Shown: positions 1-64,000, numbered from the stretch's first letter. The stretch: DNA of 64,000 bases from an uncultured Candidatus Saccharibacteria bacterium (GCA_964547425.1 CAZJNH010000002.1:1028-65027); one strand, 5' to 3'. Numbers and translations are program-made. The notes: generated by a model from the sequence alone, not told the origin.

Positions 1-130
1 AGCCGCTGAGAATTGCGATCTGTTTGGAGCTGAATTTTCGTTTGGCGCGAAATTGTTTAGCCATCACTTTAAATTTAGGTTAGAGCATAAGCATTAATAC
101 TTCAAGCGTGTTGCCTGTTAAACTAGTGCC

Positions 131-1306
131 ATGCGCAAGGCCACGGTCCGCGACTACAACCTAGCCGGCAAAAAGGTTCTGCTTCGAGTCGATTACAATG
201 TGCCGATCGAAAACGGCCAGGTCAAAGACAGCCTGCGGATCCGGGCATCCTTCGGCACCATCAACTACCTTCTCGACCAAAACTGTTCGATTGTTTTAAT
301 CAGCCACCTCGGCCGCCCGGACGGCAAACCGAACCAGGAATTTAGCTTGGCGCCGGTCGCCGTCGAGGCCGCCAAACTGCTTGGCCATCCGATCAAGTTT
401 ATCCCCGGCACGATCGGTGATCAGGCGAAACAAGCAGCCCAAGATCTGCAGCCGAAAGAAATTATCTTATTAGAAAACCTGCGCTTTGATCCTCGCGAGG
501 AAAAAAACGATCCGGAGTTTGCCAAAGAGCTGGCAAGCCTAGGCGAGGTTTTCGTTGATGACGCCTTCGCTGTGATTCACCGCGCCCACGCCTCGACCGT
601 TGGTGTCACCAAATTCCTGCCGGCGCTCTGTGGGCTGCTGGTCGAAAAAGAGGTCACCACAATCACCGAAGCGTTAGAGAATCCGAAGCGGCCGCTGCTC
701 GCCATGATCGGCGGCGCCAAAATCTCCGACAAAATTGAGTTCTTAGACAGGCTTCTTTCCAAAGTCGACATGATGGTTATCGGCGGCGCGATGGCTAACA
801 CTTTTTTGGCCGCCAAAGGTTCCCCAATCGGCAAAAGTATTTATGAACCGGATCAAGTTGGTGCCGCAAAAAAGATTCTGGAAGAGTCCAAAGTTGATCT
901 GGTCCTGCCTATCGACGTGGTGGTGGCCGACAATCTCCGGCCGCCCAAAAACGTTCGGACTCTGCGATCGGTAGCGGAGGTTAGCGCAAACGACATTATC
1001 GCGGACCTCGGCCCTGAGTCGGTCGAAACCACCTGCCAAAAACTAATGGAGGCTGGCACAGTGATCTGGAACGGCCCGTTCGGATTAACTGAAATTCCCG
1101 AGTTCGCCAAAGCTTCATTAGAGTTAGCCCATTGCCTGGGCGATTCGGAGGCAAAAACCATTATCGGCGGCGGCGACACCGCCGAATTCATCGACGCGGC
1201 CAACTTGCACGACAAATTCGACCTTGTCTCGACCGGCGGCGGCGCGGCGCTCGAACTAATGGCCGGCAAAGAACTCCCCGGCCTCGAAGCCTTGCTAGAT
1301 AAATAA
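131..1306 (+). CDS. pgk: phosphoglycerate kinase
   Basis: 391-aa ORF with typical PGK N-terminal (RVDYNVP) and C-terminal hinge/ATP motifs, conserved along the whole length. Confidence 0.93.
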   Translation: MRKATVRDYNLAGKKVLLRVDYNVPIENGQVKDSLRIRASFGTINYLLDQNCSIVLISHLGRPDGKPNQEFSLAPVAVEAAKLLGHPIKFIPGTIGDQAKQAAQDLQPKEIILLENLRFDPREEKNDPEFAKELASLGEVFVDDAFAVIHRAHASTVGVTKFLPALCGLLVEKEVTTITEALENPKRPLLAMIGGAKISDKIEFLDRLLSKVDMMVIGGAMANTFLAAKGSPIGKSIYEPDQVGAAKKILEESKVDLVLPIDVVVADNLRPPKNVRTLRSVAEVSANDIIADLGPESVETTCQKLMEAGTVIWNGPFGLTEIPEFAKASLELAHCLGDSEAKTIIGGGDTAEFIDAANLHDKFDLVSTGGGAALELMAGKELPGLEALLDK

Positions 1307-1331
1307 GCATAAAAGCTTTAGAATTATTTTT

Positions 1332-2099
1332 ATGGTAGAGAAAACGATCGTTGGAAACTGGAAAATGCACTTATCGCCCGCCGAAGCCGGGTTATTGGCT
1401 GGACGGCTAAACCAAAAAATCGATCACGACCCCAAGGTGGAAATCGTGTTGTGCCCGCCGTTTGTTGATTTATTGACGGTCCAAAAAGACATGGACTCCA
1501 AGAAGTTTAAACTCGGCTGCCAAAACATTCACTACCGCGACGAGGGCCCGTTTACCGGTGAAATCTCCGCCGCCATGGTTAAAGGCCTGGCGGACTACGC
1601 GATAGTAGGCCACTCCGAACGCCGGGCGATGGGGGAGGACGACAAAACGATCGCCGAGAAACTGGCGGCCGCTGTCCGTAGCGGCATCGTCCCTATCCTC
1701 TGTGTCGGCGAAAACCTTGGCGACCGCCATCACGGCCTGACCAAAAAAGTGGTCATGGACCAACTTGAAGCTAATCTCGCGATGCTAACGGCTGAGGACC
1801 TTCACGACTTCGTGATTGCCTACGAACCGGTCTGGGCGATCGGCACCGGCGACTTTGCTCAGCCGGACGATGTCATCCAGGTCGTTTTATGGATACGCCA
1901 CACCATCGAAGAGCTCTACGGTGAAGAGGCCAGTTCTCGCGTCAGGATCCTATACGGCGGCAGCGTCGATGCCGACAACGCCAAAGCCTACTTGAACGTC
2001 GACTACGTTGATGGATTATTGGTCGGCGGCGCCAGCATCAATTACGAAAGTTTCGCGTCGATTGTTAAAACTGCCCAGGAGATAGCCAATGAATCCTGA
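1332..2099 (+). CDS. tpiA: triosephosphate isomerase
   Basis: 255 aa; active-site motif AYEPVWAIGTG and GHSERR; immediately downstream of pgk as in the common pgk-tpiA operon. Confidence 0.93.
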   Translation: MVEKTIVGNWKMHLSPAEAGLLAGRLNQKIDHDPKVEIVLCPPFVDLLTVQKDMDSKKFKLGCQNIHYRDEGPFTGEISAAMVKGLADYAIVGHSERRAMGEDDKTIAEKLAAAVRSGIVPILCVGENLGDRHHGLTKKVVMDQLEANLAMLTAEDLHDFVIAYEPVWAIGTGDFAQPDDVIQVVLWIRHTIEELYGEEASSRVRILYGGSVDADNAKAYLNVDYVDGLLVGGASINYESFASIVKTAQEIANES

Positions 2100-3054
2100 A
2101 CAACCAGCACCCCAAACACCAGAACCAACTCCAAACCCAGTCCCAACCCCAGCCTCGACTCCTCCTCAATCGCCGCAAACTCCTCCCACCCTCACTCCGA
2201 GTCAGGTCCCCTCATCCGGCGGTAAACTAAAATGGATAATCTTGGCTGTCGTGGTCGTTATTTTGGCGGTCGGCGCTTATGTTTACTTCCAAATCCTGCC
2301 AAGCCGCTACGCTAAGGCTTATAGCGACAGCATGGCTACTCCGTCGGCAAACTTAAAAAGCGCCATAAATAAAGCGGCCGATTCCTATAGTCGGCCGGTA
2401 TTCACCACGATGACCACCCCGGATGACCAGAAAGCAGCTACCAAGCAGTATGCCAAGGATAAAGCCGATCTGAAGTATGCCAGCGATTCCATTGGCACTA
2501 CCGCGACTGCCTTAACCGTGTTCAATAATTCTGCCGCCAAAATAACGATTTTACCGGGCACCGGTTGGACCAAGCCTGTGCGTGACGCCAAGTCCAAGCA
2601 ACAAGGTTTTAAAGATTACGGTGCCAAAGCCGGCCAGTTCGTAAATGACTATCGTGTTTTGGAGGTTTATGTGGCGCAGTTCGTTGACTCCTTGTACAAA
2701 ATCGGAACCTTGGCCGACGCTACCATTAATGGCCCAGCCGCCGCTACATCCGAGGCGGGCGCAAAGCGTTTGGACAGCGTCGCCGCTGAGATAGACAATT
2801 TTACCGCTACGCTACAAAAGGGCACCACACCTAGCTATCTGAGCGATTTTAATAAGAGGGTATTAAAGGATTTCGATCAACTGGCAACAGCCTTTCGCGA
2901 TATGGCAGCAGGTGCGCGTAATGAAGACCCCAGTAAACTCTTTGGCGGATTTTTTGAACTTGGTCCGCCATCCGTAGATCTGGGTAAACTAGATTTTCCA
3001 AAAATTCTTAAAACCAAGTCTCCGATCCCAGCCGAGATTAAGACCCTGCAATGA
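2089..3054 (+). CDS. membrane-anchored protein of unknown function (Pro-rich N-terminus, one TM, about 250-aa extracytoplasmic domain); tandem paralog of next gene
   Basis: ORF overlaps tpiA stop; Pro/Thr-rich low-complexity N-terminus then a hydrophobic helix; the C-terminal domain aligns with the next ORF (YAKAYSDSM.. versus YAKAYAATM.., GWTKPVRDAKSK versus GWSKSVKDAVDN). Confidence 0.5.
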   Translation: MNPEQPAPQTPEPTPNPVPTPASTPPQSPQTPPTLTPSQVPSSGGKLKWIILAVVVVILAVGAYVYFQILPSRYAKAYSDSMATPSANLKSAINKAADSYSRPVFTTMTTPDDQKAATKQYAKDKADLKYASDSIGTTATALTVFNNSAAKITILPGTGWTKPVRDAKSKQQGFKDYGAKAGQFVNDYRVLEVYVAQFVDSLYKIGTLADATINGPAAATSEAGAKRLDSVAAEIDNFTATLQKGTTPSYLSDFNKRVLKDFDQLATAFRDMAAGARNEDPSKLFGGFFELGPPSVDLGKLDFPKILKTKSPIPAEIKTLQ

Positions 3055-4139
3055 CGTGTCCTAACTGCGGCCACGAGTTAACTTCGACCAATCATGGTTT
3101 GGCATGCCTGAACTGCGGATATACCGGGCCGACACAGCCTGCTAACGCTGTTGCTCAAGCTGCTCCTCAGCAACCGGCTGCCCCGACTCCATCTCTCGCG
3201 ACACCGCCAACTCCTGTACCACCGCCGATCGTCCCGCCCGCACCAGTCCAGGCCGCTCCCTCGCCACCCAGTCCAGCAGTTCCTCCGACGCCCGGGCGCC
3301 GGCCGCTGATGGCTCGTCTCAAAAAGTTGCTCATCCCCGGAATTGCCTTGCTGGTACTTTTGACCGCGGCCGGCATAGTCTACTTCAAGATTCTGCCCGA
3401 CAACTACGCCAAAGCTTACGCCGCGACGATGAAAGATCCGGCGGCCCATCTTCACACCACGATCGACAAGGCCATCGGCTCTTTTGGCCGGCCAGCCTTT
3501 GCCAAAAGCGATACCACTACCAAAAATGACAAAGCCGACGTCGCCTACGCCCAAGATTCGATTAACTCAGCCAAAAAAGCCTACGCAACGTATGGCACCG
3601 CGGCAACGAGCTTGCGGATCCTGCCACTGACCGGATGGAGTAAATCGGTTAAGGATGCGGTGGACAACCGGAAGGACTACCTGGATTACGGTACCTCCGT
3701 CAAAAAGTTCTTGAGCGATTATCAGCAGCTGGTGACTTACGCCTCAAAGGTCAACGCAATTGGCGCTACGATTGAAGCTAAGTTCAACGAACTGGACAAA
3801 CTGTCCAGCGCCGATCCTGGTGGGACCTTAACAAAAATGGCCGACGAAATGGATAGCGTTGGCACCGATTTCCGGGCGATCACTCCGCCGACCTACCTTC
3901 AGAATTACCATAACGAACTGCTGGCCGAGGTCGATAATCTGGCCATTTATCTACGCGCCATCGCCAAAGCATACAAAGATCACAGTTTGACCGAATTCAA
4001 CGCGGCGTCCAAAAAGCTCTATGATCTTAGCAATGAAGGCGACGCTACCGACAAGAAATTTATCGACTCGATCCAAAATAATTCGGTGATCAAGCACGAC
4101 ATCGATGACCTCAAAGGCAGTTCGATAATCACGATTTAG
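3051..4139 (+). CDS. zinc-ribbon (CPNCG..CLNCG) plus Pro-rich linker, TM and the same extracytoplasmic domain as the previous gene
   Basis: N-terminal CxxC..CxxC motif, Pro-rich stretch, TM helix, then a domain paralogous to the 2089..3054 product; starts overlap (ATGA). Confidence 0.5.
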   Translation: MTCPNCGHELTSTNHGLACLNCGYTGPTQPANAVAQAAPQQPAAPTPSLATPPTPVPPPIVPPAPVQAAPSPPSPAVPPTPGRRPLMARLKKLLIPGIALLVLLTAAGIVYFKILPDNYAKAYAATMKDPAAHLHTTIDKAIGSFGRPAFAKSDTTTKNDKADVAYAQDSINSAKKAYATYGTAATSLRILPLTGWSKSVKDAVDNRKDYLDYGTSVKKFLSDYQQLVTYASKVNAIGATIEAKFNELDKLSSADPGGTLTKMADEMDSVGTDFRAITPPTYLQNYHNELLAEVDNLAIYLRAIAKAYKDHSLTEFNAASKKLYDLSNEGDATDKKFIDSIQNNSVIKHDIDDLKGSSIITI

Positions 4140-4212
4140 GTTTTGGGAGTTTAGCCAAAGCCTCCGCTAGCGAACTAGGCTACCCTCAAGCAAGTAAGCA
4201 GGAGTTAGATCG

Positions 4213-4575
4213 ATGTTAAATTTCAATAGCGTAATGTTAGGCAGCGAAGACCCTAAAAAGCTGGTGGAGTTTTATACAAAAGTTTTAGGCGATCCGAAGA
4301 TGGACGAAAACAACTACACGGGCTGGCTGGTTGGCAGCGGCTTCTTGAGCGTTGGCCCCCACGACAAAGTCAAAGGTAAATCCAAGGAACCGGAGAGGAT
4401 TATCATTTTCTTCGAAACCAAAGAGGTCAAAGAGGAGTTCGGCCGTATCAAAGAGTTAGGCGCCAAAGTTATCGCCGAGCCCTACAAACCGGACCCAAAC
4501 GGCGAGTTCTGGTTGGCGACATTGGCCGATCCCGACGGCAACTTTTTCCAGCTGGCTTCTCCCTGGGACTCTTAA
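4213..4575 (+). CDS. VOC/glyoxalase-bleomycin resistance family protein
   Basis: 120 aa; RBS AGGAG upstream; size and composition typical of small VOC-fold proteins; weak motif-level support only. Confidence 0.45.
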   Translation: MLNFNSVMLGSEDPKKLVEFYTKVLGDPKMDENNYTGWLVGSGFLSVGPHDKVKGKSKEPERIIIFFETKEVKEEFGRIKELGAKVIAEPYKPDPNGEFWLATLADPDGNFFQLASPWDS

Positions 4576-4707
4576 TCTTTAGCAAGTTCTAAGAACAAAA
4601 CTCTAAGTGCTGAGTAAGATTCAAGATCAAAGGTTAAAGTTTAATCTTGTAACTTTAGTCTTACTTAGGGTTTAGGACTTAGAGTTTAGTCCTTCTATAA
4701 TGTTGAG

Positions 4708-6804
4708 GTGAGAGATTTACTCGACGGCTTAAATGAGCCGCAAAAGCTGGCGGTTTTAACGACCGAAGGGCCGGTTTTAATATTGGCCGGCGCTGGCAGC
4801 GGTAAAACCAAAGCCCTGACCCATCGGGTCGCGTACTTGGTGGCAGAGGGCAAAGCCCAGCCCGACAATATTTTGGCGGTTACCTTTACCAACAAGGCCG
4901 CCGGCGAAATGCGCGAGCGGGTGATGAAGCTGCTCGACCGCCATGCCAGCCGATATTTCTTTCCTTATATGGGCACCTTCCACGCTATTTGCGTCCGGAT
5001 GCTCCGCCGACATGCCGAACTGGTCGGCCTCTCGCCGAGCTTTATTATCTTTGACCAATCCGACAGTTTGGCCGCGATCCGCAAAGCCTCGAAGCAGTTA
5101 GGAATTAACGAAAAAGTTTACGCACCGGGTTTACTGCAAAGCATTATCTCTTCCGCCAAAAACCAGCTGGTGACCCATGGCGATTACAGCCGGCTGGCTC
5201 AAGGGCCGACTCAAACCACGGCGGCCAAGGTTTATCCGCTCTACCACCGGCTGCTGCGTGAAGCCGACGCGCTGGATTTTGACGATTTAATTATGGAGGC
5301 GGTGAGGTTGTTGCAGCACCACCCGGAGGTGTTGGAGCACTGGCAAAAACAGTTCAAATACATTTTGATCGACGAGTATCAGGACACCAACCACGCCCAG
5401 TACCGCTTCACGAAACTTCTAGCCCAGTCGCACCGCAACATCTGCGTGGTCGGTGACGACTGGCAGAGCATTTACTCCTGGCGCGGCGCCGATTTTCGTA
5501 ACATCCTGGATTTTCAAAAAGATTATCCCGATGCCGTAATCATCAAACTTGAACAAAATTATCGCTCAACCAAAAACATCCTCGACGCCGCGCATAGCGT
5601 GATCAGCAAAAACCGGTCGCGCAGCGACAAAAAGCTGTGGACCGAGCAGACCATCGGCGCCCGCGTTGAGGTTCACGAAGTTTACAGCGAAATTCAAGAG
5701 GCTGAATTAATCACCGAGCTGGTCAAACGGGGCATCGCACGCGGCCAAACGCCCCGCGATTTTGCGGTGCTTTACCGGGTTAGCGCGCAGTCAAGGGCGC
5801 TGGAAGAGGCTTTTTTGCGGATCGGTCTGCCATACCGCATCGTCGGCGGCGTCAGGTTTTACGAACGCAAAGAAATTAAAGACACCCTGGCCTATTTGCG
5901 ATTGGCGTACCGGCCTGAGGATATGCTCTCTTTTGAAAGGATTGTGAATGTGCCGGCCCGCGGCCTTGGGGATGTCAGTTTGGGCCGGTTTCAAAGCTTC
6001 AAGCAAAAAGCGGAATTGTCTCTCCTGGCCGCCCTCAGCCGCGCCGACGAAATTGAAGGATTAAGTACCAAAGCCGCCAACAATTTGAAGCAGCTGGGGG
6101 TCCTATTAAATGAACTGGCGAACCGCTCAACGGAGCTGAAGGTCTCCGAACTGCTCGAGCTGATTATCAAAAAAAGCGGTTTTTTGGAGTGGCTAGATGA
6201 CGGCAGTTTACTCGCCGAGGCGAGAATCGAGAATGTTAAAGAGTTGTTGAGTGTGGCCGGTGATTATGACGGCGATTTGGAAGGCTTTTTGCAGGACGTG
6301 GCGTTGATGAGTGAACTCGACGATTACTCGCCGGCCGCCGACGCGGTCACATTGATGACGATGCACGCCGCCAAAGGCTTAGAATTTCCGGTGGTGATTA
6401 TGCCGGGATTGGAAGAGGGAGTGTTCCCGCACGGCCGGGCGCAGGAGGATGCCGAAGAGTTAGAGGAAGAGCGGCGGCTGTGTTACGTCGGCATGACCCG
6501 GGCCAAGCAGCAACTGCATTTAACCTACGCCCGTAAGCGGCTGCTGTATGGCCAAACGATGCACAATCCGCCGTCGCGCTTTTTGCTCGACATTCAACAA
6601 GCCGCAAGCGACCAGCCCACCACAGCGGCTGTTGACGCAAACTTTAAAGCCGTCGAGCTCAAAGACGGTGACCGCGTAAAGCATCCAAAATTTGGGGAGG
6701 GGATCGTTGTTAGTACCAAAGACGATACCGTCACCGCCGCGTTCGCCGGAGTGGGCACAAAGACCCTACTTTTGAGTCTCGCCCCACTTGAAAAGCTTGA
6801 GTAG
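4708..6804 (+). CDS. pcrA: ATP-dependent DNA helicase UvrD/PcrA
   Basis: Walker A GAGSGKT, helicase motifs (DEYQDTN, QNYRST, VTLMTMHAAKGLEFP, YVGMTRAK) and a C-terminal Tudor-like tail; GTG start preceded by TATAAT. Confidence 0.9.
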   Translation: MRDLLDGLNEPQKLAVLTTEGPVLILAGAGSGKTKALTHRVAYLVAEGKAQPDNILAVTFTNKAAGEMRERVMKLLDRHASRYFFPYMGTFHAICVRMLRRHAELVGLSPSFIIFDQSDSLAAIRKASKQLGINEKVYAPGLLQSIISSAKNQLVTHGDYSRLAQGPTQTTAAKVYPLYHRLLREADALDFDDLIMEAVRLLQHHPEVLEHWQKQFKYILIDEYQDTNHAQYRFTKLLAQSHRNICVVGDDWQSIYSWRGADFRNILDFQKDYPDAVIIKLEQNYRSTKNILDAAHSVISKNRSRSDKKLWTEQTIGARVEVHEVYSEIQEAELITELVKRGIARGQTPRDFAVLYRVSAQSRALEEAFLRIGLPYRIVGGVRFYERKEIKDTLAYLRLAYRPEDMLSFERIVNVPARGLGDVSLGRFQSFKQKAELSLLAALSRADEIEGLSTKAANNLKQLGVLLNELANRSTELKVSELLELIIKKSGFLEWLDDGSLLAEARIENVKELLSVAGDYDGDLEGFLQDVALMSELDDYSPAADAVTLMTMHAAKGLEFPVVIMPGLEEGVFPHGRAQEDAEELEEERRLCYVGMTRAKQQLHLTYARKRLLYGQTMHNPPSRFLLDIQQAASDQPTTAAVDANFKAVELKDGDRVKHPKFGEGIVVSTKDDTVTAAFAGVGTKTLLLSLAPLEKLE

Positions 6805-6944
6805 TTTGGTAGTATAAACACTACCACTTTGAGTACATTTAGTACTCGCTGTATCTGTGAGGTGGTGTAAACAAAAACTGCTCGAAACAAACGCTCCGCT
6901 GTTAATCAAAGAGGGCTTACATTTTAAGCAGCATTAAGCGCCGA

Positions 6945-8030
6945 TTGGTGCTCGTGGCGATTCTAACCTTCACTCTTGCCACGTACGGACTAGGAACTGG
7001 AAAAATCCCGATTACCCGAACCGCTTTGGCCGACGCCCAGCGGGTAGTTAGCTTGTACGTCGACGGCCAAAAGCGAATCATCCCGACCGATGCCCAAACC
7101 GTCGGCGACCTATTAAACCGCAGCCACGTTACCTTAGGACCCGGCGACATCGTCGAACCGGATATTTCAACGCCAATTCCTGAAGGCGCGTTTTACGTCA
7201 ACGTCTACCGTTCTCGGCCGGTGGTGGTAATTGATGGGTCACAAGTAACCCGCGGCTACAGCGCTTACCAAAATCCGAAGCTGATCCTCGGGCAGTTAGG
7301 TATTCAAATTTACCCTGAAGATTTGTTGGCCGTTGCTCCAGTGAACGACTTTGTGAACACCGGCGTCGTCGGTCAGCAGCTGACGATCACCCGCGCCAAG
7401 TTAATTAGGGTCGAAGATTTTGATGGCAACACTAAACAGTTGCGGACGCAAGCCGCCACCGTGGGAGATGTGTTGGCCGGGCTAAACATTAAATTACGGC
7501 CCGGCGATCGAGTTTCGCCTAAGCAGTCCGCTCTGGTTGTTTCTGGAAGCACCATCACTTTATCCAGAGTTAACCAAGAATTAGTCAAGGTTGAAGAGGT
7601 GATTCCTCACGGCGAAGAAGCTATTCGCGACCCGAAGCTTGAGGTGCCGTCTACGGCGGTCGAGCAGGCCGGCAGTGATGGCCAAAAAGTCACCACTTAC
7701 AGGGTGGTTTACCGAAATGGCCAAATTGTCTCCAAAACCCCGATCAAAAGCGAGGTCACGGTCCAGCCGAAACCGCGGATTGTGGCTAAGGGTAGCCTGG
7801 TCACGGCCAACACATGGCTAAAACTGCGAATGTGCGAGTCGAGCAATAATTACGCCGACAAGTACAACCCGAATTACCGCGGCGCTTACCAGTTCTCCTT
7901 TAGCACCTGGGCTTCAGTCGGCGGTTCCGGCGACCCGGCAAATGCTTCACCCAGCGAACAGGACTCCCGTGCCCAAATGCTCTACAACCTCCGTGGTTGG
8001 TCGCCCTGGGTCTGCGCTAACGGCTGGTAG
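6945..8030 (+). CDS. RpfB-like secreted protein: DUF348-type repeats, G5-like region and a C-terminal resuscitation-promoting-factor/transglycosylase-like domain
   Basis: The C-terminal block CESSNNY..YRGAYQFS..W is the Rpf-type lysozyme-like domain; N-terminal signal anchor; the start codon is uncertain (TTG at 6945, with the frame open upstream from 6906). Confidence 0.65.
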   Translation: MVLVAILTFTLATYGLGTGKIPITRTALADAQRVVSLYVDGQKRIIPTDAQTVGDLLNRSHVTLGPGDIVEPDISTPIPEGAFYVNVYRSRPVVVIDGSQVTRGYSAYQNPKLILGQLGIQIYPEDLLAVAPVNDFVNTGVVGQQLTITRAKLIRVEDFDGNTKQLRTQAATVGDVLAGLNIKLRPGDRVSPKQSALVVSGSTITLSRVNQELVKVEEVIPHGEEAIRDPKLEVPSTAVEQAGSDGQKVTTYRVVYRNGQIVSKTPIKSEVTVQPKPRIVAKGSLVTANTWLKLRMCESSNNYADKYNPNYRGAYQFSFSTWASVGGSGDPANASPSEQDSRAQMLYNLRGWSPWVCANGW

Positions 8031-8050
8031 TGTCAGCTACAATATAAGAT

Positions 8051-8881
8051 ATGGATTTGACGAAGCTGGATGATTTGCGGTTGGCGATGAAGCTAGCCGG
8101 CATTAAACCGCGGCACGAGTTGGGGCAAAATTTTTTGATCGATGCTGATACGTTGCGCCAAATCGTTGATGCCGGCAGCCTCGAGCCGACCGACACGGTA
8201 CTTGAGATTGGGCCGGGTTTGGGTACGATGACCGGACTTCTTGCCGCCCAGTCCGCCCAAGTTGTGGCGGTTGAGTCCGACCAGAAGCTGGCCGAATTAC
8301 TGCGTAAATCTGCGCCAGCGAACGTTGAGGTCGTACCCGCCGACATCCTGCGCTACAACCTCAGCCAGCTCCCGTCCGGCTACAAAGTGGTGGCCAATAT
8401 CCCCTACTACCTAACCTCGAAAATTTTGCGTACCTTAACCGAAGCAATCGCCAAACCGGCCGTAATTGTGCTGCTGATCCAAAAAGAAGTCGCCGAGCGG
8501 GTCTGCGCCAAACCGGGGGAACTTTCTATCCTCGGATTGTCGGTCCAGTATTACGCCAAAGCTGAAATTATCGCTGTAGTCGGCCGGGAAAAATTCTGGC
8601 CGGCGCCGGATGTGGATTCGGCTATTCTGCGGATCACGCCGTTTGATAAGCCGGTTTTTGAAGCCGACATCCAAAAGCTGTTTCGGCTGATCAAAGCCGG
8701 TTTTGGCGAAAAACGCAAAATGCTCAAAAACTCTCTGGCCGGCGGGCTCAATGGCGCCGATGAATTGGTCGCGCAGGTGCTAGCCTCCGCGGACGTCGAC
8801 GGCCATCGCCGGGCGCAGGAGCTCTCGCTATCCGACTGGCAAAGGTTGTACAATGAAGCGGTTAAGCATAACCTGATTTGA
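8051..8881 (+). CDS. rsmA: 16S rRNA (adenine1518/1519-N6)-dimethyltransferase
   Basis: GQNFL, EIGPGLG and NIPYY motifs of KsgA/RsmA. Confidence 0.9.
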   Translation: MDLTKLDDLRLAMKLAGIKPRHELGQNFLIDADTLRQIVDAGSLEPTDTVLEIGPGLGTMTGLLAAQSAQVVAVESDQKLAELLRKSAPANVEVVPADILRYNLSQLPSGYKVVANIPYYLTSKILRTLTEAIAKPAVIVLLIQKEVAERVCAKPGELSILGLSVQYYAKAEIIAVVGREKFWPAPDVDSAILRITPFDKPVFEADIQKLFRLIKAGFGEKRKMLKNSLAGGLNGADELVAQVLASADVDGHRRAQELSLSDWQRLYNEAVKHNLI

Positions 8882-9723
8882 AGTTTTTACGTTTCCTGGC
8901 CGCGTTCCTCGCCGGCGTCGTTATTACCAACGTTGCCGGTACGTGGGTGTTGGACCATACACTTTTAAGCAGCGATTTCATTATCTCTCGAGCTGCTTCA
9001 GGCAGCTTTTACTCGGAGTTTACCAAAGCTGTACCGCGGCTAATGCACCAAAGCGAAGACGAAAACACCCGTAAAAGCGCCGACATAATCGCGGCGGTGG
9101 TGACCCCCAAATACGTCCAAGCCAAGTTTTCAGACTACGTCTCTCAGCTCGAAAACCACTATCGGAACGAAGGCCCACCGGCCACGATCGATTTGCGTGA
9201 TTTGGTAAAAATCGCTAGCCGCAGTGGCTTTAAACTGCCGCCGGAGGCTGTTAGTAAACCGATTAAACCGGGCGACCCAATCGATCCCAAAAAAGTCCAC
9301 CCGTTGTTCGCCAACCTTAAACTTATCGAATATGGCGGTGCCGGCTTGGCACTGTTGCTCCTTGGATTGGTCGGTCTTTTGGCTGGAGCGGATCGCCGGC
9401 TACGCGCTGTCTCAAAAACCCTTTTACTATCCAGTGTTTTTATTTTGCCGAATGCCCTATTTTTCCAGATTCTGCCGGATATTGCCGATACCGCCTTAAA
9501 GAATAATCAGCAGTTTCAGGCGGTTGAGCCGGTACTTAAAGCATTGGGGGACTCGGTTTTTAAGGCAACGGCCAAGAGTTATCTGATTGCCGCGGGGGTA
9601 GTGGCGGGATTGGCGGTGATTGTTTTCGTGGTTCACTTAATCCTCGGGATCAAAAAACGCCCGCCTAAACGCGGTAAAAAAGACGCCCGCCGCGACGACG
9701 GTGGCTTGATCGTCCAATCCTAG
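8878..9723 (+). CDS. membrane protein of unknown function
   Basis: TTG start overlapping the rsmA stop; N-terminal signal anchor and two C-terminal TM helices; basic C-terminal tail. Confidence 0.4.
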   Translation: MKFLRFLAAFLAGVVITNVAGTWVLDHTLLSSDFIISRAASGSFYSEFTKAVPRLMHQSEDENTRKSADIIAAVVTPKYVQAKFSDYVSQLENHYRNEGPPATIDLRDLVKIASRSGFKLPPEAVSKPIKPGDPIDPKKVHPLFANLKLIEYGGAGLALLLLGLVGLLAGADRRLRAVSKTLLLSSVFILPNALFFQILPDIADTALKNNQQFQAVEPVLKALGDSVFKATAKSYLIAAGVVAGLAVIVFVVHLILGIKKRPPKRGKKDARRDDGGLIVQS

Positions 9724-9755
9724 ACCCTGAAACTCGTACCCTGTATCCTGAAGCT

Positions 9756-11201
9756 ATGGAAAAGTTCTATATAACGACGCCGATTTACTACATCAACGAC
9801 GTGCCGCACATCGGGCACGCTTATTCGACGATCGCCGCCGACGCGCTGGCACGCTATCATCGGGACAAGGGCGCCCGGGTTTTGCTGTCGACCGGTGTTG
9901 ATGAAAACGGCCAAAAAACCGTCGATGCCGCCGTCAAAGCTGGAGAAGCCTCAACCGCCAAATACGCCACGACGATGGCCGCGGCCTGGCAAAAGACTTG
10001 GGACTCACTGGGCATTAAATACGACGACTTTATCCGTACTTCGGCCGCTCGCCACGTTACCGCCGTCAACGCTTTTTTCGCCAAGGTGAAAAAAGGCGAT
10101 ATCTACAAAGGCCAATACGAAGGGCTGTACTGCGTTGGCCACGAGGCTTTTATGAAAGAAGACGAGCTGGTCGACGGCAAGTGTCCGGAGCACGGTACCG
10201 CTCCTCAAAAAGTTAAAGAAGAAAACTACTTTTTTAAATTAAGTAATTACCAAAAACCGCTGCTCGATTACATTACCCAAAACCCGACCTTCATTCAGCC
10301 CGAAGCCCGCCGCAACGAAATACTGGCTTTCATCCAAAGTGGGCTCGAGGACTTCAGTATTTCCCGGCAAAAAACGAAGTGGGGCATTCCGTTTCCGGGT
10401 GACCCAAACCAGGTCCTGTACGTCTGGTTCGACGCGCTGATCAATTACTTGACGGTCGCCGGATACCCGGCCGACACCTATGGGCAATGGTGGCCAGCGG
10501 ACCTGCACTTAATCGGCAAAGACATTATTCGTTTCCACTGCGTCTACTGGCCGGCGATGCTCTTAAGCGCCGGATTGCCCCTGCCCAAAGCCGTTTTCGC
10601 TCACGGTTTTTTTACCATCGACGGCCAGAAAATTTCTAAGTCTTTAGGCAACACCATTAGCCCCGGCGAGCTGGCCAAGCAATATGGCATCGACGCCCTG
10701 CGATATTATTTACTGCGTGAAATTCCGTTTGGCGCCGACGGCGATTTTAACCACGCCCGGTTCGAAGTGGTCTACGAGTCGGAGCTCGCCAACGATTTGG
10801 GCAACGCCGTCCAGCGCACGGCATCGATGATCCAGCAGTACTTCAAAGGCGCCATCGGCCCGGTTCCCGAAGTCGTGCACGATACCGGCCCGTACCATAC
10901 CGCCATGGTCGAGTTCAAGCTAGATAAGGCTTTAGCCGAAATTATGGAATTGGTTCGTGGGCTGAACCAATACATCGACGAGGAAAAACCCTGGGAGCTG
11001 GCCAAAACCGATCCCGTGCAATTGCAAGCGGTGCTGGGCCACGCCGTTAGCGACCTACTCGAGGTGTCGGCCATGATTGAACCGTTTATGCCTCAAACTG
11101 CGCTCAAAATTATGAAGATTTTTAAGGGCCCGGTTGTCGATATGAGCGCCGGAGTATTGTTTCCCAAAAAAGAGCGTCCGGCCAAAAAAACCGAGATTTA
11201 A
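9756..11201 (+). CDS. metG: methionyl-tRNA synthetase (short form without a C-terminal tRNA-binding domain)
   Basis: HIGH motif (PHIGHAYS), KMSKS-type KISKS, class I Rossmann core; 481 aa. Confidence 0.9.
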   Translation: MEKFYITTPIYYINDVPHIGHAYSTIAADALARYHRDKGARVLLSTGVDENGQKTVDAAVKAGEASTAKYATTMAAAWQKTWDSLGIKYDDFIRTSAARHVTAVNAFFAKVKKGDIYKGQYEGLYCVGHEAFMKEDELVDGKCPEHGTAPQKVKEENYFFKLSNYQKPLLDYITQNPTFIQPEARRNEILAFIQSGLEDFSISRQKTKWGIPFPGDPNQVLYVWFDALINYLTVAGYPADTYGQWWPADLHLIGKDIIRFHCVYWPAMLLSAGLPLPKAVFAHGFFTIDGQKISKSLGNTISPGELAKQYGIDALRYYLLREIPFGADGDFNHARFEVVYESELANDLGNAVQRTASMIQQYFKGAIGPVPEVVHDTGPYHTAMVEFKLDKALAEIMELVRGLNQYIDEEKPWELAKTDPVQLQAVLGHAVSDLLEVSAMIEPFMPQTALKIMKIFKGPVVDMSAGVLFPKKERPAKKTEI

Positions 11202-11211
11202 GCCGATCGTC

Positions 11212-11970
11212 ATGCTTATCGATAGCCACGCCCATCTGCATTTTGACCAGTACCGCGACCAGCTCGATGATGTTTTAGAACGATCCAAAGTAGCAGGGGT
11301 GACCAAGATTGTTACCGTGGGTGTGGATGATACCGATAGCCAAGCGGCTGTCGAGCTAGCGGGCCAGCATAATTCTATTTATGCGTCGGTGGGGTTGCAT
11401 CCGCACGAAGCTAAACGGGGCCAGGCGGCGATTGATCGGGTAAAAGCTCTGGCAAAACAACCGAAGGTTGTAGCGATCGGGGAGTGTGGGCTGGATTATT
11501 ACCGCAACCTGTCACCCAAGGATGAGCAGGAAATGGCCCTGCGCCAGCAAATCGAGCTGGCGGGATCTCTTGGGCTTCCAATAATTTTTCATGTCCGCGA
11601 CGCTTTTGCCGACTTCAAACGGATCGTTGCCGACTACCCAGAAGCTAAAGGCATCATTCACAGTTTTAGCGACTCGCCCGAAAACGCGGAGTGGCTAGTG
11701 GGGCGGGGCTTTCTAATCGGATTAAATGGCATTATGACTTTCACTAAGGACGAGGAGCAGTTACGGGCTGCCAAGACTATTCCTCTTGAAAACCTAGTCC
11801 TCGAAACCGATTGTCCATTTTTGTCGCCCGCGCCGAAACGGGGTCAGGTTAATGAACCAGCTAACATCGAGATCATCGCCCGTTTCCTGGCTAGTATCCG
11901 CGGCGAGTCATTCGAAGAGCTAGCCCGTCAAACCACCGCCAACGCCGAAATGCTACTTAAATTGATTTAG
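11212..11970 (+). CDS. tatD: TatD-family metal-dependent DNase/hydrolase
   Basis: N-terminal IDSHAHL motif and conserved His/Asp/Glu pattern of TatD. Confidence 0.85.
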   Translation: MLIDSHAHLHFDQYRDQLDDVLERSKVAGVTKIVTVGVDDTDSQAAVELAGQHNSIYASVGLHPHEAKRGQAAIDRVKALAKQPKVVAIGECGLDYYRNLSPKDEQEMALRQQIELAGSLGLPIIFHVRDAFADFKRIVADYPEAKGIIHSFSDSPENAEWLVGRGFLIGLNGIMTFTKDEEQLRAAKTIPLENLVLETDCPFLSPAPKRGQVNEPANIEIIARFLASIRGESFEELARQTTANAEMLLKLI

Positions 11971-11990
11971 GGGTTGAACCCCTAATATGG
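11964..11990. repeat. REP-like palindrome (family 1, core GGGGTTGAACCCC), left flank of the transposase
   Basis: ATTTAGGGGTTGAACCCCTAATA directly after the tatD stop; recurs at 12521..12549. Confidence 0.8.
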
Positions 11991-12002
11991 TATCCTCGTC
12001 AA

Positions 12003-12557
12003 ATGCCAAGCAAGAATGTGATTCGAGAATTAGCAGCGGGAGAGTATTATCATGTCTTTAATAGGGGTATAGATAAATCTCTCGTCTTTAAAACGAAGAA
12101 TGATTACGGGGTATTTCTTTATTATCTAGAGTCTTTTCTTTCGGACCCTTCGCGCGTTAGCTCATCGAATCCCTACCGAACCAACTATCAAGGCCGGGTA
12201 AGGCTGGTTTGTTATTGCTTAATGCCTAATCATTATCATCTTTTCGTACAGCAAGTAGATGATAATGGCTTACCTGATTTCATGAGGGCATTGGCTAACG
12301 CCTATACGCAATATTTCAATACTACTTACGACAGGGTTGGCCCAGTATTCCAAGGTCGATATAAGGCAGTCCGCATACAGAACGACCCGCACTTTAAAGG
12401 TATTAGTCGGTATATTCACGAGAATCCCAAAGACTTATGTTCTGACTTCCGGAATTATCCATACTCAAGCTATAAGTTTTTTTCTGATAAAGCGCCGGAT
12501 TGGATTCATTTTGGAGAGCTAAAATTAGGGGTTGAACCCCTAATAAAGGCTTTATGA
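12003..12557 (+). CDS. tnpA: IS200/IS605-family Y1 (HuH) transposase-like protein, REP-associated tyrosine transposase (RAYT)-like
   Basis: HuH motif MPNHYHLFVQ and a catalytic Tyr region (GRYKAV), about 184 aa, flanked by direct copies of a palindromic repeat; its C-terminal residues are encoded by the repeat itself. Confidence 0.8.
   Translation: MPSKNVIRELAAGEYYHVFNRGIDKSLVFKTKNDYGVFLYYLESFLSDPSRVSSSNPYRTNYQGRVRLVCYCLMPNHYHLFVQQVDDNGLPDFMRALANAYTQYFNTTYDRVGPVFQGRYKAVRIQNDPHFKGISRYIHENPKDLCSDFRNYPYSSYKFFSDKAPDWIHFGELKLGVEPLIKAL
12521..12549. repeat. REP-like palindrome (family 1), right flank of the transposase
   Basis: AAAATTAGGGGTTGAACCCCTAATAAAGG; direct repeat of the 11964..11990 element. 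Confidence 0.8.
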
Positions 12558-13744
12558 AGCCAGATACACCAGTTTATTTAGATTACGCCGCGGCTACAAC
12601 GCTTGACTCAACGGTCTTAAAAGCGATGCGGCCTTTCCTGAGCGACCGGTTTTACAATCCATCCAGCCTGTATCGAGCGGCGCGAGAGGTTAAAAAAGAG
12701 GTCGAAGCTGCCCGAGCCAGAGTCGCGGCCATATTAGGGGCCAAGCCGACCGAAATTATTTTTACCTCCGGCGCGACCGAAAGCGTTAATCTGGCGATCC
12801 TAGGCACGTCACGCAATTATCCAAAATCCAAAATCCTGGCTTTAGCCACCGAACATCACGCGGTGTTAAATTCGCTCGATGCTTTACATGGCGAAGGTTT
12901 TAAAACGGAGCTAATCCCCGTAGATGCCAAAGGGCGGATCGATTTAGACGCCCTCGAAAAATTAATCGATGACCAAACACTCCTCGTTAGCGTGGCCTAT
13001 GCTAATAACGAGACTGGGACTATTCAGTCTATTAGCCAGATTGCCCAGCTCATTAAAAAGCATCGACTGGCCCGCCAAAAAAGAGGTATCGATTTGCCGC
13101 TATATTTTCATACTGATGCCTCTGCGGCAGCTGCATATTTGCCGTTAAGCGTTGAGAGGCTTGGGGTTGACCTGTTGAGCCTCGGTGGCGGCAAAATCTA
13201 CGGGCCGCCGGGGTCAGGGATTTTATATGCGCGTCGCGGCATCGAGCTTAAACCCTTAACTTACGGTGGCGGGCAGGAAAAAGGCCGGCGATCGGGGACC
13301 GAAGGAGCTGCATTGATTATCGGTTTGGCGGCAGCCCTGGAGCTGACACAAGAACTGCGCCAGCTCGAGGGTGATCGCTTAATGAAACTTCGTGATCTAG
13401 CGATCAGTCGATTGCGCGAAGTCGAGGGCATCGAAATCAATGGCGACCTCAAACACCGGCTGCCAAATAACCTTAATTTTTCCGTTGACGGAACCGACGG
13501 AGAAAGTTTGGTTTTGTATCTGGATGAAGCTGGAGTGCAGGTATCAACCGGCGCCGCCTGCACTACCTCCTCCGCTGAACCTTCTCACGTTTTGTTGGCG
13601 CTGGGGCTATCAAAAGAGCAGGCAAACTCTAATTTAAGGGTGACAATGGGCAGGGGAACAACCGCGGATGATATTGAGTATTTCATCGAAGCTTTGGCCA
13701 AAACGGCCAAGCGGCTAAGAGAAATTGATAGAATAGAGCGATGA
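12554..13744 (+). CDS. cysteine desulfurase (class V aminotransferase, NifS/IscS-like)
   Basis: PLP-lysine region GGGKIYGPPGSGILYARRG and overall class-V fold; start overlaps the tnpA stop. Confidence 0.8.
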   Translation: MKPDTPVYLDYAAATTLDSTVLKAMRPFLSDRFYNPSSLYRAAREVKKEVEAARARVAAILGAKPTEIIFTSGATESVNLAILGTSRNYPKSKILALATEHHAVLNSLDALHGEGFKTELIPVDAKGRIDLDALEKLIDDQTLLVSVAYANNETGTIQSISQIAQLIKKHRLARQKRGIDLPLYFHTDASAAAAYLPLSVERLGVDLLSLGGGKIYGPPGSGILYARRGIELKPLTYGGGQEKGRRSGTEGAALIIGLAAALELTQELRQLEGDRLMKLRDLAISRLREVEGIEINGDLKHRLPNNLNFSVDGTDGESLVLYLDEAGVQVSTGAACTTSSAEPSHVLLALGLSKEQANSNLRVTMGRGTTADDIEYFIEALAKTAKRLREIDRIER

Positions 13745-14325
13745 AGGGTTTTTTGGCTTTAGGCGCGGCTATAGTCCTGACTCTGGCTGCCATAGTATTT
13801 TTTGGCATCGGCTTTTATCTGTCGCCCCAAAGTAAACTCGAGCACGCCGACGCGATCGTGGCGATTAGCGGCGGAGAAACCGATTCGCGAGTTAGTGAAG
13901 CGGTCAAACTTTATAAAGATGGCTGGTCGCACCAGCTGATTTTCTCCGGGGCGGCGCGGGACACCAGCGGGCCTTCCAACGCGTCAGCGATGCGGCGGGA
14001 AGCCGTTAACCTGGGCGTACCGACTACCGACATCACAATCGAAGAAAAATCTACGAGTACCAAGCAAAACGCCGAGTACGTCGGCAGCATCATTAAAGAA
14101 CGAGGTTACAGCAGTATCATTCTGGTTACTTCGCCTTACCACCAGCGGCGGGCCAATCTGGCGTTTCACAAATCGTTGGGCAAAGGCGTGCGAATTATCA
14201 ACCACTCGGCGGTCGACAAAAACTGGCGGCGCTCGAGATGGTGGGCCAATCCGCGCAGTTTCGCTTTGACGGTGGCGGAATTAGCCAAAAACCTGTTTGT
14301 AATAGTGGGCGGTAACCCGGCCTAA
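13741..14325 (+). CDS. DUF218 (YdcF/SanA-like) domain protein with an N-terminal TM
   Basis: ISGGETDSR .. LIFSGAA .. TSTKQNAEY .. LVTSPYHQRRA pattern characteristic of DUF218. Confidence 0.6.
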   Translation: MKGFLALGAAIVLTLAAIVFFGIGFYLSPQSKLEHADAIVAISGGETDSRVSEAVKLYKDGWSHQLIFSGAARDTSGPSNASAMRREAVNLGVPTTDITIEEKSTSTKQNAEYVGSIIKERGYSSIILVTSPYHQRRANLAFHKSLGKGVRIINHSAVDKNWRRSRWWANPRSFALTVAELAKNLFVIVGGNPA

Positions 14326-15287
14326 TGCCTTTCGTCATTTCATTAATCCTGATAGTTATCCTGGCGCTATCCGCCGTGCGCGGCTGGCGATTAGGGCTAG
14401 AGGTATTGGCGGTAGATTTAGGCGGTCTTTTGCTGGCAACGGCAGCCGCCAGCTTAACTTACCTCTTGGTCGCGCGGCTGTTGGCCAAGGTTGGCTCAAT
14501 CCCGGCGGCGTTTGCCAGCTTAGCGGCGTTTTTGCTGGTATGGTTTGGCGTAGAGTTTTTATACCGGTTGGGCATCCACCTGATCGTGGTACGCAAAGTG
14601 GCCCACCTGCCGAACAGCCCTAGTACCGGAAACCGGCTTGGCGGCGCGGCCCTTGGCCTGATGCAAATGTTGCTGGTCGCCTCGCTAAGTCTAATGGTGC
14701 TATTGGCTCTGCCGCTGGGAGGGAACTTTAAAGATAATCTCGGCAAAGCTTTTGTCTCGCGGCAGCTGATCGCGGCCGGTAGCCGTTACCAACAGCAAGT
14801 TAATAACGTCGTCTCAGACCTATCAGAAACGCTCACCTTCTTGACCGTTAAGCCGAAGGGCGAAGAAAGCATTAAGCTCGGTTTCACTACTACGTCGGTG
14901 AGCGTCGATGAGTCGGCTGAGTTGTCGATGCTGGACTTGGTTAACCACGAACGCACCAGCCGGGGATTACAGCCGCTAGTGATGGACGATCAGATCAGAG
15001 AGATCGCCCGCGCGCACTCAAAAGATATGTTTGCCCGGGGTTATTTTTCGCACGTCACCCCCGAAGGATTAGACCCATTCGACCGGATGAGGGCGGGAGG
15101 TATCAAGTTTTTTGCGGCCGGTGAAAACCTTGCCTTGGCTCCTACGCTAGACTTGGCCCACGCCGGGCTGATGAATTCGCCGGGACACCGCGCTAATATT
15201 CTAGAGTCATCGTTCCACCGCGTCGGTATCGGCGTTATCGACGGCGGCATTTACGGCAAAATGTTCACCCAGGACTTTGCCGACTAG
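14325..15287 (+). CDS. CvpA-like membrane N-terminus fused to a CAP/SCP (YkwD-like) domain
   Basis: Three N-terminal TM helices; the C-terminus matches the YkwD family (AHSKDMFARGYFSHVTPEG..DRMRAGG..AGENLA..MNSPGHRANIL). Confidence 0.65.
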   Translation: MPFVISLILIVILALSAVRGWRLGLEVLAVDLGGLLLATAAASLTYLLVARLLAKVGSIPAAFASLAAFLLVWFGVEFLYRLGIHLIVVRKVAHLPNSPSTGNRLGGAALGLMQMLLVASLSLMVLLALPLGGNFKDNLGKAFVSRQLIAAGSRYQQQVNNVVSDLSETLTFLTVKPKGEESIKLGFTTTSVSVDESAELSMLDLVNHERTSRGLQPLVMDDQIREIARAHSKDMFARGYFSHVTPEGLDPFDRMRAGGIKFFAAGENLALAPTLDLAHAGLMNSPGHRANILESSFHRVGIGVIDGGIYGKMFTQDFAD

Positions 15288-15661
15288 CAAAGGTAGGCAT
15301 TCCAGGTGGAACTGCCGCTTGAGACGTGAACCTGCAATGTTGAGCTTGCTCCAGCCGCGTACCTGAACGAGCCGCTGCCGGTACCGAAACTATACCCCAC
15401 GGCAGAACCGGAATTGTAAAGTTTCCAGGACCCGCGAGTGTTGGCTTTGGTGTTCCAGTTGGCGCAAACGTGTGTTTTGCTAGCGTTTCTAAAGCCATGA
15501 GTCCAGGTTACCCCGGCATTGATGACAACTCCGCCTGACGCGAAAGTAGTAATTAATAAGCCGACCCCCAGAAGTAGTGCGAGTGCAAAAATTGAAACTC
15601 CGACGACCTTTTTGGGGATGCTCGGACGTTTAATTAATCCGTTTATGCCTTTTTTCGCCAA
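15284..15661 (-). CDS. small secreted protein of unknown function
   Basis: 125 aa with a signal anchor, Gly/Ser-rich, two Cys; convergent with the cvpA-CAP gene. Confidence 0.4.
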   Translation of the reverse strand: MAKKGINGLIKRPSIPKKVVGVSIFALALLLGVGLLITTFASGGVVINAGVTWTHGFRNASKTHVCANWNTKANTRGSWKLYNSGSAVGYSFGTGSGSFRYAAGASSTLQVHVSSGSSTWNAYLC

Positions 15662-15776
15662 AAATATCTCCTTTTTTTGTTTTTGAAATTAATGCTTATG
15701 CTTTAGATTAACGGCCGTAACAGGGGAAGTCAATGTTGTCGACAGGTGTAGGCCAGGGCGGTAAAATAACTAGCTG

Positions 15777-16823
15777 ATGAAGACAGTTTACGTTGGATTA
15801 TCCGGAGGGGTCGACAGCTCGGTGGCCGCGGCGCTTCTGCTGCAGCAAGGTTACCGGGTGGTTGGCGTATATATGAAAAACTGGACCGCTTCGGTCGGAG
15901 GCGTCGATTGCCCTTGGCAGCAGGACCTAACCGACGCACGGGCTGCCGCGGCAAAACTCGATATTCCGTTCAAGGTTTTTGATTTCCAGGAGCAGTATCG
16001 CGACAGGGTGGTCGAATATATGATCGAGGGCTATAAAAGCGGCCAAACGCCTAATCCCGACATTATGTGCAACCAGGAGATCAAATTTAAGTTGTTTTTG
16101 GATGCCGCATTGGCCGACGGGGCCGATCTAATCGCCACCGGCCACTACGCTCGGCTCAAAGACGGCCAATTGCTCAAAGCCGTCGATGAGTCAAAGGACC
16201 AAACTTACTTCCTTTATAGAGTCACCAAGCACGCACTCGAGAAAACTTTGATGCCGATCGGTGAGCTGCGCAAAACCGAAGTACGAAAATTAGCTAAACA
16301 ATTTAATTTGCCGACCGCCGATAAACCCGATTCGCAAGGCATTTGTTTTATTGGAGAGGTCAGTATTAAAGATTTCCTGTCGGAGTACGTTAAGGCCAAG
16401 CCCGGTTCGATTATGCTCGGTGATGAGGTAATAGGCGAACATCATGGCGCAATTTTCTACACCATCGGCCAGCGCCACGGTTTGCATCTGGGAATCGGCA
16501 AGCCGCTGTGGGTGATTGGCAAGGATATGAAATCCAATACCGTTTTAGTCACCGACAAACCTCAAGATCTGGAGTTGTTCACCAAAGAGTTCGTAATTGA
16601 AGACATCCATTGGATCGACGAAGAGCCGGTTTCCGGTAATAAATATCAGGTTCATACCCGTTATCGAGACGAACTTAAAGATTGTGAGATCGATGGCAGC
16701 ACTATCAAGATGAACCGGACTGAGAGAGCGGTGACCCCCGGGCAATCGGCGGTGATTTATGACGGTGAAAAAGTCCTGGGCGGTGGCGTGATTACCGTAA
16801 AACGCTTAGCTAAAGTAAAATAA
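15777..16823 (+). CDS. mnmA: tRNA-specific 2-thiouridylase
   Basis: PP-loop SGGVDSSV, CNQEIKF and C-terminal MnmA domains. Confidence 0.9.
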   Translation: MKTVYVGLSGGVDSSVAAALLLQQGYRVVGVYMKNWTASVGGVDCPWQQDLTDARAAAAKLDIPFKVFDFQEQYRDRVVEYMIEGYKSGQTPNPDIMCNQEIKFKLFLDAALADGADLIATGHYARLKDGQLLKAVDESKDQTYFLYRVTKHALEKTLMPIGELRKTEVRKLAKQFNLPTADKPDSQGICFIGEVSIKDFLSEYVKAKPGSIMLGDEVIGEHHGAIFYTIGQRHGLHLGIGKPLWVIGKDMKSNTVLVTDKPQDLELFTKEFVIEDIHWIDEEPVSGNKYQVHTRYRDELKDCEIDGSTIKMNRTERAVTPGQSAVIYDGEKVLGGGVITVKRLAKVK

Positions 16824-16828
16824 GGCTA

Positions 16829-18631
16829 ATGACTACCAACGAATTGCGGTCGAAATATCTGGAGTTTTTTAAATCCAAAAGGCACACCATCATCCCTTCA
16901 GCGCCGATAGTGCCGGAGCATGATCCGACGACGCTGTTTAACAGCGCCGGCATGCAGCCATTGGTTCCGAATTTGCTGGGCGAGCCCCATCCTGCAGGCA
17001 AACGAATCGCCGACGTCCAGAAATGTTTGCGCACCACCGACATCGACGAGGTTGGGGACGAAACCCACCTAACAATGTTTGAGATGCTGGGCAACTGGAG
17101 CTTTGGCGATTACTTCAAAAAAGAGTCGATCGCGATGAGCTGGGAGTTTTTGACCGACCCAAAGTGGCTGGGGATTGATCCGAAAAAGCTATATATCACA
17201 GTTTATGAAGGTGACGCGGAGGTGCCTAAGGATTCTGAATCGGTTGAGTATTGGCAGGAACATTTTAAGTCCGTCGGTATGGACGCCAAAGAAGGGGAGC
17301 GGATCATTGCGCTGGGCAAGGACGACAACTGGTGGGAGCAGGGCGGGGTAGAGACTGGTCCCGCGGGTCCAGATACTGAAATTTTTTATTACCTGGGAGA
17401 TGAGGAAAATCCAAAGTTCGAGTATGCGGACCAATCCAAGTACGTCGAAATTTGGAATAACGTCTTTTTAACCTATCAGCGCCAAAAAGAGGGCGGCTAC
17501 AAAGAGCTGGAACAGAAAAACGTCGATACCGGTATGGGAGTTGAGCGTACCGCCGCCGCTTTGGAGGGAGTTAAAACCGTCTACGACACCGATCTACTGA
17601 GTCAAATCGGCTATACAATCACCGGACTAGCTAGCGAGGAGTTTGACCAAGTATTCCTTGAGACCGATCAAAACATGGGCAGGGCGATTCGGATTATCAC
17701 CGACCATCTGCGGGCAGCCACTTTCTTGGCGGCGGATGGAGTCCAACCCAGCAACACCGAGCAAGGCTACGTTATGCGACGGCTAATGCGCCGGGCGATT
17801 CGCCAGGGACTGGTGCTTGGGATTAAATCCGGCTTGAGCGAGACCGTCGGCGTTAAAGTAATCGAATTATACGGCGAGGTTTATTCGGAATTAACAGATC
17901 AGCAGAACCTCATTTTGGACATTCTCACAAAGGAAGAAGAACAGTTTAGAAAAACGCTGGATCGCGGGGTGCGTGAGTTCACCCGGGAGGTCAAAGATAA
18001 ACTAACCGGCGAAACCGCCTTTCGGTTGTTTGATACGTATGGCTTCCCCCCGGAGTTGTCGGTCGAGGATGCTAAACGGTTAAATATTCCGATTGATCCG
18101 AACTGGGACGAAGATTTTCAGCGGCTGATGAATGAGCAAAAAGAACGCTCGCGGACCGCGACCGCCGGCGTCTTTAAGGGTGGCCTAGCCGATCATTCTG
18201 AGCAGGTGACCAAGTACCACACCGCTAATCATTTGATGTACGCGGCGCTTCGACACGTACTCGGCAATCATGTTATTCAGCGAGGCTCGAACATCACCGA
18301 AGAAAGATTAAGGTTTGATTTTTCACATACCGAAAAAGTCACGCCCGAACAACTCAAAGAAGTTGAAGAGATCGTTAACCACCAGATTCATCGCGATTTG
18401 CCGGTGACGATGGAGGAATTACCAACCCAAGATGCCTTTGCGGCTGGCGCCATCGGTGCGTTTGGCGATAAATACGGCGACACCGTGAAGGTCTACACTA
18501 TCGGCGACTTTAGCAAAGAAATCTGCGGCGGCCCGCACGTAGAACAAACCGGCGTCCTTGGCCACTTCAAAATAACCAAAGAAGAATCCTCCTCTGCCGG
18601 CGTCCGCCGCATCAAAGCCACCCTAGCCTAA
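16829..18631 (+). CDS. alaS: alanyl-tRNA synthetase, short form (catalytic plus editing core, no C-Ala domain)
   Basis: Class II AlaRS N-terminus, editing-domain HxxxH (HTANHLMYAALRH) and CGGPHV; only 600 aa. Confidence 0.85.
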   Translation: MTTNELRSKYLEFFKSKRHTIIPSAPIVPEHDPTTLFNSAGMQPLVPNLLGEPHPAGKRIADVQKCLRTTDIDEVGDETHLTMFEMLGNWSFGDYFKKESIAMSWEFLTDPKWLGIDPKKLYITVYEGDAEVPKDSESVEYWQEHFKSVGMDAKEGERIIALGKDDNWWEQGGVETGPAGPDTEIFYYLGDEENPKFEYADQSKYVEIWNNVFLTYQRQKEGGYKELEQKNVDTGMGVERTAAALEGVKTVYDTDLLSQIGYTITGLASEEFDQVFLETDQNMGRAIRIITDHLRAATFLAADGVQPSNTEQGYVMRRLMRRAIRQGLVLGIKSGLSETVGVKVIELYGEVYSELTDQQNLILDILTKEEEQFRKTLDRGVREFTREVKDKLTGETAFRLFDTYGFPPELSVEDAKRLNIPIDPNWDEDFQRLMNEQKERSRTATAGVFKGGLADHSEQVTKYHTANHLMYAALRHVLGNHVIQRGSNITEERLRFDFSHTEKVTPEQLKEVEEIVNHQIHRDLPVTMEELPTQDAFAAGAIGAFGDKYGDTVKVYTIGDFSKEICGGPHVEQTGVLGHFKITKEESSSAGVRRIKATLA

Positions 18632-18633
18632 CC

Positions 18634-18700
18634 CACCTTGTACTTTTCTAACCTGAAAAGGGTTACACCCTTAACAGATAAGCAAATTACATGTTTTTTG
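18634..18700. repeat. REP-like palindromic element, family 2 (copy A)
   Basis: CCTTGTACTTTTCTAACCTGAAAAGGGTTACACCCTTAACAGATAAGCAAATTACATGTTTTTT; one of five copies in the window. Confidence 0.8.
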
Positions 18701-18728
18701 GAAAAATTGACTCAAATTAATTAATGAA

Positions 18729-19394
18729 TTGCGGTTGTTTACTTGGGCAAGTAAAGCGGTTATGCTTTTGATTATGAAAATTATCAAAGATCAGCGCGGT
18801 TTCGCTCTTGTCCTCGAGTTTATTCTGGTGGCCGCGGTCGCGCTCGTCATTGGCGCCGTCGGTTATCGGTATTGGCAGAATAAGCATAAGGCTGCCCCAG
18901 TGACAACCGAAAAGAAAGCTGAAGCGCCGAAAGCTGCCCCGAAACCGACCACAATTTCAGAGAGAACGTTTACACTGACCCTACCGGTAGGCTGGAAAGC
19001 GGGTCACGCCAATGATCCCAAGATAGGTAATGGGTACTTCAGGCAGTGCCGAGCAGTGCCGAATGCGGAAGTGCCCGAGTACGACTACTGTTATGAGGAC
19101 AAATCCGGCAACTTCTTTGATGTCTTAGTAGACCCGGGCGGTAGAGAAATCGGGAACGACGTCGTATGGACACTATCCAAGACCACAGCCGGGTTCAAGA
19201 TTGCGTCTGAAAGTAAGATATGTAAGGTGGGAGAATTCACTTGCGAAGCTGGTGATGGGAGGTTCCATATCTATATGCCTGGTGGGTTACATACCGGGCA
19301 TAACTATTTTTTCGAAGCAGGTAATATCGAGAAAGAAACAGGAGTAAGCGACCAGGTATATCGCGACATCCTAGCTAGCTTCAAAGTAAAATAA
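18729..19394 (+). CDS. type IV pilin-like protein (prepilin-type N-terminus), possibly a pseudopilin
   Basis: N-terminus KDQRGFALVLEFILVAAVALVIG resembles the prepilin leader, with Gly, hydrophobic residues and Glu near +5/+6; C-terminal region with four Cys; the true start may be an internal Met. Confidence 0.5.
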   Translation: MRLFTWASKAVMLLIMKIIKDQRGFALVLEFILVAAVALVIGAVGYRYWQNKHKAAPVTTEKKAEAPKAAPKPTTISERTFTLTLPVGWKAGHANDPKIGNGYFRQCRAVPNAEVPEYDYCYEDKSGNFFDVLVDPGGREIGNDVVWTLSKTTAGFKIASESKICKVGEFTCEAGDGRFHIYMPGGLHTGHNYFFEAGNIEKETGVSDQVYRDILASFKVK

Positions 19395-19426
19395 AGCCCG
19401 CCTAGAAGTTAGGGAGCATAAGCGGT

Positions 19427-19450
19427 AAAATGGGGGTTGACCCTAACTAA
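19427..19450. repeat. solo REP-like palindrome (family 1 variant, GGGGGTTGACCC)
   Basis: AAAATGGGGGTTGACCCTAACTAAA overlapping the annotated ftsA start. Confidence 0.55.
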
Positions 19451-20735
19451 ACGCAGGGCTGGTTTGAAGTTACTGAAAAAATTTAAATCGAAATCGGCCG
19501 AAGCTACTACTAAGGAATACCTGGTCGCGCTTGATATTGGCACCGAATTTGTTAAAGCGTTAGTAGGTAAAATCACCGAGCCGGACCGGGTCGAAATTAT
19601 TGGCGCCGGCCGGCAAAGGCAGCGGCTGACCGACATGCAAGGCGGAACGGTGACCGATATTGCCGGAGTCGTCGAGAATTGTGACGCAGCACTCAAGGCT
19701 GCCGAAAAAATGAGCGGCGTGGTGGCTAAGGATGTTGTAATTGGAATTGCCGGCGAATTAGTCAAAGGTACTTCAACTACTGTTCGTTACAAACGCAATA
19801 AACCCGAAAACCCGATTGAAATGGATGAACTGCGCCGCATCCTCGACCGCGTCCAGTACCGGGCGTTTGAAAAAGCCCGCGAGACTTTGCAGTGGGAGAC
19901 GGGGGACAAGGACGTCGAGGTCAAACTGGTAAACACCGCCATCGTCGACGTTAAAATCGATGGCTACCGGGTGACCAACCCAATCGGTTTCCAGGGCAAA
20001 GACGTCAGCATCCAATTGTTTTGCGCCTTTGCGCCGATGGTCCACCTTGGTGCCCTGCAATCCGTCGCCGCCAATCTGGACCTCAACCTTATCAACATCG
20101 CCGCTGAACCTTTCGCGGTCGCCAAATCGGTCGGCGAAGAAGAATCGAGCGAATTTTCGGCTATTTTCATCGACGTCGGCGGCGGCACGACCGACATAGC
20201 GCTGGTTAACAATGGCGGCGTTGAAGGCACCAAAATGTTCGCCATCGGCGGCCGCAGCTTCACCAAGCGCATCGCCCAGGTTACCGGCCAAAGCTTTGAG
20301 GCCGCCGAAAAACTCAAACTCGAATATTCGGCTGGCAAATTAACCTCGGCTAAGGCCCGCGAACAGGTGGAAGAAGCGGTCAACTCCGATATCAAAGTTT
20401 GGCTTTCCGGAGTTGAATTAAGCCTCGCCGAATTCAACAAAATCGACCACCTGCCATCAAAAGTTTTGCTCTGCGGCGGCGGCTCCGGTTTGCCTCAAAT
20501 TATGCACTCACTCAAAAACTCGAGCTGGTACAAAAACCTGCCGTTTGCCCGCAAACCGATCGTCCGCCACATCGCTCCCGCCGAAGTTACCCGGGTCATC
20601 GATAAGACCGGCCAGCTCGTGAGCTACGCCGACATTACCCCGATGGGTCTGGCTAACCTCGGTTTAGATGTTATAAATACTGGTAGCGTGACAGAATCAA
20701 TTATTTCCAAATTAGCCAAAGCGGTCTCGGCATGA
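19437..20735 (+). CDS. ftsA: actin-like cell division ATPase FtsA
   Basis: Phosphate-1 motif LVALDIGTEFVK, GGGTTDIA, C-terminal amphipathic helix; a basic 25-aa N-terminal extension makes the start uncertain. Confidence 0.75.
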   Translation: MTLTKRRAGLKLLKKFKSKSAEATTKEYLVALDIGTEFVKALVGKITEPDRVEIIGAGRQRQRLTDMQGGTVTDIAGVVENCDAALKAAEKMSGVVAKDVVIGIAGELVKGTSTTVRYKRNKPENPIEMDELRRILDRVQYRAFEKARETLQWETGDKDVEVKLVNTAIVDVKIDGYRVTNPIGFQGKDVSIQLFCAFAPMVHLGALQSVAANLDLNLINIAAEPFAVAKSVGEEESSEFSAIFIDVGGGTTDIALVNNGGVEGTKMFAIGGRSFTKRIAQVTGQSFEAAEKLKLEYSAGKLTSAKAREQVEEAVNSDIKVWLSGVELSLAEFNKIDHLPSKVLLCGGGSGLPQIMHSLKNSSWYKNLPFARKPIVRHIAPAEVTRVIDKTGQLVSYADITPMGLANLGLDVINTGSVTESIISKLAKAVSA

Positions 20736-22342
20736 ACCATACTTTGTATCTGGAAGCCGACGAAGACATTACCTCGGCGATCGACAAGCTGTCCCAAGCT
20801 GAAGGCCACGAAGTCAGGCTCGTCGTGCCCAAACGATCAGGGTTACTTTCAAGTGTCATCAATTTGAAGTTACTAAAAAAGGCCGCCCACGACGGTAAAA
20901 AGAAGTTGGTACTAGTGACCACCGATTCCGCAGTTGTAAACCTGGCCAGCCGGGTTGGTTTGGCGGTGGCTGAGAATGTAAAAGCTGACGCTGAAGTACC
21001 CAATCTCGCGGCCGAAACTCCGGTTGCCGACGCCGCCGACGTCATTGAAGAGGATGAGCCCTTCGACTCCGCTCAGGGCAAGCCCGAAGAGTTAGCGCCC
21101 GAACCGGTCATCGCCAGCCGCCCTGTACCGGATGATGGGCCAGTTGAGGACGCCGTTCCAGATGAACCAGCCAAAAAACCTAAAGGCAAAGGCCTAAAGG
21201 TGCCCGATTTTGGCAGTTTCCAGAAGCGATTACTCCTCGGCGGCGGAGTTGTCGCGGCGATTATCGCGCTCTATCTGCTGAATTTCTTCTTCAAGTCCGC
21301 GGACATTACTATTTTCGCCAAGGGCGCTCAAATTCCGAGCGAAACTAGCTTCAAGGCCGTAGAGGGCGCTGAAGCCGACCCTAAAGCCGGCGAAGTTTCT
21401 ACAACCACCCTGACCGACTCCAAAGACGCTTCGGACTCCTTTACCGCGACCGGCAAAAAAGACGTCGGCACCAAGGCCAAGGGGTCCGTCAGCATCAAAA
21501 ACTGTGACGACACCAGCGCCCATTCCTTCGCGGCTGGCTCGAAGGTGACTTCTCAAGGCAAAACCTTCGCGACCGCATCGACGGTCACTATCCCCGCGGG
21601 CTCGTTTTCCGGCGGAGGAACGATCTGTAATTCGACAACCGTATCGGTTAACGTTACCGCTACAGCAAACGGTGACAGTTATAATTTAGCCCCGGCATCC
21701 TATAGCAGTCCAAGCCTAAACTCCAACTACAAAATAAGCGGAGAACAGATGAGTGGCGGTACCTCAAAGATACTAAGCGTCGTTACCGCGACCGACGTCA
21801 GCGCCGCCAAGGCCAAGCTGGCCGCTGCCGACGACAGCATCAAAAAAGACCTGGCCCAAAAAGCTACTTCCGACCAAATCGCCGCCAAAAGCACCTTTAA
21901 CGCTTCGGTCGCCGATCTGACTCCCAACCCTGCCGTAGGGGCCGAAGGCAACACCTTTACCTTGTCGGGTACCATCAAATACACCATGCTGGCGGTCGAC
22001 AAAAAAGGCTTAGAGGAGCTAATTAATGAAGATGTGGGTGCCAAGATCGGAAAAGATAACCAAATCTATGACACCGGCGCCGCTACTGCCGACATTACCC
22101 CGACCGGTGCCAAAAATACCTACAGCGTTAAAACCACCGTCTTCGCCGGCGCCAAGCTGGACCAAACCAAAATCAAAGCCGTCATTAAAGGTAAAAAACT
22201 GGGCGCGGCCGGTGACGAAATCGAAAAACTGGCCGGCGTCGACAAGGCCGAAATCAGCTTGTCACCCTTCTGGGTGGCGACCGTCCCGCGGATCACCTCA
22301 CATATCCATATTAAGATCAAGGTCGTCCAGGCCGGCGGCTAA
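20732..22342 (+). CDS. membrane-anchored protein: about 90-aa N-terminal cytoplasmic domain, acidic/Pro linker, one TM, Thr/Ser/Ala-rich extracytoplasmic domain; translationally coupled to ftsA
   Basis: ATGA overlap with the ftsA stop; hydrophobic helix LLLGGGVVAAIIALYLL; low-complexity external domain; no recognisable family. Confidence 0.45.
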   Translation: MNHTLYLEADEDITSAIDKLSQAEGHEVRLVVPKRSGLLSSVINLKLLKKAAHDGKKKLVLVTTDSAVVNLASRVGLAVAENVKADAEVPNLAAETPVADAADVIEEDEPFDSAQGKPEELAPEPVIASRPVPDDGPVEDAVPDEPAKKPKGKGLKVPDFGSFQKRLLLGGGVVAAIIALYLLNFFFKSADITIFAKGAQIPSETSFKAVEGAEADPKAGEVSTTTLTDSKDASDSFTATGKKDVGTKAKGSVSIKNCDDTSAHSFAAGSKVTSQGKTFATASTVTIPAGSFSGGGTICNSTTVSVNVTATANGDSYNLAPASYSSPSLNSNYKISGEQMSGGTSKILSVVTATDVSAAKAKLAAADDSIKKDLAQKATSDQIAAKSTFNASVADLTPNPAVGAEGNTFTLSGTIKYTMLAVDKKGLEELINEDVGAKIGKDNQIYDTGAATADITPTGAKNTYSVKTTVFAGAKLDQTKIKAVIKGKKLGAAGDEIEKLAGVDKAEISLSPFWVATVPRITSHIHIKIKVVQAGG

Positions 22343-22346
22343 ATCT

Positions 22347-22730
22347 ATGAATCTACTGGGGATAGATTACGGCTACAAACGGGTAGGGCTGGCTTTCGGC
22401 AGCGACGAAACCAAAGCCGCCGAACCGCTTGAAACCCTGGTCAATGACGACGGCCTACTTACTCGTTTGCGCCAAATTATCTCTGACCGCAATGTTGGTA
22501 AGTTAGTCGTTGGTTTGCCTCGCGGCCTGGAGGGCCAACCAACCCAGCAAACCCGGGTGGTAGAGGAGTTTGTCGCCCAGGTTCTTTCCGAACTACAGAT
22601 ACCTATCGAAACCGTTGACGAGGCGGTCACTAGCGAGGTTGCCAGACAAACCGTTGGCCCGGCTGCCCCCAAAACGGCGGTTGATGCCGAAGCCGCCGCG
22701 ATCATTTTGCGGGATTATCTGAATCAGTGA
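22347..22730 (+). CDS. ruvX: Holliday junction resolvase-like protein RuvX/YqgF
   Basis: N-terminus MNLLGIDYGYKRVGLAFG typical of YqgF; the ORF-track entry 22026..22730 carries a spurious upstream extension. Confidence 0.8.
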   Translation: MNLLGIDYGYKRVGLAFGSDETKAAEPLETLVNDDGLLTRLRQIISDRNVGKLVVGLPRGLEGQPTQQTRVVEEFVAQVLSELQIPIETVDEAVTSEVARQTVGPAAPKTAVDAEAAAIILRDYLNQ

Positions 22731-23722
22731 AGTTCACCAAGCGACATATTCTCATAGTGTCAGCCGCGGCGGCCGGCTTACTATTGCTCAGCGGTATCAC
22801 CTGGTACGAAGTCAGCCTGCGCCCGCCAAACGCCAGCGACCATTCGGCGGTCAGCTTTGAGTTGCCTAAAGGTGAAAAAAGCACTGAGACCGCCAGCCGC
22901 CTGGAAAAGGCCCAGTTAATTCGGGACGAACACGCCTTTTTAATCTTTATCATCATCCACGGCATTCGCGCCAAACTGCAGGCCGGCAGTTACTCGCTGT
23001 CGCCATCACATTCGGCCAGCGATGTCGCCGCGATCTTGAGCCAGGGCAAAATCTCGACCAATCTGCTGATAATTCCGGAGGGCAAAAACCTTAGCCAAAT
23101 CATTAAACTGGCCGAAGCCAAAGGCATACAATCGGCCGACATGAAAGCGGCACTAGCAAAGCAGTACGGTTACAGTTTCCTTAAGGGCGCTCCAGGTTTA
23201 GAGGGGTATCTCTTCCCCGATAGTTATCAAGTCAACAAAAAGACAACGGCTAGCGATTTAGTAAACGACATGCTCGCCAACTTTGCCCAAAAAGTGCCGG
23301 CAAAGTTCACCCCGCTATTCAAACGCCAGGGTTTGAGTCTGCATGATGGGTTAATTCTGGCCTCGATGATCGAGAAGGAGGTTAATACCGCCGCCGATCG
23401 GCCCAAAGTCGCCCAAGTTTTCCTGCGCCGGCTCAGGATTGGGATGGCGCTGGAGTCCGACACCACCGTAGAGTACGCGGCTGCCCAACTGGGCTTAGCT
23501 TTCAGTATCGACCTGGACTCGCCTTACAACACCTACAGCCACACCGGATTGCCGCCCGGGCCAATTTCAAATCCTGGACTATCCGCTCTTCAGGCAGTCG
23601 CCAATCCGGCTAAAACCAACTACCTATACTTCGTTACCGGGCGCGACGGCAAGACTCGTTTCGCTGTGACTTTTTCCCAGCACCAAGCCAATATTGCTCG
23701 GTACGGCTTGATCAGCCGATAA
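22727..23722 (+). CDS. mltG: endolytic murein transglycosylase MltG (YceG-like)
   Basis: N-terminal TM then the YceG domain; conserved Glu region (ASMIEKE). Confidence 0.8.
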   Translation: MKFTKRHILIVSAAAAGLLLLSGITWYEVSLRPPNASDHSAVSFELPKGEKSTETASRLEKAQLIRDEHAFLIFIIIHGIRAKLQAGSYSLSPSHSASDVAAILSQGKISTNLLIIPEGKNLSQIIKLAEAKGIQSADMKAALAKQYGYSFLKGAPGLEGYLFPDSYQVNKKTTASDLVNDMLANFAQKVPAKFTPLFKRQGLSLHDGLILASMIEKEVNTAADRPKVAQVFLRRLRIGMALESDTTVEYAAAQLGLAFSIDLDSPYNTYSHTGLPPGPISNPGLSALQAVANPAKTNYLYFVTGRDGKTRFAVTFSQHQANIARYGLISR

Positions 23723-23768
23723 GGGAATTGACACTACTGACACCGATTGCTAAACTTACCTTCGTATA

Positions 23769-24980
23769 TTGATAAGCGTTAGCGCAATGCTAACCGTGAA
23801 GTGGAGTATCTTTATTAGTAGAGAAGCTCTAGGCGGCTCGCTCGAGTCTTTTCCGCCAGCCAACTGGCAGCTAGGAGCCGAGACCGCTCAGCCCTTTTCG
23901 AAAATAAAATTGCCCAGACCGCCAAAAATAGCCCATTTCGCTTCTTCACGAAGCCGGGGCCGCGGTCTTAGCCTAGTCAAAATCGCCAAAGCTGTCGTCG
24001 CCCGTCCACGGGTGTTGGTTCACTTTGCTGTGGCTCTAGGCTTAGTAGGCATCGTCGCCGGCTCCAGTCTTAACCAGCTGGGGGTCGCTTCGCTTCAGGC
24101 ACGCACCGGCGGTTACGGTTCGGCGCTTGATCAAATCTCAACCACCACCTTAGCCGCTGAAATCGCCCAAAAAGCTAACTTCATGGCGGCTACCGATGCG
24201 GTCAAACAAGCCGACACGCTTAGCTCCCAAGTAGCTTTACCTACCGCCAGCGATACCGTTCTGGCCAAGCGAGAAGTGGTAGAAACCGCTGGCAGTGAAC
24301 GCCGTACCATCCGCAATTATTCAGCCGCCCCCGGCGACACCGTCTCCGGCATCGCGGCCAAGTTTGGCGTTACAACCGACACCATTAAGTGGGCCAACCA
24401 CCTAAGCGACGTCGACACTCTTGCCCCAGGTACCGAGTTAACGATCCTGCCGATTACCGGGTTGCTTTACCGCGTCCAGTCCGGTGACACCGCCTCTAGC
24501 ATCGCCGACAAGTTCCAGGCCAACGCCGCGCAGATTATTAGCTTCAACAACGCCGAAATCAAAGGCTTGCAGGTTGGGCAACGGATTGTTGTTCCCGACG
24601 GAGTCCAGGCTGACGCTGCTCCGGCTCCGGCTTCGACCTACTCCAACTCGCCAGCCCCAGCCCTAACCGCCTACTACGGCGCCGGCAATGGTTATGACTT
24701 CGGTTACTGCACTTGGTACGTGGCCAGCCGCCGGTCGGTCCCCTCAAACTGGGGCAACGCCGCCAACTGGTATTACAACGCTCAATTCAGTGGCTTTAAA
24801 GTCGGTGACACCCCGCGCGCCGGTGCCATCGCCTGGACGGGAGCCGGTTACGCCGGACACGTCGCCTACGTCGAATCCGTTCATGGCGGTATGGTGACCG
24901 TTTCGGAAATGAACTATGGCGGTTGGGACCAAGTCACCTACCGCACCGTCCCTTCATCCTACTTCCGCTACATCTACTAG
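23769..24980 (+). CDS. LysM-repeat plus CHAP-domain peptidoglycan hydrolase
   Basis: Two LysM-like segments (DTVSGIAAKFGV.., DTASSIADKF..) and a C-terminal CHAP (GYCTWYV .. GHVAYV); the start is probably downstream of 23769. Confidence 0.7.
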   Translation: MISVSAMLTVKWSIFISREALGGSLESFPPANWQLGAETAQPFSKIKLPRPPKIAHFASSRSRGRGLSLVKIAKAVVARPRVLVHFAVALGLVGIVAGSSLNQLGVASLQARTGGYGSALDQISTTTLAAEIAQKANFMAATDAVKQADTLSSQVALPTASDTVLAKREVVETAGSERRTIRNYSAAPGDTVSGIAAKFGVTTDTIKWANHLSDVDTLAPGTELTILPITGLLYRVQSGDTASSIADKFQANAAQIISFNNAEIKGLQVGQRIVVPDGVQADAAPAPASTYSNSPAPALTAYYGAGNGYDFGYCTWYVASRRSVPSNWGNAANWYYNAQFSGFKVGDTPRAGAIAWTGAGYAGHVAYVESVHGGMVTVSEMNYGGWDQVTYRTVPSSYFRYIY

Positions 24981-24985
24981 TTTTG

Positions 24986-25111
24986 AAAAAAGGTCTGACT
25001 CTTTTTAACTGAAAGGGTTCGACCCTAAACAAACTATGTAACTAACGTTTAGATGAAGAAGGGTCGAACCCTAGTCAAGCCATGGGTTGTGCAGGGTCAG
25101 ACCTTTTTTAG
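24986..25111. repeat. nested inverted-repeat (REPIN-like) element: outer 14-bp IR AAAAAAGGTCTGAC/GTCAGACCTTTTTT enclosing the inverted pair GGGTTCGACCC/GGGTCGAACCC
   Basis: Read directly from the sequence; the inner repeats are related to the family-1 REP core; sits between the CHAP gene and obg. Confidence 0.8.
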
Positions 25112-25131
25112 CTTGCAACAGGTATAATTAG

Positions 25132-26388
<1,257 letters not shown>

Positions 26389-26403
26389 TCTAGGCTTGGT
26401 TAT

Positions 26404-26479
26404 GGGGCATTAGCTCAGTTGGTAGAGCGCTACATTCGCATTGTAGAGGCCGCCGGTTCGAATCCGGCATGCTCCACCA
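26404..26479 (+). tRNA. tRNA-Ala (anticodon CGC)
   Basis: Cloverleaf folded by hand: acceptor GGGGCAT/ATGCTCC with the G3:U70 pair, anticodon loop TTCGCAT, T-loop TTCGAAT, encoded CCA. Confidence 0.85.
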
Positions 26480-26488
26480 GGACTTATT

Positions 26489-27193
26489 TTAGCTTTTGGT
26501 AAACGTAACTTTGTCGACATTAACCGCCGCACCTTTTTCTACACCGAAGCGGTATTCAACTCCATGCTCGGTGGAAGCCATATTGGTGTTGGAGACGGTC
26601 CTTGGGGTTTGGCTCGGTAAGCATGTTGTCCTCCACTGCCCAGTTCGAATCACAAACCTGATTGTGGCGTGGGTGTATGAACCCATTGCGGCGCCATTAC
26701 CGCTGATTGGGCACACCAAGGTTGCGCCAATAACATAACCGCAGCCAGGCGTACCGCACGCGCTAACGTTGGCGTGAAACGTGGTTTGACCCAGAGATCG
26801 GTAATAAAACGATACTGTGTAGTAGTTGTAGCCGGCGTTACGGTCATTTGTTACGTTCCAGGTCGTATAAGGTCCATACCAGTTAAGGCCAGAGCCTAAT
26901 GGGAAAGCCTGCCAAGCTTTGTTATCACCTTTACAGGTGAACTTCCCGGAGGGGTGGTTAATCGCAGGTGTCGCATAGTCGTTGACCGTAGCGCCTTTAG
27001 TAACTCTAACCCCACCCGTATTGCAACTTCCAGTGCTACCACTTTGCTCGTAGACATAGCCAGCTGGCGCCACCGACGCGTGGGCGAAAAGGAGGCGATA
27101 GCCTAAATAAATAGCGCCGATCGCAAGTATGGCGATGACGGCTGATTCGAAGCGTTTTTGTTTTTTGAGTAGGGCTTTTTTTGTTTTTGGCAT
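26489..27193 (-). CDS. secreted Cys-containing protein of unknown function
   Basis: 234 aa, basic N-terminus plus TM/signal, 8 Cys, Gly/Thr/Tyr-rich; no family recognised. Confidence 0.4.
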   Translation of the reverse strand: MPKTKKALLKKQKRFESAVIAILAIGAIYLGYRLLFAHASVAPAGYVYEQSGSTGSCNTGGVRVTKGATVNDYATPAINHPSGKFTCKGDNKAWQAFPLGSGLNWYGPYTTWNVTNDRNAGYNYYTVSFYYRSLGQTTFHANVSACGTPGCGYVIGATLVCPISGNGAAMGSYTHATIRFVIRTGQWRTTCLPSQTPRTVSNTNMASTEHGVEYRFGVEKGAAVNVDKVTFTKS

Positions 27194-27251
27194 GTTCCTA
27201 AAATAATTACCTGATGATGCTAAGATATACTATAGTAAAAGCATAAGCAAT

Positions 27252-27701
27252 ATGGCTAAAACGTTTCTGCGCATTCGCAAAAAATATAATCAGGCCACGT
27301 TTTATCTAACGGCCGCGGCCGCTATGGCGGTTGGCACCTACTTGTTGCTCCACGCTCTGGCTTCCGCGCCGGTTATGGCCCATTTTGTTCCTCCGGACCA
27401 CGGCACCGCTTTTAATAAAGGTGAGTTTGTCGTGTTTGGGGTCACCGACCACACCCAGCAGGGCATTACCTTTACCGACAACGCGCCATGGGAGGTGGTC
27501 GACGAGCATAACAATCAGGTCTTTAAACCCGTCGCGGTCAAGGATTTCAGCGCGTTGTCTGTCCAAGAGAATCGGTACTGGAGCTGGGATCAAGACGACC
27601 AAGGTGGCCATCAGGTTTCGTCCGGTAAATACACCATCATTATCAATTACCAAGTTGACCACAAGGCCGCCGAGGCCAAGCTAGATCTCACAATCAGATA
27701 A
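27252..27701 (+). CDS. small secreted protein of unknown function
   Basis: 149 aa with a signal anchor; no motif recognised. Confidence 0.4.
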   Translation: MAKTFLRIRKKYNQATFYLTAAAAMAVGTYLLLHALASAPVMAHFVPPDHGTAFNKGEFVVFGVTDHTQQGITFTDNAPWEVVDEHNNQVFKPVAVKDFSALSVQENRYWSWDQDDQGGHQVSSGKYTIIINYQVDHKAAEAKLDLTIR

Positions 27702-27708
27702 ATAAATC

Positions 27709-27766
27709 CTGGTGGAGATAAGGAGGCTCGAACTCCTGACCTGTCGCCTGCGGCGACCGCTCTACC
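27709..27766 (-). pseudogene. 3' portion of a tRNA-Ala-like gene (D-loop remnant, 6-bp/3-nt hairpin, AGGTC, T-arm, acceptor 3' strand, CCA)
   Basis: Minus-strand sequence GGTAGAGCGGTCGCCGCAGGCGACAGGTCAGGAGTTCGAGCCTCCTTATCTCCACCA; its acceptor 3' strand pairs perfectly, including G3:U70, with the 5' piece at 28101..28145. Confidence 0.6.
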
Positions 27767-27782
27767 TTCTAGGAATTAGTCC

Positions 27783-28094
<312 letters not shown>

Positions 28095-28100
28095 GACTTT

Positions 28101-28145
28101 GACCTGTCGCCGATGGCGACCGCTCTACCAACTGAGCTATATCCC
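28101..28145 (-). pseudogene. 5' portion of a tRNA-Ala-like gene (acceptor 5' strand, D-arm, then a 6-bp/3-nt hairpin in place of the anticodon arm)
   Basis: Minus-strand sequence GGGGATATAGCTCAGTTGGTAGAGCGGTCGCCATCGGCGACAGGTC; shares a 29-nt segment with the 3' piece at 27738..27766. Confidence 0.6.
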
Positions 28146-28164
28146 CTTGAACCAAAAGATATTA

Positions 28165-28202
28165 GCATTTTGGCATCGAATAGAAAAGGCTCCCGCGGTG
28201 AG
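28165..28202 (-). terminator. rho-independent terminator for the small CC-motif gene
   Basis: Minus strand GGCTCCCGCCTCACCGCGGGAGCC followed by TTTTCTATT. Confidence 0.6.
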
Positions 28203-28245
28203 GCGGGAGCCTGGAAGATTTCCCCGAAGGGCCGTTCTTCAACGG

Positions 28246-28473
28246 TTACTTCAGCGGTGAAGCGGTCGGAGGGGCATGAACATGACCGCAGCACTGCTTG
28301 GTGTCTGGAGTTGCGACCGGAAGGCCACCTCGCTGGTTGGGCCGGACCGGTTGTCCGCAACATTGCTTGGGGTAGGCGGGCGGGTGTGTGGAACTGTGGC
28401 TCATCGTGACCGCCCAAAAGACTCCAAGCCCAACGATCGCCACGCCGACTACCACTACCATCCATCGACGCAT
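28246..28473 (-). CDS. small membrane-anchored protein with duplicated QCCG motifs
   Basis: 75 aa; strong RBS GGAGGT 6 nt before the ATG; N-terminal TM; PKQCCGQPV and TKQCCGHVH repeats; followed by its own terminator. Confidence 0.5.
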   Translation of the reverse strand: MRRWMVVVVGVAIVGLGVFWAVTMSHSSTHPPAYPKQCCGQPVRPNQRGGLPVATPDTKQCCGHVHAPPTASPLK

Positions 28474-28581
28474 AGCTTTACCTCCATTCCAGAGTTTAAA
28501 GCCGCTACATTATAACAAAAAGATTACTCTTTGTCAATAGTAACCTTGTCAGAGCATTAGTATTATGATATAAAGTCCCCA

Positions 28582-29772
28582 ATGCCTTCAAAAGCTCTGA
28601 AAAATAAGGTTAAACTTGATCGGCTGACCGCTATTGTTGCGGCCGTTTTGGCGGTTGCTGCCGGCTATATTGCGTTAAGGATATTTGCGGCTGGCCCTCC
28701 ATCCCTGTCTTCAGCATGCGTAAAAAGCAGCAGAGTCCTTCGCCAGAAGCGGGTTAGCCCAACGACACTGGCTGCTTCTAATTCCGCGACTGCAGCGACA
28801 GCAATCACCCTGGGCGATTCGGACGGAAGCCAGTTTGAACAACATCGACCTCCGCGAAGCTGGAAGCCGCTTATGGCAACCGATGCGGAACTGGCCTATT
28901 ACGGTTTTCCAAAGCGTCCAACCGACCCTAAAGGCTTGGCTGACTGGAACAAAACCTACAAGAATTTTTCGGGCTTTGAGCCAGTCGGCGACTGTGTCAC
29001 CAATACGCGGTTCGGCCAGATCGAAAACGACAATAACCCTACTTGGGCTGGCTGGGTGGCGACCGGTCACAGTAATTTCACTAGCTCACAAACTAGAGTA
29101 ACCGTCCCGCGGGACATTGCCGCTTGTCCTCACCCCAGCGCATTAGGAATCTGGACCGGCATAGGTGGACAGTATCCAAACAACGGCAAGTTTTACCCGA
29201 ATTCCGGCTTATTTCAAAACGGTATCGACGACAACGGTACCGGCTCCCTCAATAATTGGACATGGTTTTGGGAGATCCTGCCCGATAAGGGACACGTCGT
29301 TTCCGGTAGCTCAACTCCGGGGCAATCCATAATTTTCTCGACTAAGTATAATCCTAGTTATAAGTCCAGCGGTGAGGTCACCTTCTTTTGGTACAACAGT
29401 TCGACTGGCAAATCCAATAACGTTGTCCACGTATCCGGCAATATCGGCACGACACAATATCCAAGCTACGTCCCGGTTAATCAGCTTTACGATGGCCGAA
29501 CCGCGGAAGCGATTGTTGAGCGGCCTCCGACAAAGCTTAACCCGGATGGCAGTTTTGCGGCGGTCGCGGATTTACGCAAATGGAGTACTGGCCCAATGGC
29601 CGTTAGCGCCGTTGGTGCAGGCTACGGGGGAGGCTCCATCGCGCCGGTCGGAAACTACCCATATATCAGGTCTGTCATGACAACCCTCAAAACCAACAAG
29701 GTCATCGCCTCTACGCATTACTTGAGCACCAGTAGTTTCCAGCTCAATCACAGCTCAATCTGCGGCGAATAA
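28582..29772 (+). CDS. secreted peptidase G1 (eqolisin/scytalidoglutamic peptidase)-like protein
   Basis: Signal anchor; segments IWTGIGGQY and TAEAIVE resemble the catalytic Gln and Glu regions of G1 peptidases; assignment from motifs only. Confidence 0.45.
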   Translation: MPSKALKNKVKLDRLTAIVAAVLAVAAGYIALRIFAAGPPSLSSACVKSSRVLRQKRVSPTTLAASNSATAATAITLGDSDGSQFEQHRPPRSWKPLMATDAELAYYGFPKRPTDPKGLADWNKTYKNFSGFEPVGDCVTNTRFGQIENDNNPTWAGWVATGHSNFTSSQTRVTVPRDIAACPHPSALGIWTGIGGQYPNNGKFYPNSGLFQNGIDDNGTGSLNNWTWFWEILPDKGHVVSGSSTPGQSIIFSTKYNPSYKSSGEVTFFWYNSSTGKSNNVVHVSGNIGTTQYPSYVPVNQLYDGRTAEAIVERPPTKLNPDGSFAAVADLRKWSTGPMAVSAVGAGYGGGSIAPVGNYPYIRSVMTTLKTNKVIASTHYLSTSSFQLNHSSICGE

Positions 29773-29796
29773 CCCCAATCCTGATAAAATAAACTT

Positions 29797-31080
29797 ATGG
29801 TTAGTAAATTTCGGCGTGGTATAGAAACCATCTTAGCTTGGCAGGTTAAGCGGTTAATCAAACGGCATAATCCCAAAATCGTGGCGGTCACCGGCAGTGT
29901 CGGCAAAACCTCGACTAAATCCGCAATTGCGCACGTTTTATCCTCCGAGTACAGCGTCCTCGCTCACGACGGCAATTACAACTCCGCAGTCGGGCTCCCG
30001 TTGGCTATTTTTGAGGAGGAAACCCCATCCTGGCTACTAAATCCAGTGTCCTGGATCATAATTTTCGTCCGTAACGAACTGAGGATTTGGGGTAATTCAA
30101 CTCACGACGCGTGGGTGCTCGAGATGGGGGCGGAGAGAAAAGGCGAAATCGCCAACTTTTTGACCTACATCAAACCCGACATCGGCGTCGTCACGGCGGT
30201 CAAGGGCGTGCATATGGAGGAAGGCCAGTTTACTTCGGTCGAAGAAATCCTCGCCGAAAAGTGGCAAGTAGCTAAGGTCTCGCGTCAGGCTGTTATTAAC
30301 GCCGAAGACAAACTACTGAAGGAAAAAGTTACCGAGCTCCGGCACGCCACCACTTATGGCCTTGAACATGGTGATTCTCATTGGAGTGATCTAGTTACCA
30401 CACCTGCCGGCCTCAAGGGGACGTTAATAGTTGGCAAAAAGAAACTAAAGATTCAAACCGGCTTGATTGGCAAACACAGCCTGTACGCTGCTACAGCGGC
30501 GGCGGCCGTGGCGGATTTGTTGGCCGTCGATCCGGAAAACATCGCCAAAGCTATTGGCGGCCTGCAGCCGGTCAGCGGCCGGATGAACCCGCTCCCAGGC
30601 CGGCACGGATCGTTAATCCTCGACGACAGCTATAACTCCAGCCCGGATACCGCTCTGGCGGCTCTCGAAACGCTCTATCAGCTGCCGAAGTCAGGCCGTA
30701 AAATCGCAATTTTAGGGTCAATGAACGAATTGGGATCGTCGAGCACTAAAGGGCATGAGGCAGTCGGCAAAGCCGCGGCTAATGTTGATTTGCTTATTAC
30801 TATCGGCAACCAGGCTAAACAATTTTTAGCGCCGGCGGCACATATGGCTGGGCTTAAGAACGACCACATCCGCTCGTTTGACGATCCCTACAAAGCCGGC
30901 GAATTCGTTTTAGCCAACCTGAAAAAAGGCGATCAGGTTCTAGTCAAAGGCTCGCAAAACGGGGTATTTAGCGAAGAAGCGGCCAAACTGTTACTCGCTC
31001 GCCGCGACGACCGGGGCAAGCTGGTTCGCCAATCATCCGACTGGCTAAGGCGCAAACAGCGCGCCTTCGGGGTAAAATAA
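29797..31080 (+). CDS. murF: Mur ligase family protein, MurF-like UDP-MurNAc-tripeptide--D-Ala-D-Ala ligase
   Basis: P-loop GSVGKTSTK and the Mur ligase middle and C-terminal domain pattern. Confidence 0.75.
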   Translation: MVSKFRRGIETILAWQVKRLIKRHNPKIVAVTGSVGKTSTKSAIAHVLSSEYSVLAHDGNYNSAVGLPLAIFEEETPSWLLNPVSWIIIFVRNELRIWGNSTHDAWVLEMGAERKGEIANFLTYIKPDIGVVTAVKGVHMEEGQFTSVEEILAEKWQVAKVSRQAVINAEDKLLKEKVTELRHATTYGLEHGDSHWSDLVTTPAGLKGTLIVGKKKLKIQTGLIGKHSLYAATAAAAVADLLAVDPENIAKAIGGLQPVSGRMNPLPGRHGSLILDDSYNSSPDTALAALETLYQLPKSGRKIAILGSMNELGSSSTKGHEAVGKAAANVDLLITIGNQAKQFLAPAAHMAGLKNDHIRSFDDPYKAGEFVLANLKKGDQVLVKGSQNGVFSEEAAKLLLARRDDRGKLVRQSSDWLRRKQRAFGVK

Positions 31081-31084
31081 GAAA

Positions 31085-31705
31085 ATGCCCGACAAAATTC
31101 TCGACGTCCCATTTTATAACCAGCTCGACCAACAGGACCTGCCGGAGGAGTGGCGGCCAAACGCCTGCGGTCTTTTGGCGCTCAAAATGGTGATGGATTT
31201 TTGGCACCCCGACAAGCCAGCCAATCTCAAACAACTCCTCGGCGAAACGCTGGCCGACCATGGATATCTCGACGACGTAGGCTGGTACCACTCCGCTTTG
31301 GTGCGGGCTGCTCAGCGCCAAGGCTTTAACTCCTTTCGCCGTAGTTGGAACGTTTCCGGCGACAATAAGGACAAGTTTTCTGAAGAAGGGGTAAATGATC
31401 GATCACTTGAAGCTTATGCCGACCAGATGGAACAAGAAGCTTACCCAACGCTGGTGGCCGAGCTTGAAGAGGGTAACCCCGTGATCGTGGCCGTTGCCAA
31501 AGATTTTGACGATATCGAAAAGGGCCATCTAGTAGTATTAACCGGCGTTAAACGCGAGGATGCGCTTGGCCGCTACCTTGGATTTTTCTATAACGACCCC
31601 TATAGTCCGACCAAGACCGAGCGCAAAGACCGTTATGTCTCGATCAAACGATTTCAGGAAAAATGGAACCGCCGCGCGATTTTTATTAAGCCAGCCAATG
31701 AATAA
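31085..31705 (+). CDS. papain-like (C39-like) cysteine peptidase domain protein
   Basis: N-terminal Cys in NACGLLA and a downstream His in KGHLVV, in the spacing typical of C39-like peptidase domains. Confidence 0.5.
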   Translation: MPDKILDVPFYNQLDQQDLPEEWRPNACGLLALKMVMDFWHPDKPANLKQLLGETLADHGYLDDVGWYHSALVRAAQRQGFNSFRRSWNVSGDNKDKFSEEGVNDRSLEAYADQMEQEAYPTLVAELEEGNPVIVAVAKDFDDIEKGHLVVLTGVKREDALGRYLGFFYNDPYSPTKTERKDRYVSIKRFQEKWNRRAIFIKPANE

Positions 31706-34586
31706 GTACGATCCGAAATCAATCGAAGAAAAGTGGCAAAAGATCTGGGAAGAAACCGAGATATACAAAACGCCGGCCAAACCAGGGCAGGACAAGGCTT
31801 ATACGCTGGTGATGTTCCCCTATACTTCGGGCGACCTTCATAGTGGCCACTGGTATAACTTCGGCCCGGGAGATACGGTGGCGCGGTTTTTTCGTATGCA
31901 GGGAAAAAATGTGCTTCACCCAATGGGATTTGATGCCTTTGGACTGCCAGCCGAAAATGCCGCGATCAAGCGCGGCATCGACCCAAATACGTGGACCAAA
32001 GACGGCATCAAGAAGATGACCGAGCAGCTGAAAAAAATCGGCACTATGTACGACTGGGACAAAGTCGTTAACACATCCGACCCTGATTATTACCGCTGGA
32101 CTCAATGGTTGTTTCTGCTGTTTTACAAACACGGCATCGCCTATCGCGCTAAAGGCTGGCAAAACTGGTGCCCTAAGGATCAAACCGTTCTGGCCAATGA
32201 GCAAGTAATTGGCGAGAACAACGTCTGTGAACGCTGCGGTACACCCGTGATCAAAAAAGAGCTTGAGCAGTGGTTTTTCAAGATTACCGACTACGCGGAA
32301 CGGCTGCTTAACGATATCGACAAACTCGAGTGGCCCCAGCGCGTCAAAACGATGCAGCGAAACTGGATCGGCAAGAGTGAAGGATCTTCGATCAAATTCA
32401 GCGTCGAAGGCTCAGACAAAGAAATCGAGGTCTTTACTACCCGTCCCGACACCCTGTTCGGTGCCACCTATATGGTTATGGCGCCCGAACATCCTCTAGT
32501 TGAAAAATTGGTATCCAAAGATCAATCGGCCGAGGTCAAAAAATATCAGGAGGAAACTGGCCGCAAAACCGAGCTCGACCGGATGGAAGAAGGCAAAGAC
32601 AAATCAGGCGTCTTCACCGGCGCCCACGCCGTAAATCCGATAAACGGAGAGAAGATTCCAATTTGGGTGGCCGATTATGTTTTGATGGGCTACGGCACGG
32701 GCGCGATTATGGCGGTCCCTGCCCACGACCAGCGAGACAATGATTTTGCAAAGAAGTTCAAGCTGCCGGTTCAAAATGTTGTAAACCCGGTCTTGGTCCG
32801 TGACGACGCAAAAGGCATGACCGAATTTAAATCAAAGAAAAAAATCGTTGCAGTAGTTGAAAACGACAAAGGCGAGATATTAACCATCAACTGGGGTCCA
32901 AAACTAGGCGGCCGGTTAACTATTGGCGGCACGATTGAAGGTGATGAGTCGCCACAGGCCACGGCGTTGCGCGAGGTCGAGGAAGAAACTGGCTATCATG
33001 ATTTAGAGGTGGTTGAGGTCGGAGCCGAAACCATGCGCTACAAATACTACGCATTCTCCAAGAATGAAGCGCATGATGCGGCCGTAAATTTTGTTCACCT
33101 TAGAGTCAAAGGCCAAACCCAAAAGCCGCAGAAGCTGGATGAATCGGAGCATGGGAATTTTAAGGTCGAATGGGTGGACCAGGAAACCGCTGAAAAGGAA
33201 ATCGTTGAGCCGCTTCACAGGTATGGTTATGACAAGTTTATTCATGGCCGGGTTTACACCGGCGAGGGTCCGCTGGTCCATTCGGGCAAATACGCTGAGT
33301 TATCGGGCGACGAAGCTAAACATGCGATTATCGAAGACCTACATAAAGAAGGTAGGGCTGAGGCCGCAACTAAATATAGGTTGCGCGACTGGCTGATTAG
33401 CCGCCAACGCTACTGGGGCGCGCCGATCCCGATCGTTTACTGCGACGACTGCGGCATAGTGCCCGTGCCTGAGGAGCATCTTCCGGTCAAGCTGCCGACC
33501 GATGTCGAATTTGAGCCAACCGGCCAGTCCCCTTTGGCAACCAGGCCGGACTTCTACGAAACGGACTGTCCCAAGTGCGGCAAACAGGGCCGTCGCGAGA
33601 CCGACACTATGGACACCTTCGTCGACTCGAGCTGGTATTTCCTGCGCTACCCGAATACCAAAATCGATGATAAGGCCTTTGATACTACGGCGGTTCGGCA
33701 GTGGCTGCCTGTTGATCAATACATTGGCGGGATCGAACACGCCATTTTGCACCTGCTGTACGCCCGCTTTTTCACTAAGGTTTTGTTTGACCAAAAACTG
33801 ATCGGCTTCGATGAGCCTTTTACAAAGCTGTACAACCAGGGGATTATTGTCGGTCCAGACGGCCAGAAGATGAGTAAAAGCCGCGGCAATGTAGTTAATC
33901 CCGATGACTACGTTAGCCGATACGGCGCCGACACCTTTAGGATGTATTTGATGTTTATGGGGCCTTACGACCAGGGCGGACCCTTCGATCCTAAAGGCAT
34001 TAATGGCGTGTTCCGCTTCTTACAGCGCTGCTTCAACCTGGTCGAGGAGTTTTCTCAGCAAAAATCGGCCGGAGCTGGCGGCGGATCGCTCGCAACATCG
34101 ATAAACTCGACGATCCAGAAAATGATCAAGCGGGTCGCCCACGACACCAAAGAGTTTCAGTTCAACACCGCTATAGCCGCGATGATGGAAGGCCTCAACG
34201 AGCTTTTCCGGCTAAAGGCCGACTTACCAATAAGTGAGGACACCGAGGGCTGGCGGTCGGCGATTGAAGCGCTAATAAAATTACTGGCACCATACGCGCC
34301 GCACGCCGCCGAAGAAATGTGGCAGATAATTGGCGAGACCGAGAGTATTCACCTGCAAGGCTGGCCGAAGTACGACGAAAGTTTGGTTAAAGAAGAATTG
34401 ATCGAAATTCCGGTCCAGGTTAACGGCAAACTTCGGTCGACAGTTACCGCTCCACCGGACTCCAGCGAGGCAGAATTGGTCGCATTGGCCAAAGAACAAA
34501 CGGGAGTGCAAAAGCAGCTTGAGGGCAAAGAGATTGCCCGTACCGTCTACGTTCCGCGCCGCCTCATCAACTTCGTTACTAAATAG
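31698..34586 (+). CDS. leuS: leucyl-tRNA synthetase with an inserted NUDIX hydrolase domain
   Basis: Start MNKYDPKSIEEKWQKIW (ATG 31698, overlapping the previous stop); HIGH region, KMSKS, and all LeuRS blocks. A perfect Nudix box GGTIEGDESPQATALREVEEETGY lies between AHDQRD and KYRLRDW; the ORF-track entry 31560..34586 includes a spurious N-terminal extension. Confidence 0.9.
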   Translation: MNKYDPKSIEEKWQKIWEETEIYKTPAKPGQDKAYTLVMFPYTSGDLHSGHWYNFGPGDTVARFFRMQGKNVLHPMGFDAFGLPAENAAIKRGIDPNTWTKDGIKKMTEQLKKIGTMYDWDKVVNTSDPDYYRWTQWLFLLFYKHGIAYRAKGWQNWCPKDQTVLANEQVIGENNVCERCGTPVIKKELEQWFFKITDYAERLLNDIDKLEWPQRVKTMQRNWIGKSEGSSIKFSVEGSDKEIEVFTTRPDTLFGATYMVMAPEHPLVEKLVSKDQSAEVKKYQEETGRKTELDRMEEGKDKSGVFTGAHAVNPINGEKIPIWVADYVLMGYGTGAIMAVPAHDQRDNDFAKKFKLPVQNVVNPVLVRDDAKGMTEFKSKKKIVAVVENDKGEILTINWGPKLGGRLTIGGTIEGDESPQATALREVEEETGYHDLEVVEVGAETMRYKYYAFSKNEAHDAAVNFVHLRVKGQTQKPQKLDESEHGNFKVEWVDQETAEKEIVEPLHRYGYDKFIHGRVYTGEGPLVHSGKYAELSGDEAKHAIIEDLHKEGRAEAATKYRLRDWLISRQRYWGAPIPIVYCDDCGIVPVPEEHLPVKLPTDVEFEPTGQSPLATRPDFYETDCPKCGKQGRRETDTMDTFVDSSWYFLRYPNTKIDDKAFDTTAVRQWLPVDQYIGGIEHAILHLLYARFFTKVLFDQKLIGFDEPFTKLYNQGIIVGPDGQKMSKSRGNVVNPDDYVSRYGADTFRMYLMFMGPYDQGGPFDPKGINGVFRFLQRCFNLVEEFSQQKSAGAGGGSLATSINSTIQKMIKRVAHDTKEFQFNTAIAAMMEGLNELFRLKADLPISEDTEGWRSAIEALIKLLAPYAPHAAEEMWQIIGETESIHLQGWPKYDESLVKEELIEIPVQVNGKLRSTVTAPPDSSEAELVALAKEQTGVQKQLEGKEIARTVYVPRRLINFVTK

Positions 34587-34631
34587 TCTGCTACAATACT
34601 CACGTCGAAGAGGCGGATCGAGGAGGCTTGT

Positions 34632-35135
34632 ATGTCGGATTTTGCATTGGGCGTAGACGCAGCCTTGAAGGTTGCTGCTCTGGCCAATCATGAGCCGAAG
34701 GGTCCGGTTCAAACTCTGGACTCGCGGGGTTCGGCGCCGGTCAAAGAGCTGAGGCGCAAGGTGGAGCAAAAGATCAAACGCCGCCAACGTACTGAAGCTG
34801 AAATGGCTGAAGCAATCGCTGAATTGCGGCGAGTCTGCACGCACGAGCACGTGGTGGAGGCGCCGTACGAACCCAGCCGCTCGGGCATGTTCGACTCGCT
34901 AAAGCCGCTACGGCTATGCACCGACTGCGGGATCGAAGAAGAAGGCTGGGGAGTCGGGTTTAATGTGCTCGACGGCTCTGCGCAGGAGGTTGCCCGCAAC
35001 AAGCTGTACTCACTGCGTTTGCCCGGTTCTTTGGTTCGAGTCAAGCGCGACCCGGATTGCGGTCAAGTCTTCGATGTCAACGATCTCGACGACTGGCACC
35101 GTTGTGCGGAGTGTAGGGGAAAGCGCTCCGCGTAG
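34632..35135 (+). CDS. Cys-rich protein of unknown function (possible zinc-binding)
   Basis: 167 aa; strong RBS AGGAGG; Cys pairs CTHEH, CTDCG and CAEC; followed by a terminator hairpin at 35140..35180. Confidence 0.4.
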   Translation: MSDFALGVDAALKVAALANHEPKGPVQTLDSRGSAPVKELRRKVEQKIKRRQRTEAEMAEAIAELRRVCTHEHVVEAPYEPSRSGMFDSLKPLRLCTDCGIEEEGWGVGFNVLDGSAQEVARNKLYSLRLPGSLVRVKRDPDCGQVFDVNDLDDWHRCAECRGKRSA

Positions 35136-35299
35136 CTTCACAAGAGGGCGATCGCTTTCGCGGTCGCCCTCTTTCCTTTTAGGCTTATTTATGCCATAAT
35201 TCGTGCGAACGTCATGGACGTAGGCGAAACAGCCACTCAAATTAGAGAGTAACAAACCGAGTAATCGGTTCGTCTGCGTGATTAACTGAAAGGAAATTA

Positions 35300-35479
35300 A
35301 TGCCAGTACCGAAAAAACGCGGCACTCGGAGTGCCCGCGGACAGCGGCGCAGCCACGATGCTTTAAAGGTGGCGGCTCTGACCAAATGCTCCAACTGCGG
35401 CGCGTTGGGGCGATCCCATCAGGTTTGCCGAAGCTGCGGCTTTTACAACGGCGCGAAAGTGACCCAAGCGAGCAAATAA
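35300..35479 (+). CDS. rpmF: 50S ribosomal protein L32
   Basis: MPVPKKRGTRSARGQRRSHDALK.. with the CxxC..CxxC zinc ribbon; 59 aa, below the ORF-track size cutoff; RBS AGGAAA. Confidence 0.8.
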   Translation: MPVPKKRGTRSARGQRRSHDALKVAALTKCSNCGALGRSHQVCRSCGFYNGAKVTQASK

Positions 35480-35946
35480 TGGCGTCAAACCGGCACCTTG
35501 GGCGAATTGTGGCGATGCAGACTCTTTACGAAGAGGATTTTCGCCATTCCGCCGATGCCCAGCCGGATTTGAAGGAGATCCTGACCCGTAACATCAATGA
35601 ATTCTCCGATAGTATCGACGACAAAGCGTTTGTGAAAGACCTGGTCGACGGGGTAACCAAGCACCAGGAAGACATCGACGCTATGATCGTGCCGGTAGCG
35701 CCGGAATGGCCGATCGAGCAGATCGCCAAGATCGACAAGATTATTCTTAGGATCGGGATCTACGAATTAATGATTAAAAAGGACGTTCCGCCCAAGGTGG
35801 CAATCAACGAAGCCGTCGAGCTGGCCAAGGCGTTTGGGGGCGAAAACTCCTCAAAGTTTGTCAACGGCGTGCTCGGCACAATTTATCGAAACAGTGATTT
35901 TTATGAACCAGAAGAAGACCACAAAGACAAAACCTCAGCCAAATAA
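35479..35946 (+). CDS. nusB: transcription antitermination factor NusB
   Basis: MASNRHLGRIVAMQTLYE.. NusB fold; start overlaps the rpmF stop (TAATG); the ORF-track start 35386 is an upstream extension. Confidence 0.75.
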   Translation: MASNRHLGRIVAMQTLYEEDFRHSADAQPDLKEILTRNINEFSDSIDDKAFVKDLVDGVTKHQEDIDAMIVPVAPEWPIEQIAKIDKIILRIGIYELMIKKDVPPKVAINEAVELAKAFGGENSSKFVNGVLGTIYRNSDFYEPEEDHKDKTSAK

Positions 35947-36412
35947 AGCTGTCAAAGAGTATACCGCCGGCGGCATGGTTTACCGTTTTCGCCGCGGCCA
36001 GCTGCAGATTTTGATGATCCAGGACCGGATGGGTCGTTGGACTATCCCCAAAGGTCACGTTGAGCCGGGTGAGAGCTTGGCCCAAACCGCCATCCGCGAA
36101 GTGCGGGAGGAAACCGGGCTGCAAAAGACCAAAATTCGCGACAAATTGGATAAAATCCACTTTTTCTATCGCAAAGAAGGCAAACTGATTTTAATGACCA
36201 CCTACGTTTTCTTGATGGAAGCGGTCGGCCGCAGTGACCGGGTGGTGCCGGAAAATAGTGAAGGCATTGTGGATGTTAAGTGGTTCGACAAAGACGAAGC
36301 GCTGAAATTGATTGAGTATAAGGACACCGAGCGGCTGTTTCGGATTGGGCTAACTAAACTAAGTCGACGCAAAGCCGAGCGCCAGCCGGAACCGGTCAAG
36401 GCTGAGGCATGA
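35903..36412 (+). CDS. NUDIX hydrolase
   Basis: Nudix box GHVEPGESLAQTAIREVREETGL; start MNQKKTTK at ATG 35903, overlapping the nusB end. Confidence 0.75.
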   Translation: MNQKKTTKTKPQPNKAVKEYTAGGMVYRFRRGQLQILMIQDRMGRWTIPKGHVEPGESLAQTAIREVREETGLQKTKIRDKLDKIHFFYRKEGKLILMTTYVFLMEAVGRSDRVVPENSEGIVDVKWFDKDEALKLIEYKDTERLFRIGLTKLSRRKAERQPEPVKAEA

Positions 36413-37101
36413 ACAAACCCGATCTAGCTGAATTTCAGAAGTTAATCGGCGTTACCTTTAAGGACGCCAGCTTAATCGAGCGCGCGTTCATCCACCGCTC
36501 GTACATCAACGAACACCCCAAACTTGGCCTCGAACACAACGAGCGGCTGGAGTTTTTGGGCGACGCCGTACTTGAACTAGTGGTGACCGACTACCTATAC
36601 AAGAATTTCCCGAATCCGGAAGGCGAATTGACCAACTACCGTAGCGCCTTGGTTAAAACTGAATCTTTGAGCGCTGTGGCGGCAAAGCTTCAAGCCGGTG
36701 ATTATTTGAAACTTTCTCGAGGTGAAGCCAAAGGCAACGACCGCAGCCGGGCGCTGATTTCCGCCAACTGCATCGAAGCCATTATCGGGGCTATTTATCT
36801 GGACCAAGGTTTTGAGGCAGCTAGCAAGTTTATTCACGCTCAAATCATCGTCACCCTGCCGGAAATTCTCGAAGAGGGCAGTTATTTGGACCCGAAAAGC
36901 CGGTTTCAGGAGATAGCCCAAGAAAAAGACGGCGTTACGCCACAGTACAAAGTTATTTCAGAAAGCGGGCCCGACCACGACAAAATCTTTGAGGTTGGTG
37001 CTTATCTGGGCGGGCGACTGCTTGGTAAAGGTAAAGGTTCGAGCAAACAGGCGGCTCAACTGGTGGCCGCCGCCGACGCCCTGAAAAAGTACCAAAAGTA
37101 A
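36409..37101 (+). CDS. rnc: ribonuclease III
   Basis: Signature ERLEFLGDAVL plus a C-terminal dsRBD. Confidence 0.9.
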   Translation: MNKPDLAEFQKLIGVTFKDASLIERAFIHRSYINEHPKLGLEHNERLEFLGDAVLELVVTDYLYKNFPNPEGELTNYRSALVKTESLSAVAAKLQAGDYLKLSRGEAKGNDRSRALISANCIEAIIGAIYLDQGFEAASKFIHAQIIVTLPEILEEGSYLDPKSRFQEIAQEKDGVTPQYKVISESGPDHDKIFEVGAYLGGRLLGKGKGSSKQAAQLVAAADALKKYQK

Positions 37102-37223
37102 TTATTTAGTCATTATTCCAAAAATAAGCCCTCCTTATTGCTATTTCATCGTAGTTATGCTATACCGGGGCTACGCAGAAGTTATTGCGATAACTTTGTA
37201 GCTCATTCAAAGGGGATGGGGAG

Positions 37224-38036
37224 ATGGACCCTCAAAATCCGTCGTTCGTCATCACGGGCACTGGAGTTCCGGGGCCTTGGGCGGCTTTGGTCGCGTACCT
37301 GCCGTTCTGGCTTTCTGGCCGCACCGACCCGATCGATATTCCCGGGTGGGGACTAGGCCCGCTGGAAGCAAGTTACGTCGGGGTTGAGCGCAGGTTGCTT
37401 GGCTCGATTAAGCAAAGCGGAGCGCCGGTAGCGATCATCGGCCACTCGCAGGGCGGCTTTCATGCCGTGCGCTTCGGGCTCGATCATCCGGACCTGGTTC
37501 ACACCGTCATCGCGATTTCGACGCCCTTTGGGGGTTTGGACGCTACGGTGAAGGGCATTCGCTCCCGTATAACCTCAAGAACGCTGAGGCTTCCCGCCGG
37601 CCGCGTAATTGCGAAGCTGGCCGGCAGGGTTTGGGACGCCGCGGAAGAACCAGTTGAACGCTGGCTCTACAAGAAGGCCCCAAGCCTGCACAGTCTGGCG
37701 TTTCTGGGCCAACCGGTCCACGACTTGCGGGATGCCGTCGAGCAGAGCTGGGGCGCGGATGTCCGGTTGGTCTTGGTCGGTGGCGAGAAGGACAAGTTCG
37801 TCGACTCCGAAGACGGGACGGCTTGGGACCTCTCGATACCGAACCCGGAGATGCTCTTCAGGTATTTCCTGGGCGAGGAAGATCCCGGTTACCCCGGCAT
37901 CAAGCACTGGCGAGCGCGTCACAGTGGTCACCTCGGCGAGATGTTCGAGCGGCAGCTGCACAAGCTGGTGATGAAGTTCTCACGGAACCATCGCGAGGGT
38001 GAAGTTCACCCGGTGCCGCTCACGATCGTCGCCTAG
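37224..38036 (+). CDS. alpha/beta-hydrolase (lipase-like, GHSQGG nucleophile elbow)
   Basis: GxSxG motif GHSQGG; GC content about 62%, above the neighbouring genes. Confidence 0.55.
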   Translation: MDPQNPSFVITGTGVPGPWAALVAYLPFWLSGRTDPIDIPGWGLGPLEASYVGVERRLLGSIKQSGAPVAIIGHSQGGFHAVRFGLDHPDLVHTVIAISTPFGGLDATVKGIRSRITSRTLRLPAGRVIAKLAGRVWDAAEEPVERWLYKKAPSLHSLAFLGQPVHDLRDAVEQSWGADVRLVLVGGEKDKFVDSEDGTAWDLSIPNPEMLFRYFLGEEDPGYPGIKHWRARHSGHLGEMFERQLHKLVMKFSRNHREGEVHPVPLTIVA

Positions 38037-38070
38037 GCTTCTACCTCAGATCGGCGGATCTCACGGGCCC

Positions 38071-38112
38071 GCCATACCGCGCTCCGTCCCCCGTCCGGGA
38101 CGGAGCGCTTCA
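38071..38112 (+). terminator. rho-independent terminator
   Basis: CGCTCCGTCCC..GGGACGGAGCG, an 11-bp stem, followed by CTTCATTTTGCC. Confidence 0.6.
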
Positions 38113-38169
38113 TTTTGCCACCCCAACAGATTGACTTATTACTGAGCGTAACCTAAAATTATCGTTCGT

Positions 38170-38715
38170 ATGTTAGTCATTCGTTTGTCCCGCGTGGGCC
38201 GAAATAAATACCCAACCTATCGTGTCGTTGCCGCCGATTCTCGCCGGCCAGCCAACGGCAAATTTGTTAGTATTTTGGGCCATTTCAATCCTCACACCAA
38301 GGAACTAGTGCTGAAAAAAGAGGAAATTATCCACTATATCGAAAACGGCGCCCAACCCTCTAATTCGATGATCCGGCTGCTCGACAAGGAAAAGGTTAAG
38401 TTGCCGGAGTGGGCTAAGTACCATGCTAAGAACAAAGCTAGCAAGCAAGAAGCTGAAAAGGCTCCTGTAGCTGCTGCTCAGGCCGCGGAGTCTGCTCCGA
38501 CTGAGGAGGTAGCAACCCCCGAAGAAGCTCCGGCCGATGCCACCGAAAATGTAGCGGCAACGGCGGCGGATCAGGCGGCTGAAACCGCCGAAAGTGTGCC
38601 GGACAAAAATACCACCGAAACCGCTGAAACCGCCGAAAAACAGGAGCAAGCGGCCGAAAAAGCCGAGGACATTGCCGCCGAAGCTGCGGTTGAAGCTCCC
38701 GCCGAGCCAGAGTAA
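38170..38715 (+). CDS. rpsP: 30S ribosomal protein S16 with a long acidic Ala/Glu-rich C-terminal extension
   Basis: N-terminus MLVIRLSRVGRNKYPTYRVV typical of S16; about 100-aa low-complexity tail. Confidence 0.85.
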   Translation: MLVIRLSRVGRNKYPTYRVVAADSRRPANGKFVSILGHFNPHTKELVLKKEEIIHYIENGAQPSNSMIRLLDKEKVKLPEWAKYHAKNKASKQEAEKAPVAAAQAAESAPTEEVATPEEAPADATENVAATAADQAAETAESVPDKNTTETAETAEKQEQAAEKAEDIAAEAAVEAPAEPE

Positions 38716-38760
38716 TATAAATCTATCCGCACTCGCGGAAGCATAACAGAAGAGGAAATT

Positions 38761-39162
38761 ATGGCAGCAGAAGTTGACAAGGAATTTGTCGAATACGTCG
38801 TTCGGGCGCTAGTTTCTACCCCCGACGCCGTCAAGGTCGAACGCAGCGTGGATGACCGGGGAGTTTTACTCGAACTCGAAGTTGATCCTGCCGATATGGG
38901 CAAAGTCATCGGCAAAGCCGGTGCCACCGCTAAAAGTCTACGGACTTTGCTCCGGGTCCTGGGCGCCAAAAACGACGCCAAGGTAAACCTGAAGATCGTT
39001 GAGCCCGAAGGCAGCGAGCACGTCCGGGCCGCCGCCGAGACTTCAGCAGAAGCTCCGGCCGAAGTGGCCGAGGAAGAGCCGAAAGAGGAGGAACAAACCA
39101 CCTCCGATATCCGGGCAAAGACCGAAGCCGAACTAAAAGAAATCGCTGATCTAGAGTTTTAA
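38761..39162 (+). CDS. KH-domain RNA-binding protein (YlqC-like) with an acidic tail
   Basis: GKVIGKAG KH signature; conserved position between rpsP and trmD. Confidence 0.7.
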   Translation: MAAEVDKEFVEYVVRALVSTPDAVKVERSVDDRGVLLELEVDPADMGKVIGKAGATAKSLRTLLRVLGAKNDAKVNLKIVEPEGSEHVRAAAETSAEAPAEVAEEEPKEEEQTTSDIRAKTEAELKEIADLEF

Positions 39163-39231
39163 TAGAAATATTTAGCAAGGGTCACCACAGCCCAAACCGC
39201 TTTGGTGGCCCTTGTGTATTAGGAGAGAGCA

Positions 39232-39903
39232 ATGAAAATCGACATTTTGACTTTATTCCCCAGCATGTTTGATGGGCCGTTTGCCACCAGCATGCTCAAA
39301 AAAGCCCAGGATAATAAGTTGGCTGAAATTCGGATTCATGATCTTCGAAAATATGGTCTAGGATCTCGTCGAACGGTCGACGATACTCCATATGGCGGCG
39401 GGGCTGGTATGGTCTTGCGTCCAGAGCCGGTTTTCGACGCGGTTGAGGCGATCAAAAAGCAGAACCCAAAGGCTAAGGTTGTCGTTTTGACTCCGTCGGG
39501 AAAGTTATTCAAACAAAAAATCGCTAGCGACATGAGTCGTGAGGCTGGTCTGATCTTGATCTGTGGCCACTACGAGGGTTTTGACGAGCGGATTTTGAGT
39601 TTGGCGGATCTGGAACTGTCTATCGGAGATTACGTATTAACGGGCGGCGAAATTCCAGCGATGGTGGTCGTTGATAGCGTTGTCAGGCTAATCCCCGGAG
39701 TGTTGGGCGATGATACTAGTTCGATTGAAGAATCGTTTAGCGATGGATTGCTGGAGTATCCGCACTACACAAAACCAGATGAATTTAAGGGCAAATCAGT
39801 ACCAGAAGTTTTAAAAAGCGGCCATCATGCCGAAATCGCCAAATGGCGTAAGGAGCAGGCTCTTAAAAAAACCAAGCAAAACCGGCCCGACCTGCTAAGA
39901 TAG
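39232..39903 (+). CDS. trmD: tRNA (guanine37-N1)-methyltransferase
   Basis: SPOUT TrmD motifs ([22 protein letters not shown]). Confidence 0.9.
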
Positions 39904-39908
39904 CCGCA

Positions 39909-40616
39909 ATGGTGTCAGTTATTATTCCGGCCTATAACGAAGCCGATGACCTACCCAAATGCTTGGACAGTTTAACCAAGCAACTAACCCGGCACCAATT
40001 CGAGGTTGTGGTAGTTGATAATGCATCGACCGATCAAACAAAAGCCGCCGCGATTACTTATAAAGCTAAGCTAAAGCTCAAAGTCATTGAAGAGGCTCGG
40101 ACGGGGCGAGGGGCAGCGAGAGCGGCTGGGTTTGCCGCCTCCGAAGGCCGAATTTTACTATCAACCGACGCTGACACTATCTTGCCACCGAACTGGGTCG
40201 ACTCGTTGGTAGATACGCTCGATTCTCATCCTGACTGGGTGGCGTTAAGTGGAACCTGCCGCATAATCGACCAAAGCTTGCTGGTTAACGGCTTTTTTAA
40301 TTGGTTCCAGCCGTTTTCGATGCGGGTGTTTCGTTTGTTGTTTGGGCATTACTGGCTAACAGGTTCGAATTTTGCTATTCGTAGCGATATTTACAAGAGG
40401 TCAGGTGGTTTCAATCCTAAAATTCCAGACCTCGAAGATCACGACCTTGCTTTCAAGGTAAGAAAACTGGGCAGGATAGGATTTTTGAGGCGACCAGCGG
40501 TCATTACCTCCGGAGAACGTTACCATCAAGGATTATTCCGTGGATTGGGTGAATACGTTCGCGCGTTCAATAGCCGGTTCTTGTTTAAGCGCAAACGGCC
40601 GTATAGCCGGGATTAA
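39909..40616 (+). CDS. family 2 glycosyltransferase
   Basis: N-terminus VSVIIPAYNE and the DxD region (STDADT). Confidence 0.75.
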   Translation: MVSVIIPAYNEADDLPKCLDSLTKQLTRHQFEVVVVDNASTDQTKAAAITYKAKLKLKVIEEARTGRGAARAAGFAASEGRILLSTDADTILPPNWVDSLVDTLDSHPDWVALSGTCRIIDQSLLVNGFFNWFQPFSMRVFRLLFGHYWLTGSNFAIRSDIYKRSGGFNPKIPDLEDHDLAFKVRKLGRIGFLRRPAVITSGERYHQGLFRGLGEYVRAFNSRFLFKRKRPYSRD

Positions 40617-41425
40617 TTGAGAGCTTTATAGATCGCGCTTGAGAGTTTGGCGAAGCTAGAGAAGGAGTTTGCTGGGTTAGTCCACGGGCCGGACAAAACG
40701 ACGATCAGATAATCGGTTTTGGAGCCGTAAACTATGCCGGCGTCGTGCATTAGGCCGCCGAGGTCGCCGGTTTTGTGTGCGATGGTCGTGCCGCCGGGTA
40801 AACCGAGAGGTAGGCGATTATTGACGCGTTGCGCTTTGAGTAAATTGGTCAGGATCTTGGTGCTCGATGGGCTAAGGAGCGTGCCGGCATAAAGTTTCTC
40901 GTAAAATTTTGCCACGTCGCCGGCCGAAGTGTGGAGGTTGTATTTATCGAGCGAGGTCGAACTAAAGCCCAACTGCTCCAGGCGGGCGTTTTGGTTACTC
41001 CATCCCAGTCTTGATCCAAGAGTTTCTCCGCACTGATTGCTCGAGACTGTGATCATCGGGTTTAGGCAGCCAATGACCGAACCAAGCTGGATTTGTCCTT
41101 GGTCGACCCGTTCCAAAATTCCTTGTGCCACGAACAGTTTATAGAGGCTGGCGCTGGTGAATTGCTGGTCGGCGTTGTGTGAAGCCGCGGCACCGGTTTT
41201 AAGATCCTCGATGACGATGCCATAAGAGACTGGTTGGGTGGATAAAAACCCGTCGACCGCCTGCTGTAAATTTTGGCTCTGAGCGGTACTATCCGTGGAA
41301 TCACTGGAGGATAGAGGTTGTACGGCGGCACTCAAACTGCCAATACCAATCAGAACCGTGGCTGCTACAATCGCGCTGGCTGCGACCACAACAAAAATCC
41401 GTGCTCGACCTCGACTCTCTAGCAT
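40613..41425 (-). CDS. class A beta-lactamase-like serine hydrolase with an N-terminal TM anchor
   Basis: SxxK (SLYK), KTG (HKTGDLGG), SDN-like loop; convergent with the GT2 gene and overlapping it by 4 nt. Confidence 0.6.
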   Translation of the reverse strand: MLESRGRARIFVVVAASAIVAATVLIGIGSLSAAVQPLSSSDSTDSTAQSQNLQQAVDGFLSTQPVSYGIVIEDLKTGAAASHNADQQFTSASLYKLFVAQGILERVDQGQIQLGSVIGCLNPMITVSSNQCGETLGSRLGWSNQNARLEQLGFSSTSLDKYNLHTSAGDVAKFYEKLYAGTLLSPSSTKILTNLLKAQRVNNRLPLGLPGGTTIAHKTGDLGGLMHDAGIVYGSKTDYLIVVLSGPWTNPANSFSSFAKLSSAIYKALN

Positions 41426-41519
41426 AAGCGTTATTATACCCCTTGTCCGCCTTCGTTGACATTTTTAACGGTAAGAGTAGAGTATTGTCACTCGAATTCC
41501 TTTGACACAAGGAGAGAAC

Positions 41520-42137
41520 GTGCGACGGGTGTGGGTATCGTTGCTTCTGGCGGCTTGCTTTTCGCTCGTGATTGAGGCTCCGGCGGGCTCGGAATCGGTG
41601 CAAGCTGTGGTTTCGCATCGGATTGTGGTGCCTCGATCTGCCCTGCTGGGGTATTTGCCGCTCCGGCCGCCGGATCCGATCTACAGCCATTTGCCGGCGC
41701 AAAGGGCCGGAAAGATGGTAGTTGTAGATATCTCGGACTTCATGCTCTATGAGCTGGTGGACGGGATTATCGTCAAACGGCTACAAATTTCGACCGGTTT
41801 CGGCGGTCCATTCCGTGAACTTCACCGCCTGCCGGGCGGCCAATACGAATTGGAAACCGGCCACGCCGACACGCACAGAGGGGCGTTTGAGGCGCACCGC
41901 CAAAAAGTCGATGGCTACGACGGGGAGCTGCTGCATATGGGTCCAGGCGGGACCTACACCAGCAAACTCGGAGTGATGAGTTGGCCGGTTTGGTTTTACG
42001 GCACCATCGACGCCATTCACGGCGAGGATGTACCGAACTACAACGCCTCGCATGGATGTGTTCGGATCCCCTGGCAAGAAGCTAAGCCGTTCTACGATTG
42101 GACGCCCGACGGGACGCCGATCGTCGTTCAGCAGTAA
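41520..42137 (+). CDS. L,D-transpeptidase (YkuD domain)
   Basis: Catalytic motif SHGCVRIP; GTG start at 41520 preceded by AAGGAGAG; signal peptide. Confidence 0.7.
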   Translation: MRRVWVSLLLAACFSLVIEAPAGSESVQAVVSHRIVVPRSALLGYLPLRPPDPIYSHLPAQRAGKMVVVDISDFMLYELVDGIIVKRLQISTGFGGPFRELHRLPGGQYELETGHADTHRGAFEAHRQKVDGYDGELLHMGPGGTYTSKLGVMSWPVWFYGTIDAIHGEDVPNYNASHGCVRIPWQEAKPFYDWTPDGTPIVVQQ

Positions 42138-42201
42138 GGTTTTCGAAGTCCCCGGTCAAAAGATGGCCGGGGACTTTAATATTGAGTGCTAGAATTAAAA
42201 C

Positions 42202-42789
<588 letters not shown>

Positions 42790-42806
42790 CTCAAATTATT
42801 GCTAAA

Positions 42807-42870
42807 ACATGTATTTTTCTAACCTGTTAAGGGTGTAACCCTTAACAGGTTAGTCGATTACAAGGTTTCC
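42807..42870. repeat. REP-like palindromic element, family 2 (copy B), contains the perfect 16-bp-stem hairpin CTAACCTGTTAAGGGT-GTA-ACCCTTAACAGGTTAG
   Basis: Read directly; the stop codon of the adjacent transposase lies inside the hairpin. Confidence 0.85.
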
Positions 42871-43461
42871 TAGTAACGGTTTAGAGTCTCGGATTAAACC
42901 CTCATGGAAGTCAGAAAACTCCATAGAGCCTGAAAACAGGCTAAGAACATCGATATGCTTCAACCACCGTGGAGCATGTCCTAACACGAAATAACGGTAG
43001 CTTGAATACGGGTATCGCAGGTAGCTCAACCTGATAGTTTGGGGATTTAGATGGATGTAACGGGTCAAGTGCATAATTTGCTCGTCTGATTCTGCGAGAA
43101 CCGCTTTATATGTCCCCTGAAACAAACTCCCGACGCGGTTGTGCCTCGTATTGAAATACATTGCATATTTGGTCCCAATAGATTTCATTAACTTCGTAAT
43201 ACCTTCAGCCGTGTTTTGCCTGACGAGCAAATGAAAATGATTGGGCATCAAGCAATACGCTAAAAGATCGATTTCTTTACTTAGTTCCGGCAAGTTGTCG
43301 GGCCGTTTTTTTTGATCCGGGTCCAAATAAAGTTTCAGATAGCCTAGAAACACTCGATAATCTTGGTCGTCCATGAAGATATCACGTTTTTCAACACCTC
43401 GGTTGTAGATGTGGTAGTACCCGCCCTCTTGATATTGCTTGATAGTATTACGGCTTGGCAT
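42850..43461 (-). CDS. tnpA: IS200/IS605-family Y1 (HuH) transposase-like protein (RAYT-like), second paralog
   Basis: HuH motif MPNHFHLLVRQ, GTYKAV Tyr region; about 55% identical to the 12003..12557 product; flanked by family-2 REP copies B and C. Confidence 0.8.
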   Translation of the reverse strand: MPSRNTIKQYQEGGYYHIYNRGVEKRDIFMDDQDYRVFLGYLKLYLDPDQKKRPDNLPELSKEIDLLAYCLMPNHFHLLVRQNTAEGITKLMKSIGTKYAMYFNTRHNRVGSLFQGTYKAVLAESDEQIMHLTRYIHLNPQTIRLSYLRYPYSSYRYFVLGHAPRWLKHIDVLSLFSGSMEFSDFHEGLIRDSKPLLGNLVID

Positions 43462-43476
43462 CGGTGTATCAATATA

Positions 43477-43546
43477 ACGTGTATTTTCCTAACCTGTAAA
43501 GGGTTACACCCTTAACAGATGGGTGAAATACAAGGTTAGGTTTTGT
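43477..43546. repeat. REP-like palindromic element, family 2 (copy C)
   Basis: AACGTGTATTTTCCTAACCTGTAAAGGGTTACACCCTTAACAGATGGGTGAAATACAAGGTTAGG. Confidence 0.85.
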
Positions 43547-43853
43547 GGCTTTGGTAAAGCCCAATTAGGGCACCAAAAATTACTGAAAAAGCGAAGTAAG
43601 GGATAAGGCTGGGGAGATAGGTGATGCTGCCGGCGTAGCCCTTGTCGGTTAGGATTTTGCCTAGCTCAATTAGCCGTAGAGGGCCAAGCCGAACGGTGAC
43701 GACGAGTGAATCCGCGTTTATGAAGCGGCGCGCGTACCAAAGAGTTAGCCCAAGCAGCAACATTGATGCAGCGATAAGTGCTTTGCCGGTCCAGCTGGCA
43801 ACTTGGTTTTGGGATTTAGTACGGTCTAACATGCCTTGGATTCCTCCAAACAA
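43536..43853 (-). CDS. small membrane protein (two TM)
   Basis: 105 aa, hydrophobic helices; no family recognised; the start may be internal. Confidence 0.35.
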   Translation of the reverse strand: MFGGIQGMLDRTKSQNQVASWTGKALIAASMLLLGLTLWYARRFINADSLVVTVRLGPLRLIELGKILTDKGYAGSITYLPSLIPYFAFSVIFGALIGLYQSHKT

Positions 43854-45156
43854 AATTATTTCTGATCCGCTCGATTAAAAAACAAAGCCCAAATAGGGTC
43901 ACAGCGAGAACTGCATACCCTAGCGTGGTCTGCTGCGGCGCTAAAACGGAGGATAATTTTGGTAGCCCGATCAGTAACGACACGCACAAGCTAGCGCTTA
44001 ATAATTGCCCCGACACGTCGCGCCCGCCGGTGACCAGGGACTCCGAAACCGCCAGACCAACCGCTGAGCTAAACAACATCAAGACCACAAACTTCATACC
44101 GATAAATCCGTCGTTGGACAAAGCGATCACGGCAAATCCGATTGGTGCTGTGGCAAGCATTGATAGTAGGGTGACTGTAAGCAATTGTGTCCGCATAAAT
44201 CGGACAACGCCGTAGAGCCCGGTGATTTCCGGCGGTTTAAATTTTTTAACGGCTCCTCTTGCGTCCGTCGCGAACGCACTGGCAAGTACCGCCGCGACTA
44301 TCAAGAAGACTCCGCCATCACCGACAGCGGTTTGATGATATAACGCGGATATGGCGACCAAACTACTTAGCGCGATCGTTACCGCAAAAGCCCCGGCGAT
44401 GCGCCGATGACGTAACAGTTTCGCGAAGTACCAGTGTCGATTCGAGCTATAAGATAACGTTTTTGTTTGCAGGTTTTGCTCCTGCTGGAGGCGCTCGGTT
44501 AAGCCATAAACGCTAATTACTAACCACACAACCGGAATTACCAAGATTAAGGCTGCCGCGGAGTACCAGGCCAAGCTTGGCTGCCCTTCGAAATAAGCGA
44601 TGATTATCTTTTTTAACAACAAAATCTCATCTGCCGCGATTAAGCCCGCCAAACCAAGCCGTAATGCCAACTTCGAACTAGGTTGGTAACTAGCAAGCCC
44701 AAACCCTGAAATGAGTCCGATCCCGACAGCGCCGACTACTTGTCCGGTAGGTAGGCCGAGATTAGCCACAACTAGCCAGAGAGGCTGAATAATCAGGACC
44801 AGAAGCAAACAGCCAAGAATAATTCCAGGGGCGTTAATGACTAGCCATCGCCGCACCGGGCCAATCGGTAGCGCAACCATCAACCGTGCTAAAGCTGACC
44901 GGCTAGGCAGAATGGCTTGGCCCATCAGCAAGCTTATTCCCGCCAGCAGCTGCACGCCCACGGTGATCACCACTAGCCACCACCATTTCGGCAGGCCGGG
45001 ATACAGCGGCAGCTGACGCAGAGCCGGCACCATCAAGCCGGTGAAAGCTAGGAGCAACGCCACTAATGCCACTAACCGAACCCTGGCTTTGCGCAGCAAT
45101 GGCCCTTTATCCCGCCCGAACGTCGTCACCAAACCAAGTTTAGTAAATTCAAACAC
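43816..45156 (-). CDS. polytopic membrane permease, probably the ABC transporter transmembrane subunit
   Basis: 446 aa with 10 or more predicted TM helices; start overlaps the upstream ATPase gene. Confidence 0.5.
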   Translation of the reverse strand: MFEFTKLGLVTTFGRDKGPLLRKARVRLVALVALLLAFTGLMVPALRQLPLYPGLPKWWWLVVITVGVQLLAGISLLMGQAILPSRSALARLMVALPIGPVRRWLVINAPGIILGCLLLVLIIQPLWLVVANLGLPTGQVVGAVGIGLISGFGLASYQPSSKLALRLGLAGLIAADEILLLKKIIIAYFEGQPSLAWYSAAALILVIPVVWLVISVYGLTERLQQEQNLQTKTLSYSSNRHWYFAKLLRHRRIAGAFAVTIALSSLVAISALYHQTAVGDGGVFLIVAAVLASAFATDARGAVKKFKPPEITGLYGVVRFMRTQLLTVTLLSMLATAPIGFAVIALSNDGFIGMKFVVLMLFSSAVGLAVSESLVTGGRDVSGQLLSASLCVSLLIGLPKLSSVLAPQQTTLGYAVLAVTLFGLCFLIERIRNNFVWRNPRHVRPY

Positions 45157-45928
45157 CGGCGGCCGCCAGCTTCAAAAACAGCCGCTCTAGACTGCCAAAC
45201 CGCCTGACCAGCTCTTGTTTGCGCCCCTTAATCGCTACTTCGCCGTCATTTAGCAGCAAAATCTCATCGGCGACACGCTCCGCCCACCATAGGTCATGGG
45301 TCGCGGCGACAATAGAGGCGCCCCGCTTAGCTTCATCCCGAATTAATTTTTCAGCCGCGATGATTGCCAGTGGATCCAAACCGTTGCGCAACTCGTCAAC
45401 AACAATCACCGCTGGTGAGTGCATTAACCCCGCGATAATCTGGACCTTCTTTTTGTTTCCATGGCTTAAGCTTTCAAGAGCTTGATCCCACGAGGAAAAA
45501 TACAATCGGGCGGCCAGCTTCTCAGTTAACCCGTCTTGAACCTTACGACCTGCGTCCTCATATACTTTGCCAAGCAGCCTAAAGTACTCGCGTGCCGTTA
45601 GCTCAGCTACGAACCAGCTGTCGTCGTCGGGTATAAAACCAAGCGAGGCCTTGGTTTGCCGCAGATTATGGCTGAGTGTTTGGCCGCCCAACTTAACTTC
45701 TCCTCGGTCCGGCTTAGTCAGCCCAGCCAATGTTTCAAGCAAAGTAGTCTTGCCGCTGCCGTTCGGACCGGTGACGCTAAGTATTCGCCCTGGGAGCACT
45801 TCGAGGCTATCGATGACCAACTTAAAATTCCGGCCGCGTTTAACCTCAAGAGATTCCAGCTGCAGTGCCGGCTTTAGGCCCATCGCGATCTCCCAATCTT
45901 GACTAGCGTCAGCCCATCTCCATACCAT
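45149..45928 (-). CDS. ABC transporter ATP-binding protein
   Basis: Walker A GPNGSGKTT, signature-like LSHGNKKKV, Walker B VVVDE, H-loop. Confidence 0.8.
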   Translation of the reverse strand: MVWRWADASQDWEIAMGLKPALQLESLEVKRGRNFKLVIDSLEVLPGRILSVTGPNGSGKTTLLETLAGLTKPDRGEVKLGGQTLSHNLRQTKASLGFIPDDDSWFVAELTAREYFRLLGKVYEDAGRKVQDGLTEKLAARLYFSSWDQALESLSHGNKKKVQIIAGLMHSPAVIVVDELRNGLDPLAIIAAEKLIRDEAKRGASIVAATHDLWWAERVADEILLLNDGEVAIKGRKQELVRRFGSLERLFLKLAAAGV

Positions 45929-46686
45929 GGGAGCCAGCTCGCCGCGTGCGTCAAACCAATCAATATTCCGTAAGTTGGAATTGCGCTATCGATCAATCCT
46001 CCGGCCCGGCCAAACGCAATCGCGGTTAGTCCTCCCAATAAAGGACATAGCAGAGCCGAAAACAGCTCTTTGCGAGGGGGAAGTTCGGGATGCACGACGC
46101 CTAGCCTTAGCCCCTGCTGCAAAACACTCGAGCGCCGGCCGCTCCACGTGGCAATTAAAACGTGGAAATATTCATGCACGATCAGGCTAATCAGGATCAT
46201 CACTAGCGACGCTCCGGTAATAGCGATGAACTTTGCCATAGCGAATAACCCGCTGCCATTCGCTAGCAGCAACAAAATTGGCCAGCTAAGCCATATCCAA
46301 CCGGTTGCCCGCAAAGTTGCCACCGTCACCGACCTCAAACCGCCCGGCCGTCGATAACTAAGCTTCGGCAACCTCATACCCTGGAATATCCAGAGCACTC
46401 GACTTAGCTCTTGCTTGATAGCTCCAGCCCAGCCGCGTTTAACCCTGAGCGCTCCGGTATGGTTCAAAAAACTCAAAACCTCAGCCAGCTGCTCATCCTT
46501 TAGCCCGGATTTCGCTAACCAGCTAGAGTAGGAGATTGAACTCCGTAAGAGTTTCAACGCTCGGTAGGCCTGTTTGTTGATCTGGTGATTTGCGTCCAGA
46601 GTCACATCAACCAGATAATATTTAGTTAGGATAAATTCGTTGGAGAGCGACAAGGTGTCGCCCTCCAACAGATACGGTTGTGGCAT
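45874..46686 (-). CDS. membrane-embedded HExxH zinc metalloprotease-like protein (M50/SpoIVFB-like) with an approximately 100-aa N-terminal soluble domain
   Basis: HEYFH inside a TM helix, further TM helices, N-terminal non-membrane domain; overlaps the ABC ATPase start. Confidence 0.45.
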   Translation of the reverse strand: MPQPYLLEGDTLSLSNEFILTKYYLVDVTLDANHQINKQAYRALKLLRSSISYSSWLAKSGLKDEQLAEVLSFLNHTGALRVKRGWAGAIKQELSRVLWIFQGMRLPKLSYRRPGGLRSVTVATLRATGWIWLSWPILLLLANGSGLFAMAKFIAITGASLVMILISLIVHEYFHVLIATWSGRRSSVLQQGLRLGVVHPELPPRKELFSALLCPLLGGLTAIAFGRAGGLIDSAIPTYGILIGLTHAASWLPWYGDGLTLVKIGRSRWA

Positions 46687-46694
46687 ATTCTAAC

Positions 46695-46889
46695 TTAGTT
46701 GCAGTAGAAGATGACGCGTCCGCGGAGCCAGTCGACCGCGAGCTGTTTGGTCCGGTGCCAACCGCAAATGAACACCGAAACCGCTGCCGCGCCGCCGATG
46801 GCCAAAATCCAGACCAAGGCGACCACGATAATGGCCACCTCTTTTGTGCTGTAGTTGACTGAAGAGTCGGCCACAATTAGTGAGTTCAC
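46695..46889 (-). CDS. small single-TM peptide (64 aa) at the head of the M50-like/ABC operon
   Basis: GTG start 7 nt after the strong SD AAGGGGGAAG; hydrophobic core VAIIVVALVWILAIGGAAAVSVFICGW; ends 8 nt before the M50-like start. Confidence 0.45.
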   Translation of the reverse strand: MNSLIVADSSVNYSTKEVAIIVVALVWILAIGGAAAVSVFICGWHRTKQLAVDWLRGRVIFYCN

Positions 46890-47083
46890 TAAGCTTCCCC
46901 CTTAAATTAATATGCGATTTCGTTTATACGAAATGCTTGCTCGGCTTGTCAATAACTTTTTGGTTATTTCTCCAAATAGAAAATACATACTTGTTATGTT
47001 ACACAAGTTCAAGTTTTTTTGGAGCCGTGTTATCGTGGTCGTATTGTTCGTTGTCGCGAAAAAAATAACCAGTAGGAGGGTAC

Positions 47084-47641
47084 ATGCTAAAAGAAATTAT
47101 TAATGAAACATCCGAAGCTGTTGTTGCGGCCGTCAAAGGTGTCGACGACATTTTAGGGGCGGTCACCGGCACCGTTAAGCACCAAGTGACCAGCGTACTC
47201 AAAGGCACCGGTGAGGTTTCGGGCAGCGGGATCGACGCGGTGGCTTCGGTTGCCAGCGGTGCGATTCAAGGGGCAGGCAAGGTTGGAGCCTCGTTGACCG
47301 AAGTCGTTAGCGGTACTATGCATGGTGTGGTTGGCGCGGCCAGCCAGGCTGGCAGTGATGTTACTGACGCAGTCCGCGGTGCAGCGACCGGTGTGGTCCA
47401 GGGTACCGCCGAGGTCGGCGGAGATGTTGGCGGCGCTGCCGTTTCGGCGGTTGAAGGCGCGATCAAGGCGGCCGGTGACGTGGGTGCTGATACCGGCGAA
47501 GCCGCTACGGCCGCGGTCGGCGGCGCGATGAAGGCCGCTACTACAGTTGGCGGCGATGCGGCTGGTAAAGTCCGTGAGGCCCTGCTTTCCGCGGCCGCTC
47601 TGCCCCGCGACACTATCGAAGCAGCTCTAAAAGGCAGTTAG
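47084..47641 (+). CDS. Gly/Ala/Val-rich tandem-repeat protein (about 22-aa periodic repeats), no TM or signal
   Basis: RBS AGGAGGG; repeats such as GAIKAAGDVGADTGEAATAAVG and GAMKAATTVGGDAAGKVREA visible at the protein and DNA level. Confidence 0.5.
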   Translation: MLKEIINETSEAVVAAVKGVDDILGAVTGTVKHQVTSVLKGTGEVSGSGIDAVASVASGAIQGAGKVGASLTEVVSGTMHGVVGAASQAGSDVTDAVRGAATGVVQGTAEVGGDVGGAAVSAVEGAIKAAGDVGADTGEAATAAVGGAMKAATTVGGDAAGKVREALLSAAALPRDTIEAALKGS

Positions 47642-47668
47642 CTTTTTAGCAGTAAAATTCGAACACTA

Positions 47669-47705
47669 AAAAAAAAGCCCGACGAATTGTCGGGCTTTTT
47701 TGTTT
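47669..47705. terminator. bidirectional rho-independent terminator
   Basis: AAAAAAAAAGCCCGACGAATTGTCGGGCTTTTTTTG with an A-tract on the left and a T-tract on the right. Confidence 0.8.
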
Positions 47706-47769
47706 AGGCATCAGAGGGGTTTGGGACCGCCCGCCGAATTGGCGAACGGTCCCTGATCCCATGGTTGTG

Positions 47770-48010
47770 CTAGAACCGCACGATCAGCCAGTGGGCGACG
47801 TACGCGAGACCCGTGAGGGCCACGACGTTGAACCCGAGGCTGACGAGCTTGCTACTCACCGAGTTGGCGGTGTCGACGGCCTTCTCCGCGAGAGCGGAGC
47901 CGGCGTCGGTCGCCTTGGTGACGAGGTCGGTGCCTGTCCCTACTACTTCATCGATCATCTCGCGACCGGTGTGGAGGACAGCCACTGCAGCGTTTCCGCT
48001 AGCTTCCATG
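47770..48010 (-). CDS. small C-terminally membrane-anchored protein with composition related to the 47084 product
   Basis: Strong RBS AAGGAGGTG then ATG (MEASGNAAV..); 80 aa; C-terminal TM; the longer ORF-track version is an upstream extension. Confidence 0.45.
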
Positions 48011-48183
48011 TGTTTCACCTCCTTTGAGGTGTGAGGATGTAAATCAGAACGGTATAAATCTCTGGATGCCACAACCAAGTCGTTCTAAAGTGCTTACGCT
48101 TAGTTGTTAGCAACCATATTACCATAATAGTTTTGATTTGTCAAGTACTTGTAAGGTCGATTTCTATCTGGAAAAAGACGAAT

Positions 48184-48582
48184 TTAGGGCTTTTTGGTCG
48201 ATTTTAGGCTGTTTTTGATGGCTTTTAGCTCCTCCATCTGCTGGTCCTGTAAATTGGCCAAGTGTGTCAAAGTTTCGTGATCGGTTTCGGCTTTGGCGTC
48301 GTTTTGGGCCTGGATTTTGTTCTGGCTGCGCTGAAGTGCCGGCAACGCCCACCACTGGATCCAGCTACCGGAGATCACCCCTAGAGTAATCTTGACCCCT
48401 GAAGGCGCCCGCAGTACCAAAAGCGGCACGATTAGTGCCACGTCAAACAGTAATACCGACGCCAAAATATGGTTAGTAATCCAGGTTAAAACTGCGTCGT
48501 TAGCCCGCAGAGCCGCGTTTTGCTTGGCCTTCGCGGCTTTAATTAGCTCTTTAGGATGCCGAACCTTAGGATGGCTATTCAT
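48184..48582 (-). CDS. DUF1003-like membrane protein
   Basis: Two TM helices followed by a QRSQNKIQAQNDAKAETDHE segment reminiscent of DUF1003; start taken at MNSHPK. Confidence 0.4.
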   Translation of the reverse strand: MNSHPKVRHPKELIKAAKAKQNAALRANDAVLTWITNHILASVLLFDVALIVPLLVLRAPSGVKITLGVISGSWIQWWALPALQRSQNKIQAQNDAKAETDHETLTHLANLQDQQMEELKAIKNSLKSTKKP

Positions 48583-48973
48583 TGCGGGAAAGGCCCCAGC
48601 CGTAAATCGATACGGCCAGCACAAACCCCAGCGCCATCACAAACGACCATGCATCTTGCTGGGTAGCCACAAACCGCTCGCCTCCGAGCCAAGCGGTCAA
48701 AATCCCGGCCAATCCTAGGCTTGCCGGAAGCTTCCAGTGCTCCAATTTGTTTTTATACACCCTAATAATAAAGACGATGCCGCCAATTAACAGCGCGGTA
48801 CCGAGCAGGACATGAAGCATAATCAGCCAGTTATGCCGAGCGAAGGCCCAATTGGCGTTCGGGTCGGCGTTCTCGGGGAAACTCACAAACAAATTAATAT
48901 AGATACCGAGCAGAAATTGGACCGCTAGGCCGATCTTGAGCCCATTAGCCTGTTTTTCGATACCTTTTTTCAT
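48575..48973 (-). CDS. four-TM membrane protein of unknown function
   Basis: Hydropathy pattern only. Confidence 0.35.
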   Translation of the reverse strand: MKKGIEKQANGLKIGLAVQFLLGIYINLFVSFPENADPNANWAFARHNWLIMLHVLLGTALLIGGIVFIIRVYKNKLEHWKLPASLGLAGILTAWLGGERFVATQQDAWSFVMALGFVLAVSIYGWGLSRNE

Positions 48974-48985
48974 ATCTAAATAGTA

Positions 48986-49372
48986 CTACCGTTTCTGAAT
49001 TTTGCGCCAGCCGCCTGCCCGGTTGTTTTTAATGATGGCCTTGAATAGTTCCAGCAACGCCGGTTCGTTCAATTTATCGCCTTCATAAACCTGGATCGCC
49101 CGTGCCGTTAAATTTCCGTGACCCTGGTTGATGATATGGTGCGGATCCGGCGCGATCGGATCATAAATAAAGATATTAACGTGGTCTTTGGCACCCAAAA
49201 GCGCGCAAATATTGCCGCTGAGCGTAAAGTACGGCCGGTTACTGCGCTTAATCGCTTCTACAACGTCCGGATCCGCTCCGTGCACTAATTTCCGCACTTG
49301 CCGGCAAATCTTCTGCTGCCAATCAGGAAGTGAGGCGATGTATTTATCGACCCGTAGATCGTGTTTGCTCAT
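48986..49372 (-). CDS. DUF1801 (YdhG-like) domain protein
   Basis: LRVDKYIASLPDWQQKICRQVRKLV.. pattern typical of DUF1801. Confidence 0.45.
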   Translation of the reverse strand: MSKHDLRVDKYIASLPDWQQKICRQVRKLVHGADPDVVEAIKRSNRPYFTLSGNICALLGAKDHVNIFIYDPIAPDPHHIINQGHGNLTARAIQVYEGDKLNEPALLELFKAIIKNNRAGGWRKIQKR

Positions 49373-49401
49373 AACATCATGGTATCAAGTAGAATGGCTA
49401 A

Positions 49402-49668
49402 ATGAGCACGTTTTGGAGTAAATTCTGGCGCGACAAGCATGGCAATGTAGCGGTATGGCAAACGCCCAATATACCGCTGATTGGCTGGGCGGCCTGTATT
49501 GTGCTGTTGGTAGTTGTAAAATCCGGCGGTGCCCACCAATTGCTAACTTTCCTGCGGACTGCGTTTATCTTTACCTGGGCCTATCTGGAACTAACTGACG
49601 GCTCATGCTATTTCCGCCGTCTGCTAGGCGCAATCGTCCTGGCTTCGATCATAATTTCTCACTTCTAG
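49402..49668 (+). CDS. small membrane protein
   Basis: 88 aa, two or three hydrophobic helices. Confidence 0.3.
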   Translation: MSTFWSKFWRDKHGNVAVWQTPNIPLIGWAACIVLLVVVKSGGAHQLLTFLRTAFIFTWAYLELTDGSCYFRRLLGAIVLASIIISHF

Positions 49669-49707
49669 ACCGGCACCTTCGATTACGGTAAAATATCTCG
49701 GTTATGA

Positions 49708-49782
49708 TCGGGTGTGGCCAAGCGGTAAGGCGCCTGCCTCTGGAGCAGGAAATCGTAGGTTCGAATCCTACCACCCGAGCCA
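49708..49782 (+). tRNA. tRNA-Gln (anticodon CUG)
   Basis: Acceptor TCGGGTG/CACCCGA, anticodon stem CCTGC/GCAGG with loop CTCTGGA, T-loop TTCGAAT, encoded CCA. Confidence 0.8.
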
Positions 49783-49855
49783 AAGGTTATTATTGTAATC
49801 CCCTGAAGTTGACACGAATTTGTTTCAACACTAGAGTTTAAAAAGGATTATTCTT

Positions 49856-50668
49856 ATGGCAAAAGTCAATTTAGCAAAAAGCAGCAATCTTAATACGATT
49901 TTAAAGTTTGTAGCCTGGATTCTTTTTATTTTTGGCATGGTTGTTATTTTCGGAGTGAGTATTAATCCCGAAACCGCCCCGACCGTACCACCAAGCCCAC
50001 TAGATATTTTCTGGCCAGCGCTATTTATTCTGCTGCCTGTACTGTGGCTAAAAAAACTTAACGGTAATTCAAAAGGTAAGCGCTTCTTATCTTCCGACGG
50101 CGTGATCGTTACCCTCGCGGCGGTGTCGGTGGTATTGTCCGCATGGGGGGCATACCGCGGCGCCCAAAGTTACTTTGTCACCCAAGATGAGCTCATTTCG
50201 CAAAAATTTGCCGCCGTAAATGTTGTGTATCAAAAACGCTTCGACTTAGTTCCAAACGTAGCCGCCAGCGCGAAGGCACTCGCAACCCAAGAAAGAGCCG
50301 TAATAAATAGTATAACCAAAGCCAGATCCTTGTATCTCCGATCCAGAAGCACGAATGCCAAAGTTGGAGCTATTAACGATTTCAATAGAGCCCTTCTTTC
50401 GGTAAACGTGGAAAATTACCCTAACTTAAAAAGCGATGCCGGGTTCTTGAAGTTGATTCAAGTTTTAAGCGATACTGAAAACCAATTGGTGACGGCTCAG
50501 AATGACTATAACCAGCAAGTTACCGCATTGAATAGCCAGTCTAGAACTTTTCCCTACAACTTTCTAGCAAAGCATTTTATAGACCAACCGATCAAAAATC
50601 GTCTTGACCAAACAATCGATTTCCAGACTCAAAATTCTCAAGATCTGTTGAAGATACTTAAAGAATAA
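49856..50668 (+). CDS. LemA family protein with an extended N-terminal membrane region
   Basis: The C-terminal 170 aa match the LemA pattern (YQKRFDLVPNV .. NYPNLKSD..FLKLQ .. TENQL..A.NDYN..V..N). Confidence 0.6.
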   Translation: MAKVNLAKSSNLNTILKFVAWILFIFGMVVIFGVSINPETAPTVPPSPLDIFWPALFILLPVLWLKKLNGNSKGKRFLSSDGVIVTLAAVSVVLSAWGAYRGAQSYFVTQDELISQKFAAVNVVYQKRFDLVPNVAASAKALATQERAVINSITKARSLYLRSRSTNAKVGAINDFNRALLSVNVENYPNLKSDAGFLKLIQVLSDTENQLVTAQNDYNQQVTALNSQSRTFPYNFLAKHFIDQPIKNRLDQTIDFQTQNSQDLLKILKE

Positions 50669-50674
50669 CTGGAA

Positions 50675-51073
50675 TTACTCTTTGCCGGCTAGCATCAAGA
50701 CGATTAGCTTGGTGATACCCCAACCGACGAGGGCGTAGACGATCATACCGATGATCGTAGCCGGTTCGAGTACCGAGGTGGTTTCAACACCTTGCGAGAC
50801 CGTAGTATGAAAAATCCCCAAAAACGGCGCCAAAAGACCGCCGGTAATCGAGTAGATGAAGGACACAAAGCCGCTGTTCGGGTTGGCGCCTAACAGTTTA
50901 AATACCAGCCGAAACGCGAACAGGATTTCCAGGACTCCCAGAATGTAATACACCAGGTAGTAAGCCTGAAAAGTGCCTTTGTTTTCCTGTGATACCGGTG
51001 AACTAGAGGTCTTTTCGGTGACCTTTTCGCCGCCCGGGATCTTCTCTGTTGAAACTTCTTTTTTCTCTTCCAT
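50675..51073 (-). CDS. YggT-like small membrane protein
   Basis: Acidic/Ser-rich N-terminus then TM helices in a YggT-like arrangement. Confidence 0.35.
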   Translation of the reverse strand: MEEKKEVSTEKIPGGEKVTEKTSSSPVSQENKGTFQAYYLVYYILGVLEILFAFRLVFKLLGANPNSGFVSFIYSITGGLLAPFLGIFHTTVSQGVETTSVLEPATIIGMIVYALVGWGITKLIVLMLAGKE

Positions 51074-51180
51074 TTGGTTTTTCTCCGATCGTTTAATTAT
51101 TACCCCAACATATTAAGACAACTCGCCCCAAAATGCTAATGGTTTACCAGTTGTGTATAATCTGGAAAAGGAGACATTCA

Positions 51181-51510
51181 ATGGAAAAGAAAAGTTTTAG
51201 TAATCCCGATGAGTCGATGAATCCGGCTGAAAAAATTAAGAGCGATAAAGTTACAGTTGATGGTAAAGACTTTTATCGGGTTACCGCAGCGCCCGGCTGG
51301 AAATGGTTCGTTGATCTTAAGCCGGTGATGAAGACAGAGAGCTGTCCGATGGATCACTTGCTGTATATGATTTCCGGCAAAATGGCGGTCAAAATGGACG
51401 ATGGCGAAGAATTAGAGTTTGGTCCTGGCGATTTGGCTCACATTCCTGCCGGCCACGACGGCTGGGATATTGCAAACGAACCCACCGTCTGGCTGGAGAT
51501 TCCGCATTAA
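51181..51510 (+). CDS. cupin-domain protein
   Basis: RBS AAGGAG then ATG (MEKKSFS..); small beta-barrel pattern ending GDLAHIPAGHDGWDI. Confidence 0.5.
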   Translation: MEKKSFSNPDESMNPAEKIKSDKVTVDGKDFYRVTAAPGWKWFVDLKPVMKTESCPMDHLLYMISGKMAVKMDDGEELEFGPGDLAHIPAGHDGWDIANEPTVWLEIPH

Positions 51511-52229
51511 TGAGCGAGAAGCAGTGGGATTTTGAGGGGTTGCGAGCCTTATTTATCAACGGGACGCTTAAAAAGTCGCCGGAGGTCTCTAATACCGAAG
51601 GGCTGATCAAGATTAGCCGCGGGATTATGGAAAAGCACGGGGTCAAAACCGAGCTGATCCGGACAATCGACCATGATATTGCCACCGGTGTTTACCCGGA
51701 TATGACGAAACAGGGATGGAAAACCGATGAGTGGCCCCAGATTTATAAAAATAAAGTTATGCCGGCCGACATTTTGGTGCTTTGCGGGCCGATCTGGCTG
51801 GGCGACAACAGTTCACAAACCAAGAAAATTATTGAGCGGTTGTACGCTTGCTCGAGCGAGCTAAACGACCAAGGCCAGTACGCGTTTTATGGCAAGGTTG
51901 GCGGCAGTATTATTACTGGCAACGAAGATGGCATTAAACATTGCACCATGAACACGCTTTATAGTTTGCAGCACATCGGCTACGTCATTCCGCCGCAAGC
52001 AGACGCTGGTTGGGTGGGGGAGGCCGGGCCCGGCCCATCGTATTTGGACAAAGGCTCGGGCGGGCCGGAAAACGACTTTACCAACCGCAACACCACCTTT
52101 ATGACCTGGAATTTGATGCATATGGCCAAACTACTTAAAGACAACGGTGGTATCCCAGCCTACGGCAATCAACGCAGCAAATGGGACGCCGGTGCCCGCT
52201 TCGATTTTGAAAACCCCGAGTACCGATGA
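51510..52229 (+). CDS. flavodoxin-like fold NAD(P)H-dependent FMN reductase/oxidoreductase
   Basis: N-terminal alpha/beta flavodoxin-like pattern (LFINGTLKKSP.., ILVLCGPIWLG); start overlaps the cupin stop. Confidence 0.55.
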   Translation: MSEKQWDFEGLRALFINGTLKKSPEVSNTEGLIKISRGIMEKHGVKTELIRTIDHDIATGVYPDMTKQGWKTDEWPQIYKNKVMPADILVLCGPIWLGDNSSQTKKIIERLYACSSELNDQGQYAFYGKVGGSIITGNEDGIKHCTMNTLYSLQHIGYVIPPQADAGWVGEAGPGPSYLDKGSGGPENDFTNRNTTFMTWNLMHMAKLLKDNGGIPAYGNQRSKWDAGARFDFENPEYR

Positions 52230-52256
52230 CCCGACTGAACTGATACAATCCAGCGT

Positions 52257-53447
52257 ATGCAAATCAAGGCCCGCTATCACGAATTGAGGGTTTTTCTGGC
52301 GCTGAGACCCTTTAATTACTTGGTCGGCAAGGCGCTCAAAATTTTCCCCAAAGCTGCTTACCTACCCGGCGTTGGGTATTGCGTCAATGATCCTGTTCTG
52401 GCCCGGACGATCCTTCAGGACAAGGAGCACTTTAGCTTCAACGATTCTGGCGCCCTGGGAACTTTGATATCTGAGTTATGGGGGACGACGCCAACGATAT
52501 TGAGCATGGAAGGAGAAGAGCACCATCGAGTCAAGTTTTCGCTACTCAAAATGTACGCCAACGACAATCTCTCTAATCTAATTGGCGACCAGCTGGATGG
52601 CTTTGTAGCCGAGCTAAAAAACCAGCTTGATGATACCGACGGAGCCGATCTGGCTAGACTGACGAGAATTTATACCAATAGAATCACAACCAAACTTCTG
52701 ACCGGTAAAGTAGCCCCGACCGACGAAGAACTATTAGAAATAAGCGACTTAGTTACCGAAACTATGGGTTGCGTGGATGTGGCTTACAAAACCTTCACCG
52801 CCGCCAACCGAGCAAAGGCGGTTCGGAATGTAGCGAAATTCAAGCAGATCGCGAAATCCTACGTTGCCAATACAGATCCGAAAGCCGAATGTATTATCAA
52901 CCACCTCAAAGAACTGGGATACGAAGAGGAAAACTGCTATGGGTTTATTTCAATGTTCTTGGTAGCCGGCACCGTTACGGTTTCTGCCGGATTACCCAGG
53001 ATCGCGGCAATGTTAATCGAGACGAATCAAATGCATAAACTTAAGTCTCCCGAAGTAGTTATCGAGGCGATAGACGAGGGGCTAAGGTATGTTACCCCTG
53101 GGCCGGTATTTCTGCACGGGGTAAAGAAAACCACGGCCATTGATGGTTTCGAATTTAAATCAGGCCGCCGAGTACTAATACTTCTGCATAACATCATGCA
53201 TCGCAATAAGTTCAATAAGGATTCAGGGCGTTTTGATATCGAACGTAAGCACAACGAGATTACCTACGGCCTATGGTTCGGGACAGGAATGCATTTTTGC
53301 ATGGGCTCGGTTATTGCTAAAGCCGAAATGGAGGCAATTCTCAGCTCTTTAGCGGCAGAGAAAGGGCAACTGAAGATTGTTCATCGGAAATACCAGCACC
53401 TAGGAATTAACCCGGGCTACACCAGTTTGGTGATCGCTCGGGGCTGA
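52257..53447 (+). CDS. cytochrome P450
   Basis: Heme-ligand loop FGTGMHFCMG, I-helix AGTVT, K-helix ExxR (EGLR); 396 aa. Confidence 0.85.
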   Translation: MQIKARYHELRVFLALRPFNYLVGKALKIFPKAAYLPGVGYCVNDPVLARTILQDKEHFSFNDSGALGTLISELWGTTPTILSMEGEEHHRVKFSLLKMYANDNLSNLIGDQLDGFVAELKNQLDDTDGADLARLTRIYTNRITTKLLTGKVAPTDEELLEISDLVTETMGCVDVAYKTFTAANRAKAVRNVAKFKQIAKSYVANTDPKAECIINHLKELGYEEENCYGFISMFLVAGTVTVSAGLPRIAAMLIETNQMHKLKSPEVVIEAIDEGLRYVTPGPVFLHGVKKTTAIDGFEFKSGRRVLILLHNIMHRNKFNKDSGRFDIERKHNEITYGLWFGTGMHFCMGSVIAKAEMEAILSSLAAEKGQLKIVHRKYQHLGINPGYTSLVIARG

Positions 53448-54161
53448 TTTATGTTCATACGCCATAAAGGCCAGTGAGATCACCCATATCTCGAACGCAG
53501 CCAGCGAAATCCGTTGCAACAGACCGATAAAATGATTTCCGTGAAAACTAATATAGGCAATGGCTGCACTGACAACTACCTGCAATATAAAATGTGATAG
53601 ATGCCATTTGCGCCGGAGACCAGTAGCTGGCATTTTAAACGCTAGTAGCTGAGCCAAAATTAATCCCCCAAAAGTAATTAGACTAGTAACTTGGTGTACG
53701 TATTGGTTGAATCCGAAATTATAGCTATCCAGACTGGCAAGGCAACTTCGCGATAGATAAGGAGAACAGATCATTGGAAAAAACGCGTTTACGGCGGCCG
53801 AGGCGGTACAAACCGCGAGCACTATATGAATGCGTTTTAGTCTTGTTTTCTTCACCTGTAGCCAACAGTAGGCTAGTAGACAAAGCGATCCGAGCAGTTG
53901 CGTTACCCTAAAAAACCAAGCATAAGGTTGTCCGGATACACTCAGCTCACTCACGTAACTATGGGCAATGGATAGCTTGGGGTTGAGGTAAGCGCTAATT
54001 ATCCAGACGCTGTAAAATGCTATGCCTATACCGGCTAACAGTCTAGAAGCCGTTTTTTGGTTCATCAGTCCAGTATAGATGACTCCGCTATAATGGGTCG
54101 CAATGAGCGAAGCGATTGCAGCGAGAGATGCTATGGATCTGCAGAAAATCCTCACCCACAC
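53400..54161 (-). CDS. polytopic membrane protein of unknown function
   Basis: 253 aa, 6-7 TM helices; overlaps the 3' end of the P450 gene on the opposite strand. Confidence 0.4.
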   Translation of the reverse strand: MWVRIFCRSIASLAAIASLIATHYSGVIYTGLMNQKTASRLLAGIGIAFYSVWIISAYLNPKLSIAHSYVSELSVSGQPYAWFFRVTQLLGSLCLLAYCWLQVKKTRLKRIHIVLAVCTASAAVNAFFPMICSPYLSRSCLASLDSYNFGFNQYVHQVTSLITFGGLILAQLLAFKMPATGLRRKWHLSHFILQVVVSAAIAYISFHGNHFIGLLQRISLAAFEIWVISLAFMAYEHKSAPSDHQTGVARVNS

Positions 54162-55098
54162 GGGCGGGTCAACTGAGGACTGGTTTAAGTTTTGGCCGAC
54201 CGGAAAGCTAACCTATTTCAACCAAGACCGTAGTGCCGCCGCCGTATACAAGGTTAAATTTGGGGTTGCAGTTACCGCGGGTGATATCGCTTGTCCGGCC
54301 AACCAGCGAGAAGATTTCCTACGGCGCTACTTTGCTCATTGCCGTAGCAATGGATGGGAACTGGCGTTCCTTAATTCCGAAGCCGAATTCAAAGCACTTT
54401 ACGAGCAGCTTGGGCTGAATGTTTGTTTAATTGGGCACAACGCGATCATTGATGTCAGGAACTTTCTAGACTCAACACAGCATACCGGCCACTTCAAGAC
54501 AATTAGGAATCGAGCTAACAGAAAGCATTGGAGATTTACCCCGTCTCAACCCCCTCATGACCCAGCGTTACTAGAGGAGTTGACGACTCTCGCTAAGAGT
54601 TGGGCTAAAGTACACTGCCATAAAGAAAGGGGATTCCTGAATTCCCCATACTCGGAGGAATACATCCGCCATTCGAAGGTTTTTTGCGTCAGAGACGAGG
54701 AAGGTAAGCTCGGTGCATTCCTAAATGAAATACCTTCATACCGGGATAACGTTGCTACTTTCGATTTAATGCGGCGCGCGCCGTCGGCCCCAAACGGTGT
54801 GATGGACTTTCTAATAATGCGCTATATCGCGGAAGTCCGTGCTAGAGGTTTCGACCAACTCAGTTTAGGATTTAGCCCATTAAACCCAAAGCAGCTTGAG
54901 CTGACCGGTCTACTGGGCGAGGTTACAAAGAAGATAATCAATCTAAAATCCGTCACGCCTTTTGGATCAGGCCTAAGCGCGTATAAGGCCAAGTTCGAGC
55001 CAAACATGGAGCCTCGTTACATTGCATACTCCCGAGGCCGCTGGCCCCAACTCAAGACCCTGCTCGCGGTTCGTGGGGTCATGGGGGACATATCTTAG
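54103..55098 (+). CDS. stand-alone DUF2156 domain protein (the aminoacyl-tRNA-dependent aminoacyl-phosphatidylglycerol synthase catalytic domain of MprF-type enzymes), with no attached membrane domain
   Basis: 331-aa soluble protein that I judge, on overall resemblance, to be similar to the C-terminal lysyl/alanyl-PG synthase domain. Confidence 0.5.
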   Translation: MSEAIAARDAMDLQKILTHTGGSTEDWFKFWPTGKLTYFNQDRSAAAVYKVKFGVAVTAGDIACPANQREDFLRRYFAHCRSNGWELAFLNSEAEFKALYEQLGLNVCLIGHNAIIDVRNFLDSTQHTGHFKTIRNRANRKHWRFTPSQPPHDPALLEELTTLAKSWAKVHCHKERGFLNSPYSEEYIRHSKVFCVRDEEGKLGAFLNEIPSYRDNVATFDLMRRAPSAPNGVMDFLIMRYIAEVRARGFDQLSLGFSPLNPKQLELTGLLGEVTKKIINLKSVTPFGSGLSAYKAKFEPNMEPRYIAYSRGRWPQLKTLLAVRGVMGDIS

Positions 55099-55259
55099 AA
55101 AAAATTCGCTCGCACCTTAATAACCCCGGTTTATTTCTTCGGAAGGTTCTACTGCTCGCGGCAGCTACCTTTGTTCTTGGTCCACTAGTCTATTTCAAGC
55201 AGTACTTCTCCGTTGTCGTTTATGTCTCCTTTTTATTAATCCTCCATATCGCGTTTTTA

Positions 55260-55466
55260 GTGGTTTATATATACAGAGTGAGTTGGCGGCATTTGATGAG
55301 AGACAAAAAAATCTTCGTTGCGAGAGTGATGGCTGTGCTTTTTTTTGGGTACCTGTTAGCGGCGCTGAAGTATCGAAGTAATTTTGTATTGTTTACGGGT
55401 TCATTGCTTGCGGCGATTATCCTTCATACCGGAATTATCCTCGCGCTACACCTGGAGAAGAAATGA
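55260..55466 (+). CDS. small membrane protein; the frame is open and hydrophobic for about 270 nt upstream without a canonical start
   Basis: GTG start at 55260; the same frame upstream from 54987 encodes further TM-like segments. Confidence 0.35.
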   Translation: MVYIYRVSWRHLMRDKKIFVARVMAVLFFGYLLAALKYRSNFVLFTGSLLAAIILHTGIILALHLEKK

Positions 55467-55813
55467 GGGCAGAACAGTTGTACGAATTGACGCTCAAATT
55501 GAAAGCCAAATATCCGGTAAGCACCGTGTTAGCAAAGGAGTTTGGATTGGAGCCGGGTGACGAGGCGGTTCTTGAGGTTGTTGATCTTCAGGATGAAAAG
55601 CACGGCCGTGTCAAAATCAATCTGGCGACCGAGTTCGCGCTCAAAGCCAACCCGCCTTTCGAGTGGAAGCTCGAGATCGACGACTTTCAGGGTGAACACT
55701 ATCTATGGTTGTCAGACGGCCGTTTCGTCCGCGCCGACCGCAAAACCTTCTTCGATGTTTCAAGTGATGAAATCACCAGGATCTCCAATCGCCTTATTTC
55801 CTTCGAGAAATAA
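55463..55813 (+). CDS. protein of unknown function, translationally coupled (ATGA) to the previous ORF
   Basis: 116 aa; no motif recognised. Confidence 0.35.
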   Translation: MRAEQLYELTLKLKAKYPVSTVLAKEFGLEPGDEAVLEVVDLQDEKHGRVKINLATEFALKANPPFEWKLEIDDFQGEHYLWLSDGRFVRADRKTFFDVSSDEITRISNRLISFEK

Positions 55814-55815
55814 GC

Positions 55816-55882
55816 AAACTTGTATTTCTCTAACCTGAAAAGGGTTACACCCTTAACAGATTGGGAAATTACAAGGTTTGGC
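55816..55882. repeat. REP-like palindromic element, family 2 (copy D)
   Basis: AAACTTGTATTTCTCTAACCTGAAAAGGGTTACACCCTTAACAGATTGGGAAATTACAAGGTTTGG. Confidence 0.85.
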
Positions 55883-56001
55883 TTGTCTGTTGCGAAGAGA
55901 TAAAAGTTATGTTATAGTTGGTTCAACTTACTGATGAATACGAGTCTGGTTGTCAATTATTCTCGCGGTTCATCCTAAGAGAATAATTAAACAAGGTATT
56001 C

Positions 56002-57207
56002 ATGAGAAACAATTCATTTTCACGCCCGCGCGGCGGCCGACCGGTCTTCCGCAACTCTACTTCTTCGCGCTATGCCAAGCCTAACCGCAATGGCCAATAC
56101 ATTAACCCCGACCGCTTTATCAACAAAGCCCAGGTTTCAGCCGCAGTGGCCGACTTTGTGCCGCGCCACCGCTTTGCTGATTTTAGCTTTACCGAAGCCT
56201 TAAAACACAACATTACGTCCAAGGGTTACGAAATTCCGACGCCCATCCAAGACGGCGCCATCCCGCCGGTTCTGGCCGGCAAAGACTTAGTTGGCCTGGC
56301 CAACACCGGCACCGGCAAAACCGCCGCCTTTATATTGCCGATCATTAACTATTTACAGGTGCGCCAAGGCCGCGGCACGGCTCTGGTTATCGTCCCCACC
56401 CGCGAATTGGCTACGCAGATTGACGACGAGTTCCGCGCTTTTGCCCGAGGACTCAATCTCTACTCGGCCGTTTGTGTTGGCGGCGCCAGCCTTAATAACC
56501 AGATCAGAGCCTTGAGCCGTAATCCGCAGGTGATTATCGGAACTCCCGGCCGGCTTAAAGACCTGACCCAGCAGGGTAAATTGAAGCTTCATGCTGTCAA
56601 CATTCTGGTGCTCGACGAAGCCGACCGCATGTTTGACATGGGCTTCATCCGCGACATTCGCTTTCTCGTTGACCAACTATCCAAAGAGCGCCAGTCTTTG
56701 TGTTTTTCCGCCACTATGCCCAACGAAATCAAGAATTTAGTCCACAGCGTTTTGGTCGACCCGGTGACGGTCTCGGTCAAAACCGCCGAAACTAGTGAGC
56801 AGGTGGAGCAGGACGTTATTAAAGCCGTTGGCAAAGAGCAAAAAATCGAGATCCTCACCAACTTGCTTCGCCAGCCCGACTTCAATAAAGTCATGGTTTT
56901 TGGCCAAACCAAGTGGGGAGTGCAGAAACTAGCCGACCAACTAGTCAAAAGCGGCATCAAAGCCGAAGCCATTCACGGTAATAAATCCCAGCCGCAGCGC
57001 CAACGCGCGCTAAAGGCCTTCAAAGCCGGGCAGGTTGACGTGTTGGTCGCGACCGACGTGGCCGCGCGAGGCCTCGACATACCCGACGTCTCACACGTCA
57101 TTAACTTCGACCAGCCCAACACCTACGACGACTACATTCACCGCATTGGCCGCACCGGCCGGGCCGGAAAAGTCGGCAAAGCGCTGACCTTCGTTTCGGC
57201 GCGCTAA
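56002..57207 (+). CDS. DEAD-box ATP-dependent RNA helicase
   Basis: Q-motif, GTGKTAAF, DEAD, SAT, HRIGRTGRAG. Confidence 0.9.
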   Translation: MRNNSFSRPRGGRPVFRNSTSSRYAKPNRNGQYINPDRFINKAQVSAAVADFVPRHRFADFSFTEALKHNITSKGYEIPTPIQDGAIPPVLAGKDLVGLANTGTGKTAAFILPIINYLQVRQGRGTALVIVPTRELATQIDDEFRAFARGLNLYSAVCVGGASLNNQIRALSRNPQVIIGTPGRLKDLTQQGKLKLHAVNILVLDEADRMFDMGFIRDIRFLVDQLSKERQSLCFSATMPNEIKNLVHSVLVDPVTVSVKTAETSEQVEQDVIKAVGKEQKIEILTNLLRQPDFNKVMVFGQTKWGVQKLADQLVKSGIKAEAIHGNKSQPQRQRALKAFKAGQVDVLVATDVAARGLDIPDVSHVINFDQPNTYDDYIHRIGRTGRAGKVGKALTFVSAR

Positions 57208-57208
57208 A

Positions 57209-57643
57209 TTATTTTTTAGTCTCGGGCTGGCCGAGAGCGACAGCTTTTAAAATTTCCGGTAGGTCGCTGGCCGAGATTTCAGCTTTGATGATATAGCGGT
57301 CGACACCGTACTCTTTGGCGGTAGCGGCCATTTTGGGATCGGCGACGTTAGTGATAATGATAATTTTTGGCTGGGGCGTTATGGCCTGGTATTTCGGATT
57401 GGTCCGCAGATTTTTTAGCACTTCAATTCCGGGCATCCCGGGAATCATCAGATCAAGCAGGACAAACTCCGGCTTGCTGTCTTCAATGTGGGCCAAGGCG
57501 TCTTTGCCGTTAATTACATTGGTAACATCGAAACCGCCGCTTTTTAGGATAGTCGAGTAAATTTCCTGAATATTCGGATCGTCCTCTACGAGCAGTACAA
57601 CTTTGGGAGCTTCAGCCAACTCAATTTCCTTATTAACAACCAT
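57209..57643 (-). CDS. stand-alone response-regulator receiver (CheY-like) domain protein
   Basis: LLVEDD .. D(L)MIPGM .. K; no output domain and no kinase gene in the window. Confidence 0.7.
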   Translation of the reverse strand: MVVNKEIELAEAPKVVLLVEDDPNIQEIYSTILKSGGFDVTNVINGKDALAHIEDSKPEFVLLDLMIPGMPGIEVLKNLRTNPKYQAITPQPKIIIITNVADPKMAATAKEYGVDRYIIKAEISASDLPEILKAVALGQPETKK

Positions 57644-57660
57644 TATTGTAACTTATAGCT

Positions 57661-58233
57661 ATGCGAAAAATAAATCTGGCGGTTTTGGTGTCGGGAACCG
57701 GCTCCTTGCTGGAGGCGATGATCGAGGATGGACTCGAGATTGCTCTAGTTGCCGCCGACCGGGAGTGTAAAGGGTTGGAAATTGCCAAAAAAGCCGGTAT
57801 TCCTGCCGAATTGGTGCTACGCACGAGTTTCAAAAAAGACTTCGACCGCGAAGCCTATACTCGGCAGATGGTTGAGGTGCTCCAAAAATACGACATCGGC
57901 CTGGTCGCCATGGCTGGGTTTATGACGGTGTTTGCGCAACCGATGTTCGACGCTTTCCCGCATCGGGTACTTAACTCACACCCAGCTCTTTTGCCGAACT
58001 ACAAAGGGGCGCACGCGGTGCGCGACGCGCTGGCGGATGGGGCAAAGGTGACCGGAACGACGATTCATATTGCCAGCCTCGAGGTCGACCACGGCCGGAT
58101 CTTGGCTAAGAAAGAGGTCGAAATTCGTCCGGACGACACCGAGGAAACCCTGCACGAGAGGATCAAGATCGAGGAGCGCAAGCTTTATCCGCAGGCTATC
58201 CGCAAAATTATGGACGAGCTAGGGGCGAAGTAA
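57661..58233 (+). CDS. purN: phosphoribosylglycinamide formyltransferase
   Basis: VLVSGTGSLLEA and NSHPALLP formyltransferase motifs. Confidence 0.85.
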   Translation: MRKINLAVLVSGTGSLLEAMIEDGLEIALVAADRECKGLEIAKKAGIPAELVLRTSFKKDFDREAYTRQMVEVLQKYDIGLVAMAGFMTVFAQPMFDAFPHRVLNSHPALLPNYKGAHAVRDALADGAKVTGTTIHIASLEVDHGRILAKKEVEIRPDDTEETLHERIKIEERKLYPQAIRKIMDELGAK

Positions 58234-58343
58234 GCCCCTGGCTCGTTTACCCCAAACAGCTTAAGTTTGTTTGACTTAGTGGCCTACCAGATATTATGCT
58301 GGTGTTATAATCTGTAAACTAAATAGGAAAGGAACTTGTCTTA

Positions 58344-58559
58344 ATGCAACCAGACGAAAACAACACTCAAGTGCCCGGTACCGACCCTAACGCCACCCCG
58401 GCCGCTCCGGCCACCGATGGTGGAATGGGTGCTCCTGCTCTTGCCCCGGAAGCCCCTGCTGACGGTGGAATGGGCGCACCGGCTCCGGCCGATGGTGGAA
58501 TGGGCGCTCCTGCCCCGGCCCCAGAGGGAACCCCTCCGGCCGACGACCACCAAGTCTAA
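58344..58559 (+). CDS. acidic Pro/Ala-rich peptide with three DGGMGAP repeats
   Basis: RBS AGGAAAGGA; repeats visible in the DNA (GAYGGTGGAATGGGYGC x3); followed by a shared terminator. Confidence 0.45.
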   Translation: MQPDENNTQVPGTDPNATPAAPATDGGMGAPALAPEAPADGGMGAPAPADGGMGAPAPAPEGTPPADDHQV

Positions 58560-58569
58560 TTTGTAGACA

Positions 58570-58612
58570 AAACGAAAAAGCCCCCGGAATTAATCTTCCA
58601 GGGGCTTTTCGA
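58570..58612. terminator. bidirectional rho-independent terminator
   Basis: AAAAAGCCCCCGGAATTAATCTTCCAGGGGCTTTTCG shared by the convergent genes. Confidence 0.75.
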
Positions 58613-58625
58613 TTTCGAGTTTCAC

Positions 58626-59798
58626 TTACTGAGCCGTCAGGCGGTGCAGCCTCGGCGGCAGCCAAATTGGCTCCAACCTGTCCCGCATAACGGCTTGTAC
58701 TGCTTCGGCGGCTTTCCTCGCGTTGGACTTCTTTTTGTCCTTGTTCATCACCAGAAATGCCTTGCCGAGTTCTTTCAAATGTGGGCTCATCTTCCGGTTG
58801 AGCTCCCGGTACAAAGGGAGCTCAAGCCCGTTGACGTTGCGGACCACATCGGTGATACCGGTCTGGTACTTCTGGTAAAGCTCCGGCTCGCGCTTCAGCA
58901 GGCTCATGCAATCATCGAGCCAGTGATAGAGCTTCTCCGCCGTTAAAGCTTTCAGCGCAGCCAGGTATACCGCCTCCGACTCCGGATTTTCACGCAAAAG
59001 ACTGCGAATCCAGTTGGCAGCGTGCCATTCCGGCTTCACCATCAGTTCCAAATCGCGGTAGATACCCCTGGAACGCTCCGTCGTAGGCGGTTGCAGCAAC
59101 CGAGTTTCGATGTGGGCCAGGACATGTTCCAACTTCCCGTTGAACTCGCGGAACGCGACCTGGTTCTTCCGGTTGGCCGACTTGGTCTTTTCATTGACCT
59201 GTTGCTGCCGGCCAATCCGCTGTTCGGCTGCCCTAAGGCTGACTCCGGACGCCTGGGGATTGACCCGTCCGGTCACATCCTTAAAGTCCCGATGGGCATT
59301 AACCCGGTCGCCGGCGTCTAGAAGCCAGGGACTGTCAGCGTCTCCCAGTACCTCACCTACTTGACCGAGCCAGTACTGATCGTATTCGATCTCAGCCGCA
59401 TCGAGATTCCTCCAATTAGCGGAATCCTCGACTCCCTTGTCGATTACGGCCAGCATGTCATCGAGGCGCTGCTCGCTGGCCGCCCGACTATCTGGTAAGT
59501 GGTCGAACAGGAAGCGCCGCAGCGTGTGTCTGGTGTACGTTGCCCTTTCGTAATGGCGCGGCACCTCGTCGTTCGGCCCCAATGGCTTCGCCGCGCGACC
59601 TCTCTGGTTGTGATTACGCGGCGTTTTGATCTCGCCGACTGCCGTGATATTGACCGCTATCGACACGTCGTAAATGACGTACCAATTCAGGCCGGCTGGG
59701 GTGACCTTGACCATCCGCCACCTGAGTTCTGGATCGTACTCAGGCAAAAACCCCATCTTGCCGGCAAAACGGCCGGCTTTGACCGGTTGACTTAGCAT
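58626..59798 (-). CDS. hypothetical protein (390 aa, Arg/Trp-rich, higher GC than surroundings)
   Basis: Long uninterrupted ORF; no motif recognised; composition atypical for the window. Confidence 0.4.
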   Translation of the reverse strand: MLSQPVKAGRFAGKMGFLPEYDPELRWRMVKVTPAGLNWYVIYDVSIAVNITAVGEIKTPRNHNQRGRAAKPLGPNDEVPRHYERATYTRHTLRRFLFDHLPDSRAASEQRLDDMLAVIDKGVEDSANWRNLDAAEIEYDQYWLGQVGEVLGDADSPWLLDAGDRVNAHRDFKDVTGRVNPQASGVSLRAAEQRIGRQQQVNEKTKSANRKNQVAFREFNGKLEHVLAHIETRLLQPPTTERSRGIYRDLELMVKPEWHAANWIRSLLRENPESEAVYLAALKALTAEKLYHWLDDCMSLLKREPELYQKYQTGITDVVRNVNGLELPLYRELNRKMSPHLKELGKAFLVMNKDKKKSNARKAAEAVQAVMRDRLEPIWLPPRLHRLTAQ

Positions 59799-59945
59799 TT
59801 ATTCACCTCTCAAGGTTCGGGGTGCTCGAAACCGAGCAGTACAAAGTAACAGATTTTGGAAAAAAAGGAAAGCAAAAGCCCCTAGAATTCAGGGACTTTT
59901 GCTAGCCGTTTTGGCGGTGTTACAAAAGCTTGTTTCTAGGGGCCG

Positions 59946-60356
59946 TTAGGCCACGGTCTGCCCAATCCGTACGGTCTTCATGATCGTGATAATCTTGACG
60001 GACTCGTACGGTAGGTTGAGCTTTCGCTCAACTCTTCGGCAGATATGCCGGTGGATCTGGAGCCGACGAGTGAGCGCGGCTTGGGATCGGGAGTTCTGGG
60101 TAGCCAACCCGATCTTGACGCCATCGAGCTCAATACTCGTTACCCAGCCGGTGTCGGTCAGGACGGTGACCTCGTAAAGGCGGTTTCGCCTTAGATCATC
60201 GCCTTTGAGAGCCTCGGCTCGCTCTTCGAACTGACGCTCATACCTCTCGGTCTGAACAATCATTCTTTCGATCCCCTCGGCGACCTGGCCACAATTCCAG
60301 CAATCTTCACCGAAGGTAGTTTCTGCTCCACAAACCGGACAGTCAACAGAGTACAT
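59946..60356 (-). CDS. N-terminal zinc-ribbon (CPVCG..CWNCG) protein of unknown function
   Basis: 136 aa; sits upstream of the 390-aa gene on the same strand. Confidence 0.4.
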   Translation of the reverse strand: MYSVDCPVCGAETTFGEDCWNCGQVAEGIERMIVQTERYERQFEERAEALKGDDLRRNRLYEVTVLTDTGWVTSIELDGVKIGLATQNSRSQAALTRRLQIHRHICRRVERKLNLPYESVKIITIMKTVRIGQTVA

Positions 60357-60457
60357 TTAAGACTCCTTGATCAGGGGAAAGGTACGATTAACAGGAGAGA
60401 TTCTAGCATAATCACCTAAACCTGTCAATACCGCTTAAGCTTCCCCAACCTGATAAT

Positions 60458-60528
60458 TCCAAACCTTGTATTTTCCCTATCTGTTAAGGGTGTAACCCTT
60501 TTCAGGTTAGAGAAATACATGTTTTTGG
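60458..60528. repeat. REP-like palindromic element, family 2 (copy E, inverse orientation relative to copy D)
   Basis: CCAAACCTTGTATTTTCCCTATCTGTTAAGGGTGTAACCCTTTTCAGGTTAGAGAAATACATGTTTTTGG. Confidence 0.85.
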
Positions 60529-60599
60529 TGCTGGTCAAAGTAAGCATAAGGGGTATATATTGATATGTAGACGGGACGATGTAGCACCTTGAGGAGGCG

Positions 60600-61652
60600 A
60601 TGGGGGTGCGCAGACACAAGCGTAGACGCAGGTTGCGGTGGCTGATTCTGGCTGGACTGGCTCTACTGGGAGCAGCGCCGGCCGAGGCCGACTCACCGGT
60701 CTTCAATCAGAAGGTGTTGATGCCGGGGGTGAAGGTGTTTCAGTACAAATCTTCGGCGATAGCCCAACCAAACCTGGTGCACGTCGCCGAGGTGGATAAG
60801 AGCGCCCCGGTGGAGTGGAAGGTGGTTTCGCTTGGCATAAAGACCCCGGTCAGCGACCTCTGCCGTTTGAGTCATTGCCTGGTCGGGGCGAACGCGGGCT
60901 TTTTTAAGCCGAACGGACAGCCGGTACCTGGATCCAACTCTCAAGTCCAGCAGCTTCTGGGCCTGAGCGTTCCGGGTATTGGTCCGGGCACGGCGATCCT
61001 GCTGAAGGGCGGCAGATCCGCTAGCTTCGCGCCGGATGGCAGCTTCACCGACGTGAGGCATCCGCGTACCATCGTTTGCGATCGGCCAAACAGCCGGTTA
61101 CTGGTAACGGTCGATGGCCGCCAACCGGGCAGCCGCGGTATTAATCTGGACGAAGCCTCAGTTTTGGCCAAAAGCCTGGGCTGCGTCTGGGCGGTGAACT
61201 TCGACGGCGGCGGTTCGACAACGCTGGCCGTTCAGGGCGGCAAAGTCGTGAACCATCCGGTTGGCACGCTGGTGAAACGCGCTGGGGTCGTGATAGCGGT
61301 TGACGGAGTGCGGCGAGGCGATATCGTCTTGAAGCAGTACGTGCCGGTGCCGGTCGCGAACGCGCTGGTCGCCGTATCGAAACCGCAGTCGGCACAGGTC
61401 ATGGCCAAGACAGTAGCTAAGCCCGTGATGCCGGTAAACGCGATCCTTGGAGGCAAGGTTGCCGAGTCGGCTTTGCCTCAGCGCTTGAAGGCGCGGCCTG
61501 CCAGCCATCACGGTTCAGGGAGTCTGAAGTGGCTGGCAGCTATGAGCGTTTTGGCGGCCTACTTCAGTGGGCTGACAGTTCAGCGCCAGATCAAACGAAA
61601 AGCCGGTCCGCCATCAGGCGGATCGGCTTTCGCGTTTTTTAAGTTGTCATGA
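60600..61652 (+). CDS. secreted DUF2233/phosphodiester-glycosidase-like protein
   Basis: Arg-rich signal peptide; NAGFFKPNG and NFDGGGSTTL segments resemble the DUF2233 family; GC about 62%. Confidence 0.45.
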   Translation: MGVRRHKRRRRLRWLILAGLALLGAAPAEADSPVFNQKVLMPGVKVFQYKSSAIAQPNLVHVAEVDKSAPVEWKVVSLGIKTPVSDLCRLSHCLVGANAGFFKPNGQPVPGSNSQVQQLLGLSVPGIGPGTAILLKGGRSASFAPDGSFTDVRHPRTIVCDRPNSRLLVTVDGRQPGSRGINLDEASVLAKSLGCVWAVNFDGGGSTTLAVQGGKVVNHPVGTLVKRAGVVIAVDGVRRGDIVLKQYVPVPVANALVAVSKPQSAQVMAKTVAKPVMPVNAILGGKVAESALPQRLKARPASHHGSGSLKWLAAMSVLAAYFSGLTVQRQIKRKAGPPSGGSAFAFFKLS

Positions 61653-61659
61653 GGCTTTT

Positions 61660-61824
61660 CTAGATTTGCCGCCGATCCGCCCGATTTTCGACATGTGGTC
61701 GCGGTTCTTACTTACAGCGGTTCCGCCCTTACGTCCGATTTCAGCGAAAAAAGTCGCCCCGTGCCTTTTGGCGGTGGCCTGCCCGCCTCTTTTACCGGCC
61801 TCGCTCCGATTCATTTTTGCCAAA
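61660..61824 (-). CDS. KGG-repeat general stress protein (YciG-like), 54 aa
   Basis: MNRSEAGKRGGQATAKRHGATFFAEIGRKGG.. on the minus strand; missed by the ORF track because of the size cutoff; AGGAGG upstream. Confidence 0.55.
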
Positions 61825-61915
61825 TCACACCTCCTTACTCAACCTAAACTACCATTCCGGCAGGCTCACCGCGTCGTCTAAGTTCCAAAAATAGTGGCTT
61901 GCGCGTTGCGGTAGA

Positions 61916-62176
61916 ATGGTAGTAATGACTAAAGTTAAGATCTACACCACTTCAACCTGCGCCTACTGCCGAGCCGAAAAGGCGTTTTTTGATGCCAAAG
62001 GCGTCAAATACGAGGAGGCACACGCCGATACCGACGTCGAAGCGGCCAAGGAGATGATCGCGATTTCGGGCCAGATGGGTGTGCCGTTTACGGTGATCAC
62101 CCACGACGACGGACACCAGGTCGGAATCCTCGGTTTCGACCAACCGCGGCTGTCGGCTGAACTTGGTTTGAAATGA
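61916..62176 (+). CDS. glutaredoxin-like (NrdH-type) redoxin
   Basis: CAYC active site in the KIYTTSTCAYCRAEK context; 86 aa. Confidence 0.7.
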   Translation: MVVMTKVKIYTTSTCAYCRAEKAFFDAKGVKYEEAHADTDVEAAKEMIAISGQMGVPFTVITHDDGHQVGILGFDQPRLSAELGLK

Positions 62177-63105
62177 AAACGGCTGACCTGGCGATTATCG
62201 GCGCCGGACCAGCCGGATTGGCGGCGGCGATTTATACTTCGCGGGAAGACATTCAAACCATTGTCCTGGAACGCGACGTGATTAGCGGGGGCTTGGCTTC
62301 GCAAACGGCCGTTATCGATAATTACCCCGGTTTTCCAGATGGCATCGATGGTCCGGAATTAGGCGAAAAGCTAGCCGCCCAGGCCAAACGCTTCGGCGCC
62401 GAAATTATTACCGGCCAAACGGTTGAATCTATTGCCTCAAACGCCGGAAAACCTCTTGTTTCAACCAGCAGCGAGCAGTATCAGGCCAAAGCCGTCTTAA
62501 TCGCTACCGGCAACCACTATCGCCGGCTCGGTATTCCGAACGAACAAGAATTAACCGGCCGCGGCGTACATTACTGCGCGACCTGTGACGGCCCGCTTTA
62601 CCGCGACAAAAAACTGGCGGTGGTCGGCGGCGGCAACTCGGCGATGCAAGAAGGGTTATTTTTAACCAAATTCGCCACTCACATCGACCTGCTGGTTCGC
62701 GGCGACAAATTGAAAGGGACCGAACTGCTAATCGAGCAAGTCCAGAAGAATCCTAAAATTACCGTCCACTACCAAACCGAAGTAACAGCGCTGACCGGCG
62801 ACAAAATGCTAAGCGGTGTCTCCGTCACCAATAAGACTAACGACCAATCGTCTCCGCTCGAAGTCGATGGTGTCTTCGTCTTTATAGGGCTAGTGCCGAA
62901 CACCGATTGGCTGCAGGGCATACTCAAACTCGATCCGCAGGGTTTTATCGTTACCGACGAGAACTTTCAAACCAGTTTACCAGGAGTGTTTGCTGCGGGC
63001 GATGTGCGGGCAGGTTCAACCTACCAGATCGCCAGCGCCACCGGTGAAGCCGTTAGCGCCGCGTTAGTAATCCGCAAATACCTGGAAGAAAACCCCGCAA
63101 AATAG
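62173..63105 (+). CDS. trxB: thioredoxin-disulfide reductase
   Basis: FAD motif GAGPAG, redox-active CATC, NADPH motif GGGNSA. Confidence 0.9.
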   Translation: MKTADLAIIGAGPAGLAAAIYTSREDIQTIVLERDVISGGLASQTAVIDNYPGFPDGIDGPELGEKLAAQAKRFGAEIITGQTVESIASNAGKPLVSTSSEQYQAKAVLIATGNHYRRLGIPNEQELTGRGVHYCATCDGPLYRDKKLAVVGGGNSAMQEGLFLTKFATHIDLLVRGDKLKGTELLIEQVQKNPKITVHYQTEVTALTGDKMLSGVSVTNKTNDQSSPLEVDGVFVFIGLVPNTDWLQGILKLDPQGFIVTDENFQTSLPGVFAAGDVRAGSTYQIASATGEAVSAALVIRKYLEENPAK

Positions 63106-63168
63106 CTTGCCCGTACCCGTTAGACATGCTAAATTTAGCTGCGACTCATTAAGTTTCCGGAGTTATTT

Positions 63169-64000
63169 TTGTTTAATTTCAGCGCTATTAATTTAGCTCA
63201 TTTAGCCGCCGTCGTTGCCATTCTTTACGCCGTGCGCAGCATGGTTAAAGTTCTCAAAACTCCGGCCGGCAGCCCAAAAATGAAGGAAATCGCCGCCGCC
63301 ATTCAAGAAGGCGCCGCGGCATATTTGGCCCGCCAGTATCGGGTTGTGGCATCAATCGCGGTGATCGTTGGGGCTATTTTGATCTGGGCTTTTGGCTGGC
63401 GAACCGGGGTTGGATTTGGAATCGGGGCGGCTTTTTCAGCGGTTGCCGGGTATTTGGGCATGTTTGTGGCTGTTCGAGCAAACGCCAGAACGGCTGAAGC
63501 GGCCAAGAAGGGTATGCCCGACGCTTTTGGCTTAGCCTTCAGAGCCGCGACGGTTACCGGAATGTTGGTTGTCGGACTGGGATTACTAGCAGTTAGCGGC
63601 TTCTGGGCAGTCTTCCATGATATTCGAGCGATTATTGGCCTAGGTTTCGGCGCCAGCCTAATTTCAGTGTTTGCCCGGCTGGGCGGCGGAATCTTCACTA
63701 AAGGTGCCGATGTGGGTGCCGACCTGGTTGGCAAAGTTGAGGCTGGAATCCCCGAGGACGACCCGCGCAATCCGGCGGTGATCGCCGACAATGTAGGAGA
63801 TAACGTCGGAGACGTAGCCGGAATGGCCGCCGACTTGTTCGAAACCTATGCAATTACACTCGTAGCTGCCATGTTGCTGGGCTCACTGATTTTTCCAGGC
63901 CAAACCGAACCCCTGCTTTATCCATTACTGATGGGCGCGGCAGCTATCGTCGGTTCGGTGATTGGTTTCGGCTTCGTCAAGGTCACCAAAAAAGGCAACA
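63169..64000 (+). CDS. hppA: K+/H+-translocating pyrophosphatase (N-terminal part; runs off the window end)
   Basis: N-terminal TM1 then [22 protein letters not shown] and [28 protein letters not shown] signature; probable TTG start at 63169. Confidence 0.8.

Follow-up and report, generated by a model that had tools for sequence, protein, structure and literature searches.

Results

The window is a 64-kb stretch of DNA (64,000 nucleotides) from an uncultured Candidatus Saccharibacteria bacterium. At the locus studied here, the plus strand encodes a small cupin of 109 aa (51181..51510; Pfam Cupin_3 4e-7, Cupin_2 3e-6), an NAD(P)H-dependent FMN reductase-like flavoprotein of 239 aa (51510..52229; Pfam FMN_red 3e-10, and 4e-39 against PDB 5mji), and a soluble cytochrome P450 of 396 aa (52257..53447). 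These are followed on the minus strand by a polytopic membrane protein of the DUF998 (DrmA) family, and again on the plus strand by a predicted aminoacyl-tRNA-dependent transferase (MprF C-terminal synthase/DUF2156) and a small membrane protein of ~105 aa with ~4 TM segments (55146..55466), whose stop codon runs into the start of the gene that follows (ATGA). The first five ORFs had been described in a sequence-only reading; we found all five where it had placed them, and its family assignments hold. It had also taken the genome for a reduced, CPR-type one, and this was borne out: the alanyl-tRNA synthetase is 65-67% identical to proteins of Candidatus Saccharimonadales/Saccharibacteria, which supports a host from the Saccharimonadales (CPR) with a genome of the reduced type.

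We compared the locus with a contig from a sister genome (L082), which is syntenic with the window from 48.5 to 64 kb, minus positions 52230-55462. This 3.2-kb segment holds the genes for the P450, the DUF998 protein, the DUF2156 protein and the small 4-TM protein. On the sister contig, the FMN reductase stop directly overlaps the start of a 115-aa ORF as ATGA; in the window, ATGA stands at both ends of the segment, and the junctions share nothing else. The segment has a GC content of 0.473 and its genes a GC3 of 0.44-0.54, compared with 0.64 for the FMN reductase and 0.615 for a 116-aa ORF at its flanks, and 0.56-0.68 for core genes. The P450, for which the sequence-only reading had suggested a check of composition, has a GC3 of 0.54, below the core genes. 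Because the segment is missing from the sister contig and its GC3 lies below that of its flanks, we regard 52230..55462 as an inserted accessory cassette; relative to the sister genome, the alignment shows it as an insertion.

The cassette lies in a variable, lower-GC block (~48.5-56 kb), with a tRNA-Gln(CUG) gene (49708..49782, plus strand) at its left edge. The region beside this tRNA is hypervariable, with three separate indels relative to the sister genome. Searching for the marks of a tRNA-targeted island, we found no integrase and no att-like repeat, and the tRNA-Gln gene is 2.4 kb upstream of the cassette.

The sequence-only reading had joined the cupin, the FMN reductase and the P450 into a self-contained monooxygenase module, and had described overlapping stops and starts. 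The overlap stands for the cupin and the FMN reductase (1 nt) and not for the FMN reductase and the P450, which are 27 nt apart. That the three genes are co-transcribed, with the flavoprotein as dedicated reductase, would fit their common strand and short spacing, the lack of a terminator-like site between the FMN reductase and P450 genes, and the lack of any other candidate electron donor in the 64-kb window. Flavodoxin-fold FMN proteins are able to reduce some bacterial P450s. However, the sister genome retains the FMN reductase (94% aa identity) and the cupin (81%) with the P450 missing, and there the two genes are separated by 2.1 kb that hold three other genes. No other locus of the P450 family carries a homologue of either gene, and the GC3 of the FMN reductase is core-like, whereas that of the P450 fits the insert. 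A dedicated reductase is therefore quite unlikely in our estimation. These three comparisons show the cupin and FMN reductase to be residents outside the P450 cassette, with their adjacency to the P450 produced by the insertion.

Judged from its sequence and predicted structure, the 396-aa protein is a genuine, intact, full-length P450 with predicted haem binding. The Pfam p450 profile (PF00067, 1.6e-15) aligned to residues 257-364 only. The Cys-ligand loop WFGTGMHFCMG occupies residues 340-350 and provides the haem ligand C348; C348, G342, G344, H346 and G350 are invariant across 16 homologues, as are T241 of the I-helix and the ERR triad (E274-x-x-R277 and R330). An AlphaFold (AF2) model (pLDDT 89.9, pTM 0.91) was compared by Foldseek with 1,653 PDB P450 chains and gave TM scores of 0.75-0.81 over ~390-400 columns, a full-length P450 fold. 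Together, the invariant residues and the superposition exclude a chance motif match behind the original P450 call. Among the motifs then listed, FGTGMHFCMG and ExxR were confirmed, and the I-helix motif in part: in AGTVTVS, the acid-alcohol pair of (A/G)Gx(D/E)T(T/S) keeps Thr241, and the acid is replaced by Val240. All 13 of 13 Saccharimonadales-clade P450s have this Val, and E/D is kept in 61/85 proteins of the wider family. The acid is typical of P450s but not obligatory, and some working P450s lack it.

A search for the nearest family, as suggested in the sequence-only reading, reached no named CYP family. The best PDB sequence match was 4rm4 (CYP109B1; 1.9e-13, C-terminal half only), identity to the nearest structures was 16-20% at most, and all NCBIfam P450 models scored far below their own cut-offs. 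A protein is usually assigned to a named CYP family when it shares 40% identity or more with one of the members; by this rule, and compared with solved structures and NCBIfam models, the P450 represents a new CYP family. The nearest structures (EryK, CYP107, CYP109, BioI, CYP134, CYP125) are distant and act on chemically diverse substrates, and hence the substrate is not readable from the P450. The family is rare: close relatives occur in only 2 of 185,579 species-representative genomes.

The membrane protein on the opposite strand, previously treated as a bystander, proved to be the one conserved partner of the P450 family. It matches DUF998 (PF06197, 9e-22, profile 4-183 of 184). Its ORF extends to 54161, and homologue lengths indicate that translation probably starts at M33, which gives 221 aa (53400..54065, minus strand); its 3' end overlaps that of the P450 by 48 nt. 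Hydropathy shows 4-5 clear segments, and a single-sequence AF2 model is all-helical and poor (pLDDT 53). Conserved motifs include YVSEL-V-GQP, FPM-C...S--C, Q--H and G--QR-SL. By the positive-inside rule, the best-conserved of these would lie in extracytoplasmic loops, away from the cytosolic enzymes.

P450 and DUF998 genes are adjacent in nine lineages (the window, L083, L001, L002, L003/L004, L086-90, L091, L092 and L094-97), divergently with a 52-88 bp gap in seven and convergently in two. The two proteins co-diverge, as their pairwise identities correlate (r = 0.93). We found no DUF998 match in 146 control loci (~2 Mb) around other P450s, and none within the available sequence of two loci of this P450 family (L005, L093). 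The comparison across loci thus shows DUF998 to be the one conserved, co-diverging partner of this P450 family.

The transferase gene, divergent from that of DUF998, encodes 331 aa from the ATG at 54103, or 321 aa from the deposited start at M11 (54133..55098). Its product matches Pfam LPG_synthase_C/DUF2156 over the whole profile (3e-47, 4-298 of 298) and aligns end to end with the Bacillus licheniformis Lys-PG synthase domain 4v36 (1.2e-32, residues 11-324), with FKTIRNRANRKHW aligned to the basic tRNA-binding helix. It keeps all 20 of the 20 invariant columns of the family alignment (A3), and the invariant DLMR, K285 and K287. No hydrophobic or TM segment was found in it, and at 321-331 aa it is missing the N-terminal integral-membrane (flippase) domain of MprF; the NCBIfam bifunc_MprF model aligns at positions 525-832 of 841 only, with 175 bits against a 600-bit cut-off. 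As the sequence-only reading had it, the protein is, by profile and hydropathy, a free-standing, soluble MprF synthase domain without flippase. The proteins closest to it, at 32% identity, are of the membrane-anchored MprF type and have ~240 extra N-terminal residues; these longer relatives are not DUF998 fusions.

The order and orientation P450-DUF998-DUF2156-4TM recur once, on a contig (L083) with a different downstream context, at 48% identity to the window for DUF998, 44% for DUF2156 and 48% for the 4-TM protein. The contig itself is a mosaic or possibly chimeric. In the window the listed ORF of the 4-TM protein starts at GTG 55260; homology to the 106-aa protein of the second contig reaches further upstream, where there is no ATG, GTG or TTG.

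Could the DUF2156 and 4-TM genes have met the P450-DUF998 pair merely by sharing an integration hotspot, with the DUF2156 protein making aminoacyl-PG by itself? The hypervariability beside tRNA-Gln would suit such chance grouping, and DUF2156 accompanies the P450 in only two of the nine P450-DUF998 lineages. Soluble aaPGS domains have also been reported active alone (literature summarised in PMC6103681). Against this, the four-gene arrangement persists on the second contig despite 44-48% protein identity and other surroundings, the DUF998 and DUF2156 genes share a divergent intergenic region of 38-88 bp at both loci, and separate experimental work connects DUF998 with the products of MprF (PMC13370385). 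We consider chance grouping unlikely. Most P450-DUF998 pairs are without a nearby DUF2156, so a single pathway need not contain both the P450 and the transferase.

Discussion

Our favoured reading, to which we give about an even chance, is an accessory cassette that tailors membrane lipids, in which an acquired P450-DUF998 unit was joined to the DUF2156 and 4-TM proteins. We lean to lipids because a 2026 preprint ties DUF998 to MprF-made lysyl-lipids: loss of DrmA (DUF998; Enterococcus faecalis EF1797) lowers MprF-made Lys-Glc2-DAG, and genetics and lipidomics connect DrmA to MprF-type aminoacyl-lipid synthesis (PMC13370385). Its authors' models are lipid delivery to the MprF synthase domain, or product flipping (PMC13370385). 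The link comes from this single preprint and a distant Firmicute homologue. Also counting against the lipid reading are the predicted extracytoplasmic placement of the best-conserved DUF998 motifs, the two P450 loci without DUF998 in the available sequence, and the fact that DUF2156 joins the pair in two contexts, one of them the mosaic or possibly chimeric contig.

The cassette would have been acquired horizontally, as an accessory element of a Saccharimonadales (CPR) genome. Its core would be a two-gene unit of a soluble P450 and a DUF998/DrmA-type membrane protein with a putative six-helix fold, which may bind, present or translocate a membrane lipid for the cytosolic P450; we infer that the P450 substrate is a lipid. 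The flippase-less DUF2156 protein, presumably active, would load a lipid hydroxyl with an amino acid taken from aminoacyl-tRNA. DUF998 could plausibly take the membrane role of the MprF N-terminal domain (substrate delivery or flipping), and would in that case serve both soluble enzymes. The net effect would be that an episymbiont without fatty-acid synthesis of its own tailors scavenged membrane lipids, and thereby its surface charge or permeability. Although Saccharibacteria make neither fatty acids nor haem, they possess genes for lipid interconversion as well as haem enzymes (PMC6031116, PMC8407418).

Each component resembles a known system in part. The P450 is similar in size and fold to bacterial class-I-type soluble P450s (CYP107/CYP109/CYP113 EryK, CYP107H1 BioI, CYP134A1, CYP125; ~395 columns superposed) and likewise has the Cys-ligand loop, the ExxR/R triad and the I-helix Thr, and no membrane anchor. 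It differs from them in its low identity, the Val in place of the I-helix acid, the lack of a nearby ferredoxin/reductase, and a DUF998 membrane protein as conserved neighbour. The window DUF998 and DrmA, likened here by Pfam family and not by sequence alignment, are both polytopic and ~220 aa long; the gene for the former lies beside, and diverges from, one for an MprF synthase domain, and the latter is functionally tied to MprF (PMC13370385). In the window, however, the adjacent synthase is without a flippase domain and the better-conserved partner of DUF998 is the P450, an association absent from the DrmA preprint (PMC13370385). With MprF/aaPGS (4v36, 4v34, 7duw), the transferase has in common the full-length tandem-GNAT DUF2156 synthase domain, but not the N-terminal transmembrane/flippase domain. 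In being stand-alone and soluble it is like fungal ErgS (ergosteryl-glycine synthase), which aminoacylates a lipid, and Streptomyces VlmA, a likeness by description only; both use aminoacyl-tRNA from a separate synthetase (PMC8913301, PMC6103681), their taxa and acceptor substrates differ from those here, and these papers describe no P450 or DUF998 link for them.

The resemblance to VlmA raises a different possibility, a small-molecule pathway. The set of oxygenase, flavin reductase and DUF2156 protein found here presumably echoes VlmH/VlmR/VlmA of valanimycin synthesis. In such a pathway, or one in the style of CDPS-P450 systems, the P450 would oxidise a soluble metabolite, the DUF2156 protein would aminoacylate it, and the membrane proteins would provide export or immunity. 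VlmA and other free-standing transferases of the DUF2156/GNAT aminoacyl-tRNA type do use small molecules (PMC6103681), and the P450 has a weak NCBIfam match to a CDPS-associated P450 subfamily (TIGR04538, 1.7e-11). We rejected membership of that subfamily, given a score of 43.6 bits against a 500-bit cut-off and no CDPS in the cassette. The cassette is also without a dedicated aaRS, NRPS/PKS or other tailoring genes, DUF998 is a lipid-linked membrane family and not a transporter family, and the nearest relatives of the transferase are of the membrane-anchored MprF type. We hold a small-molecule pathway to be very unlikely.

Within the lipid-tailoring reading, a bolder version would have the proteins act in three steps: (i) DUF998 extracts or presents a host-derived membrane lipid, (ii) the P450 hydroxylates it, and (iii) the DUF2156 protein esterifies the new hydroxyl with an amino acid from aminoacyl-tRNA, after which outward flipping of the product falls to DUF998 or the 4-TM protein. 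The acid-less P450 would then possibly be peroxide-driven or otherwise non-canonical, and would need no dedicated reductase. We rate this version as highly improbable. If true, it would yield a P450-dependent aminoacyl-lipid, with no described counterpart, and would be direct natural evidence that split MprF-like systems have DUF998 proteins as their membrane subunit.

As to redox partners, we found no ferredoxin Cys motif across the 64-kb window, and no Fdx/FdR Pfam matches in the window or in other loci of the P450 family; neither a class I three-component arrangement nor an operonic reductase is co-inherited with the P450. The Val in place of the I-helix acid may point to a peroxide shunt or a mechanism that is otherwise non-canonical, and the adjacent FMN reductase may serve the P450 as an opportunistic, not dedicated, electron donor. 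No haem-synthesis genes are visible in the 64-kb window, in agreement with the sequence-only reading, and haem is presumably scavenged. The window also encodes an Fe/Mn SOD and a thioredoxin reductase, which fits exposure to O2.

A new P450 family in Saccharimonadales

We confirmed by Pfam the five open reading frames and the family assignments of the sequence-only reading. Because Pfam p450 matched the P450 product (52257-53447, + strand) at residues 257-364 only, we checked the remainder of the protein for P450 identity. Of the 25 relatives recovered by a database search, 12 (P0002-P0013) share 42-52% identity with it, in most cases along the whole protein. C348, G342/G344/H346/G350, E274, R277, R330 and T241 were invariant in an alignment of 16 P450 sequences. 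An AlphaFold model built from this alignment was confident (pLDDT 89.9, pTM 0.91) and superposed end to end with solved bacterial P450s (TM 0.75-0.81), and no N-terminal hydrophobic segment was found in the protein. These results bear out the call of a genuine P450, which is complete and soluble.

Searched with a profile, 1.84 billion representative proteins yielded 17,528 P450 matches at E <= 1e-3 and only 82 at E <= 1e-30; the latter make up a small wider family. In 61 of the 85 wider-family proteins with an alignable I-helix motif, the conserved Thr follows the usual acid (E/D). All 13 Saccharimonadales-clade P450s have Val at this position (AGTVT[V/I]S) and carry FCMG, not FC(L/I/P)G. The acid-to-Val change may, we infer, bring about altered proton delivery or a shunt-type mechanism. 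The window P450 scored below the cut-off of every NCBIfam model and fell into no named CYP family, and a close relative occurred in only 2 of 185,579 species-representative genomes. It represents a predicted haem-thiolate monooxygenase family, maintained in Saccharimonadales and not seen elsewhere so far. No relevant paper on P450s in Saccharibacteria or CPR came up in the literature searched.

A viral origin of the P450 was rejected, as no close relatives were found in IMG/VR viral contigs. A substrate could not be read from structure, because the Foldseek neighbours of the model were too distant and too diverse. A look-up of the exact P450 sequence returned no recorded contig.

A recurrent DUF998 partner

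P450 genomic contexts came from three routes: (i) exact-protein look-ups, (ii) a scan of the 185,579 species-representative genomes, and (iii) a metagenome scan. A DUF998 gene (Pfam; 53400-54161, - strand, in the window) adjoins the P450 in nine lineages, defined as P450s mutually less than 80% identical: the window, the metagenome contig L083, and P450 loci L001, L002, L003/L004, L086-90, L091, L092 and L094-97. It is divergent from the P450 and 52-88 bp upstream of it in seven of the nine, and convergent with it, the 3' ends overlapping, in the window and L083. DUF998 was absent from the available sequence at two P450 loci (L005 and L093), and two further loci are truncated and uninformative for this adjacency. 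Pairwise identities of P450 and DUF998 are closely correlated (r = 0.93), which indicates that both genes travel together. By tblastn, no homologues of DUF998, DUF2156 or the FMN reductase were found in 146 control loci (~2 Mb) with more distant P450s from other phyla; the sole cupin match there was weak (E 1.7e-4) and lay ~6 kb from the P450, in L142. We identify DUF998 as the conserved, co-diverging partner of the soluble P450, an association not found in the literature searched. An AlphaFold model of DUF998 from its single sequence (pLDDT 53) was too poor to use.

The wider family also provides an outgroup, P0016, a P450 named as from a Steroidobacteraceae MAG, on a contig of 67% GC with AMP-binding and NAD-reductase neighbours. 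DUF998 was not found at this locus, so the pairing is clade-specific. Hence, in the P450 clade that entered Saccharimonadales, the partnership with DUF998 and the change of acid to Val were both acquired.

Other genes near these loci were also noted. In three lineages (L002:5493-9185, L004:74-3358 and window 52257-58233), the purine-synthesis genes purN/purM are found no more than a few kb from the P450-DUF998 pair; an old chromosomal location or an insertion hotspot could account for this. A similar small membrane protein (AGRPGW/AGVEGW...IPFY.TY) stands beside the P450 in L093:6414-6980 (-), where DUF998 is absent, and beside DUF998 in L094:4544-5083 (-), and may be a further recurrent neighbour. 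Mobile-element genes were seen near some loci, including an rve integrase (L086:291-1070) and, at L003:10839-14836, TraG-like, reverse transcriptase and bAvd (diversity-generating retroelement-like) genes.

Cassette borders and the resident reductase

On its left flank the P450 has a Pfam-assigned cupin (51181-51510, +) and an NADPH-dependent FMN reductase (51510-52229, +), and the three had been read as a possible self-contained monooxygenase module. A relative of the reductase, at least 90% identical, lies on L082, a 91,830-bp contig of another assembly that is syntenic with window 48.5-64 kb. L082 carries DUF1801, tRNA-Gln, the cupin (81% amino acid identity), the FMN reductase (94%), a 115-aa ORF (68%), a DEAD-box helicase (87%), a response regulator and PurN, and no counterpart of window 52230-55462. 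The missing 3.2 kb comprises four window genes: the P450, DUF998, DUF2156 and a ~105-aa protein with ~4 transmembrane (TM) segments. An ATGA in L082 overlaps the reductase stop with the start of the 115-aa ORF; in the window, one ATGA ends the reductase and a second joins the small membrane ORF to a 116-aa ORF. GC3 in the cassette is 0.54 (P450), 0.44 (DUF998), 0.54 (DUF2156) and 0.50 (4-TM protein), lower than in the flanking reductase (0.64) and 116-aa ORF (0.615) and in core genes (0.56-0.68), and this difference favours a gain of the cassette in the window lineage over a loss in the sister. No integrase or att-like direct repeats were found at the cassette boundaries, and promoter and terminator scans gave results at or below shuffle expectation.

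The module reading does not survive this comparison. L082 keeps the cupin and reductase without the P450, and the other loci of the window P450's family have no FMN reductase, cupin, ferredoxin or reductase neighbour; the adjacency was therefore created by insertion. The P450 may use the adjacent reductase opportunistically. The obvious same-strand neighbours are an accident of insertion, which calls for care when function is inferred from operons in hypervariable regions. The nearest solved structure to the reductase, 5mji, is labelled 'BRAMP domain protein', a label not traceable to a paper.

The stretch from tRNA-Gln to the cupin also differs in gene content between L082 and the window. Downstream of tRNA-Gln(CUG), window 49783-55462 and L082:4912-10723 are hypervariable, with three independent differences: (i) LemA and a 132-aa membrane protein in the window, against an S51 peptidase, Mrr and others in L082; (ii) the cupin and reductase are fused in the window and 2.1 kb apart in L082, with three other genes between them; and (iii) the P450 cassette is present only in the window. 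The 'empty' junctions here are overlapping stop and start codons. We consider the whole region a mosaic hotspot.

A free-standing DUF2156 in a conserved gene order

Residues 11-324 of the LPG_synthase_C (DUF2156) product (Pfam; 54103-55098, +) align with the crystallised Bacillus licheniformis Lys-PG synthase domain (4v36, 1.2e-32). Against the bifunctional MprF model of 841 positions, the protein matches at positions 525-832 alone, and no TM segment was found in it, so its description as a free-standing DUF2156 is correct. The basic helix (FKTIRNRANRKHW) is kept, as are 20 of 20 invariant columns in an alignment with 20 relatives. By homology, the protein would be a lipid aminoacyl transferase minus its membrane domain.

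Only one of 35 detectable relatives is close (P0152, 44%), and it lies on L083. The order on this contig, P450 (+), DUF998 (-), DUF2156 (+) and small membrane protein (+), is that of the window, with identities of 48% for DUF998, 44% for DUF2156 and 48% for the small ORF, and a different downstream gene; the four-gene arrangement is thus conserved across substantial divergence. The first ~900 nt of L083 (of L083:1-1064) are 100% identical to window 52384-53284, inside the P450. Identity then drops abruptly, to ~70-87% in the last 140 nt of the P450 (to 53447), and further on there is no detectable nucleotide similarity. Either the metagenome contig (Logan, SRR9179560) is chimeric or the 3' end of the P450 holds a recombination breakpoint; whichever origin L083 has, a second, divergent P450 3' end followed by DUF998-DUF2156-4TM exists.

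The next relatives are 32% identical, 537-568 aa long and have a ~240-aa N-terminal membrane region. A Rosetta-stone DUF998-DUF2156 fusion was rejected, since this region is not DUF998 and gave only weak LysX-TM-like matches. The genomic context of a short relative, P0159, was uninformative.

The 4-TM ORF (window 55101-55466) is homologous to the 106-aa L083 protein even upstream of its first canonical start (GTG, 55260), and there is no in-frame ATG, GTG or TTG between 55101 and 55260. This might be explained by a CTG or ATT start codon, by decay of the gene or by an error in the sequence.

Proposed lipid tailoring

Overall, the P450 represents a new CYP family whose conserved membrane partner had not been reported before, and in this genome the two are joined to a split MprF-like transferase. 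[quoted passage not shown] The preprint assigns DUF998 to the Frag1/DRAM/Sfk1 clan, whose members are six-helix proteins that handle lipids, and mentions neither P450s nor free-standing synthases (PMC13370385). Among DUF2156 enzymes, the fungal free-standing ErgS aminoacylates lipids (PMC8913301) and the DUF2156/GNAT transferase VlmA acts on small molecules (PMC6103681).

Because DUF998 is tied to two soluble enzymes, one a homologue of a lipid aminoacyl transferase, the most economical reading, which we consider an even bet, is a membrane-lipid-tailoring cassette. In such a cassette, DUF998 would supply a membrane function to both enzymes. The sequence-only reading is partly right: its calls of a P450, of a free-standing DUF2156 and of a CPR host stand, and its functional grouping is wrong. 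The cassette resembles a 'split MprF' made by nature, in which a synthase that lacks the flippase is encoded back to back with a homologue of DrmA, as the DrmA flippase and substrate-delivery models would predict, and offers a compact two- to four-gene system for testing them.

Host and surrounding genes

Housekeeping genes in the window include PGK, TIM, PcrA, MetRS, a short 600-aa AlaRS, LeuRS, MurF, Obg, FtsA, NusB, RNase III, TrmD and S16. The closest AlaRS match is 86% identical (a sister assembly) and the others 65-67%. Most source-named matches are Candidatus Saccharimonadales, Saccharibacteria or Patescibacteria, a few bins being labelled otherwise, in agreement with the reduced CPR-type genome proposed earlier. 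Also as proposed, no haem-synthesis genes were found among the scanned window ORFs, nor were haem-uptake, ferredoxin or flavodoxin genes, and no frame of the window contains a ferredoxin-type Cys motif. Soil Saccharibacteria have bo3-type oxidases without haem synthesis, the haem presumably being scavenged, and have several lipid-interconversion genes and no fatty-acid synthesis (PMC6031116, PMC8407418). A haem enzyme in Saccharibacteria is hence unusual but with precedent. Saccharimonadales are CPR episymbionts that synthesise neither of these, haem or fatty acids, and a P450 maintained in them suggests that scavenged molecules undergo O2-dependent chemistry and that the haem is scavenged too. 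An Fe/Mn superoxide dismutase and a thioredoxin reductase in the window fit oxygen exposure.

Several other genes in the window deserve mention. Side by side at 40613-42789 are a gene like those of class A beta-lactamases (-), a YkuD L,D-transpeptidase and the Fe/Mn superoxide dismutase, a set that brings together cell-wall and oxidative-stress roles in this CPR genome. Two IS200-like Y1 transposase (PF01797) genes, at 12003-12557 (+) and 42850-43461 (-), lie amid housekeeping genes and may be of the REP-associated tyrosine transposase type. A repetitive protein of 185 aa, rich in Gly, Ala and Val and unmatched in Pfam, is encoded at 47084-47641 (+), adjoined by a 102-aa ORF at 47770-48078 (-). 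Finally, window 6945-8030 encodes an RpfB-like protein (DUF348-G5-transglycosylase); this domain architecture is chiefly known from Actinobacteria, the group that usually hosts Saccharibacteria.
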